Assembly: GCA_964510585.1 (NCBI GenBank)
Contig: CAZECW010000018.1
Span: forward strand, 1 to 32,000
Source of the DNA: an uncultured archaeon
Lineage (GTDB): Archaea > Asgardarchaeota > Jordiarchaeia > Jordiarchaeales > Jordiarchaeaceae
Reading direction: 5' to 3'
Length of the DNA stretch: 32,000 bases
Positions 1 through 32,000 of this stretch are shown one piece after another (position 1 is the first letter of the stretch; every line of letters begins with the position of its first letter). The notes under the pieces were generated by a model that saw only the letters and a list, made by a program, of their open reading frames with translations, had not been told where the DNA came from and did not search any database. Both the position numbers and the translations under genes were made by a program.

Positions 1-75
1 CTTAATCTCTTTGAATCGGGGGAGGTGGCGGAGGTTTTCAAGGTTTGTGCCTTCAAAAACTTCTTCGACTGACAT
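1..75 (-). CDS. 5' end of an unidentified protein gene running off the window (MSVEEVFEGTNLENLRHLPRFKEIK...)
   Basis: ATG at 73-75 (minus strand) preceded by GAGGGT; 25 open codons to the window edge; too short to identify. Confidence 0.5.
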   Translation of the reverse strand, partial: MSVEEVFEGTNLENLRHLPRFKEIK

Positions 76-524
76 ACCCTCATTTAGACGAAAAGGGGTT
101 AGTTAACTTAACTCCCAAAAACATAATTATTACATTGTGCCGAGGGGGAGAAGCGAAAAGCACTAAAGCAAACTAAACAGTGCAGGAGAGTGACCTCCAA
201 TTTCCAGCAGCACCACCGCTTTATTTGTAAATAATTACTGTTTTGAAGCTATCTTTGTTCTATGACGTGACTATAATGGAAGCGTAAACTTGGCACTCTT
301 CTACCCCGATTCATGATTTGTGAAACTAAATAAGGAACAAACGGGTAATTGAACACCAAAAAGGCATGGAGTGAAGGTAATCAGTTTTAAAAAGTTTATT
401 TTTATCATTTTTCCAGGTTGGCTGTTTAAGTATTAAGGAAAAACTTTTCTATCTGTATTACCAATGAAACTTAGTAAATTGCTTATGTAATTTTTCCTTT
501 TCTGTTTTAAGAGGACTGGTAGGA

Positions 525-1139
525 ATGACTCTTGAAGAAGGACAATTCTTGGTTAAACTGGCACGTAGAGCCTTCGAAACTTACGTCAAACAACATGTAA
601 AGATTGATGTTCCTAAAGACACCCCAGCAAAGCTGCTTGAAAAGAGTGGTGTTTTTGTGACCCTTAGCACGGTTACCCCAACAGGAGAGAAGCGTCTACG
701 AGGATGTATAGGCTTTCCCCTGCCACACTTTCCTTTAGCCCAAGCAACCATTGAGGCGGCTATTAGTTCTGCAACCATGGATCCCAGGTTTCCTCCTGTT
801 ACGGAAAGCGAGATAGACAACATAGTGGTTGAGGTCACCGTTTTGACGCCGCCAACCCTAATAGAAGTGGAGGATCCAAAGGAGTATCCTTCCAAGATTA
901 AGGTGGGAAAACATGGTTTAATCATAGAAAGGGGACCCTACAAAGGTTTGCTTCTGCCCCAAGTTCCTGTGGACTGGAATTGGGACGAAGAAGAATTTCT
1001 TTGTGAATGCTGCATTAAGGCGGGCCTCTCTCCAGATTCATGGTGTGATAAAAAAACAAAAGTCTACTGTTTTGAGGGAATCATCTATGAAGAAGAAAGT
1101 CCACGCGGCAAGATAGTAGAGCGACCTCTGACAAAATAG
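525..1139 (+). CDS. AMMECR1-domain protein (TIGR00296-like)
   Basis: GVFVTL, LRGCIG and AAISSATMDPRFPPV motifs, then GLLLPQV...FLCECCIKAGL. Confidence 0.93.
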   Translation: MTLEEGQFLVKLARRAFETYVKQHVKIDVPKDTPAKLLEKSGVFVTLSTVTPTGEKRLRGCIGFPLPHFPLAQATIEAAISSATMDPRFPPVTESEIDNIVVEVTVLTPPTLIEVEDPKEYPSKIKVGKHGLIIERGPYKGLLLPQVPVDWNWDEEEFLCECCIKAGLSPDSWCDKKTKVYCFEGIIYEEESPRGKIVERPLTK

Positions 1140-1161
1140 TGCATTTACTGGGGTTCTTAAA

Positions 1162-2349
1162 ATGAAAGTTTACTTTTCACCCAACGGTATGGCTCTTGGA
1201 CATGCGGGTCGTTGCGTTCCTATTGCTAAGAAACTCGTAAACAATGGCGATGAGGTTCTCTTTTCGACTTACGGTGATGCGGTAGATTTTGTTAAGGCGG
1301 CAGGTATACCTGTAACCCGAGTGCCCAAGATGGGATTAGTTGAAAGTCTGGATGGAACTATTGAAATGCTTAGAACAAGCATTCAGTGGCCCAAATATGT
1401 TTGGATTTTTTTGAAACAGTACATATCTGAAATTAAGCTTTTAAGACGTTTCAAGCCAGATGTGGCTGTTTCTGATTCGCGTTTATCCACGGTCTTGGCT
1501 TGCTGGCTTCTGAGAATACCTTGCATTTTGTTGTTGCATCAAATTAAGTTGCTGGTACCCCATAAGAAGCGCCTTAGCAAATTTAAGGAGAAACTAAAGC
1601 ATTTTGCGGAGTGGATTATTCTTTATTTTACTCACCTGCTTTGGAATAGAAGCACTTCAATTCTTGTTCCAGACTTTCCACCTCCCTACACAATATTCAA
1701 ATCTAGTCTCGAAGTTCCAGAGAAGCTTATGAGTAAGGCGAAATTTATTGGTCAAGTGATTGAAAGACCACCACACCAGTTACCTAGTAAGGAGGAGTTG
1801 AGGAGCAAGCTGGGGTTCGATAACCGCCCACTCATCTATGTTGGGATTTCAGGGACAAAGAAGGAGAGGGAGCTTTTGTCAATTAAGCTTGAAGAAATTT
1901 TCAGCCAGTTTCCTGCCAAGTATAATATTGTTATGACCCTGGGAAAACCAGATAAACCAGACACATTCATAGAAAAAAATAATCTGCGTATCTATAATTG
2001 GGTCACAGATAGATACTCTTTGATTAAGGCCTGCGATCTTTTAGTATCTAGGTCAGGGCATAACACCTTAGCAGAGTCCATGTATTACGGCAAGCCATCA
2101 ATTCTTATTCCAACACCTGCCCACACAGAGCATCAGGAAAATTCAAAGTCTGCGGAACGTATGGGCATCGCAAAAGTTATTCAACAAAACGAGCTATCAA
2201 AAAGTAAAATGTTAGATTGTGTGGAGGAGGTGCTGAATCATTCAGAGTATAGGAATCGTATAAAGCAGGTTCAGAAAAAAATTTCCAACTTGGACGCCAT
2301 ACAAGCCGTTATTGACCTGATACATCAATTAGGGAATAGAGAGAAATAA
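1162..2349 (+). CDS. GT-B glycosyltransferase, family 28 / MurG-like
   Basis: N-terminal GMALGHAGR; C-terminal SRSGHNTLAESMYYGKPSILIP...HTEHQENS; substrate unknown. Confidence 0.85.
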   Translation: MKVYFSPNGMALGHAGRCVPIAKKLVNNGDEVLFSTYGDAVDFVKAAGIPVTRVPKMGLVESLDGTIEMLRTSIQWPKYVWIFLKQYISEIKLLRRFKPDVAVSDSRLSTVLACWLLRIPCILLLHQIKLLVPHKKRLSKFKEKLKHFAEWIILYFTHLLWNRSTSILVPDFPPPYTIFKSSLEVPEKLMSKAKFIGQVIERPPHQLPSKEELRSKLGFDNRPLIYVGISGTKKERELLSIKLEEIFSQFPAKYNIVMTLGKPDKPDTFIEKNNLRIYNWVTDRYSLIKACDLLVSRSGHNTLAESMYYGKPSILIPTPAHTEHQENSKSAERMGIAKVIQQNELSKSKMLDCVEEVLNHSEYRNRIKQVQKKISNLDAIQAVIDLIHQLGNREK

Positions 2350-2399
2350 ATTTTCGGGAGGTTAAGTCTCTGGTTATTGATAAATTACTGGAGAGAAAA

Positions 2400-3224
2400 A
2401 TGTTAGAGTTTCTGGAAGAAGACTTGGGATGGGGAGACATCACTACAAATGCGCTCATTCCTGAAGAAACCATAGCTGAGGCGAGAATAATTTCCAAAAG
2501 AGAAGGCATAATTGCTGGTTTAGAGGAGGCAGGTATAATTTACAAACTTTTAAATGTAGATTTTAAACCTCTAGTTAAAGATGGGGAGAGAGTTACCAAA
2601 GGCCAAATTGTGGCTGAGTTGAAGGGCTCTGCTAAGTCTATTCTTCTTGGGGAGCGCACCGCTCTAAACATTATGATGCGTATGAGCGGTATTGCCACTG
2701 AAACCTCTAAAATTGTGGATCTGGCAAAAAAAATTAACCCAAAACTCAGAGTAGCCTGTACCCGCAAGACTACACCTGGATTCAGATATTTTGAGAAAAA
2801 AGCTGTAGCTCTGGGCGGAGGTGACACCCATCGTTTCCGTCTTGACGATATGGTTCTAATTAAAGATAACCATTTATGTATAATAGGTGATGTTAGAAGG
2901 GCGGTATCTCAAGCCCGGTTGAGGAGTAGTTTTACCAAGAAAATAGAGGTAGAAGTAGTGGACGCCGACCAAGCCTTTGAAGCAGCTGATGCCGGCGCAG
3001 ATATAATAATGTTTGATAACATGTCCCCGGAGGAGGCAAAGAAAGCACTGGAAACATTAGAGAAGAGAGGATTAAGAGAGAAGGTTCTAATTGAATTGTC
3101 TGGGGGAATCACTCCAGAAAATGTTGAAAAGTACATGGCTCTGGATGTGGACATTATATCTATGGGATATATAATTCACTCCATAAGAGCCTTAGATTTA
3201 AGCTTGGACTTAATTAAGCATTAA
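2400..3224 (+). CDS. nadC: Quinolinate phosphoribosyltransferase (nicotinate-nucleotide pyrophosphorylase)
   Basis: EDLGWGDITT, CTRKTTPG, HRFRLDDMVLIKDNH, IEVEV, DIIMFDNM and SGGIT motifs. Confidence 0.96.
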   Translation: MLEFLEEDLGWGDITTNALIPEETIAEARIISKREGIIAGLEEAGIIYKLLNVDFKPLVKDGERVTKGQIVAELKGSAKSILLGERTALNIMMRMSGIATETSKIVDLAKKINPKLRVACTRKTTPGFRYFEKKAVALGGGDTHRFRLDDMVLIKDNHLCIIGDVRRAVSQARLRSSFTKKIEVEVVDADQAFEAADAGADIIMFDNMSPEEAKKALETLEKRGLREKVLIELSGGITPENVEKYMALDVDIISMGYIIHSIRALDLSLDLIKH

Positions 3225-3353
3225 ATCCCATCCTGAAGTTTAGATCTCCCATTTTTTGAAGCATGTTTTTGAGTAGAAGCCAACCTCAGATAAATTTTCA
3301 GAATGCGAGATTTGTGTAAACGAAACAATCAGTAATTGGGAAAAGCTAAAGAT

Positions 3354-3411
3354 GGGGTGTACAGGTTTTCCGAAAGCGGAATAATTGTCCTGCCCTCTTT
3401 TTCCTTTTTTT
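3354..3411 (+). terminator. Possible terminator of the AMMECR1-GT28-nadC unit
   Basis: Hairpin TTCCG-AAAG-CGGAA (3368-3381) inside CAGG/CCTG and GGG/CCC pairings, followed by a T-rich tract at 3398-3411. Confidence 0.35.
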
Positions 3412-3505
3412 CCATATATTTTAAAGCAATTGATGATTTCTCTTTATACGGGTTTCTTTCTTCAAGCGTATATTCTCTAAAAATTGTATGTTGGGTGGCT
3501 GAGGA

Positions 3506-4717
3506 ATGCTTCAGAACAAGTTGGTTGAGTCTCCTGTTGAAATTCTCAATGAGTGGAAAAAGGCGGTGCTTGTGCGTTACGGTGAGCTGTCACTTAAAAG
3601 TGAGCCTACCCGAAGTTTTATGGAAAAAGTTTTGATTAGAAACATAAAGTGGATGCTTAACAGGAAAAAGGTACCTTACGATAGTATCTCTCGGGAGAGG
3701 GGTAGAATCTTTTTGAGTAGCGATTCTCCCAGAATAGTGTGTCAAGCGCTCTCTAGTGTTTTTGGCATTGTTTCTACAAGTCCTGTTCTGGTTACGTCCT
3801 CGGAAATGAATGAGATAATACGTCTTGCTGAAAGGGTGGCTGACGTTCTAATCAAACCCAATGACAGCTTTGCAATACGTGCCAGGAGAGCGGGAACTCA
3901 CAGCTTCACTTCCATTGATGTTGAGAAAAAGGTTGGAGAAGTAGTTCTTGCTAGAACTAGGAATCTAAACACTAAGGTAAATCTGACCCAACCAGACAAA
4001 TGCATCTTTATAGAAATTAGAGAAAAAAAGACTTACATTTACCACGAAATCTTCCCAGGACCAGGCGGCTTACCTTACAGTAGTGAGGGAAAAATGGTTG
4101 CCCTCTTCTCGGGAGGCATAGACAGCCCAGTCGCAATGTGGCTGATGATGAAACGCGGATGTAAAGTAGTTCCCATATATTTTGACAACACGCCATACAC
4201 GGATGAATCTAACTATAACCGAGCAATGGATGTAATCAAAATTCTAAGAGAATATGCTACTCAAGACAAATTCTATATTTACGTGGTTCCCCATGGTAAA
4301 ACTCTCGAAAAGGCCATCACTCAGGCGCCTCGTAGGCTGACTTGCCTCCTCTGCAAAAGAGCCTTTTACCGAGTGGCTACCATTATAGCTGAAAAGGAGA
4401 ACGCGAAAGGCATAATCACGGGAGAGAGCATGGGACAAGTAGCTAGCCAAACATTAGATAACCTAATGGTCCTGAACGAAGCTACACATCTACCCGTATT
4501 CCGCCCCTTGATAGGTTTAGACAAATTAGAGATAGAAGGCATCGCCAAAAAAATCGGAACATACGAAGCTTCTTGTATTAAAACTGCAAGCTGTTCAGCG
4601 GCACCAGACAAACCAAGAACAAAAGCAAAACTAGAAGAAGTAAAAAAGGCAGAAGAAGAACTTATGGATCTCGTACAAGAAGAGAGTAATTTAGGCAAAC
4701 GCATCTACATCGAATAG
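3506..4717 (+). CDS. thiI: tRNA 4-thiouridine synthase ThiI
   Basis: VRYGELSLKS, THUMP domain, PP-loop SGGIDS, CLLCKR, TGESMGQVASQTL and RPLIG motifs. Confidence 0.96.
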   Translation: MLQNKLVESPVEILNEWKKAVLVRYGELSLKSEPTRSFMEKVLIRNIKWMLNRKKVPYDSISRERGRIFLSSDSPRIVCQALSSVFGIVSTSPVLVTSSEMNEIIRLAERVADVLIKPNDSFAIRARRAGTHSFTSIDVEKKVGEVVLARTRNLNTKVNLTQPDKCIFIEIREKKTYIYHEIFPGPGGLPYSSEGKMVALFSGGIDSPVAMWLMMKRGCKVVPIYFDNTPYTDESNYNRAMDVIKILREYATQDKFYIYVVPHGKTLEKAITQAPRRLTCLLCKRAFYRVATIIAEKENAKGIITGESMGQVASQTLDNLMVLNEATHLPVFRPLIGLDKLEIEGIAKKIGTYEASCIKTASCSAAPDKPRTKAKLEEVKKAEEELMDLVQEESNLGKRIYIE

Positions 4718-4906
4718 ATAGGCTTCGAGGGAGATTTGAACATAAAAAAGGATACGCATTTTTGATGTTTAGTTTGCATAACTGTTTTGCTCAACTACTA
4801 TTAGATCTTGGGGAAAGCTAGCGTCCTCTTCACGCAGTCACAAACAAAAATATCTATATGTATCATATACAAAAAGTCCACTACCGAATAATGTGAAAAA
4901 ATCTTA

Positions 4907-4921
4907 AAAAAAGTTTAAATA
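4907..4921 (+). promoter_or_regulatory. BRE/TATA promoter of rps12-rps7
   Basis: AAAAAAG-TTTAAATA about 50 nt upstream of the rps12 start. Confidence 0.6.
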
Positions 4922-4973
4922 TCTCCCTTTACTTGGTTTTCGCATCAAAATCCTAAATATTTGAGGGAATCTA

Positions 4974-5414
4974 ATGGTTGGTGAATCACCGAAAGGCGAG
5001 TTTGCAGCACGTACACTCAAGACAAAGAGTAAAAAGGCTAGGTGGAAGGACAGGTACTACAAACGTAGAATGCTCCATCTTGATGTTAAGGCAGACCCTC
5101 TAGAGGGCGCCCCTCAAGCGAGAGCCATCGTCCTCGAAAAAGTGGGAATAGAATCCAAACAGCCAAACTCAGCTATTAGAAAATGCGTCAGAGTCCAACT
5201 CATTAAAAATGGAAAACAGATTACAGCTTTCCTACCGGGCGATGGTGCCCTAAACTTCGTAGACGAACATGATGAAGTTATTGTGGCAGGCATAGGTGGT
5301 GCCAGAGGAAGAGCCTTCGGAGATTTACCAGGGGTAAGATGGAAAGTCGTTAAAGTGAATGGTGTGTCCCTAGAGGCACTTCTATCTGGAAAGAAAGAAA
5401 AACCAATAAGGTGA
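4974..5414 (+). CDS. rps12: 30S ribosomal protein uS12
   Basis: [20 protein letters not shown] and [13 protein letters not shown] motifs. Confidence 0.98.
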
Positions 5415-5498
5415 AACCACTACCTAAAACATTTCAAACAAAAATCAAGCTAAATTTAATTAATAATAACCTAAAATAAAAATGGGGCAAGCATCAAT

Positions 5499-6065
5499 AT
5501 GAGTGAAGTGAAGGTATTCGGGAAATGGCCAATTGACAATATTGAAATACGTGATGTAGGACTAAGAGACTACATAAACCTCACACCAAAATACATTCCG
5601 CATACTGGTGGTCGACACGAACAAAGAAGATTCCTAAAATCTAAGTTAACCATAGTTGAAAGATTAATCAACAAGTTACAGAATCCGGGGCGGAACGCTG
5701 GCAAAAAAATAAAAGCACTGAACATAGTTAGACTCGCCTTCGAAATCATACATCTAAAAACTGGACAGAATCCCGTGCAAGTCCTCGTCAGGGCGGTAGA
5801 AAATTCAGCACCCAGAGAGGAAACGACCCGAATTAGTTACGGTGGAATAGTTTACCACCAGGCAGTAGATGTAGCCCCTATGAGGCGCGTAGACTTGGCG
5901 TTAAGATTCCTAACCGAAGGAGCGAGAAAAGCAAGCTTCGGCAACCAGAAGACCATAGAGGAATGCCTAGCAGACGAACTGATAAATGCAGCAGCCAACG
6001 ACACAAAAAGCAGTGCAGTAATGAAGAAAGAGGAAAAGGAAAGAATAGCAGTTTCAGTGAGATAA
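5499..6065 (+). CDS. rps7: 30S ribosomal protein uS7
   Basis: [25 protein letters not shown] and [15 protein letters not shown] motifs. Confidence 0.98.
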
Positions 6066-6419
6066 ACAAAACTCAGATATTTCAATTTATGATAATCTAA
6101 AAAGACCACCTTCAAAAACCAATGAAAAAGGGAAAACCCCAATAATCAAAAGATAACTTATTTTTGAATCCAACTTTCGGAACCTACAATTTTGAATAAT
6201 TTTGCTCCTACGCAGCTGTGTGGTTGCAATTTTACTGACCTAACACATCTATACAAGAGAGAGAACCTGATTGACGGATGGCTTAAACTGCAATAAGAGA
6301 CGTTCAAATCCGCGTAATGGAGTTTAAACTGTGCCAAACCTAACATAAAGGGTATCCGATTCTCATTCTAAAAGTATAAAAATTTCCCCGCAATGAGGGT
6401 GGAACGGTTCGGGTAGTTT

Positions 6420-6860
6420 TCAGCCAATGATTACATCATCAATCTGGAAATGCCTACGCGCCAGCAGACGTGCACGGGCAACATTCTTTCCCGCTTTTCC
6501 AATGGCAATGCCCTTATCTTTGGGATCCACGTTCACAACCGCTACCTTTTTTCCGTTTCTTTTCTCAGTTATGTGGATAGATTTTATTCTTGCTGGGGCG
6601 AGAGTATTTTTTATGAAGTCCTCAGGGGTATCTGCGTATTCAACTACGTCTATGGGTTTCTTAATGAAATCCCTGACTCTCTTTATGTTCGTTCCCCGTT
6701 TTCCTATAGCCATTCCGATATCTCCCGGTTTTATTACAAACACTATTCTTCCTTCTTCCTCATCCACAATGCAGTCTTTTACTACCGCACCTGTTATGCT
6801 CTCAAAGAGAGCTATATACCGGAGTTCTGTTGAGGTGAGTTTTACACTATAGCTTGCTAT
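6420..6860 (-). CDS. nusA: Archaeal NusA (KH domains); start probably ATA at 6860
   Basis: Frame is open upstream of the tracked GTG (6767) and encodes the conserved KLTSTELRYIALFESITGA; GGAGG lies 8 nt before ATA; AIGKRGTNI and AIGKAGKN KH motifs. Confidence 0.93.
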   Translation of the reverse strand: MASYSVKLTSTELRYIALFESITGAVVKDCIVDEEEGRIVFVIKPGDIGMAIGKRGTNIKRVRDFIKKPIDVVEYADTPEDFIKNTLAPARIKSIHITEKRNGKKVAVVNVDPKDKGIAIGKAGKNVARARLLARRHFQIDDVIIG

Positions 6861-6863
6861 TTT

Positions 6864-7169
6864 TTATCCCTCCTTTAATTTTAGTATGTTTGAGTCACCA
6901 GGTTGCTCTACTGATAGGCATGCCACCATATGCGGTCTTCCGCATACGGAGCCTAGATCCCAGCTTGTGCCTGCATAGTTGTAGATGGGTATGTTGGAGA
7001 GTTTGCTATAGTAGAGTATTTCTTCTCGAGTTTCTTTAGGGCAGTTGGATGCTATGATTACAAGCTGGGTTTTACCCAGCTTTATTTGTCTTATTGTTTT
7101 TTTTGTGCCGAGGGTTACCTTTCCGGTTTTAATTGCGAGGTTTATTGCTTTATCGATGTCCATTTTCAC
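6864..7169 (-). CDS. rpl30e: 50S ribosomal protein eL30
   Basis: TGKVTLGTKKT and LGSVCGRPH motifs; GTG start overlaps the rpoA2 stop. Confidence 0.97.
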   Translation of the reverse strand: MKMDIDKAINLAIKTGKVTLGTKKTIRQIKLGKTQLVIIASNCPKETREEILYYSKLSNIPIYNYAGTSWDLGSVCGRPHMVACLSVEQPGDSNILKLKEG

Positions 7170-8359
7170 TTCTCCTTAGCTTCTTCCCGCCTGGGATATT
7201 GACCCATTAGTAGGTCTATTGCGCCAGTGCCTACAGGTATTAGTTGGCCTACTATAACGTTTTCGGTTATACCGCTTAAACTGTCTTCTTCTCCTTTTAC
7301 ACTTGCTTCAATTAAATGTTTTACGGTTACCTCAAAGGCCGCCCTTGCAAGTACGCTTTCCTTTTCTCCGCTTATTCCGTGGCGTCCTATCTGCCTTATG
7401 TCTCCTGAAACTGTCATTAGGTCTGCTACTAACATTATGTGGCGTATATCTACGTCTAGCCCTTGCTCATCTAGAACCTTGCTTGCTTCTTCTATTATAG
7501 CGTTTCTGGCGGCTTCTACTCCTAATGTTTGCGCTACTTCATGTATATGATTTGAACTGGTTCTCGAAATGTCAACTCCAGGAATGCGTAAAACTTCAGG
7601 TAGATTTGTTCCCTCAGAGTACAAAACATACTCATTTGAGTCCCTCTCCTTTTTGATAACGACCCTATCGATTCCTGCCACTCCCTTTAGGGTTAGACTT
7701 CTTGTTTTTTCCAAAAGTTTTTGTAGGTCAGTTAAGGTTTCAGATTCAGGCGTTAGATAGATGGTGTTTTCTTCAAAGCTTACTTCGCCTTTCTTGAGAC
7801 CTTTTACCTTTTCCAGCACCATTTCTACTGTGATGCCCTTATCTTCCAGCATTTCCGGATCCAAATTGATGACAATTTGATGTGTGGCGAGGTCTATTTC
7901 GACATTGTGGGCAACATTTTCTATTCTGGTGGTTTCAATCAGTCTTGCTACTTCTTTGGCTTTTGCAAGATCGTATCGGTGTTCCTCGTCTAAATGTATA
8001 GTCATCATAGGAGTTGCGGGGTTGCGCCGGGCATCAACAATTTCAATTAAACGTGGTAAACCTAACGTTACGTTAAGTTCAGCTACTCCCGCATAGTGAA
8101 ATGTTTTCAGAGTCATCTGTGTACCTGGTTCTCCTAGACTCTGAGCAGCAACTGTGCCAACGGCTTCTTCAGGCTCTATTAAAACTTTTGAATATGCCTT
8201 CTTAACCTCTTCTATTATTTTTTTAACTTTTTTGGGGGTTAGATTATCTTCACCAATTTTAGCTTTCAAGGTCTTTTCAAGCTCATCAATCAATGAATGG
8301 GGAAGAAATTCCTCCTTCCTTAGTTCATCTATTTGCTTCGAGATTTCTTCGGCTAACAT
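7166..8359 (-). CDS. rpoA2: RNA polymerase subunit A'' (Rpo1C)
   Basis: AAQSLGEPGTQMTLKTFH, NVTLGLPRLIEI and SVLARAAFE motifs. Confidence 0.98.
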   Translation of the reverse strand: MLAEEISKQIDELRKEEFLPHSLIDELEKTLKAKIGEDNLTPKKVKKIIEEVKKAYSKVLIEPEEAVGTVAAQSLGEPGTQMTLKTFHYAGVAELNVTLGLPRLIEIVDARRNPATPMMTIHLDEEHRYDLAKAKEVARLIETTRIENVAHNVEIDLATHQIVINLDPEMLEDKGITVEMVLEKVKGLKKGEVSFEENTIYLTPESETLTDLQKLLEKTRSLTLKGVAGIDRVVIKKERDSNEYVLYSEGTNLPEVLRIPGVDISRTSSNHIHEVAQTLGVEAARNAIIEEASKVLDEQGLDVDIRHIMLVADLMTVSGDIRQIGRHGISGEKESVLARAAFEVTVKHLIEASVKGEEDSLSGITENVIVGQLIPVGTGAIDLLMGQYPRREEAKEK

Positions 8360-8486
8360 TTTAAACCACTTACTGGTATTCCAATATTAAGAGATAAGCG
8401 TAATTTTAGATTCATATTCCATTCAACATAATTACACGTAATCTTCCACTGTTTTCAATCGGCATAAATATTTTTCTTTGTATTGT

Positions 8487-11135
8487 TTATTCTTCCTCGC
8501 TTAGTACTTTTTCAATTATTACATCAATATTCACGGATTTGCCGTGATCACTCTTAGAGGGGTCTACACCGTCCTCCCCATACTGGAATTGAATTATGCT
8601 CCCTGCCGCATTCCTTACCGTCCTATCATACTCTACCTTAATGTCCTGAAGCGCATTTATCAGTCTTCTTTGCATGTATCCACTAGTGCTGGTTCTTACA
8701 GCCGTGTCTACAAGTCCTTCTCGGCCGCCCATAGCGTGGAAGAAGAATTCAATGGGAGTTAATCCTTTTTGATAACTTGAACTAACAAAACCTCTTGCTT
8801 TCGCACTCAAGTCACCTTCTTCAAAGTGGGGCAGTGTTCTATTCCTGTATCCTCTCTGCACCCTGCTTCCTCTCACTGATTGTTGCCCAACGCAAGCAGC
8901 CATCTGTGCAAGATTAAGTAATGTTCCTCTTGCACCCGTTTTTGCCATTATTACTGCATGGTTTTGCATACCAAGGTATTCGCCTGCTACATCACCAGCC
9001 TTGTCTCGAGCATTGGAAAGCTCTTGCATAATCAGCATTTCCAAGGTCTCCTCCAGAGTTCTGCCCGGAAGACTTTCAAGTTCTCCCCTTCTATAAGTTT
9101 CAATCAGTTCATTGACTTTAGCATTAGATTCTTCCAAAATTTCATTTATACGGGAAAGCGCCTCCTTCGTTATCTCTACATCGTCTATTCCCATCGTAAA
9201 GCCCTTAGCGGTTATTAGAAGAGTCAACATGCGTGTAACAGAATCAAGAAAGTCCCTCGCCTGATCCGACCCATAGTCCTTGACGATTCTGTGGAACAGG
9301 CTACCCGGCACCCCCGCCCCAAATGCGGCCTTATCAATAATGCCAGAAACAAGATTTCCGTTACGAACCACCACAAAATAGTCATACGGGCAATTTTCTT
9401 TTAAGCAAGTATCGCATCTTTTACAGATTTTTGATTTGAAAGAAAGATTCAGGTCTTTAGGTAGAAGGACACTAAAAATCTGTTTCCCAGTCCAAAGTTC
9501 CACTGGACTTTTAATGGCAGGAGGCGGAAGTTCGGTGCGACCCGCCGCCAAGAGCAGGTCACAAGCATCCTTCCTATTGAAAAACGTGTCCTTCTTTGTG
9601 AGCAAATAAGCTGCGGAAATGAAATCCTGAATGCCACCTATAATTGGGCCTCCGTAGCGTGGACTGAGGATATTTTCCTGAACCCTCATTAAGACATAAG
9701 CCTCCGCCCGCGCCTCCTCTCCCTGGGGGACATGAAGATTCATTTCATCCCCATCAAAGTCTGCGTTATAGGGAGGACAAACACACAGATTCAACCTAAA
9801 TGTTTTGAAAGGCATCACACGCACTTGATGAGCCATTATTGACATCCTATGCAGTGAAGGTTGCCTATTGAATAAAACAATATCTCCATCCCGAAGATGA
9901 CGCTCTACAATAAACCCCACCTCTACCGTATCAGCGATGGCCTTTCGATCCTTCACAAAACGAAGATCAATCCTCCTCCCATCACTACGAATAACATAGT
10001 TAGCACCCGGAGTATTATCCGGCCCCCTAATAATCAGCTCCTTCATATCATCAATATTCCACTCAGTTATCCTCTCAGGTATCGTCAGAATTTTTGCAAT
10101 TTCAACCGGTACACCAACCTCATTTATTCCAAGATTAGGATCGGGAGATATAACAGTCCGCGCAGAAAAATCAACTCTCTTCCCAGAAAGATTGCTCCTA
10201 AATCGACCCTCTTTCCCCTTAAGCCTCTGCGCAAGAGTACGCAGAGCCCTACCAGACCTGTGTCTCGCGGGAGGTATCCCAGACATCTCATTATCAAAAT
10301 AGGTGGTAACATGATACTGAAGTAACTCCCACAAATCCTCTACTATAAGTTGTGGCGCCCCCGCCTCAATATTCTCCCTCAAACGCTGATTAATACGAAT
10401 AACATCAACAAGCTTATGTGTAAGATCATCCTCAGAACGAACACCCGAATCCAAAGTAATACTCGGACGAACAGCTACCGGAGGCACAGGTAATACAGTG
10501 AGAACCATCCACTCCGGCCTAGCATATTTAGGATTTATACCCATTAAACGACAATCACTATCAATAATCCTTTCACACCTATCCCTAACATCGCTCGGAG
10601 TTAAACGTATAGAACCTATATCAGTCTCCTCATAAAAAGTAGTAGGCTTCTCTAAACGAATCTTAAGCTGTTTTTCCCCACAATGAGGACAAGTACTAAT
10701 TCGAGAAGCCCTCTTAATAACCTCAGCCGCAATAGCATCACTCAGAGTCCCCATCTCCCTCTCATACGCATCCATCTGCTCCGTAAAGACTTTAATTTCA
10801 TCCTCAGGCAAAAGAAGACGCGAACAAGAGCGACAAGTAGCCCTCAAAATCTTTTGAAGAAGCTTAGCAAACGCCTCATGAATAACAGGCCTCGCCAACT
10901 CAATATGACCGAAGTGGCCCTGACACTCGCCCACCCTTGATCCGCAAGTACGACAGCGCCTGCCTGGTTCTATTGTTCCTAGTCTGCTGTCCATCAGTCC
11001 TGAGTCTATTGGAGCTCCGTCCTCATCGTAGGTGTCGGGTGTGATTATTCTGGTGACGGACATTCTTCGAATCTCGTCGGGTGAAAGTAGCCCGAATTTT
11101 ATCGAGTCAACGACTTTGGGCAGTCTGAATGCCAC
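8487..11135 (-). CDS. rpoA1: RNA polymerase subunit A' (Rpo1N)
   Basis: CQGHFGHIEL, GKRVDFSAR, catalytic NADFDGDEMN and GGREGLVDTAVRT motifs; GTG start. Confidence 0.98.
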   Translation of the reverse strand: MAFRLPKVVDSIKFGLLSPDEIRRMSVTRIITPDTYDEDGAPIDSGLMDSRLGTIEPGRRCRTCGSRVGECQGHFGHIELARPVIHEAFAKLLQKILRATCRSCSRLLLPEDEIKVFTEQMDAYEREMGTLSDAIAAEVIKRASRISTCPHCGEKQLKIRLEKPTTFYEETDIGSIRLTPSDVRDRCERIIDSDCRLMGINPKYARPEWMVLTVLPVPPVAVRPSITLDSGVRSEDDLTHKLVDVIRINQRLRENIEAGAPQLIVEDLWELLQYHVTTYFDNEMSGIPPARHRSGRALRTLAQRLKGKEGRFRSNLSGKRVDFSARTVISPDPNLGINEVGVPVEIAKILTIPERITEWNIDDMKELIIRGPDNTPGANYVIRSDGRRIDLRFVKDRKAIADTVEVGFIVERHLRDGDIVLFNRQPSLHRMSIMAHQVRVMPFKTFRLNLCVCPPYNADFDGDEMNLHVPQGEEARAEAYVLMRVQENILSPRYGGPIIGGIQDFISAAYLLTKKDTFFNRKDACDLLLAAGRTELPPPAIKSPVELWTGKQIFSVLLPKDLNLSFKSKICKRCDTCLKENCPYDYFVVVRNGNLVSGIIDKAAFGAGVPGSLFHRIVKDYGSDQARDFLDSVTRMLTLLITAKGFTMGIDDVEITKEALSRINEILEESNAKVNELIETYRRGELESLPGRTLEETLEMLIMQELSNARDKAGDVAGEYLGMQNHAVIMAKTGARGTLLNLAQMAACVGQQSVRGSRVQRGYRNRTLPHFEEGDLSAKARGFVSSSYQKGLTPIEFFFHAMGGREGLVDTAVRTSTSGYMQRRLINALQDIKVEYDRTVRNAAGSIIQFQYGEDGVDPSKSDHGKSVNIDVIIEKVLSEEE

Positions 11136-11222
11136 CTAATCAACTCCATGTTAATGTTAAAATTATCTTACGGGATACAAAAGTAGTAAATTTTTTGCAC
11201 AACAAAAATGAACCCCGCACAA

Positions 11223-11236
11223 CTTATAAACTTTTC
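11223..11236 (-). promoter_or_regulatory. BRE/TATA promoter of rpoA1
   Basis: Minus strand reads GAAAAG-TTTATAAG, about 90 nt upstream of the GTG start. Confidence 0.6.
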
Positions 11237-11381
11237 TTCAAGAGAAAAGTTACCCGAGGCATATAAACTTAATGTGTTTGCGTTGCGAATTCGAAGGACG
11301 CAAACCAGTTGTTATGGCGTGGTAGTTTTGTGAAATAATGAGTCTGGAGCTTTAATTTTTCTTTTCAATTTATTAAGCTGT

Positions 11382-13202
11382 TTATAGGACGGTGACGCTT
11401 TTGGCTAGGTTTCTGGGTTTGTCTGGGTCGAATCCTCTTTTAGTGGCAATGTAATATGCGAGTAGTTGTAATGGTACGACGTATGTGATTGGTGAGAATG
11501 GTGTGGGGGTTGGGGGTATGCTAATTATTCTATCAGAGAGTTCTTTGATGTCGTGGTCGTTTTGCTCTGCTATGCTTATGATTTTTGCTCCTCGTGCCTT
11601 CATCTCCATGATGTTTCCAATTATTTTTTCGTGTGTTTCGTCAGGTGGTGTGATGAAAACTACTGGGAAGCCGGGCTCGACTAGGGCTATTGGTCCATGC
11701 TTGGATTCTCCTGCGGGGTAAGCTTCGGAGTGAATGTATGCTATTTCTTTTAGTTTTAACGATCCTTCCATTGCTGTGGTGGTGCTAATGCCTCTCCCTA
11801 GAAATAAGAAGTTTGGCTTGTAGGCGTACTCGTAAGCGATGTCTCTTACCAGGCTTTCTTCCTTTTTGAGGATTTTTTCTACAATTTTGGGGGTTTGCAT
11901 TAGCCCTTCTCGGAGTTGGTTTATCTCTCCGCTTCCGAGAACTCCTCTAATTTCGGCAATCTTTAAGGATATTAGGGCTAAGCTTGCAAGTTGTACAATG
12001 AAGGTTTTTGTTGCTGCTACTCCTATTTCGGGTCCAGCTTGTGTGTATAGAGTGAGGTCTGATAACCTGGAGATGGTGCTTCCCATGACATTGGTGACTG
12101 AAATTATTTTTGCTCCGTTGTTCTTGGCGAATCTTACGGCGTTTAGAGTGTCCGCAGTTTCTCCCGATTGGCTTATTGCAAGGATCGTGGTGTCTTGATC
12201 AATAAGGTTGGCTGTGGATTCCTGAAATTCTGAGGATATTATTGCTTGGCTCTGTAAAGCAGATAATTTGGATAGCATGTATTTTCCAGCTAACCCTGCG
12301 TGGTTCGATGTGCCGGCAGCTGTGATGTACAATTTCCTCGAGTCATTTAGAGTTCTGGCTACTTGATCTACTATTTCTGGTCTTATCAGAAGTGTGCCGG
12401 TAAGTGCATGGGGTTGTTCATGTATCTCCTTAAGCATAAAGTGGGGGTATCCACCCTTTTGGGCCATTTCGGGTGACCAAGAAATCTCCTGTATTTCTGG
12501 TTCAACTACTACCTCGCCGTTGATGGTTTCTACGTGTATTTTGTCGATATTTATGGCTGCTATTTCTCCGTCATCTAGTAATGCTATTTTTTTCGTGAAT
12601 GGGAGAAGTGCAGTAATATCAGAGGCACAATAGTTAGCGTTTTTGCCAATTCCAATTACCAAGGGGCTCTCGTTCCTGGCGCAAACTAGCACATTTGGCT
12701 CCTCTACGTAAATTACAGCTATTGCGAATGTTCCCCTTATTTTCTGCAACGCCTTCCTAGTAGCCGTGTAGAGGTCACACCTAGTTTTCGATATGATTTC
12801 TTCTATTAGGTGTGGAATTACTTCGGTGTCTGTTTCTGACTCAAATTTGTGGCTTCTCTCCAGATCCTTGCGTAGCTCTAGAAAGTTTTCAATAATACCA
12901 TTGTGAACTACTGCTATTTTTTTGGTGCAGTCAAGGTGAGGATGAGCGTTAATCTTTGATGGAAGACCATGTGTAGCCCATCTTGTGTGTCCTATCCCTA
13001 TTTTACCAAGAAGACTGTCTAAGTCAAGCTTTTGGTGAATCTCATCTATTTTTCCCTTATCTTTTTTTATACAGATTGAGTTTTGATGAATCGTTGCTAT
13101 ACCTGCTGAATCGTAGCCTCGATACTCAAGCCTTTTAAGCGCTTCATGTATGAGTGGTGAAACAGGATTATTTTTTTCAATGATACCTACAATTCCACAC
13201 AC
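11382..13202 (-). CDS. glmS: Glutamine-fructose-6-phosphate aminotransferase (isomerizing)
   Basis: N-terminal MCGIVG, GHTRWATHG, SQSGETADTL and C-terminal DKPRNLAKSVTV motifs. Confidence 0.98.
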   Translation of the reverse strand: MCGIVGIIEKNNPVSPLIHEALKRLEYRGYDSAGIATIHQNSICIKKDKGKIDEIHQKLDLDSLLGKIGIGHTRWATHGLPSKINAHPHLDCTKKIAVVHNGIIENFLELRKDLERSHKFESETDTEVIPHLIEEIISKTRCDLYTATRKALQKIRGTFAIAVIYVEEPNVLVCARNESPLVIGIGKNANYCASDITALLPFTKKIALLDDGEIAAINIDKIHVETINGEVVVEPEIQEISWSPEMAQKGGYPHFMLKEIHEQPHALTGTLLIRPEIVDQVARTLNDSRKLYITAAGTSNHAGLAGKYMLSKLSALQSQAIISSEFQESTANLIDQDTTILAISQSGETADTLNAVRFAKNNGAKIISVTNVMGSTISRLSDLTLYTQAGPEIGVAATKTFIVQLASLALISLKIAEIRGVLGSGEINQLREGLMQTPKIVEKILKKEESLVRDIAYEYAYKPNFLFLGRGISTTTAMEGSLKLKEIAYIHSEAYPAGESKHGPIALVEPGFPVVFITPPDETHEKIIGNIMEMKARGAKIISIAEQNDHDIKELSDRIISIPPTPTPFSPITYVVPLQLLAYYIATKRGFDPDKPRNLAKSVTVL

Positions 13203-13235
13203 CTTTTTCCCTCACAGTGTCCTATAAGGCCTTTT

Positions 13236-14597
13236 CTAAAAATTTTCTGCGCCTACTTGGAATATTTGGTAAGCTCTGTAGGGTTCTCGGTCGGTTATCT
13301 CTCCACACAGGTTGGTGGTCATTTGTTCATATATTTCCTTCATATTTTTTGTGTGTCCTAATACGTAGATTAGTTTTACATAGGCGGTTTCGGGCAACAT
13401 GTTTTTGCAAGGAATAACTCCAATTTTAAGTAGGTCTCTTCCCCGTTCATACACGTTCATACCTACGAATCCAAAGAGGCACTGGGAAGTCATGGCTACA
13501 GGAATATCTTCCTCCACTGCCCTTTTTAAAGGTTCTATAATTGTTTTGGGACAGTGCCCCAAACCGGTTCCTGCTAAAACAATCCCATGATATTTTAAGT
13601 CTATGAGTTTATGAATAATATCTCCATCCATTCCGGGATAAGTGTATATCAGCGCCACTCTGGGGTCAAGTTGGGTGTCTAATTTAACTTCGCCTTTCTT
13701 AACTCTTTTCCTGTAATCATTTCTAATTATTTTTATTTCATTATCCTTCACCAAACCTATGGGAATATCTGCAATTGTACGAAAAGCATCCCGTCTGCTG
13801 GTGTGCATCTTTCTAACTCTGGTGCCTCTATGAATCAAGTTATAGTCGTCGCTGCTACTTCCATGCATACATACAACTACCTCAGCTATATCGCTAAACG
13901 CAGCCACTCTGGCCGCAGAGATTAAATTTATCGCCGCATCACTTGAGGGCCGGTCACTGCTCCTCTGGCTGCCAACTAGAACTACTGGAACTGGCAAATC
14001 ATTTAACATAAATGACAGGGCTGAAGAGGTGAAATGCATAGTATCAGTACCGTGGGGAATGATGACTCCGTCCGCACCTGAGTTTATCTCTTCAGCAACA
14101 GTTTCCGCGATTTTTATCCAGTTGTTCGGTGTCATATCTTCTGAAAATATTTCGAATAAGAGTTTTGTTTTCAGATTGCAGATTTCTGCAAGTTCGGGAA
14201 CCGCACTAAAAAGCTCTTGTGGAGTAAAAGCGGGAATAACAGCTCCGGTTCTGTAATCGAGTCTGCTCGCCACAGTTCCGCCAGTGCCAATCAGAGAGAC
14301 TTTGGGTTTCTTGGGATCAAACTCAACTTGTATTTCGGGAATGGCGTAAAGTCCTGGCTTGTAGCCTAATTCTTTAATTTTTGTGTCTTCTGTGACTCTC
14401 ACACCTATATTGTATCCAGTATCTAGTTTGAGGACTAGGTGCTTATCATCACCCATATCACTTCTTGGGAGTAGTATCCCTCGGTATGTTGCTTCGGGGG
14501 TAATTACTTCGATTTCGCTCCAAATTCTAACTTTAGCGGTCTCAAGTTTTTTCCTAACAAATCCCCAGTATCCTTGCAGCTCCTCCTTTACCGTCAT
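13236..14597 (-). CDS. gatD: Glu-tRNA(Gln) amidotransferase subunit D
   Basis: TGGTVASRLDYRTG, HGTDTM, GSQRSSDRPSSD and RKMHTSRRDAF motifs; ATG overlaps the gatE stop. Confidence 0.97.
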   Translation of the reverse strand: MTVKEELQGYWGFVRKKLETAKVRIWSEIEVITPEATYRGILLPRSDMGDDKHLVLKLDTGYNIGVRVTEDTKIKELGYKPGLYAIPEIQVEFDPKKPKVSLIGTGGTVASRLDYRTGAVIPAFTPQELFSAVPELAEICNLKTKLLFEIFSEDMTPNNWIKIAETVAEEINSGADGVIIPHGTDTMHFTSSALSFMLNDLPVPVVLVGSQRSSDRPSSDAAINLISAARVAAFSDIAEVVVCMHGSSSDDYNLIHRGTRVRKMHTSRRDAFRTIADIPIGLVKDNEIKIIRNDYRKRVKKGEVKLDTQLDPRVALIYTYPGMDGDIIHKLIDLKYHGIVLAGTGLGHCPKTIIEPLKRAVEEDIPVAMTSQCLFGFVGMNVYERGRDLLKIGVIPCKNMLPETAYVKLIYVLGHTKNMKEIYEQMTTNLCGEITDREPYRAYQIFQVGAENF

Positions 14598-16534
14598 TGT
14601 TTTCCCTCCAATATTTTTACTATTTTTTTACGGAGAACTTCAGCCACTACTTTTCCGTCAATTTTGCCTCTTACCTTTTCCATCACTTTGCCCATCATGG
14701 GACTAAACGCCCTATCCCCACTTTTTTCTATAAAGTCCCTGCTTTCATAGAGCATCTCGTCGATTATTTTTTCAAGTTTCTCAACTGTAATGGTTTCCAA
14801 CCCTAATTCTTTAAGGGCGTCACTGACACTAATTGAGGGGGATTTCGCTAGTTCTTGTAGAATGTTTTCCACTGCTTCTTTTGCTATTTTTCCTTCTGAT
14901 AGAAATTTGAAAACATCTTTAATTTTTTCTTCGGAGATATTGTCTGTTCGGAAGCCCTCCCTCTCCAGAGATTTCATGGTTTGAAGCAAGGTTACAACAA
15001 CAATTGTTGGATCTATTTTGTATTTCTCGACGATATCCATAAACAATTCCATTTTCCCTGACGCCATTAATTCTTCTACGAACTCTTCTTTTATCTTGTA
15101 CTTTTCAGCAAGGCGTTTCTGAGCCACCCAAGGATATTCAGGTAACCTCTTACTAATTGCTGCAACCCTTTCCTTTTCTATGACCAATGGGGGGGTATCT
15201 GTATCGGGATATAAACGCGCCCCGCCATGTAACTCTCTTAAAAATTCACTGTTACCATTTTCTAACGCTCTCCTAGTTTCCCTCATCACGCCCTTCAGGG
15301 CGCCCTTAGCCCTATCAACAACATTCTCCAAGGCCTTTTCCGCCGTGTCCGCATCACCTATAACGATTGCGTAAGCATCCATTTCCCCCAGTGCAAGAAG
15401 ATCACGTATCTGGGAGTTCTCCTCCGCACTGATGTTATATTTGCTGAGGTTTTCATCAGAGTGAATGATGCCTTTTAAACCAGTGATTATCATAACTTTC
15501 TCTGCTATTTCTTTTCCAAAACTCTTCCCTGGCTGAATCTCTTTAGATAAAAGTCCCGCGAATTTTGGAAGTTTTACCGCTAATACGGTTTCATTAGCCT
15601 TCCTATTTTTGATAATCTTACATTTGGTGGAGGCGAAAATCTGGGAAACATCTTTAAAATCTTTAGAGAAGTCCGTTTCCTTCACACCACGATTCAACAA
15701 CTGATTCTTAATATCAATTAGTGCAAGTTGTCTCAGTACTTCATTCTCAGCCAGTTTAGGTATCCAATCCAATTTTTGTACTCCTTTAATTTCCACACGC
15801 TCTCCGCCCTCTATACTCACATTTAAATCCTGCCTAATGGTTCCGAGCCCCCTCTTAACCTTCCCTGTCGCCCTGAGAAGCATTCCTATCCTGTAAGCTA
15901 CTTTGAGAAGCTCTTCTGGATTTTTAATTTCAGGCGCCGTAACAACTTCAACCAGAGGTATACCTAATCTATCAACCCTGTAATAAACAGTGCTTTGCTC
16001 CTCACGGATTTTCCTAGCCGCATCCTCCTCTATACAAATAGTAGCTACTCCAACCTTCCTACCATTAATTGGAATGTAGCCCTCTGTTCCAATAATTAAT
16101 GTACGCTGAAATCCACAAGGAACTGACCCGTCAAGATAATTTTTGCGAAGGACATGTAACTCGTCTATAATCTTTGCATTAAACAATAGGGCAATTTCTA
16201 TACCTATATCTATTGCTTCCTGAGATATGCTAAAAGGAGGAGTTTAATGCTTGTATGCGTCCTACATACAAGTTTCATCTATCTCGTAAGTACAATTAAC
16301 ATCATCAAATCCTTCATAAACAATTGTACGCCCCTTTTCATACTCAACAAGCATTGCTTCGTCATACTTACCCATCTCGCCCAAAACAGGTCTAAAGAAT
16401 CTTTTAACCAGAAACTGTGGTTCATCGGTCTTCAGAACAGGTTTACAGAAGCAAAAAAGTTTGCGACTGGTTAAAAGCTCCTGGTGAATCTCGATCCCGG
16501 CCTTGAATCCCAGTTTATCATAGTCGAGTTGTAT
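14594..16534 (-). CDS. gatE: Glu-tRNA(Gln) amidotransferase subunit E, interrupted by a 30-nt BHB-type intron (exons 16274-16534 and 14594-16243; 636 aa if spliced)
   Basis: GIEIHQEL, RKNYLDGS..GFQRT, DRLGIPLVE, GLGTIRQDLNVSI and RLYPDTD motifs; removing 16244-16273 gives CTYEIDE-TPPF; start probably ATA at 16534 behind GGAGGTG (alternatives ATG 16549, TTG 16564). Confidence 0.92.
16244..16273 (-). other. 30-nt BHB-type intron in gatE
   Basis: GAUG/CAUU 4-bp helix, AAA at both cut sites, 8-bp CUUGUAUG/CAUACAAG intron stem, in-frame TAG and TAA. Confidence 0.85.
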
Positions 16535-16722
16535 TGCGACCACCTCCATTTTTGGAGTTTTCAAATTATTAGTAGATTATAGCAATATTAATAATACCCT
16601 TTACCTCATAAGAATGTATCATTCTAAAAACATTTTCCTTAGAAAAATTCAAAGTATTTATAACTAATTTTGTAACTTAGTCAAATTAACACTCTAACTA
16701 TCAGCCAAGGTGATAAAAATTC

Positions 16723-18330
16723 TTGAAGACACCAGAACCCTCTCAAACATGGAAAACGGCAGCTTACAGCGAAATAATTAAGCAAATTCTAAATAATAGG
16801 GAAAAAGGCTTAGAGCTAAACATATTGAAAAAAAGGGTTTGCCAAAAGTACCACCTAAATAAGGTTCCCAGTAACTCAGAAATTCTCAGTTACGCCTCGG
16901 AACAGGAAAGACAACTTTTACTACCTTTACTTCAAAAAAAGAAGGTACGTACAATTTCAGGTATTGCAGTAGTAGCGGTAATGTCCAAGCCTGCTCCCTG
17001 TCCCGGCAAATGCATCTACTGTCCGGGTGGTACTATTGCACCAAAGTCCTACTCGGGACAAGAGCCTGCAGCCATGAGAGCTATTCAAAATAACTTTGAC
17101 CCCTACTTACAAGTGAAATCCCGGCTTGAACAGCTAAAAGCCATAGGCCACAAAGTGGACAGGGGAAAAATTAAGCTAATAGTGATGGGAGGAACTTTTC
17201 TCTCTCTCCCACAAGACTATCAACACTATTTTGTACGTAGATGCCTTGAAGCAATAACTGGCGTCCCCTCTGAAACTTTGGAGGAAGCAAAAAGAAATGC
17301 TGAGCATTCCCGCATAAGAAATATAGGAATAACCTTCGAGACCCGACCCGATTATTGTAGAGAAGAAAATGTTGATAATATGCTTAACATGGGTGGCACC
17401 CAAGTTGAGATAGGTGTTCAAACAGTTTATGATGATATTTACAAGCTTGTTAACAGGGGCCACACAGTACAAGAGGTGGTGAAGGCCTTCAGGATAGCTA
17501 AAGATGCAGGCCTTAAAGTAACAGCACACTTAATGCCAAATCTCCCGGGAACCAATTATGAGAGAGATTTGGATATGTTTAAAACGGTTTTTAATGATCC
17601 GAGGTTCAAGCCAGACGGCCTCAAGATATATCCCTGCTTGGTGCTTAAAGATACACCTCTCTATGATTTATATCTTAAAGGGGAGTATAGCCCTTACCCC
17701 ACGGAAGACGTTATCAAGCTCATTGCTGAAGTCAAAAGAATAATTCCAAAATGGATCCGTATCCAACGTATTCAAAGGGATATCCCCTCAAAATTAATTG
17801 TCTCAGGTGTAAAGAGCGGTAATCTAAGAGAACTAGTTGCTGACGAGCTAACCAGAAGAGGATATAAGTGCCAGTGCATTAGATGCAGAGAAGTGGGCCA
17901 TATATTAAGAAAAAATAATAATATTTTAGATGTGGACGAGGTAGTTTTGCACACTGAGAGGTACTCCGCTTCTGAAGGCGAAGAAGTTTTCATATCCTAC
18001 GAAGATAAAGATAGAAATATTTTAGTTGGATTTTTAAGACTCCGCCGCCCCTCACCTTTAGCCCATAGGCCAGAGATTCAGAATTGTGAATCAATGATTA
18101 TTAGAGAATTACACGTCTACGGTCCACTAGTGCCCGTCCGTGAAAAACCAAATGATGAGTGGCAACACCGAGGATACGGCAAAAGGTTACTTAGTTTAGC
18201 AGAAAAAATTGCTAGGGAGGAATATGATGCCAAAAAGATTCTAGTCCTCTCCGGCATAGGCGTTAAAGAGTACTATTATAAACTAGGATACAAACCAGAC
18301 GGAGTCTACGTTTCAAAAATGTTAAATTAA
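16723..18330 (+). CDS. elp3: tRNA uridine(34) acetyltransferase Elp3 (radical SAM plus GNAT)
   Basis: CPGKCIYCPG, MGGTF, ETRPD, KIYPCLV, RELHVYG and WQHRGYG motifs; TTG start behind GGTGA. Confidence 0.96.
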   Translation: MKTPEPSQTWKTAAYSEIIKQILNNREKGLELNILKKRVCQKYHLNKVPSNSEILSYASEQERQLLLPLLQKKKVRTISGIAVVAVMSKPAPCPGKCIYCPGGTIAPKSYSGQEPAAMRAIQNNFDPYLQVKSRLEQLKAIGHKVDRGKIKLIVMGGTFLSLPQDYQHYFVRRCLEAITGVPSETLEEAKRNAEHSRIRNIGITFETRPDYCREENVDNMLNMGGTQVEIGVQTVYDDIYKLVNRGHTVQEVVKAFRIAKDAGLKVTAHLMPNLPGTNYERDLDMFKTVFNDPRFKPDGLKIYPCLVLKDTPLYDLYLKGEYSPYPTEDVIKLIAEVKRIIPKWIRIQRIQRDIPSKLIVSGVKSGNLRELVADELTRRGYKCQCIRCREVGHILRKNNNILDVDEVVLHTERYSASEGEEVFISYEDKDRNILVGFLRLRRPSPLAHRPEIQNCESMIIRELHVYGPLVPVREKPNDEWQHRGYGKRLLSLAEKIAREEYDAKKILVLSGIGVKEYYYKLGYKPDGVYVSKMLN

Positions 18331-18455
18331 ACCGCTCCATTTTCTTTAGAGAACTCTCTGCAAAAACTTATCTTAGTATCTTTGCTTTACATTAGATCTT
18401 CAGGGGAAAGGTTCTTCTACCCAATTTTTCACTGTGCAGCAGGTAAAGAAGGTAT

Positions 18456-18824
18456 TCACTTTAGCTCAGACACTTTTTTCGCTATGTCATTAATCAAGTC
18501 CTTCGCGTTTCCCGGATCAATTATACTTGCAGCCGCAGAGGGAACATCTATACCTGCGGCAATGCCAATCTGTTCTTTGCTGTGAACATATACATAGGGA
18601 ATTTTCTTTTCCTCACATAGCAATGGCAAATGTGCTACTACTTCGGGAGGATCTACATCCTCCGCCAGAATAACTAATTTAGCTTGCCCACGTTCAATGG
18701 TCTTAGTCGTCTCATTTGTGCCCTTTTTAATCTTACCGGTATCACGCGCAATCTCCAATGCTTGCAAAGCCTTTTTAACCAGTTCTTCTGGAACTTGGAA
18801 TCTCACATAAAAGGGCTTCGACAA
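18456..18824 (-). CDS. rpl7ae: Ribosomal / K-turn-binding protein L7Ae (eL8)
   Basis: [29 protein letters not shown] motifs; TTG start behind GGAGG. Confidence 0.98.
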
Positions 18825-18832
18825 CAGTCATT

Positions 18833-18868
18833 CCTCCTTCAGGCAGCGCCCTCATCATATGGTGGGGC
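18833..18868 (-). promoter_or_regulatory. Candidate K-turn (box C/D-like) in the rpl7ae 5' UTR
   Basis: AUGAUGA (18852-18858) and CUGA (18839-18842) lie immediately before the GGAGG ribosome-binding site (18833-18837). Confidence 0.6.
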
Positions 18869-18998
18869 TTCGCTTTTTTTGATTTTTAATGAGAAACAAG
18901 TTAACATACTTGGCTTATGAAATTTTTGGTTCAGGAGCATTTTTCACAAACTTAGGTTGAACCGCATCCCTTATTCAGTTGATTTTTCTCAGAAATAG

Positions 18999-19514
18999 TT
19001 AATCAGATAGGAATTTAAGAACCTCGTTAAATGCAATTTTAAACCACACAGTATATTTTTCGGGATGTTTTTCCACATTTTTTTTAAGGGTTTTCACATT
19101 CACCCATTTATAATCTTCTGCCTCCATTGGATTTACTTCAACTTTTCCATCATAATTACCAACAAAAACATGATCAAACTCATATTCCGTAAGATTATGA
19201 TCAAGATTAGCCTTATATATAAAAGCGAATATTTTTTTCAAATCACAATCAAAGCCCATTTCTTCTTTTAGTCTTCTATGAGCAGCTTGTTCCGTGTCTT
19301 CGCCGGGTCTCGGATGACTACAACAGGTATTTGACCACAGACCACCAGAATGATATTTACTTTTAGCCCGTTTTTGGAGAAGAGTTTCCCCCTTGGAGTT
19401 GAAAACAAATATGGAAAAAGCGCGGTGTAATCTCCCTTCTTCGTGTATTCTCATCTTTTCCCCAGTACCTATCTCGTTATCATTCTGATCCACAAGGATT
19501 ACCATTTCACTCAT
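18999..19514 (-). CDS. idi: Type 1 (Nudix-fold) isopentenyl-diphosphate delta-isomerase
   Basis: LHRAFSIFVFN, LLQKRA..KYHSGGLWSNTCCSHP, RRLKEEMG and EYEFDHVF motifs. Confidence 0.95.
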   Translation of the reverse strand: MSEMVILVDQNDNEIGTGEKMRIHEEGRLHRAFSIFVFNSKGETLLQKRAKSKYHSGGLWSNTCCSHPRPGEDTEQAAHRRLKEEMGFDCDLKKIFAFIYKANLDHNLTEYEFDHVFVGNYDGKVEVNPMEAEDYKWVNVKTLKKNVEKHPEKYTVWFKIAFNEVLKFLSD

Positions 19515-19699
19515 ACACCTTGCCTCCTACACACCTACACTTTTCTAAACCATTCTTTGATTATGGGGAGAAGTTTTACTGCTAAAATGTATTTTATTAT
19601 TTTTGAATCTTGTTATTTCATCATTATCTTGTTTTAAATCTCTCTTTTTGTTTACCTCAAGCCTTTGCTTGCAAGCCTTAAATCATGAGATAATTTAAC

Positions 19700-20506
19700 T
19701 CATCTCCGGTTGCATATAAGTGTTCCTAAATCCTGTTTGCCAAGTAGAGATTGGAGGATGTAACCATCCCTTTTTGCATTAATAATTTCTATTTGAATTC
19801 CTTTTTGAGCTAAGGGCAAGATCTCTAATATTTTACGATGCATGCCTCCCGTAACATCGGTTGTTTTGGATCCCGAAATGTTTTGTAGGGTTTTTTCGAT
19901 GTTATCTGTAGTAATTGAACGGATTAATACCGCGTTTCTATTTGTGTTGGGATCAGAATCAAATACTCCATCCACATCGGTTCCAAAAACCACACGTTTA
20001 ACATTTAAGTTCTGTGCCAAAAATGCCACGATGTGGTCGCCGGATAATATACTGTGACCTTGTTTTTCATCAAAAACAGCATCACCCCACAGCACCGGTA
20101 TACAACCCATATCCAGAGCAAATTTCACAGTTTTAGTATAAATTTCTGATATTTTACCACCGCTCTGAATAGAAATTGCGGAGGGTTGTAGCGGTATGGC
20201 AGGCAATCCCAGGCTTTGTAGCTCCTCTACAAGTATAAAATTTAGTTTACGCATAACCTGAATGGTTTTAGTGAACCCAAATATTTGGTTCCTAGACTTT
20301 AAACCCAGATGAATATTGTACTTATTTGCAATCCTATGTCCGAACGACCCCCCTCCATGAACTAGAACTATTTTCAAATCAGGACTCTGTTTCAAGGCGC
20401 TCTCAATTTCTCTACTAATTCTCCTAATGGTTTTAAAATCAGCTTGCATCTCCCTATCTTTTTTTGTAATAACGCTACCACCCAACTTAAGTATAACAAC
20501 ACTCAT
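19700..20506 (-). CDS. ipk: Isopentenyl phosphate kinase
   Basis: KLGGSVIT, VHGGGSFGH, SGDHI, GTDVDGV and DVTGGM motifs; ATG at 20506 behind GGAGAGG. Confidence 0.93.
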   Translation of the reverse strand: MSVVILKLGGSVITKKDREMQADFKTIRRISREIESALKQSPDLKIVLVHGGGSFGHRIANKYNIHLGLKSRNQIFGFTKTIQVMRKLNFILVEELQSLGLPAIPLQPSAISIQSGGKISEIYTKTVKFALDMGCIPVLWGDAVFDEKQGHSILSGDHIVAFLAQNLNVKRVVFGTDVDGVFDSDPNTNRNAVLIRSITTDNIEKTLQNISGSKTTDVTGGMHRKILEILPLAQKGIQIEIINAKRDGYILQSLLGKQDLGTLICNRR

Positions 20507-20620
20507 CAAAACCTCTCCCTGAAACAATTATTTTCTATTCAGCACACCTAATTGACGAAGATATTTCTGACTCCAAAATAATTGTAGCAAGTAAACTATC
20601 CTTATTTTATACAGATATTT

Positions 20621-21581
20621 CTATTCTACTTTTACTCCCTGCTGTGAAAAGTTGGTAATAATGGGTTTACCTCCCGCTTTTAGTATAGCATCCGCTATTT
20701 GTTTCTGTTTATCTTCTGAGGAAAGAGCGATCATACAGCCTCCTCCGCCCGCGCCTGTTAACTTTGCGCCATACGCTCCATTCTCTCTAGCGGCATTTAT
20801 TAGTTTGTTAAGCTCAAAAGTGGATACTCCAATTGCTTCTAGCAATCCCTGGTTTATGTCCATTAATTCTCCAAGTGCGCGAAAATCATTCTTGTCTAAA
20901 AGTTTTAGGCCTTCCATAACAATGAGCCCGATCGATTTAATAATTGGCTTCATTATTTTTTCTTGCCTTTGCTTTCTTAATCTCACCCTTCCAACCCATT
21001 CTGCAGTGCTCCTTTTTATACCTGAGTCCCCAATCACAAGGGGAATTTCGGCTTTTATTTTAACCTGCTTCATATTTCCCTTCTCGTAAAGTATTGCGCC
21101 ACCATAGGTTGCAATTGTGTTGTCGATCCCAGAAGGGGTTCCATGGACGGTTTTTTCAGCTCCAAAGGCTATACTTGAAATTTCAGAGTTTGACAGATCT
21201 AGGTCCAGACAAGCATTCATAGCCGCGGCAGTAGCTACAGAAACCGCCGCAGAAGAACCCAACCCAGCGCCTGGAGGTATCTCTGATTTTATTGAAATAT
21301 CGAAGCCTTTATGTAAGCTAGTTAGAGAAGAAATCTCCTTGCAAACGGTCCATACTGGTTTGAAAATTTGGGGTAAATGGGGAGGAGGGTGACTTTTATC
21401 AATTTTAAACTTTGCCGCCTGATCATATTCCTTTGAGTAAACTCGAGATATTTTCTCGTCACTCAAATTAACAGATACATAAACACGTTTATCTATAGAA
21501 GCCACTAAAGCGGGCTCACCGTAGACAACAGCATGTTCACCGAAAAAAAATAACCTTTCCGGGTGCAGAGGCGGTCACCAT
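20621..21581 (-). CDS. mvk: Mevalonate kinase, with a +1 frameshift in a T8 run near the 5' end (error or real)
   Basis: MVTASAPGKVI then, after deleting one T, FFGEHAVVYGEPA; PPGAGLGSSAA, HGTPSGID and KLTGAGGGG GHMP motifs. Confidence 0.9.
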
Positions 21582-21666
21582 GTTTAACACACCCATAATT
21601 AGACGTCGCAAGCCTTCTAAAAATTGTTACTATTCAATTAAAATTTAAAATAATAATCAGCACTCA

Positions 21667-22278
21667 TCACTGTCTCCTAACTTTGGCTTCAAATTCTTCT
21701 ACAGAAACGGGTAGCTGCCCGTCGGGTGGAATTTCTCCTCTCTCCCTGAGAACTTGCCGGGCTAATAGCCAGTATATTAGAGAGAGAGCTCTACGCCCCT
21801 TGTTATTGCTTGGAATAACCAAATCAATATTCTCAGTAGAATTATCGGTATCGCATAAAGCAACAACTGGAATTCTAGCTTTGGCTGCCTCACTCAATGC
21901 CTGTGAATCAGCCCTAGGATCAGTAAGCATTATAACATCTGGCTCAATATATCTGTCGAAAGACGGATTAGTGAATGTTCCCGGAATGAATCTTCCCGCA
22001 ATTGTATTAGCATGAATTATGCTGCTAAACTTGCGTACTGGTCTTTGACCATACTGTCTAGCTGACACGACGGCTATTCGGGCAGGTTCAAATCTCGCTA
22101 AAAAGCGACCGCCAATTCTTATTCTCTCATCTGTTTTTCGGATGTCGAGAACATAAAGTCCATCAGACCTTACTCGGTAGATGAAGGGCTCCATGCTCTT
22201 CGTTTTGACCTGAGTTCCAATATGGACACCCGCAGCTAGATACTTATCCAATGGGATTAGCAGTTCCGGCTCAGACAT
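21667..22278 (-). CDS. rps2: 30S ribosomal protein uS2
   Basis: [20 protein letters not shown] and NNKGRRAL motifs. Confidence 0.98.
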
Positions 22279-22353
22279 TACTTAACACGCTCTAAATCGT
22301 GATTTGATTTTGATGTCTAGTCAAATAAATTTTAAACCTAAAAATTTTGTGGA

Positions 22354-22554
22354 TTAGGTATGTTGACTAAAGGGAATTACATCATCAATCAGATTAACAT
22401 GACTTAGTAACATACGTCTACAACAATACCTTGTAAGTCCCATACTAGTTAAAACGGCATCGGGCGGCTCTCCTTGTCTTACTCTCCTAAGAAACTCTTC
22501 CCATTTGTCTCCTACCACTTTTCCACATGTAAAGCATCTTATGGGTATTATCAT
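22354..22554 (-). CDS. rpoN: RNA polymerase subunit N (Rpo10)
   Basis: [11 protein letters not shown]...[11 protein letters not shown]; ATG at 22554 behind GGTGA. Confidence 0.97.
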
Positions 22555-22697
22555 AAATCCAATCACCATTAAAAATTTAGGAATACTGACTTTCCCAAGT
22601 ACACAAGATTATATATAGCTTACCACATTAACATTATTTGGTTGATAAGCGAATAAATATGAGACCTCCATAATTTCCTCATCCCAGGGTGGACTGG

Positions 22698-23108
22698 TTA
22701 CCTATAACTTTTCTGTTCTTTTGCTCGGGCGCCCCTTCCTCCAGGTTTCTTAGGTTCCTTCCGTCTTGGGTCTGAAACTAGAATTTTTCTATCATACTCT
22801 AAAAGTTTTTGTCTTATTTGAGGGTCATCGAAATATTGAGTTAAGGCCTTCGAGATGGAGGTTCTAGCTGCTTCCGCTTGGCTAATCACTCCTCCACCCT
22901 TCACAGTAACATCTATGTCAACTTTATTATATAAATCAGGGCCTACAAGGAGTAAGGGTTCCAGTACCTTTTGGCTAGCTAGAAGCGGTTGCATTAGATT
23001 AATGGGGATGTTATTAACTCTAATTTTTCCCGTACCAGGTTTTAAGACCGCCCTAGCTATTGCATTTTTTCTTTTTCCACTTGTTAATATTACTACTTTT
23101 TTACTCAA
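22698..23108 (-). CDS. rps9: 30S ribosomal protein uS9
   Basis: GKRKNAIARA, GGGVISQAEA and DPRRKEPKKPGG motifs; TTG start. Confidence 0.98.
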   Translation of the reverse strand: MSKKVVILTSGKRKNAIARAVLKPGTGKIRVNNIPINLMQPLLASQKVLEPLLLVGPDLYNKVDIDVTVKGGGVISQAEAARTSISKALTQYFDDPQIRQKLLEYDRKILVSDPRRKEPKKPGGRGARAKEQKSYR

Positions 23109-23124
23109 TATTATTCCTCCAAGA

Positions 23125-23664
23125 TTAGATTCTGTCAGATGGAGGTACCCATCCTATTTCTCTGGAAAGTGTTTCTACTGTGATGTAGCTAGAGTCCGTT
23201 TTTTTGACATGTGCATCAGTAATTGTTTGAGCGGAAACTTGGCTGTAAAATTCAGGAGTTCCTATGTAAACTCTCAGACGCTTATAGGCTGCTTTTCCTT
23301 TAGGTTTCTTCCAAGGGAGCATGCCCCGAATGGTACGTTTAACTATCCTATCGGGTCTACGATAATGAAAAGGCCCCTTCCAAGGAGCGGTATGTGTTCT
23401 GATTTCTAATCTCGATTTATATTTAGATATGACTGCGCTTCTCTTGCCAGTAATTACCGCTTTCTCAGCATTAATAATCGCTATTTTTTCGCCTCTCAGC
23501 AGGCGATTGGCAACCACACTCGCTAACCTTCCAAGAATTAGGTTAGTAGCATCAATTACCGCTAAATTTTCGATTGGCAAATAGTCTCTGTTCTTCTTTT
23601 CCTTTGGTTTCTTTATCGTTTCTTCCAATTTGGCCTCTTTTCCCTCTTCTGACATTTCGCTCAC
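23125..23664 (-). CDS. rpl13: 50S ribosomal protein uL13 with a charged N-terminal extension
   Basis: IDATNLILGRLAS, INAEKAVITG and RTIRGMLP motifs; start either GTG 23664 or ATG 23655. Confidence 0.96.
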   Translation of the reverse strand: MSEMSEEGKEAKLEETIKKPKEKKNRDYLPIENLAVIDATNLILGRLASVVANRLLRGEKIAIINAEKAVITGKRSAVISKYKSRLEIRTHTAPWKGPFHYRRPDRIVKRTIRGMLPWKKPKGKAAYKRLRVYIGTPEFYSQVSAQTITDAHVKKTDSSYITVETLSREIGWVPPSDRI

Positions 23665-23668
23665 TCAT

Positions 23669-24034
23669 CTATTTGATTATTTTCACCTTAGTACCGGAAG
23701 GGTTTCTTTTAATGAGCTCTTGAATGGTTATGCATTCCCCTCCGGATTTTTTAGTTTTGTTGACAGCCTCTTCAGAGAAGGATAATGCTGCTATGCAAAC
23801 CTTATGTTCTAGCTCTCCTGAACCTAAAACCTTTCCAGGCACTAGAACTGTATCATCATTGACGGTGTGTCTATTAATTTGGGACAAGTTTACAGAGGTT
23901 CTGTTCCTTCTAGGTTTTCTTAACTCTTCTGAGACTCTTTTCCATATCTTACTTTTCTCTGATTTTGATTTTTTCTCGAGTTCAACTATTAATTTCCAAA
24001 TTTCGGGATTTGTGGGTCCTGTTGTTTTAGGCAA
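23669..24034 (-). CDS. rpl18e: 50S ribosomal protein eL18
   Basis: TGPTNP, VNLSQINR and VPGKVLGSG motifs; TTG at 24034 behind GGAGG (tracked ORF is over-extended). Confidence 0.96.
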   Translation of the reverse strand: MPKTTGPTNPEIWKLIVELEKKSKSEKSKIWKRVSEELRKPRRNRTSVNLSQINRHTVNDDTVLVPGKVLGSGELEHKVCIAALSFSEEAVNKTKKSGGECITIQELIKRNPSGTKVKIIK

Positions 24035-24083
24035 CTTTAGGCCTCCGCTTTTTATTGTATCTTTCAAAGCAAATATGGGCTTT

Positions 24084-24878
24084 TTAGGCGAGCAGTGATT
24101 GAAGTTGTTTAACCTTTTTCTCAAATATCTCTACAGCAGTTTCTACAATTTTTTCTGGAGGGAGAGCACCAGTAGATTCGATACTAAATATGAAGGAGGA
24201 GTCATCCGCATCAACGTGAATGGCGTCAAATTCACATTTTTCTTCGCATGACTTACACAGAGAACAATTTAAAACATCCTTAATCACTATTGATTTATTT
24301 TTCAGATCCAAAACACCCTTTGGGCAAATTGTTACGCATTCACCACAAGCTTCACATTTATCTCCCTCAAGTTGTACAATGGGCTTGTACTTGTAAGCAC
24401 ATGTAGAAACCGGTTGGTATTTTGCATGGTCTTTACCTTGACCGAGAGAAGCGTAAGCTTCCAGCACTATACGTTGCCCCCGAGCCAAACGAACAATTGG
24501 GATTTTATCACTAACGGGAACCACTGAGGGATCTTGAGATTTCAAGTCTCCAGAATAAACCGTCACACCCTCTTCTTCCGCCTCCCTCTCAAGCGTGAAA
24601 GTTAGCTGACACTGTGTGCAACCAGCTCCCTGACAACTGCATTCTTCCGGTAAAACATAATTCTCTAAATCGGTCTTAAGAGGAATGAGACCCAAACGGT
24701 GTGCAAGAATTTCATCAAATAGAGGAGACGTATTCTCAATAATAATGACTTCTTCGATAGCCATAGTTGGCACTTCGGCTAAGATAATACGCCTTAAGGC
24801 ATTGGCAAACGCTACATCAACATTTTCAAGCAGGAACCTTAGATTATTCGTGTCCTTAGATAATATTCGTATATTCAT
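24084..24878 (-). CDS. rpoD: RNA polymerase subunit D (Rpo3) with a ferredoxin-like domain
   Basis: FANALRR, DEILAHRLGLIPL and HAKYQP motifs; two CxxCxxCxxxC motifs. Confidence 0.97.
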   Translation of the reverse strand: MNIRILSKDTNNLRFLLENVDVAFANALRRIILAEVPTMAIEEVIIIENTSPLFDEILAHRLGLIPLKTDLENYVLPEECSCQGAGCTQCQLTFTLEREAEEEGVTVYSGDLKSQDPSVVPVSDKIPIVRLARGQRIVLEAYASLGQGKDHAKYQPVSTCAYKYKPIVQLEGDKCEACGECVTICPKGVLDLKNKSIVIKDVLNCSLCKSCEEKCEFDAIHVDADDSSFIFSIESTGALPPEKIVETAVEIFEKKVKQLQSLLA

Positions 24879-25018
24879 AATCACACCAACGAGCTACGTC
24901 AAAGTTGAATAAAAATGATGCTCAACCTTAGCAAGCATGAGTAAACAACATATGAAATTATAATATAAAGGTACTTGGTCTACACTTAAGATCTCGAGCT
25001 GAAATAAATAACTAATTT

Positions 25019-25420
25019 TTAGACCCTCCGACCACGTCGACCTCCTGGTCTACGTGTGCCGTCATGTGGATACGGAGTTACCTCTTCGATTCGCCCAATT
25101 CTCAATCCAGCCCTAGCCAAGGCACGTATTGCTGCTTGAGCTCCCGGCCCCGGTGTTTTGGGACCATGTCCACCTGGTGCTCTGACATAAATGTGTATTG
25201 CTGTGATACCCTTATCCATAGCTGCTTGCGCTGCTCTGTAAGCTGCTTGCATAGCAGCGTAGGGGGAGGACTCGTCCCGATCAGCTTTTACAATCATACC
25301 TCCTGAGTAACGCGCAATTGTTTCAGCACCGGAAATGTCCGTTATGTGAACTATGGTATCATTATAAGAGGAGTATATGCGAGCAATACCCCAATGAGGT
25401 TTTTTGGATTTTTCACTCAT
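25019..25420 (-). CDS. rps11: 30S ribosomal protein uS11
   Basis: [11 protein letters not shown] and [19 protein letters not shown] motifs. Confidence 0.98.
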
Positions 25421-25446
25421 TTTTCATTCCCCTCAATTCAAATATA

Positions 25447-25983
25447 TTATCCTTCAACTTTAGTTTTGACGCGTTCAGGATGGTTGGGGTCGCTTAGCGG
25501 TGAAGAAGGAGCGAAGGACACCAAAGTCTCTTCCTCTCTAGTTACTAAGTATCCCGGCGAAGTTACGCGTCTATTATCTATTGCTATGTGTCCATGTGTT
25601 ATAAGTTGCCTTGCATGATAAATGGATTTGGACAACCCCAACTTATTAACTATAGTCTGTAACCGCCTACCTAATATGTCCTCAATGTTAAGTTTGAGAA
25701 CGTCATCCAAGGAAGCTTCATGATTTAGTATCCCTAAACGGTTAAGTCTTCCCACCAATAATTTTCTTGATTTTTCTTGTTCCTCGTCGGGAAGAGCGAG
25801 GCAGCGTCTAGCTTGATCCCTAAAGTTGCTAAGCATAGTGCTTGCTCGCCATATCTCTCTCTTATTTCTTAAACCATACTTACCTATGAGAATTAGTTCA
25901 CTGTGGATTCTATCCTTCTGGAAAGGATGCCTTGGAGTCTTGTACTTCTTTCTATGTCTTTTGGGATCACCCGTTTCAATCAC
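25447..25983 (-). CDS. rps4: 30S ribosomal protein uS4; true start may be ACG at 25974
   Basis: GDPKRHRKKYKTP, YGLRNKREIW and ARQLITHGHI motifs. Confidence 0.97.
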   Translation of the reverse strand: MIETGDPKRHRKKYKTPRHPFQKDRIHSELILIGKYGLRNKREIWRASTMLSNFRDQARRCLALPDEEQEKSRKLLVGRLNRLGILNHEASLDDVLKLNIEDILGRRLQTIVNKLGLSKSIYHARQLITHGHIAIDNRRVTSPGYLVTREEETLVSFAPSSPLSDPNHPERVKTKVEG

Positions 25984-25990
25984 CTCAAGT

Positions 25991-26443
25991 CTACTTTTTC
26001 TTTCTCCTTACACCCACGGTTTGACCTTTACGTCCCGTAGTTTTGGTGTGCTGTCCTCTTACCTTGAGTCCTAAGGCGTGACGTATGCCCCTGTAACTCT
26101 TCATTTTTCTCATATCATCAATGTCGGTTTTAATGGCTAAAGTGAGATCTGAACCAGTGAGATGTAAATATTCACCTGAACTTATGTCCTTTTGTCGATT
26201 AACCATCCATTTGGGAATGCCATATTTTACGGGGTTAGCTAAAACCTCCTCAATTTTTCTAACATCTTGATCCGAAATAAACCCCATTCTAATGTTAGGA
26301 TCAAGCCCAACAACCCGTATTATGGACTCCGCTAACCTGATACCCACTCCTTTAATTCCAGTCAAAGCGTAGGCTAGCTTTTTTGAACCGTCCAAATCTG
26401 TACCAGCAACTCGAACAAGATAACGGTACTCTTCCGACGACAA
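25991..26443 (-). CDS. rps13: 30S ribosomal protein uS13
   Basis: LTGIKGVG and YRGIRHALGLKVRGQHTKTTGR motifs; TTG start. Confidence 0.98.
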   Translation of the reverse strand: MSSEEYRYLVRVAGTDLDGSKKLAYALTGIKGVGIRLAESIIRVVGLDPNIRMGFISDQDVRKIEEVLANPVKYGIPKWMVNRQKDISSGEYLHLTGSDLTLAIKTDIDDMRKMKSYRGIRHALGLKVRGQHTKTTGRKGQTVGVRRKKK

Positions 26444-26648
26444 TTGTAAACACTCCTTATTAGGGAATCAAAAACAACAAAACACCAAATAAACTTTACG
26501 TACAGCATTTAACAGCAAAAAACAGTAAAACCAATAAAAAAATAAATATATCGCCCATTTTCACAGAAAACAAATAAATATTCTAAGAACTCTAAACTAA
26601 AAGGTAGCTAAAATTCACAAAAATTGAGAAAAATGTTAAAATGAAGAT

Positions 26649-26821
26649 GCCGGGGTAACCAAGTGGATCACGTTATAGGCGTACAAAAACGGTGCAGATA
26701 CTTACTAGTGTAGTTAGCACAAGCCTGGAGAATATCCTAGTAAGCCTGTGGTCCGAAAGGATCGCGCGAGTTCGAAAGGAAAATATTTATTATTTACCCG
26801 AGTGTCTCGCCCCCGGCGCCA
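26649..26821 (+). tRNA. tRNA-Ser(GGA) with four BHB-type introns (26670-26687, 26698-26722, 26731-26742, 26777-26804); 90 nt mature, encoded CCA
   Basis: Acceptor stem GCCGGGG/CCCCGGC, G73 and CCA; after removing the four segments: D stem ACC/GGU, anticodon arm CAGGC-CUGGAGA-GCCUG, long variable arm, T arm GCGAG-UUCGAAU-CUCGC. Confidence 0.9.
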
Positions 26822-26896
26822 ATAACTACCCTTTTCAGTGGCCGGAACATATTTTGACTTGTTAAAACTAGGTAGGAATAACTGGATTTTGGATGC

Positions 26897-27947
26897 TTAT
26901 TCCTCAGCTTCCTCGCTTCTGTCGTGTTTTTTCCACATAGGAGGGTAGGTTCCCGGCTCCATTAAGACACGGTTTATTTCCACTGCAACCCCGTGGTTTG
27001 AGGTGTACATTTCTTGACTGCTCATTTTTGCTATTCCCAATGCTACAGCTTCATTTTTAAGCGTGAAGATTGAAACTAGATCACCAGCTTTTATTTCGCT
27101 CTCTAGTTTAACTATTCCAGGAGCGGTTAGATTTGCACCGTGACAAAGAGAATCTACGGCAGAGTCTCGTATAAAAATTTTAGGTATATGCTCCAGTGCA
27201 TTTTCCATTGGTTGTATAATTTTTCTTAGGAATGATTCGTCTCCATCTTCCTTCCAGAAATGGTAAGCATCAACGAGGTCGTATAGGTTTGTTATAGTAT
27301 CTTCTTTGAAAGGCCCTGTTCGGGTGCGTCTGAGTTCTCTCATATGGGCGCCACAACCTAAAACCTCGCCGATGTCGTGGCAGAGCTTCCTTATGTAGGT
27401 GCCGGCCTCACAACCAACACGCAGGAGCCCATTTCTACCCTCTACTTCGTTTAGTTCAATATAGTATATTTCCCTAATCCTCACCCTCCTTTTAACCGAG
27501 GAGCGGAGCGGTGGACGCTGATAAATTTGTCCCGCAAACTCGTTTACAACTTCTCTCAATCTACTTTCAGACACATCCCCGTGCAGCCGAATTACACAAA
27601 CATACTCTTTCCCAGCCGGAAGGAGAGCTTGAACTACTTTAGTTGCAGATTCTAAAGCCACAGGAAGCACACCTGTGACTTTGGGATTTCACTGCCTCCT
27701 ATGCTTCTGAAGGAAGCTCTAGTGTCCCAGCGTGGCCTGCCTTCTTAACATTCAAGATTTTTTTGACCCAGCTAACCACTTCATGTGAAGTGGGACCCGG
27801 AGGCTTGTCAATATTGACTATCCCGTTTTTTATATAATCTTCTATTTGACGTTCGTTGGGTGGAGTTCCATACTCCGGATTAGTGACCACGTTAGCCTTC
27901 TGGAGCATCTCTCTTTTCTTGTCGCTGGGTAAAAAACGCTCGACCAT
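26897..27947 (-). CDS. cbf5: H/ACA pseudouridine synthase Cbf5, interrupted by a 31-nt BHB intron (exons 27719-27947 and 26897-27687; 339 aa if spliced)
   Basis: [11 protein letters not shown]; [15 protein letters not shown] restored by splicing; [16 protein letters not shown] and PUA domain. Confidence 0.95.
27688..27718 (-). other. 31-nt canonical BHB intron in cbf5
   Basis: GGGA/UCCC exon helix, CACU/AGUG central helix, AGA and AAA bulges, GCUUCCU/AGGAGGC intron stem. Confidence 0.93.
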
Positions 27948-28010
27948 TATCCATCCCCACTAAGTTTTTAAAATAAAAATAAAGATATTGGATTGACTTT
28001 ACCGCATATC

Positions 28011-28292
28011 TTAGAGATTAACTTTTACTTCTTGCTTCATTAAATCCAACAACCCTGCTTTTTCTAGCGCACTAATGATTTCGCTGTCTTCAGCCCCACG
28101 TTTGATGTCAATTTTGTTCTCTGTAACCTCCAAGTGTTTTATATTCGCTCTGCGTCTTCTAACCTTGTTTAGCGAGGGGGGCCCTGTAATGAGAACATAG
28201 TTTTTGTCGATGACCTCTACTATTACGCATTTTTTGCCAGCTTCTCTTCCCATTAATTTAACGCAAATTCTTCCCGGTTCAATTGCAACCAT
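28011..28292 (-). CDS. rpl14e: 50S ribosomal protein eL14
   Basis: [19 protein letters not shown] and [12 protein letters not shown] motifs. Confidence 0.97.
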
Positions 28293-28354
28293 TTTTCTAA
28301 ACCTCCAGTCGCTCTCGAGTCTTCCTTCCAGGTCACCCTAGTAGGTTCAACCTC

Positions 28355-28897
28355 TTAGGAGGACGAGGCAATATATTCTTCCACCACTGTCTTTAAAATC
28401 TTTACTATAGAATCAAGCGACCACAATTCGGTGTTAATTATCACATCAAAAATTGAGTGGTCATCAATGTTAATGTTATAAATTTTTTTAAATCTCTCCT
28501 TTTCACTCTTCTCCCTAGCAAGAGTTTCTTCTAAAGCCTCCTCATAAGACTTATTATCCCTTTTGGCTAATCTTCTGACCCTTACTTCGAGTGGGGCGGT
28601 CAGCAATATCTTTATGTCAGCATACTCTTGTGCCATCCAGGCGCTCAAACGAGCATCAATAATTACGTTTCCTTTTTTTGCCACCTTAATAGTTTCTTCA
28701 TCAATCTGACGATCTATCTCGGGGTTATCCTCGACATAGGAGCTAAATTCTTCTAGGCTCATACCTTTCTCTTTGGCTAAACGGCGGAAAATTTCCCCCG
28801 AAGAAATGTACCTCAAATTAAAAATTTCAGCTAAGAGCTTGGCACAGGCAGATTTACCCACACCATGCTCCCCGCTAATTGTTATAACAATACCCAC
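28355..28897 (-). CDS. cmk: Archaeal cytidylate kinase
   Basis: ITISG.HGVGKS P-loop, ISSGEIFR, IDRQIDE and ARLSAW motifs; conserved position between rpl34e and rpl14e. Confidence 0.93.
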   Translation of the reverse strand: MGIVITISGEHGVGKSACAKLLAEIFNLRYISSGEIFRRLAKEKGMSLEEFSSYVEDNPEIDRQIDEETIKVAKKGNVIIDARLSAWMAQEYADIKILLTAPLEVRVRRLAKRDNKSYEEALEETLAREKSEKERFKKIYNINIDDHSIFDVIINTELWSLDSIVKILKTVVEEYIASSS

Positions 28898-29163
28898 TAC
28901 TCGCTGCCCCTAACACTAATCTTATAAAACGATTTTAAACATTTAGAGCAGAGGTAACCACCATAAGGCCTGTCTGGTCGCCTCTGAGTCTTTGACTTTA
29001 AATGTGAAACACTTTCACTCCAACATCCCGAAAGAAGCGCACCACAGGAAGCACAAACGGGTTTATTAGCCTTCTTCCTGCGATACTGGGTTACGAGTTT
29101 CCCACCTGAAGTTCTAACTTTTTTTCTCAGCATAGATCTGGATCTATATTTTGGACTAGGCAA
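28897..29163 (-). CDS. rpl34e: 50S ribosomal protein eL34
   Basis: (M)PSPKYRSRS, CASCG and RPDRPYGGYLC motifs; TTG at 29163 behind GGTGA. Confidence 0.95.
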   Translation of the reverse strand: MPSPKYRSRSMLRKKVRTSGGKLVTQYRRKKANKPVCASCGALLSGCWSESVSHLKSKTQRRPDRPYGGYLCSKCLKSFYKISVRGSE

Positions 29164-29179
29164 CTCATCCATCACCATC

Positions 29180-29863
29180 CTAAGTTTCAAAATTTACTCC
29201 AAACAACCGCTGAAAAATCCCAGCAAAAGCAAAGTTAGTAATAAAGTACCACCAAATGAAGAAAATTCCAAAACCGGGAATTAGACACCAAGCATCAGCA
29301 GCAATTGGTACGTTTAAACCCATTACGGTGTGGAAAAATGTGTACCACTCTGAGGGCATCGCAAAAAGGTAAACTCCCGGAAAATAGCCCAACCCCCCCA
29401 TCTGCCAAATTAACCAGTTAATGTCTAAATACTGCGGCCCAACAAGCCCCCCAAACATCCCCTCAGGGACACCAGGGAGTCGAGCTAAGTTAATTGGAAG
29501 CACTGCAACAATGGAGGGGATCATACGCTCGAATCCGGGAAAACCATATAAGCCATATAGGTAGTAGAACAGAGCCATAAAGGGTATCATGTAAATAAGG
29601 GTTGGTTTCATCCTCGTGGACGCTTGTTCTCTCTGAATTCTCTCAATGAATTTTCGTTTCCTCTCTAGTTTCAATATTAATTTTTGGTTATTCTCCTTTT
29701 TCGCATTAGCCATTGCTTCGCGCCATTTCCTTATCTCCCTACTGTATCTACGAATTTTAGCCACTGGTAAAACTAACCTGTTGACAGCGCTTGCTGTGAT
29801 GCTGAGCAAGAGAGAAGCACCCAAGACGACCCACATTGACCCCGGAGGAACACTAAAACTCAT
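29180..29863 (-). CDS. DUF106 / EMC3-TMCO1-like (Oxa1 superfamily) membrane protein
   Basis: TM1, basic coiled coil, MKPTLIYMIPF TM2 and WWYFITNF TM3; conserved secY-adk-DUF106-rpl34e context. Confidence 0.88.
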   Translation of the reverse strand: MSFSVPPGSMWVVLGASLLLSITASAVNRLVLPVAKIRRYSREIRKWREAMANAKKENNQKLILKLERKRKFIERIQREQASTRMKPTLIYMIPFMALFYYLYGLYGFPGFERMIPSIVAVLPINLARLPGVPEGMFGGLVGPQYLDINWLIWQMGGLGYFPGVYLFAMPSEWYTFFHTVMGLNVPIAADAWCLIPGFGIFFIWWYFITNFAFAGIFQRLFGVNFET

Positions 29864-29892
29864 TTTAACACCTTCTCATATTAATAAATACT

Positions 29893-30495
29893 TTATCTCT
29901 TCAGCGACTTAAATAACTTAACGGTCTCAGCCGCAGCCTCTTCTGCCTTTCCATCGTGGTTCATAATTATCTTCACGGTTGAGCCCGCTATCTCAGCACA
30001 GGCCAAGGCAGCTGACCTACACATTTGCTGGTGTAGATTTATATCCTCGACAGATTCAACATCACGGTTTCTAGTAGTATCCTTACTCCGTCTACCAGCT
30101 ATCTCTTCGGGAAAAGCCTCCACTAATATTATCATATTAGGGCAGAGAGCCTCAACAACCCACATAGGAAGACCGGGCAAGAAGCCTTCAGGTGTCCTGA
30201 TTAGCATATGGGTGTCCACAATTACAATCTTGTCTCTAGCCATATTAGCAATTTTTTCAGCTGCTGAACGCTGTATCTTACGCTGGATTTCAGTGGGCAA
30301 ACTTCTCATTTGATCTCTATTCTCTACCAAGCCACTGGATTTAGCTTCTTCAAACATAACTGTTCCATAATTTACAAGTACAACTTCACCAAAACCTAAA
30401 GACTTTAGCGTTTCAAGCGCAGCATTCAGAACTGTGGTTTTACCACTACCCGGCAAACCGGTCAAAACGAATACTTTACCTTGTCTGTCAGCCAA
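29893..30495 (-). CDS. adkA: Archaeal adenylate kinase
   Basis: TGLPGSGKTT, NYGTVM, RDQMR, DTHMLIRTPEGFLPGLP and HQQMCR motifs; TTG start. Confidence 0.95.
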   Translation of the reverse strand: MADRQGKVFVLTGLPGSGKTTVLNAALETLKSLGFGEVVLVNYGTVMFEEAKSSGLVENRDQMRSLPTEIQRKIQRSAAEKIANMARDKIVIVDTHMLIRTPEGFLPGLPMWVVEALCPNMIILVEAFPEEIAGRRSKDTTRNRDVESVEDINLHQQMCRSAALACAEIAGSTVKIIMNHDGKAEEAAAETVKLFKSLKR

Positions 30496-30507
30496 GTCAA
30501 AAGCCTC

Positions 30508-32000
30508 CTACTTTATACCGAGCAATCCCCTCAAAGCGGGGTTAATAGTGGCAAGCTGCTCCTGAGCAATGATTTGATAATACTGATAGATAATACCCAC
30601 CGTTAACAGCATTCCTACCCCTGAGCCCAGAGCCCCTGCGAAATCAGCCAAGGCAGCCAAAACGCCAACACCTAAACCTCCGAGAATTGTGACCACTGGA
30701 ATGTATCTATCCAGTATTTTTTCAATAATTACAGGTGATCTTCTGAAACCAGGCACCATCATCCCTGCTTGAATGAGTTGATTTGCGATATCCTTAGGAC
30801 TTAATCCAGACACGTCAATCCATATGTATGCAAAGAGCCCACAGAAACCAGCGAATAACAGAAGATAGACTCCCGCTCTCACGGGGTCGGCAAAAACAGA
30901 GGACAGACCATGTGGTGTCGTAAGATAGTATACAAGACCTCCATGGGGTATGAATTGGCCCTGAGTTCCCCAAGAAGGAATAAATTGACCAAGAAGGTTC
31001 ACTATGGGATTGAAGTTCCAACCAACATTATACTGAGCCACCCAGTAGTACTGTGCCAACAAATTGGGTTCACCTAGTAATGCTAAATAATTGTAGAAGG
31101 GTTGGAAACCATAACTGGTCCACAAAACTTGAGCTATAATTAGAGCGTTTGCATAGAGGGCCCAAACCAAGATGACGGGTATATTTGAAGTATAGAAGAA
31201 TTTTATAGGGTAACGCCCTCGAAAACCACGGTAACGAGCATATTGGAGGGGAATTTCAACTCTCACAGACTCGATATAAACTACAACCAAAAAGGTTATG
31301 ATGCTAGCAATTAAACCAATTAGGTCTGGTTGGCCGTAACCTCGGTTAAAGAGGTGCCAAATATCTGCATGGGGATACATAAGATCGAAAATAAAGGCCA
31401 TCCTAGCCCACTCAATAGCAGTAGGAAGTCCATTTATAAAGTATGTATAATCATAGATATTTTGGGGAGGATAGATAGTTCTAAAATGGCTGATTGTTTG
31501 TTGGAATACACTATAAGTATAACTGTAAGGAAATGCAAGGGTCTGAATGGTCGCCAGAATTATACCGCTAGCAAGAAAGTCATAGGGGCTCGTAGTAGTG
31601 TTAAAACAGCCCCAAAATATTTGACCTGCAACATTTGCGGCAATAAATAAACTCACTCCACTCCCGAGGCCCCAGCCCTTCTGAATTGTTTCATCCATTA
31701 ATATAAGAAGAGTTCCCGCAACTGTGAGCTGAACAAAAACTAGGAGCATTTTATCACCAGAGAGTTGTCCGTAAGCGCCGGATAGTATGTAAATTGCAGC
31801 CTGCACCACTGTAACTAGAAAAGCTAATATCTTCTGTGTCCCAGTAAAAAGAGCACGGTCCTCAGGATTGCCATATTCCATCTGAATCAGCCTGGAGCCG
31901 ACAAGCAGCTGCATTATTAATCCCGCTGTCACTATTGGCCCAATACCAAGCTCCATTAGAGTGCCACGAGAAGAGGCAAGAATTACACGCATAAAATAGA
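30508..32000 (-). CDS. secY: Preprotein translocase SecY (5'-truncated by the window end)
   Basis: GTLMELGIGPIVTAG, KGWGLGSGVSLFI, YPIKFFYTSNIPVIL and PGFRRS motifs. Confidence 0.97.
   Translation of the reverse strand, partial: YFMRVILASSRGTLMELGIGPIVTAGLIMQLLVGSRLIQMEYGNPEDRALFTGTQKILAFLVTVVQAAIYILSGAYGQLSGDKMLLVFVQLTVAGTLLILMDETIQKGWGLGSGVSLFIAANVAGQIFWGCFNTTTSPYDFLASGIILATIQTLAFPYSYTYSVFQQTISHFRTIYPPQNIYDYTYFINGLPTAIEWARMAFIFDLMYPHADIWHLFNRGYGQPDLIGLIASIITFLVVVYIESVRVEIPLQYARYRGFRGRYPIKFFYTSNIPVILVWALYANALIIAQVLWTSYGFQPFYNYLALLGEPNLLAQYYWVAQYNVGWNFNPIVNLLGQFIPSWGTQGQFIPHGGLVYYLTTPHGLSSVFADPVRAGVYLLLFAGFCGLFAYIWIDVSGLSPKDIANQLIQAGMMVPGFRRSPVIIEKILDRYIPVVTILGGLGVGVLAALADFAGALGSGVGMLLTVGIIYQYYQIIAQEQLATINPALRGLLGIK

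Follow-up and report, generated by a model that had tools for sequence, protein, structure and literature searches.

BHB introns in gatE, cbf5 and a tRNA-Ser gene of an Asgard archaeon, probably removed by the tRNA-splicing machinery

Results

Interrupted genes in a Jordarchaeales genome

The window, a DNA stretch of 32,000 nucleotides, comes from a metagenome-assembled genome of a hot-spring Asgard archaeon (Freyarchaeia/Jordarchaeales). It carries gatE and cbf5, each interrupted by one short insert, and a tRNA-Ser gene with four more. The protein-coding parts are:

14594-16243, minus strand: gatE exon 2, from TPPFSISQEAIDIG... to the stop codon, overlapping the gatD start
16244-16273, minus strand: gatE mRNA BHB intron, 30 nt, ACTTG...ATTAA, with in-frame TAG and TAA (MFE fold, covariation)
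16274-16564, minus strand: gatE exon 1, about 97 codons, ending ...YEIDE (ORF list)
26897-27687, minus strand: cbf5 exon 2, the remainder of TruB_N, then TruB_C_2 and PUA
27688-27718, minus strand: cbf5 mRNA BHB intron, 31 nt, frame-shifting, with TAG (MFE fold, RNA contigs)
27719-27947, minus strand: cbf5 exon 1, DKCLD domain, ending ...GHAGTL plus the G of the Asp codon

A sequence-only reading of the window had reported six tRNA-type (BHB) interruptions in these genes, and each was found in its place. It had seen no such interruption in the other protein genes of the window, and a homology screen gave the same result. As it had also noted, both mRNA introns contain stop codons (TAG and TAA in gatE, TAG in cbf5) and split conserved motifs (GTLDP in cbf5). 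Unspliced transcripts can therefore give only truncated protein, so that production of both enzymes depends on splicing. Its rule that every intron begins with A and is cut after two bulge nucleotides held for five introns and failed for the tRNA-Ser D-loop insert, where at most three of the four central pairs form.

The BHB structure was found by MFE folding for the gatE, cbf5 and tRNA 59/60 (T-loop) introns (z about -2.7), and by reading of the sequence for the tRNA introns at 29/30 and 37/38. Cutting after the second bulge base would restore a functional product, namely full-length GatE, full-length Cbf5 and a tRNA-Ser(gga) that can be called by ARAGORN.

The cbf5 intron is spliced in vivo

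The cbf5 intron splits the catalytic Asp codon of the GTLD↓P motif, and its MFE fold is a strict full hBHBh' structure. The two halves of the gene are complementary: exon 1 encodes DKCLD, and exon 2 covers positions 17-149 of the TruB_N profile. Metatranscriptome contigs from two independent runs and studies joined 27686 to 27718 and lacked exactly the 31-nt intron, which was retained in DNA-like runs. The spliced contig in X23 had a depth of 16.7 and came from a relative, not certainly the same strain; that in X24 was 243 nt long with 0 mismatches. Thus the cbf5 intron is spliced in vivo. These data are assembled (Logan) contigs of public runs, from which spliced/unspliced ratios are not derivable, and among the six introns it is the cbf5 junction alone that they cover; no RNA run was among those listed for 14600-24500.

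Across TACK and Asgard genomes, 30 loci had an intron with identical borders, and its central helix covaries (CACT/AGTG here, CCCT/GGGG in TACK). It lies in the same gene and at the same nucleotide (CTAG↓A...AA↓ATCC, in the Asp codon of GTLDP) as the crenarchaeal cbf5 intron (Watanabe 2002; Yoshinari 2006; Yokobori 2009, PMC2738675). Shared with that system are the BHB motif, cuts past the second bulge base, a host with hetero-oligomeric EndA and the observation of spliced RNA (PMC2738675). The host here is an Asgard archaeon, however, and its intron has a strict hBHBh' motif, in contrast to the crenarchaeal ones, most of which PMC2738675 calls unconventional. The spread of the same-site intron is also wider than in that 2009 paper, including loci from Bathyarchaeia, Methanomethylicota and other Thermoprotei. 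Our literature search returned no paper uniting cbf5, intron and Asgard.

Conservation and covariation of the gatE intron

In the MFE fold of the gatE intron, both strands have a 3-nt bulge, AA↓A, next to the central helix GAUG/CAUU, and the intron forms a 9-bp stem. When the two exons were read through, one GatB_N domain (Pfam) crossed the junction. All 11 genomes searched within the order had the intron at a single site (6 of the same genus, 5 of the same order), with lengths of 29-35 nt, some of them not multiples of 3; in most other Asgard families gatE is uninterrupted. In the alignment 97.5% of cells pair, with compensatory changes in 7 of the 12 BHB pairs, a level of covariation reached by 0 of 500 shuffles; slid registers gave 12-53% pairing. 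In one covarying pair, the exon partner of the intron base is a synonymous position (GAT/GAC). These features suggest that the gatE intron too is removed from the mRNA. We found no published report of it. In another class, gatE is interrupted by a second, independent intron at a distance of 5 nt from this site.

A tRNA-Ser gene with four inserts

ARAGORN and Rfam detected no tRNA in the raw window. This is because four inserts mask the tRNA-Ser gene, and ARAGORN calls tRNA-Ser(gga) only once all four have been removed. The gene is antisense to its neighbours and is made up as follows:

26649-26821, plus strand: pre-tRNA-Ser(GGA) gene, four inserts, encoded CCA (ARAGORN, orthologues)
26669-26689 or 26670-26687, plus strand: D-loop insert, about 18-21 nt, borders uncertain, degenerate BHB
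26698-26722, plus strand: 29/30 intron, 25 nt, central helix GUGC/GCAC
26731-26742, plus strand: 37/38 intron (canonical position), 12 nt, hBH-loop type, central CUGG/CUAG
26777-26804, plus strand: 59/60 T-loop intron, 28 nt, full hBHBh' (MFE fold)

A minus-strand reading of the tRNA was rejected, as the T-arm, acceptor stem, G73 and CCA fit the plus strand only. The central helix of the 29/30 intron is present in its MFE fold, yet the fold was no better than those of shuffled sequences; the helix covaries (GTGC/GCAC here, GCGC/GCGT in an orthologue). The 37/38 insert was found in orthologues, and the 59/60 insert was absent from two more distant ones. In the D-loop insert no register gives four central pairs, the best being TGGA/TACA or GTGG/GTAC with three of four each. 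The insert that orthologues have at this site, by contrast, forms all four (GTGG/CCGC or GTGG/CCAC). The D-stem itself covaries (ACC/GGT here, GCC/GGC in orthologues). Another reading of the D-loop intron, at tRNA positions 29-45 and with a perfect CGTT/AACG helix, was rejected because the covarying GGT strand would be lost with it.

Non-canonical and multiple introns of this kind are known from tRNAs of Thermoproteales and of Atabeyarchaeia/Freyarchaeia, at the same positions 29/30, 37/38, 59/60 and D-loop (Sugahara 2008; Valentin-Alvarado 2024, PMC11291895; bioRxiv 10.64898/2026.10.13.758758). There, as in the present gene, several introns share one gene and D-arm inserts with weak motifs are missed by tRNA finders. 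Nothing essential differs, and four introns are below the reported maximum of five.

Genes for the probable splicing enzymes

The genome encodes two EndA paralogues, alpha and beta. That on C157 keeps the Tyr/His/Lys triad (alignment to 3P1Z_B) and is nearest to the A. pernix catalytic subunit; that on C126 has lost the catalytic His, with a Thr opposite M. jannaschii His125 in the alignment. The Crenarchaea-specific loop sits in the catalytic paralogue, with GQPLGIRKPKSPQFTRPL aligned to A. pernix GQPLDVEKPRGADFEGPL. Judged from these alignments, the enzyme is of the (alpha-beta)2 type, in keeping with the heteromeric, broad-specificity endonuclease that had been predicted from the introns. 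One rtcB gene was found, and this sole copy is interrupted by an intron that contains TGA in frame.

Introns elsewhere in the genome

The lineage had been proposed to be rich in introns. ARAGORN called only 9 tRNAs in this 96%-complete genome, which bears the proposal out; 92-95% of tRNA genes in this group are reported to be intron-bearing (PMC11291895), with up to five introns per gene (bioRxiv 10.64898/2026.10.13.758758). The genome also contains further mRNA introns, giving at least 12 verified in total. About five of these are in translation or RNA genes, including gatE, cbf5, tyrS and rtcB, and two tRNA-charging enzymes and a ribosomal protein are among the interrupted mRNAs. Six others interrupt genes of metabolism or protein repair, namely ahcY, ppsA, the gene of an oxidoreductase alpha subunit, an aconitase-family gene, pcm and an AIRS-family gene. 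The gene alba is also interrupted, and moaE probably contains a thirteenth mRNA intron. Introns in the metabolic genes have the same build and are 25-33 nt long.

A genome scan for BHB motifs combined with ORF fusion did not distinguish real from decoy bulge sizes, the counts being equal in each of three versions. A BHB-like motif that fuses two open frames is thus not rare by chance; such a scan cannot count mRNA introns, and true introns whose stem has a mismatch escape it (ahcY, rtcB). In its place, the genome was screened by homology against the whole genome of an intron-poor Asgard archaeon. What supports the introns is therefore homology across the junctions, together with covariation and RNA contigs, and not the motif alone; the junctions are supported by a single spanning Pfam domain, or by halves that match complementary parts of one profile. 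A candidate on C99 (TPR protein) was discarded without Pfam support, and screen hits on C19, C3, C165, C171, C35 and C140:167xx showed no convincing BHB. A search for kae1 by simple motifs did not find the gene.

Discussion

We consider it probable (about 0.8) that the inserts in gatE, cbf5 and tRNA-Ser are, all six, archaeal BHB introns spliced from RNA by the tRNA-splicing machinery. Each exon-intron junction would fold as two 3-nt bulges flanking a 4-bp helix, and an (alpha-beta)2 EndA, whose catalytic subunit has the Crenarchaea-specific loop, would cleave past the second bulge nucleotide on both strands. The exons would then be joined by RtcB, yielding full-length GatE and Cbf5 mRNAs and a normal 87-90-nt tRNA-Ser(GGA). 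Processing is most likely constitutive. The introns would belong to a lineage-wide, largely neutral accumulation of short BHB introns in tRNAs, other RNAs and at least 12 mRNAs, and are probably retained where conserved exon sequence preserves a cleavable motif.

The gatE and cbf5 interruptions might instead reflect assembly errors, the decay of pseudogenes, or bypass or recoding in translation, as could be argued from the stop codons in both inserts, the in-frame length of the gatE insert (30 nt) and direct RNA support that covers cbf5 alone of the two. Such a reading is hardly tenable and is largely refuted: the same inserts recur in public runs and in genomes that were assembled independently, the flanking codons are under purifying selection while insert lengths vary by non-multiples of 3, the insert helices are preserved through compensatory changes, cbf5 RNA lacks the insert, and both genes are single loci, the sole match to their query in the genome. 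Doubt of another order attaches to the D-loop insert of tRNA-Ser, which in this genome might not be an intron cleaved by EndA as it stands; it could present a relaxed motif once the other introns are gone, leave by another route, or mark a defective gene copy. Its three-of-four registers allow this, and in a 2026 census only about one in three D-arm insertions had a canonical motif (bioRxiv 10.64898/2026.10.13.758758). Still, we think it unlikely, given the orthologous insert at the identical place with a perfect central helix and the D-stem covariation, which argues for a functional tRNA-Ser; (alpha-beta)2 EndAs also cleave relaxed motifs (PMC3241643).

In our literature search a coding-region BHB intron was documented in one archaeal gene only, cbf5, and in Crenarchaeota only; the other known mRNA example is a 5'UTR intron in Haloferax (PMC7714728). 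The present genome is that of an Asgard archaeon with an RNA-backed cbf5 intron at the known crenarchaeal site, a well-supported new gatE intron and at least 10 more elsewhere. Splicing of mRNA by the tRNA machinery thus seems to be commonplace in two or more Asgard classes, and gene callers will split or truncate intron-bearing genes. The origin and persistence of BHB introns also become testable, with the two independent gatE introns as a case in point.

The weakest part of the earlier interpretation is regulation, in which EndA/RtcB capacity would act as a valve, comparable to HAC1/XBP1 splicing, on how much of the tRNA- and RNA-maturation enzymes is made. HAC1/XBP1 splicing (Ire1 with tRNA ligase or RtcB) is likewise non-spliceosomal, with protein-only cutting at RNA stem-loops, joining by a tRNA ligase and an intron that blocks the full protein. 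Its nuclease, however, is the stress-activated sensor Ire1 and not EndA, and regulation is its defining property, whereas the motifs here are of the EndA type. No sensor or regulated nuclease is known for EndA. Removal of the Haloferax volcanii HVO_1309 intron, cut from mRNA by the tRNA splicing endonuclease, is needed for expression, which favours control, although that intron lies in a UTR and not in a coding frame, and the host EndA is homodimeric and strict (PMC7714728). Control would also suit the strict dependence of protein output on splicing imposed by stops and split catalytic motifs, the interruption of gatE, cbf5, tyrS and rtcB, all in tRNA biology, and the dependence of RtcB on itself through its own intron. 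Against it, half of the verified mRNA introns (6 of 12) are in the metabolic and protein-repair genes listed above, which leaves a special link to tRNA and RNA maturation unsupported; by a rough estimate, about 5 of 12 in translation against about one-fifth of conserved archaeal genes is no significant excess. The six intron sequences show no likeness beyond chance to one another or to the rest of the genome, and the cbf5 RNA contigs are spliced only, a weak point since minor forms drop out of contigs. Regulatory control of RNA-maturation genes is therefore unsupported and, in our judgement, very unlikely. Neutral spread, which the sequence-only reading had put on an equal footing with control, fits as accumulation and fits better than control. 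The broader idea that splicing of at least 12 housekeeping mRNAs forms a global post-transcriptional checkpoint in Jordarchaeales/Freyarchaeia, with a self-reinforcing RtcB loop, seems quite unlikely; if true, it would mean early obligatory mRNA splicing among archaeal relatives of eukaryotes.

The two interrupted mRNAs of the window lie within 11.5 kb of each other. By rough arithmetic, 15 introns over 3.8 Mb should give about 0.6 close pairs, and 2 were seen; the proximity of gatE and cbf5 is about what random scatter gives now and then.

Introns in cbf5 and gatE

The window belongs to a MAG of 3.78 Mb that is 96% complete. Its Cbf5 shares 98% identity with proteins from Candidatus Freyarchaeota and Jordarchaeia records (Asgard archaea), and the public runs in which its DNA was found are hot-spring metagenomes. 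GatE is encoded in two called ORFs, 16564-16262 and 16186-14594, and cbf5 in an ORF called at 27947-27699 (minus strand) and continued in the next. Each gene is split by one short bulge-helix-bulge (BHB) intron:

27718-27688, minus strand: cbf5 intron, 31 nt (AGCTTCC...AGTGAA); excision restores a continuous protein
16273-16244, minus strand: gatE intron, 30 nt; excision links ...CTYEIDE to TPPFSISQEAIDIG

The minimum free energy (MFE) fold of the cbf5 intron is a complete hBHBh' structure (z = -2.7), with outer helix UGGGA/UCCCA, central helix CACU/AGUG, bulges AG|A and AA|A (the predicted cut is marked |) and an intron stem of 7 bp. The cut splits the catalytic Asp codon after its first base. 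The DKCLD domain lies in exon 1, and exon 2 matches the TruB_N profile from position 17 onward. In two RNA-Seq metatranscriptomes from different studies, contigs link 27686 to 27718 and skip 31 nt, one of them matching the window over 243 nt with 0 mismatches, while two DNA-like runs retain the intron. The cbf5 intron is therefore spliced in vivo.

Among 80 related loci, cbf5 was interrupted at exactly this spot in 30, which come from Thermoprotei, Bathyarchaeia, Methanomethylicota, Jordarchaeia, Freyarchaeota, Atabeyarchaeum and the Asgard MAG LC30; a further 6, lacking an intact motif, were not counted with these. In the Baldr-, Hermod- and euryarchaeal loci the gene was uninterrupted. Covariation links the central helix to the Thr codon: CACT/AGTG here, CCCT/GGGG in TACK. 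A crenarchaeal cbf5 intron at the identical site is already known (PMC2738675), so that the kind of intron is not new but the host is. The 2009 study placed it in Desulfurococcales and Sulfolobales and found it absent in Pyrodictiaceae (PMC2738675); the distribution seen here is broader. Introns at this GTLD|P site were seen in Bathyarchaeia, Methanomethylicota, Culexmicrobium and one Pyrodictiaceae MAG (loci L012-L014, L020, L025, L026, L028, L032, L033, L048-L050, L053, L057, L059, L067, L071, L074 and L081).

Read through its junction, GatE forms a single GatB_N domain (Pfam, residues 21-467). The intron fold has a central helix GAUG/CAUU, an AA|A bulge on each strand and a 9-bp stem (z = -2.8), and is of the HBh' form, without an outer helix. 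In a search of 41 genomes, the gatE frame was broken near residue 100 in all six of the same genus and all five others of the same order; most other Asgard families have an open frame of 620-696 aa. The inserts are 29, 30, 31 or 35 nt long and all contain stops. In an alignment of 10 sequences, pairing was kept in 97.5% of cells, with two-sided changes at 7 of 12 pairs; none of 500 shuffles matched the real alignment, and slid registers paired at 12-53%. One covarying pair joins the synonymous third base of an Asp codon to an intron base. No description of a gatE intron was found in the literature searched; it is newly found, and of the same kind as the known cbf5 intron. A Thermoprotei genome whose cbf5 has the intron carries an intact gatE.

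LC30 and two complete genomes of another, Atabeyarchaeia-like family have a gatE intron of their own, 41 or 35 nt long (loci L115, about 760-805; L116; L127, about 1770-1810). It has a central helix AGGC/GCCY (Y = T or C) and bulges AG|A at the 5' cut and AG|A or AA|A at the 3' cut, with a shared stem CAGCAACU/AGUUGYUG. It lies inside an Asp codon, 5 nt upstream of the Jordarchaeales intron. Either an intron was gained a second time at almost the same site, or the border has shifted.

Introns in tRNA-Ser(GGA)

The remaining four interruptions lie in one tRNA gene:

26649-26821, plus strand: tRNA-Ser(GGA) gene, G73, CCA encoded
26669-26689 or 26670-26687, plus strand: D-loop insert, about 18-21 nt
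position 29/30, plus strand: intron, 25 nt, central helix GUGC/GCAC, BHB readable
position 37/38, plus strand: intron, 12 nt, hBH-loop type, BHB readable
position 59/60 (T-loop), 26777-26804, plus strand: intron, 28 nt, full hBHBh' in the MFE fold

As the D-loop measures 30 nt, it must contain an insert of about 18-21 nt. Two sets of borders are candidates, because every register in the window stays at 3 of 4 central pairs or fewer. Two orthologues from more distant genomes are interrupted at this same point by an insert whose central helix is perfect (GTGG/CCGC and GTGG/CCAC) and whose cuts are AAGTGGTA| and AA|C. The D-stem covaries, ACC/GGT in the window against GCC/GGC in the orthologues. 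The T-loop intron is confined to the closest genomes and absent from the two distant orthologues (L008, L009), and so is a recent gain. ARAGORN called tRNA-Ser(gga) in every version from which the four inserts had been removed, and made no such call in any version retaining the D-loop insert.

The six interruptions proposed in the sequence-only reading are borne out. No sequence was shared among the six introns, or between them and the rest of the genome. Elsewhere in the window, the 144-nt spacer between the rpoN-like gene and rps9 (22556-22699) is variable: a relative's contig (run X15) has 34 different letters in its place.

Introns elsewhere in the genome

Only 9 tRNAs were called by ARAGORN in the whole genome. 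This agrees with the published intron richness of the group, in which 92-95% of tRNA genes are interrupted (PMC11291895), with up to five inserts per gene (bioRxiv 10.64898/2026.10.13.758758); the tRNA part of the observation is thus already published.

A genome scan for BHB motifs combined with ORF fusion had no power, since decoy bulge sizes yielded as much as real ones. The ORFs of a whole 1.42-Mb Asgard relative with uninterrupted gatE were compared with this genome and the matches checked with Pfam. Interruptions with good BHBs were verified in 12 genes:

Verified mRNA introns
gatE and cbf5, window contig C18
rtcB, C58:3762-3791
ahcY, C4:20568-20597
tyrS, C4:22120-22149
ribosomal protein L44e (rpl44e), C73:5717-5685
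alba, C20:52144-52173
oxidoreductase alpha subunit (POR_N), C72:43828-43796
ppsA, C56:9205-9233
pcm, C187:67020-67051
aconitase-family gene (LeuC/HacA type), C181:4188-4156
AIRS-family gene, C193:53626-53655

The nine introns outside gatE, cbf5 and rtcB are 29-33 nt long, each within a conserved motif and confirmed by Pfam or by an orthologue that covers the junction. Three further introns are probable, in moaE, a conserved protein on contig C180 and a small zinc-ribbon protein. The gene for the C180 protein (about 457 aa; ...DLHIHSKYSRATS at the N-terminus; no Pfam match) is interrupted by a BHB-like insert of 28 nt (C180:1146-1173, L122), and the parts on either side both align with the orthologue from the reference Asgard genome. 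Verified and probable mRNA introns together measure 25-33 nt, with A as the first base in 13 of 15.

The high intron gain supposed for this lineage holds, and within the window the screen matched gatE and cbf5 only, as had been read from the sequence. About 5 of the 12 verified genes serve translation or RNA and 6 are metabolic or act in protein repair, the other being alba. Splicing is a genuine requirement for expression, but metabolic genes have it too, and the splicing-based control proposed for tRNA/RNA-maturation genes is unsupported.

Candidate splicing enzymes

EndA is represented by two genes in this genome. The protein on C157 (alpha) has the A. pernix EndA catalytic subunit as best match (E = 3e-45) and retains Tyr, His, Lys and the Crenarchaea-specific loop; that on C126 (beta) has Thr at the position of the M. 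jannaschii catalytic His. The two paralogues conform to the (alpha-beta)2 pattern, and the enzyme predicted from them would be of the broad-specificity type anticipated earlier; (alpha-beta)2 enzymes are described as cleaving relaxed motifs (PMC5829648, PMC3241643). One gene was found for the ligase RtcB. Its 30-nt BHB-type intron (locus L118/L204) lies between ...LPD and AHQGYGFPIG and contains an in-frame TGA, so that the ligase mRNA would need the ligase to mature.

What the first reader, a model, noticed from the sequence alone, without database searches (positions are those of the whole stretch)
16244..16273. BHB-type mRNA intron in gatE, a candidate new archaeal protein-gene intron
Seen: gatE is split into two ORFs in the same frame by ACT TGT ATG TAG GAC GCA TAC AAG CAT TAA. 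On the mRNA this folds as GAUG-AAA-CUUGUAUG-(UAGGACG)-CAUACAAG-CAUU-AAA, giving a 4-bp helix GAUG/CAUU, an AAA at each cut site and an 8-bp intron stem. An exon-exon helix GAGAUA/UAUCUC (16280-16285 with 16222-16227) closes behind an 18-nt loop. Cutting after the second base of each AAA, the known splicing-endonuclease rule, removes 30 nt and restores CTYEIDE-TPPF and a 636-aa GatE. Established: cbf5 is the characterised case of BHB splicing in an archaeal mRNA. Inference: this is a second target gene with a relaxed 3' site, and unspliced mRNA would yield only a peptide of about 90 aa.
Basis: partly seen in the sequence, partly recalled or inferred. Interest (0 to 1): 0.92.

Follow-up and report, generated by a model that had tools for sequence, protein, structure and literature searches.

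The report
tRNA-type mini-intron in Asgard gatE
The essential gatE gene of this Asgard archaeon (class Jordiarchaeia) is interrupted by a conserved 30-base insert that has the structure cut by the tRNA-splicing enzyme, so gatE joins cbf5 as a second coding gene predicted to need this splicing, although no RNA data were available to show it happening.

Summary
gatE lies on the minus strand (14594-16549) and is interrupted at 16244-16273 by 30 nt that carry in-frame UAG and UAA. The two halves abut in the GatE profile (positions 3-88 and 90-628).

The intron reading is strongly supported by comparison. No RNA data could be found.
- All 11 genomes of the order carry an insert at this exact site. 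Lengths are 29, 30, 31 and 35 nt, and three of them shift the frame.
- The architecture is always the same: a 4-bp helix, an AA|A bulge, a 6-11-bp stem, then AA|A.
- 97.7% of pair cells are paired, and 7 of 13 pairs show compensatory double changes.
- Both exons are under strong purifying selection (dN/dS 0.04-0.08).
- gatE is single-copy, gatD follows it, and no GlnRS was found.
- The genome encodes an alpha/beta pair of splicing-endonuclease subunits and RtcB.

Two other Asgard lineages carry a BHB insert at the same site or 5 nt upstream. A GatE tree rejects a single clade of carriers.

The motif is the relaxed HBh' class. The mature protein is 641 aa, not 636.

cbf5, pcm, an AIRS-family gene and probably tyrS, rtcB and a POR alpha gene in this genome carry similar inserts. 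This scan noted the gatE intron before in another genome (e1-2590898). I found no published report.

The parts
16274..16549 (-). gatE exon 1 (92 codons from ATG 16549; ends ...CTYEIDE)
   Evidence: Matches NCBIfam GatE NF003107 positions 3-88, E 1.2e-23. dN/dS is 0.04-0.06 against congeneric species.
16244..16273 (-). 30-nt BHB (HBh'-class) intron: A + CUUGUAUGU + AGGAC + GCAUACAAG + CAUU + AA
   Evidence: Sequence. An insert of 29-35 nt sits at the same site in all 11 genomes of the order. Covariation is shown.
14594..16243 (-). gatE exon 2 (549 codons plus stop; begins TPPFSISQEAID)
   Evidence: Matches NF003107 positions 90-628, E 1.8e-187. There is no start codon until a TTG 19 codons in.
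16276..16279 (-). 5' strand of the central 4-bp helix (GAUG, exon 1 codons Asp-Glu)
   Evidence: Pairs with 16246-16249. GAUG/CAUU, GAUG/CAUC and GACG/CGUC occur in relatives, including a U-A to C-G double change.
16246..16249 (-). 3' strand of the central helix (CAUU, inside the intron)
   Evidence: 97.5% of cells are paired across 10 distinct sequences.
16273..16275 (-). 5' bulge AAA; predicted cut after the second A (between 16274 and 16273)
   Evidence: Invariant AA|A in all 17 loci. The cut position follows the established EndA rule and was not tested.
16243..16245 (-). 3' splice-site AAA; predicted cut between 16244 and 16243; not closed by a conserved outer helix
   Evidence: AA|A in all Jordiarchaeia and AC|A in G111. 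The outer helix is not supported.
16250..16272 (-). Intron hairpin h': 9-bp stem (16264-16272 with 16250-16258) and 5-nt loop (16259-16263)
   Evidence: 97.8% of cells are paired, and 6 of 9 pairs show compensatory double changes.
13236..14597 (-). gatD, the partner subunit; overlaps the gatE stop by 4 nt
   Evidence: Matches NCBIfam GatD NF003217, E 5.2e-171.

Best explanation
The 30 nt at 16244-16273 are an endonuclease-type (bulge-helix-bulge) intron in the gatE pre-mRNA.

In the transcript, the last codons of exon 1 (GAUG) pair with the intron's CAUU to form the 4-bp central helix. A 9-bp intron hairpin stacks on one side. An AAA bulge holds the 5' cut site, and an AAA directly after the central helix holds the 3' cut site. 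This is the relaxed HBh' form, because no conserved exon-exon helix closes the 3' site.

The organism's two-subunit (alpha-beta) splicing endonuclease is inferred to cut after the second base of each AAA. RtcB is inferred to join the exons and probably circularise the 30-nt intron. The spliced mRNA reads GAU GAA|ACU CCU and encodes a 641-aa GatE, which works with GatD from the next gene to make Gln-tRNA(Gln). Unspliced mRNA would give only a 95-aa fragment.

Shown here: the sequence, its conservation, the covariation, selection on both exons, and the presence of the enzyme genes. Inferred: cleavage, ligation and the exact cut positions.
For: (1) The two ORFs abut in the GatE profile (3-88 and 90-628).

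(2) All 6 genomes of the genus and all 5 of the sister family carry an insert at the identical site. Lengths are 30, 29, 30, 30, 31 and 35 nt. Three shift the frame, so the insert cannot be translated through.

(3) The architecture is invariant while the sequence changes. The central helix is 4/4 paired in 16 of 17 loci, and the stem is 6-14 bp. On 10 distinct sequences, 97.7% of cells are paired. Seven of 13 pairs change on both sides. No shuffle out of 500 reached these values, and slid registers gave 11-53%. One covarying pair links a synonymous third codon position of exon 1 (GAU/GAC) to an intron base.

(4) dN/dS is 0.04-0.08 for both exons at saturated synonymous divergence. The intron differs at only 6-7 of 30 positions.

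(5) gatE is single-copy. gatD lies directly downstream. No GlnRS scored above cut-off.

(6) There are two EndA paralogues. One has the Tyr/His/Lys triad, and its best solved relative is the Aeropyrum pernix chain 3p1z_B (E 2.8e-45), aligned without gaps through GQPLGIRKPKSPQF. The other has Thr at the position aligned to the His of the M. jannaschii enzyme in the 1a79 alignment. RtcB is present. [quoted passage not shown]

(7) cbf5 in the same window carries a canonical hBHBh' 31-nt intron, and its pieces are contiguous in the profile (2-66 and 68-322).

(8) Independent DNA contigs all hold the insert.
Against: No RNA evidence was obtained: no spliced junction reads, no circular intron and no cleavage assay.

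The 3' site is not a closed 3-nt bulge. The only candidate outer helix is 75% paired with no compensatory change.

The thermodynamic MFE of the 81-nt region is not the BHB conformer (-16.8 against -15.1 kcal/mol when the BHB is enforced). Its z-score against shuffles is only -1.63.

In G000 the central helix is weak, with two A-U pairs, one G-U and one G-C.

A genome-wide scan for BHB geometry that joins ORFs found no excess over a mirror-handed control. Geometry alone is therefore not diagnostic.
Confidence: 0.85

Rival explanations
1. The gene is split or decaying. The insert is a disruptive insertion, and the cell makes two polypeptides or none, with GatE function lost or supplied otherwise.
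For: There are two in-frame stops. Gene callers would report two ORFs. No RNA evidence of splicing exists.
Against: The insert is kept at the same site in all 11 genomes of the order, with compensatory stem changes. Both exons have dN/dS of 0.04-0.08 and no further stops or frameshifts. Exon 2 has no start codon until a TTG 19 codons in, which would remove the conserved TPPF motif. There is no second gatE and no GlnRS.
Confidence: 0.03
2. Translational bypass or recoding. Ribosomes hop over or read through the 30 nt, as in phage T4 gene 60, and no RNA is cut.
For: A hairpin with a stop codon lies close to a possible take-off site. AAACU is repeated at both junctions in G000.
Against: Matched take-off and landing codons are not conserved: ACG/ACC, ACG/ACA and AUG/ACG occur in the sister family. 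What is conserved is pairing between exon 1 and the 3' end of the insert, with a fixed 4-bp/3-nt geometry. Bypassing does not require this, and EndA does.
Confidence: 0.02
3. The element is cut by EndA, or removed by another RNase and ligase pair, mainly as a control device. Cleavage may often lead to decay rather than productive splicing, or the cuts may lie at positions other than those predicted.
For: Eukaryotic TSEN cleaves some mRNAs for decay without ligation (PMC10485636). The relaxed 3' site leaves the exact cut uncertain, and repeated A residues allow alternative registers that give the same product.
Against: A functional GatE appears indispensable and can arise only by precise in-frame joining. 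Insert lengths in relatives always restore the frame when cut by the cut-after-two rule.
Confidence: 0.08

Closest known systems
cbf5 pre-mRNA intron of Crenarchaeota (Aeropyrum, Sulfolobales, Desulfurococcales; Watanabe 2002, Yoshinari 2006, Yokobori 2009 = PMC2738675)
   Same: A short intron inside a protein-coding gene. It has a BHB motif that is often relaxed, a host with a hetero-oligomeric splicing endonuclease, patchy gain and loss among relatives, and a host gene that works in RNA and translation biology.
   Different: The host gene (gatE) and the phylum (Asgard, class Jordiarchaeia) differ. Splicing of cbf5 was shown experimentally, whereas here it is inferred. This genome also has its own cbf5 intron (27688-27718), plus further interrupted protein genes.
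Non-canonical BHB introns of Asgard tRNA genes (Valentin-Alvarado 2024, PMC11291895; bioRxiv 10.64898/2026.10.13.758758)
   Same: The same lineages (Freyrarchaeaceae, Jordiarchaeaceae, Atabeyarchaeia), the same size range and motif classes including HBh', the same presumed enzymes, and repeated gains at the same positions.
   Different: Those introns are in tRNA genes. Neither paper mentions gatE, cbf5 or any mRNA intron.
Haloferax volcanii HVO_1309 mRNA BHB (Schwarz 2020, PMC7714728; reviewed in PMC10485636)
   Same: An archaeal mRNA processed at a BHB by the splicing endonuclease.
   Different: By my recollection, which I did not check here, that BHB lies in the 5' untranslated region. The enzyme there is an alpha2 type, and no coding frame has to be restored.
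HAC1/XBP1 unconventional mRNA splicing (IRE1 cleavage plus tRNA ligase or RtcB)
   Same: Protein-only cleavage at stem-loop sites in an mRNA followed by tRNA-ligase-type joining. The splice changes the reading frame and product.
   Different: The nuclease (IRE1) and the structure differ, and the process is regulatory and stress-induced. This is an analogy only, cited from general knowledge.

Membership tests
Archaeal EndA-dependent (BHB) intron | 4-bp central helix with correct handedness (5' strand: exon-helix-bulge-intron helix; 3' strand: intron helix-helix-bulge-exon) | tested here: met
   GAUG/CAUU lies in the right register. It is 4/4 paired in 16 of 17 loci and 97.5% of cells are paired, with one pair changed on both sides.
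Archaeal EndA-dependent (BHB) intron | 3-nt bulge at the 5' splice site, flanked by the central helix and an intron helix (h') | tested here: met
   AA|A is invariant. The h' helix is 6-14 bp, and 6 of its 9 pairs covary.
Archaeal EndA-dependent (BHB) intron | 3-nt bulge at the 3' splice site closed by an exon-exon helix (h), as needed for the canonical hBHBh' class | tested here: not met
No conserved helix follows the AAA. The motif therefore belongs to the accepted relaxed class HBh', not the canonical class.
Archaeal EndA-dependent (BHB) intron | Excision by the cut-after-second-bulge-base rule restores a functional product | tested here: met
   It restores ...YEIDE-TPPF... and profile continuity in G000. 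It also restores the frame in every relative, whether the insert is 29, 30, 31, 35 or 51 nt.
Archaeal EndA-dependent (BHB) intron | Host encodes a splicing endonuclease able to cut relaxed motifs, and an RtcB ligase | tested here: met
   A catalytic alpha-like and a His-less beta-like EndA paralogue are present, and so is RtcB. Activity and substrate range were not measured.
Archaeal EndA-dependent (BHB) intron | Spliced RNA and excised (circular) intron observed; cleavage by EndA in vitro | not testable with these tools
   No RNA holder was listed. The two runs labelled metatranscriptomic behave as DNA contigs.
GatE (Glu-tRNA(Gln) amidotransferase subunit E) | Full-length match to the equivalog models above cut-off | tested here: met
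   Exon 2 alone scores 624.6 bits against a cut-off of 456 on NF003107, and exon 1 supplies profile positions 3-88.

The most novel reading that the evidence does not exclude
gatE is one of a set of EndA/RtcB-dependent introns in essential protein genes of the tRNA-intron-rich Asgard classes (Jordiarchaeia, Atabeyarchaeia). In this genome the set includes cbf5, pcm and an AIRS-family gene, and probably rtcB, tyrS and a POR alpha gene. On this reading, protein-only mRNA splicing is a routine layer of gene expression in close relatives of eukaryotes. The same 5-nt hot spot in gatE was hit or kept in at least three separate lineages. Supply of GatE, and with it Gln-tRNA, is coupled to the cell's splicing capacity, and the ligase mRNA itself needs the same reaction.
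Probability: 0.3. Interest if true: 0.88.

Novelty: new member of a known kind. Interest (0 to 1): 0.72.

Why it matters
For more than twenty years cbf5 has been the textbook example, and almost the only one, of an archaeal protein gene spliced by the tRNA-splicing machinery. A 2023 review counts two archaeal mRNAs in all and expects more (PMC10485636).

A conserved, covarying intron in an indispensable translation gene of Asgard archaea widens that picture. So do similar inserts in several other genes of the same genome. Together they suggest that mRNAs in these relatives of eukaryotes must be spliced before they can be translated. That raises the question of how splicing is kept ahead of ribosomes in a cell without a nucleus.

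There is also a practical consequence. Standard gene callers will report gatE in these lineages as truncated or split, which would distort annotation of these genomes.

Tried and rejected
RNA evidence:
- No RNA holder was listed for the window in either run search.
- The two runs labelled METATRANSCRIPTOMIC gave long multi-gene contigs that carry the unspliced form. They behave as DNA, so they say nothing about splicing.
The wetland metatranscriptomes that go with the complete Freyarchaeum genome could not be tried.

Structure prediction alone:
- The MFE fold of 81 nt is not the BHB conformer, and its z-score is -1.63. The enforced BHB fold is 1.7 kcal/mol less stable. I did not count this as support.

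- It is present in G000, but it is 75% paired across relatives with no compensatory change. Its sequence lies in constrained codons. Rejected as a supported feature.
- A proximal GAG/CUC helix is also not conserved.

Genome-wide scan for BHB geometry that joins two ORFs:
- Counts were 1261 real against 1298 mirror-handed hits at a 5-bp stem, and 330 against 339 after tightening.
- The scan recovers gatE, cbf5, pcm, tyrS and others, but it is not specific. I could not estimate the number of mRNA introns from it.

Other checks:
- ARAGORN and Rfam found nothing in the window.
- Translational bypass was rejected because take-off and landing codons do not match in relatives.
- Assembly artefact was rejected.
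- A second gatE copy was rejected; the only other hit is gatB.
- The aconitase-family candidate on C181 could not be confirmed. Its N piece was too short for a Pfam hit, and the C piece's best stretch starts at profile position 88.

Full report
**What is in the sequence.** gatE lies on the minus strand of the window. Translating 14594-16564 in one frame gives a GatE-like protein broken by two stops ten codons apart...CTYEIDE TCM* DAYKH* TPPFSISQEAID.... The 92-aa N piece (16274-16549) matches the GatE equivalog NF003107 at profile positions 3-88. The 549-aa C piece (14594-16243) matches positions 90-628. The two pieces therefore abut, and deleting 30 nt gives a continuous 641-aa GatE.

**Geometry.** On the mRNA the region reads GAGAUA-GAUG-AAA-CUUGUAUGU-AGGAC-GCAUACAAG-CAUU-AAA-CUCCUC. 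From established knowledge of pre-tRNA substrates, the 5' strand of a BHB runs outer helix, 4-bp helix, 3-nt bulge, intron helix. The 3' strand runs intron helix, 4-bp helix, 3-nt bulge, outer helix. Each cut falls after the second bulge base. The gatE element fits this handedness and these distances exactly, and the cuts remove 30 nt in frame. In this genome, the same geometry with 9 or more stem pairs occurs at 6.2e-6 per position and length. The minimum-energy fold is a different conformer, though. The BHB fold is 1.7 kcal/mol less stable, and the z-score of the region is unremarkable. A single sequence would therefore not be convincing.

**Organism.** Near-identical gatE loci come from hot-spring MAGs named Candidatus Freyarchaeota or Jordarchaeia, and from the complete Freyarchaeia chromosome CP147778. 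These Asgard archaea belong to the GTDB class Jordiarchaeia. This class and Atabeyarchaeia are already known for very intron-rich tRNA genes: 92-95% of tRNA genes are interrupted (PMC11291895; bioRxiv 10.64898/2026.10.13.758758). Neither paper mentions gatE, cbf5 or mRNA introns.

**Comparative evidence, the main result.**
- In 41 related genomes, the reading frame downstream of the site is about 550 aa in the genus and its sister family, and about 640-690 aa in most others.
- All six genomes of the genus carry 30 nt at the same site. The five genomes of the sister family carry 30, 29, 31, 35 and 30 nt, so three of them shift the frame.
- The architecture never changes: GAYG, AA|A, a 6-11-bp stem, a short loop, CRYY, AA|A. 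The stem sequence does change: CUUGUAUG, CUUGCA, CGUACAUG and UGCGCACGCG.
- On ten distinct sequences, 97.7% of pair cells are standard pairs. Seven of 13 pairs changed on both sides. No shuffle out of 500 reached these values, and sliding the 3' partners by 1-3 columns dropped pairing to 11-53%.
- One covarying pair joins the synonymous third position of the Asp codon in exon 1 (GAU or GAC) to an intron base (A or G).

**The gene is alive and needed.**
- Against congeneric species whose synonymous sites are saturated (pS about 0.65-0.70), dN/dS is 0.04-0.06 for exon 1 and 0.05-0.08 for exon 2.
- The intron differs at only 6-7 of 30 positions, and the stem changes among these are compensatory.
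- The genome has one gatE; the only other hit is gatB.
- gatD follows with a 4-nt overlap.
- The only GlnRS-like match is far below the model's cut-off and is presumably GluRS.
- Exon 2 has no start codon until a TTG 19 codons in.
- Contigs from four public runs of three studies carry the 30 nt without gaps.

**Machinery.**
- Two EndA paralogues of 192 and 198 aa are present.
- The first keeps the Tyr, His and Lys of the catalytic triad. Its best solved relative is the Aeropyrum pernix heterotetramer chain 3p1z_B (E 2.8e-45), with a gap-free alignment through GQPLGIRKPKSPQF.
- From memory of the A. pernix work, this stretch corresponds to the Crenarchaea-specific loop linked to broad specificity (title of PMC3241643). 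I did not verify residue numbering.
- The second paralogue has Thr where the M. jannaschii enzyme has the His in the 1a79 alignment. It looks like a structural beta subunit.
- By PMC5829648, only (alpha-beta)2 and epsilon2 enzymes cut non-canonical introns.
- RtcB is present.
- Yokobori et al. note that cbf5 introns often use the relaxed motif, and they tie this to hetero-oligomeric enzymes.

**The 3' site.** The proposed distal helix (16280-16285 with 16222-16227) is only 75% paired across relatives. Every change in it breaks pairing, and none compensates. Both strands lie in constrained codons. The motif is best classed as HBh'.

**Other lineages.**
- I surveyed 400 Asgard genomes and followed up 25.
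- Family f13 has three genomes, two of them complete at 2.8 Mb. These sizes match the published Atabeyarchaeia genomes, but that identification is an inference.
- f13 carries inserts of 41, 41 and 35 nt that lie 5 nt upstream of the Jordiarchaeia site. Two have a 4/4 central helix AGGC/GCCU, and the third has 3/4.
- One genome of family f22 (G111) carries 51 nt at exactly the Jordiarchaeia site: GAUG, AA|A, a stem that begins CAGAAUAGC/GCUAUUCUG, CAUC, AC|A.
- On a GatE tree, a clade of the two Jordiarchaeia families is not rejected (p-AU 0.40).
- Adding f22 is rejected (p 1.5e-4), and uniting all carriers is rejected (p 2.6e-32).
- This is a single-gene tree, G111 sits on a long branch, and the groups were defined by the feature itself. 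With those limits, the pattern points to repeated gain or retention at one hot spot. The 2026 preprint reports the same pattern for tRNA introns.

**Context in this genome.**
- cbf5 in the same window has a canonical hBHBh' intron of 31 nt at 27688-27718: GGGA-CACU-AG|A-GCUUCCU...AGGAGGC-AGUG-AA|A-UCCC. It splits the Asp codon of GHAGTLD, and its pieces are contiguous in the Cbf5 profile (2-66 and 68-322).
- My scan also recovered inserts with BHB geometry in pcm (PCMT profile 3-59 and 61-208) and in an AIRS-family gene (profile 1-48 and 51-111).
- It recovered inserts in tyrS and a POR alpha gene too. There the C piece starts at profile position 18 or 17, and the N piece is too short to score.
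- rtcB has a 30-nt insert with an in-frame TGA and a CCCG/CGGG helix.
- The scan itself showed no excess over a mirror-handed control, so these cases rest on homology and not on the scan statistics.
- Earlier notes of this project list the same and further cases, including a gatE intron in another genome. I treated them as leads and tested those named above.

**Literature.** Full-text searches found no report of a gatE intron or of coding-region BHB introns in Asgard archaea. A 2023 review counts cbf5 and HVO_1309 as the archaeal mRNAs spliced by the endonuclease.

**Verdict.** The kind is known, but the host gene and the lineage are new. What is missing is any RNA-level evidence.

Noticed in passing
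window 27688-27718 (minus strand); cbf5 exons 27720-27959 and 26900-27685: cbf5 carries a canonical hBHBh' intron of 31 nt (GGGA-CACU-AG|A-stem-AGUG-AA|A-UCCC) that splits the Asp codon of GHAGTLD. The two pieces are contiguous in the Cbf5 profile (2-66 and 68-322).
   Followed up: yes
G000 C58:3762-3791 (L042:1561-1590): rtcB, the ligase expected to join spliced exons, has a 30-nt insert with an in-frame TGA between TLPD and AHQGYGFPIG. It has a CCCG/CGGG central helix and AC|A and AA|G bulges, but its intron helix is weak. If real, the ligase mRNA needs the ligase.
   Followed up: partly
G000 C187:67020-67051 (pcm); C193:53626-53655 (AIRS-family gene); C4:22120-22149 (tyrS); C72:43796-43828 minus strand (POR alpha): Four more protein genes carry 30-33-nt inserts with BHB geometry. 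Pfam profiles are contiguous across the gap for pcm and the AIRS-family gene. For tyrS and POR alpha the C piece starts at profile position 17-18, which is consistent with an intron.
   Followed up: partly
ARAGORN and Rfam at gathering threshold report no tRNA anywhere in the window, as expected if tRNA genes are heavily interrupted. I did not check the tRNA itself.
   Followed up: no
L028, L032, L055 (family f13, probably Atabeyarchaeia); L043/L054 (G111, family f22): gatE carries BHB inserts of 41, 41 and 35 nt that lie 5 nt upstream of the Jordiarchaeia site, and one of 51 nt at exactly that site. On the GatE tree these lineages do not group with Jordiarchaeia.
   Followed up: partly
Asgard families f23 and f28 (for example G116, G149, G152, G155, G160): These genomes have two full-length gatE paralogues each, in some cases a few kb apart. 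They are uninterrupted over the N-terminal 189 residues that were searched.
   Followed up: no
window 16243-16275 and the homologous junctions in relatives: Both junctions of the gatE intron share AAAC(U), which looks like a short direct repeat flanking the insert. This may only reflect the pseudo-symmetry of the BHB, or it may hint at how the intron arrived.
   Followed up: no

Follow-up and report, generated by a model that had tools for sequence, protein, structure and literature searches.

Can a locus of 173 nt in which standard search tools detect no tRNA be a single functional tRNA-Ser(GGA) gene interrupted by four introns? The locus belongs to a hot-spring metagenome-assembled genome of an Asgard archaeon, of the class Jordiarchaeia (Jordarchaeia) in a 2026 preprint, which is the Freyarchaeia lineage, and it was analysed as part of a window of 32,000 nt, i.e., the whole stretch of DNA to which all positions below refer. 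An earlier note made from the letters of this window had proposed that the 173 nt reduce to a 90-nt tRNA-Ser(GGA) when four segments are removed, that standard scanners may miss the gene, and that four introns in one tRNA would match or exceed the record. In the unspliced 32-kb window, ARAGORN found no tRNA and Rfam found none at the gathering score; on the locus itself, Rfam returned no tRNA match at E values up to 10, so that the concern about scanners was justified for both ARAGORN and the Rfam tRNA model. When the four segments (18, 25, 12 and 28 nt) were taken out in silico, the remaining 90 nt were called tRNA-Ser(gga) by ARAGORN with every stem paired. All 16 combinations of excisions were tried, and removal of all four segments was the sole combination that worked, partial removals giving either nothing or the wrong isotypes.

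The spliced 90-mer is a class II cloverleaf with a 7-bp acceptor stem, the D stem ACC/GGU, a 5-bp anticodon stem, a 17-nt variable region with its own 5-bp stem, and a 5-bp T stem. The anticodon loop CUGGAGA (7 nt) places GGA after U33, the T-loop reads UUCGAAU, and G18 G19, the discriminator G73 and an encoded CCA are present. The anticodon GGA, a long variable arm and the discriminator G73 are identity features of archaeal serine tRNAs. The exons have a G+C content of 66% and the removed segments one of 31%, with 41.7% for the genome. The arrangement of the parts is given in Table 1. A split or permuted tRNA was ruled out, because the five exons follow one another in order on a single strand inside the 173 nt.

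Table 1. Parts of the tRNA-Ser(GGA) locus, with positions in the window.
Feature	Position	Strand	Description
Whole tRNA-Ser(GGA) gene	26649..26821	+	Five exons, four introns, encoded CCA; spliced 90-mer called by ARAGORN; orthologues in 5 genomes of the same genus
Exon 1	26649..26669	+	Acceptor 5' strand, U8, A9, D-stem 5' strand ACC, D-loop G18 G19; end at 26668 or 26669; invariant in the 4 close orthologues
Intron 1 (D-loop, 18 nt)	26670..26687 (alternative 26669-26686)	+	Relaxed BHB, 3/4 central pairs
Exon 2 (10 nt)	26688..26697	+	D-loop end, D-stem 3' strand GGU, G26, C27-G29
Intron 2 (29/30, 25 nt)	26698..26722	+	GUGC/GCAC, bulges AG|A and AA|G
Exon 3 (8 nt)	26723..26730	+	G30, C31, C32, U33, anticodon GGA at 26727-26729, G37
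Intron 3 (canonical 37/38, 12 nt)	26731..26742	+	CUGG/CUAG, bulges AG|A and UA|A
Exon 4 (34 nt)	26743..26776	+	A38, anticodon-stem 3' strand, variable arm GGUCC-GAAA-GGAUC, T-stem 5' strand, T-loop U54-A59
Intron 4 (59/60, 28 nt)	26777..26804	+	UUCG/CGAG, bulges AA|A and UG|U, T stem 5 bp, intron hairpin
Exon 5 (17 nt)	26805..26821	+	U60, T-stem 3' strand, acceptor 3' strand, discriminator G73, CCA at 26819-26821
TTTT run	26832..26835	+	11 nt past CCA, read from the sequence; possible archaeal oligo-T terminator

To evaluate the splice motifs, every candidate pair of cuts was scored by the published rule, which requires a central helix of 4 bp with a bulge of 3 nt on the 3' side of each strand and places the cut behind the second bulge base. 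Introns 2, 3 and 4 showed four of four central pairs each, cut after the second bulge base, with the helices and cut sites that the note had given. Their motifs fall into different classes: intron 4 is a full hBHBh', in which the 5-bp T stem serves as the outer helix and a hairpin lies inside the intron, intron 2 is an HBh', and intron 3 an hBH, closed by the loop instead of an h' helix. For intron 1 no helix with four of four pairs exists in the present genome, and no outer helix adjoins it. The register UGGA/UACA, which the note had described with one mismatch, has three of four pairs, and so does GUGG/GUAC, one base to the left and equally good. Both registers lead to a 90-mer called Ser(GGA), the sole difference being one D-loop base, C or A. 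The left border of intron 1 is therefore uncertain by 1 nt, and homology with the relatives described below would slightly favour the GUGG register. Because this motif is weak, excision of intron 1 is predicted from the stronger motifs of its homologues in relatives and from the requirement that the mature tRNA have a normal D-loop.

Four free excisions might trim many sequences to an acceptable tRNA, and the resemblance to tRNA-Ser could then be fortuitous. In a brute-force test, in which all BHB-like excisions were made in four orthologues and the products passed to ARAGORN, between 78 and 266 alternative sets were each called Ser(GGA), i.e., acceptance after such excisions is not unique. 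ARAGORN acceptance is thus unspecific and the in-silico product alone is weak evidence. What decides against a fortuitous resemblance is a set of comparative observations that do not depend on the excision procedure: an indel of exactly 28 nt, the conservation of exons over introns, orthologues in two families, and agreement with the tRNAscan-SE intron borders published for one orthologue. These data, set out below, carry the case for four introns, and with them chance is effectively refuted and scarcely worth further consideration.

A DNA search of relatives recovered the gene from each of the five other genomes in the genus (G001 to G005; the present genome is G000), and in all six it adjoins cbf5. 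In G003, G004 and G001 the locus is 95-97% identical to the present one and all four segments are present, intron 3 being 11 nt long in G004 and G001. In the alignment of these four, 1 of 90 exon columns is variable, as against 14 of 83 in the introns and 57 of 434 in the flanks; the difference between exons and introns is significant (Fisher p = 2e-4), although the p-value overstates the support, since the four genomes are close kin. The sole variable exon site, 26751, changes a G.U to an A-U pair in the variable-arm stem, and none of the variable intron sites falls in a strand of a central helix. G005 and G002 have the D-loop, 29/30 and 37/38 inserts but an intact T-loop, and the gap that separates them from the other four in the alignment is exactly 28 nt, between A59 and U60. 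Among the relatives, the helix of intron 2 changes from GUGC/GCAC to GCGC/GCGU; in G005 and G002, U25-A is replaced by C25-G, and this goes together with a change of the D stem from A10-U25 to G10-C25.

For G005, whose 3.6-Mb genome is complete and falls in the same GTDB genus, an independent annotation is available. Its Ser(GGA) gene at 1482398-1482542 has the coordinates of tRNA no. 6 of 'SRVP_Freyarchaeota_curated_circular' in Supplementary Data 4 of PMC11291895, and tRNA genes of G005 are likewise found at other coordinates taken from the table. The 29/30 and 37/38 borders given there by tRNAscan-SE are exactly those that follow from the BHB rule. The gene is listed with two introns, the D-loop insert being uncounted (Valentin-Alvarado et al. 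2024, PMC11291895); judged from its motifs, the G005 orthologue has three introns versus the two annotated. The omission is of the type described in an October 2026 preprint (10.64898/2026.10.13.758758).

Outside the genus, three sister-family genomes (G006, G007 and G008) have Ser(GGA) genes with inserts at three places, the D-loop, 37/38 and the variable arm; there is none at 29/30 or 59/60, and the T-loops are intact. The variable-arm insert of these genes (L038, L035 and L037, respectively) is about 30-45 nt long and is missing in the present genus. G016, from a different Asgard family, carries a 29/30 intron of like architecture with the helix GCGC/GCGC and the bulge AA|G; this site is thus either ancient, with a loss in the sister family, or has been hit repeatedly.

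The D-loop insert deserves separate consideration, as the present gene might have only three introns (29/30, 37/38 and 59/60) and retain the 18-nt D-loop segment as an extra hairpin. The central helix has just three of four pairs in G000 and lacks an adjacent outer helix, the segment can fold into a small hairpin of its own, and the curated annotation of G005 (tRNAscan-SE plus R2DT) counted no D-loop intron. In five relatives, however, G15 U16 G18 G19 pairs at all four positions with the insert, the partner strand being CCGC in G005 and G006, CCAC in G002, and CCAU in G007 and G008, i.e., the pairing is preserved through substitutions, and the helix is followed by AA and the cut, with the expected 3-nt bulges. 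The insert otherwise varies freely in sequence between fixed flanks. If it were retained, the D-loop would grow to about 28 nt and an additional arm would stand where G18 G19 and the T-loop meet. In addition, D-arm inserts lie at canonical BHB boundaries far above chance, according to 10.64898/2026.10.13.758758. Because the inserts of the relatives pair at four of four positions, the motif of intron 1 in the present genome is read as a degenerate member of a conserved intron, and we regard retention of the segment as improbable.

The gene might, alternatively, be a decaying or silent pseudogene, with the serine codons UCC/UCU read by another tRNA so far missed in a fragmented assembly. A search for a second tRNA-Ser(GGA), which the earlier note had also suggested, was made by BLAST with the spliced sequence over the genome and matched this locus only. 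ARAGORN (with the intron option) and Rfam RF00005 reported 7-9 tRNA genes in the whole 3.78-Mb, 96%-complete genome, and Ser(GGA) is not among them. Nearly the whole tRNA set of G000 is hidden by multiple or non-canonical introns. A scan for GGA anticodon arms by regular expressions was too noisy and missed the present gene as well, since intron 2 splits the anticodon stem. A second copy may still exist, as most tRNAs of the genome escape standard detection and a gene could be missing from an assembly of 217 contigs that is 96% complete. Against decay, the exons are fixed across four species except for one change that improves a pair, in contrast to the variable introns and flanks; every stem is intact and the conserved tRNA bases are all present. 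For the complete genome of G005, the published table gives no Ser(GGA) locus besides this one. The adjacency to cbf5 is kept in all six genomes of the genus. A pseudogene is therefore very unlikely, less likely even than a retained D-loop insert. Taken together, the comparisons of sequences make it highly probable that this is a single functional tRNA-Ser(GGA) gene with four BHB introns, all of which are predicted to be excised. The locus is present in hot-spring metagenomes, and no RNA data set was listed among its carriers. Logan contigs from four runs showed no spliced joint; two of the runs, labelled metatranscriptomic but probably derived from DNA, contain a related strain with all four segments, and these contigs have no bearing on expression.

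To place the introns in time, we reconstructed a phylogenetic tree of a single gene, Cbf5, from 11 genomes of the order. G000, G001, G003 and G004 group together as a clade (support 92/99), G005 and G002 branch off below it, and the sister family is the outgroup; the order of G002 versus G005 is weakly supported (81/71). The 59/60 intron is confined to the clade of four genomes, so that a single gain is the most parsimonious explanation. On this tree, the D-loop and 37/38 introns would be common to the order, the 29/30 intron is shared by all six genomes of the genus, and the 59/60 intron would have been added in the ancestor of the four-genome clade, together with changes in the exons. The exon changes that accompany the intron convert the T stem from GUGGG/CCCAC to GCGAG/CUCGC and A57 to G, the latter completing the helix UUCG/CGAG. 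It is about an even call, in our judgement, that the 59/60 intron is a young, single and polarisable gain in a hot-spring clade, accompanied by exon changes that complete its helix, and that the gene, whose micro-exons of 10 and 8 nt seem to force ordered splicing, records a series of two, three and four introns. If this is true, the series could be used to test the origin of BHB introns and the co-adaptation of exons.

A search for copies of the four introns elsewhere in the genome, as a sign of transposition, gave only short matches at chance level. The core of intron 4 (window 26781-26795), AAAATATTTATTATT, resembles a motif, AAAACATTTATTATT, that lies upstream of L035, L037 and L038, the Ser(GGA) genes of the sister family, at a distance of about 35-45 nt. 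AAAATATTTATTATT is also similar to many intergenic sites in G000, and the likeness of the two sequences may be promoter-like or an A+T-rich coincidence.

Splicing of such a gene requires a suitable set of enzymes, and a plausible one is encoded in the genome. EndA is represented by two full-length paralogues of 192 and 198 aa, each with an N-terminal and a catalytic C-terminal domain (PF02778, PF01974); they map to the regions G000:C157:27039-27287 and C126:19921-20181. In most Asgard genomes, two EndA paralogues are read as the two-subunit form in 10.64898/2026.10.13.758758, and a broad substrate range of two-subunit EndA is established for Crenarchaeota (PMC5829648). From the two paralogues only, and by analogy, we infer an (alpha-beta)2 architecture with a broad substrate range here as well. 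The ligase RtcB is matched over its full length (578 bits; G000:C58:3702-5036). The match has one in-frame TGA, which could be a selenocysteine codon, an intron or a break.

In the proposed pathway, a precursor of at least 173 nt would be transcribed with four short BHB introns, EndA would cleave past the second base in each 3-nt bulge, and RtcB would ligate five exons, two of them of 10 and 8 nt, to a 90-nt tRNA with encoded CCA. The unconstrained minimum-free-energy fold of the precursor forms the BHB motifs of introns 2 and 4. The helices of these two introns form in the full precursor, but neither the D stem nor the full anticodon stem does, because the central helix of intron 2 takes up G24-C27 and is thereby in competition with both the D stem and the upper end of the anticodon stem. 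When intron 2 is removed in silico, the D stem and the complete anticodon stem form in the intermediate, and intron 3 then lies on a complete anticodon stem. This suggests that the order of splicing is constrained: intron 2 would leave first, the stems would then appear, and they would provide the context for introns 3 and 1. Cutting on both sides of exon 3 before any ligation would leave this exon attached by just two base pairs, and an ordered or coupled pathway therefore seems necessary.

The neighbouring cbf5 (window 26897-27947, minus strand) may itself be interrupted. It is split into an ORF with the DKCLD domain and an ORF with the TruB/PUA domains by a 31-nt segment at about 27683-27713 with the central helix CACU/AGUG, and removal of the segment restores GTL-D-PKVTG across the codon of the catalytic Asp. 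Since an open frame of about 260 aa recurs throughout the 11 genomes of the order, the split may be conserved. A BHB intron in the cbf5 mRNA is known from Crenarchaeota. Such an intron would share its enzyme and cut rule with the present tRNA, although its host is protein-coding.

Other tRNA genes of the genus were also compared. BLAST recovered counterparts in G000 for six of eight published G005 genes, and three of these, Ser-UGA, 'Ser AGA' and Arg-TCT, were read by eye. The published 'Ser AGA' (25.2 bits; L027, G005:C1:1326609-1326851) looks like a tRNA-Cys(GCA), with the loop AUGCAGA on the stem CCGGA/UUCGG and a discriminator U before CCA. Its orthologue at G000:C177:6238-6415 lacks the first D-region insert of G005. 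Likewise, the G000 orthologue (C140:30846-30990) of the four-intron Arg-TCT gene of G005 (L023) lacks the insert between the anticodon and T arms, and the intron content of congeners therefore differs in both directions. A second Ser(UGA)-like 3' half (L040, G005:C1:1598107-1598163, minus strand), comprising the anticodon loop CUUGAGA, a variable arm, a T arm and CCA, is absent from the published tRNA table.

The suggestion that four introns match or exceed the record has been overtaken by the literature. The note had given up to three introns per tRNA, from Thermoproteales such as Thermofilum; this was indeed the maximum per gene stated in the tRNAscan-SE 2.0 paper of 2021, in which Pyrobaculum calidifontis has 71 introns in 46 genes (PMC8450103), but the figure is superseded and the present lineage is Asgard. 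Four-intron tRNAs were published in 2024: a congeneric genome has them for Arg-TCT, Ile2-CAT and Leu-GAG, and Atabeyarchaeia have them for Trp-CCA and Lys-TTT (PMC11291895, Supplementary Data 4); in that study, 92-95% of tRNA genes have introns and over half have several (PMC11291895). The October 2026 preprint recounted 90 Asgard genomes without reference to the motif; it gives 2.2 intervening sequences per gene for these families with a maximum of five in one gene, reports that tRNAscan-SE misses 30% of intervening sequences, mainly in the D-arm, and reconstructs 129 gains (10.64898/2026.10.13.758758).

The four-intron tRNAs of Freyarchaeia and Atabeyarchaeia are accordingly the closest comparison, as they share with the present gene several short non-canonical BHB introns, D-arm inserts that are missed, and repeated lineage-specific gains. 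The nearest single gene is tRNA-Ser(GGA) no. 6 of G005, an orthologue next to cbf5 with D-loop, 29/30 and 37/38 inserts, which differs in having no 59/60 intron and in its GUGGG/CCCAC T stem and A57, where the present gene has GCGAG/CUCGC and G57. A Ser(GGA) with these four positions is absent from the 2024 table (PMC11291895), which is the one that the comparison covered. Thermoproteales such as P. calidifontis resemble the present case in having several non-canonical BHB introns per gene and a two-subunit EndA, and there close introns are removed in order (PMC8450103). They differ in belonging to another phylum and in a maximum of three introns per gene, whereas in the present genome only 7-9 tRNAs are detected by ARAGORN and Rfam.

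The present gene is thus a further case of a published phenomenon of the lineage and leaves the known maximum number of introns in a tRNA gene unchanged. What it adds is modest: an orthologue whose introns were under-counted, the one-base ambiguity of intron 1, a polarised gain at 59/60 with exon changes, and, likely, ordered splicing. It provides independent comparative confirmation that tRNA genes in an Asgard lineage are fragmented enough to escape ARAGORN and Rfam, and that a curated published annotation under-counted the introns of an orthologous gene. The relatives offer a natural series with differing intron sets, one polarised insertion and pairing kept in the splice motifs, and such series help to study the gain of BHB introns, a question left open in 10.64898/2026.10.13.758758.
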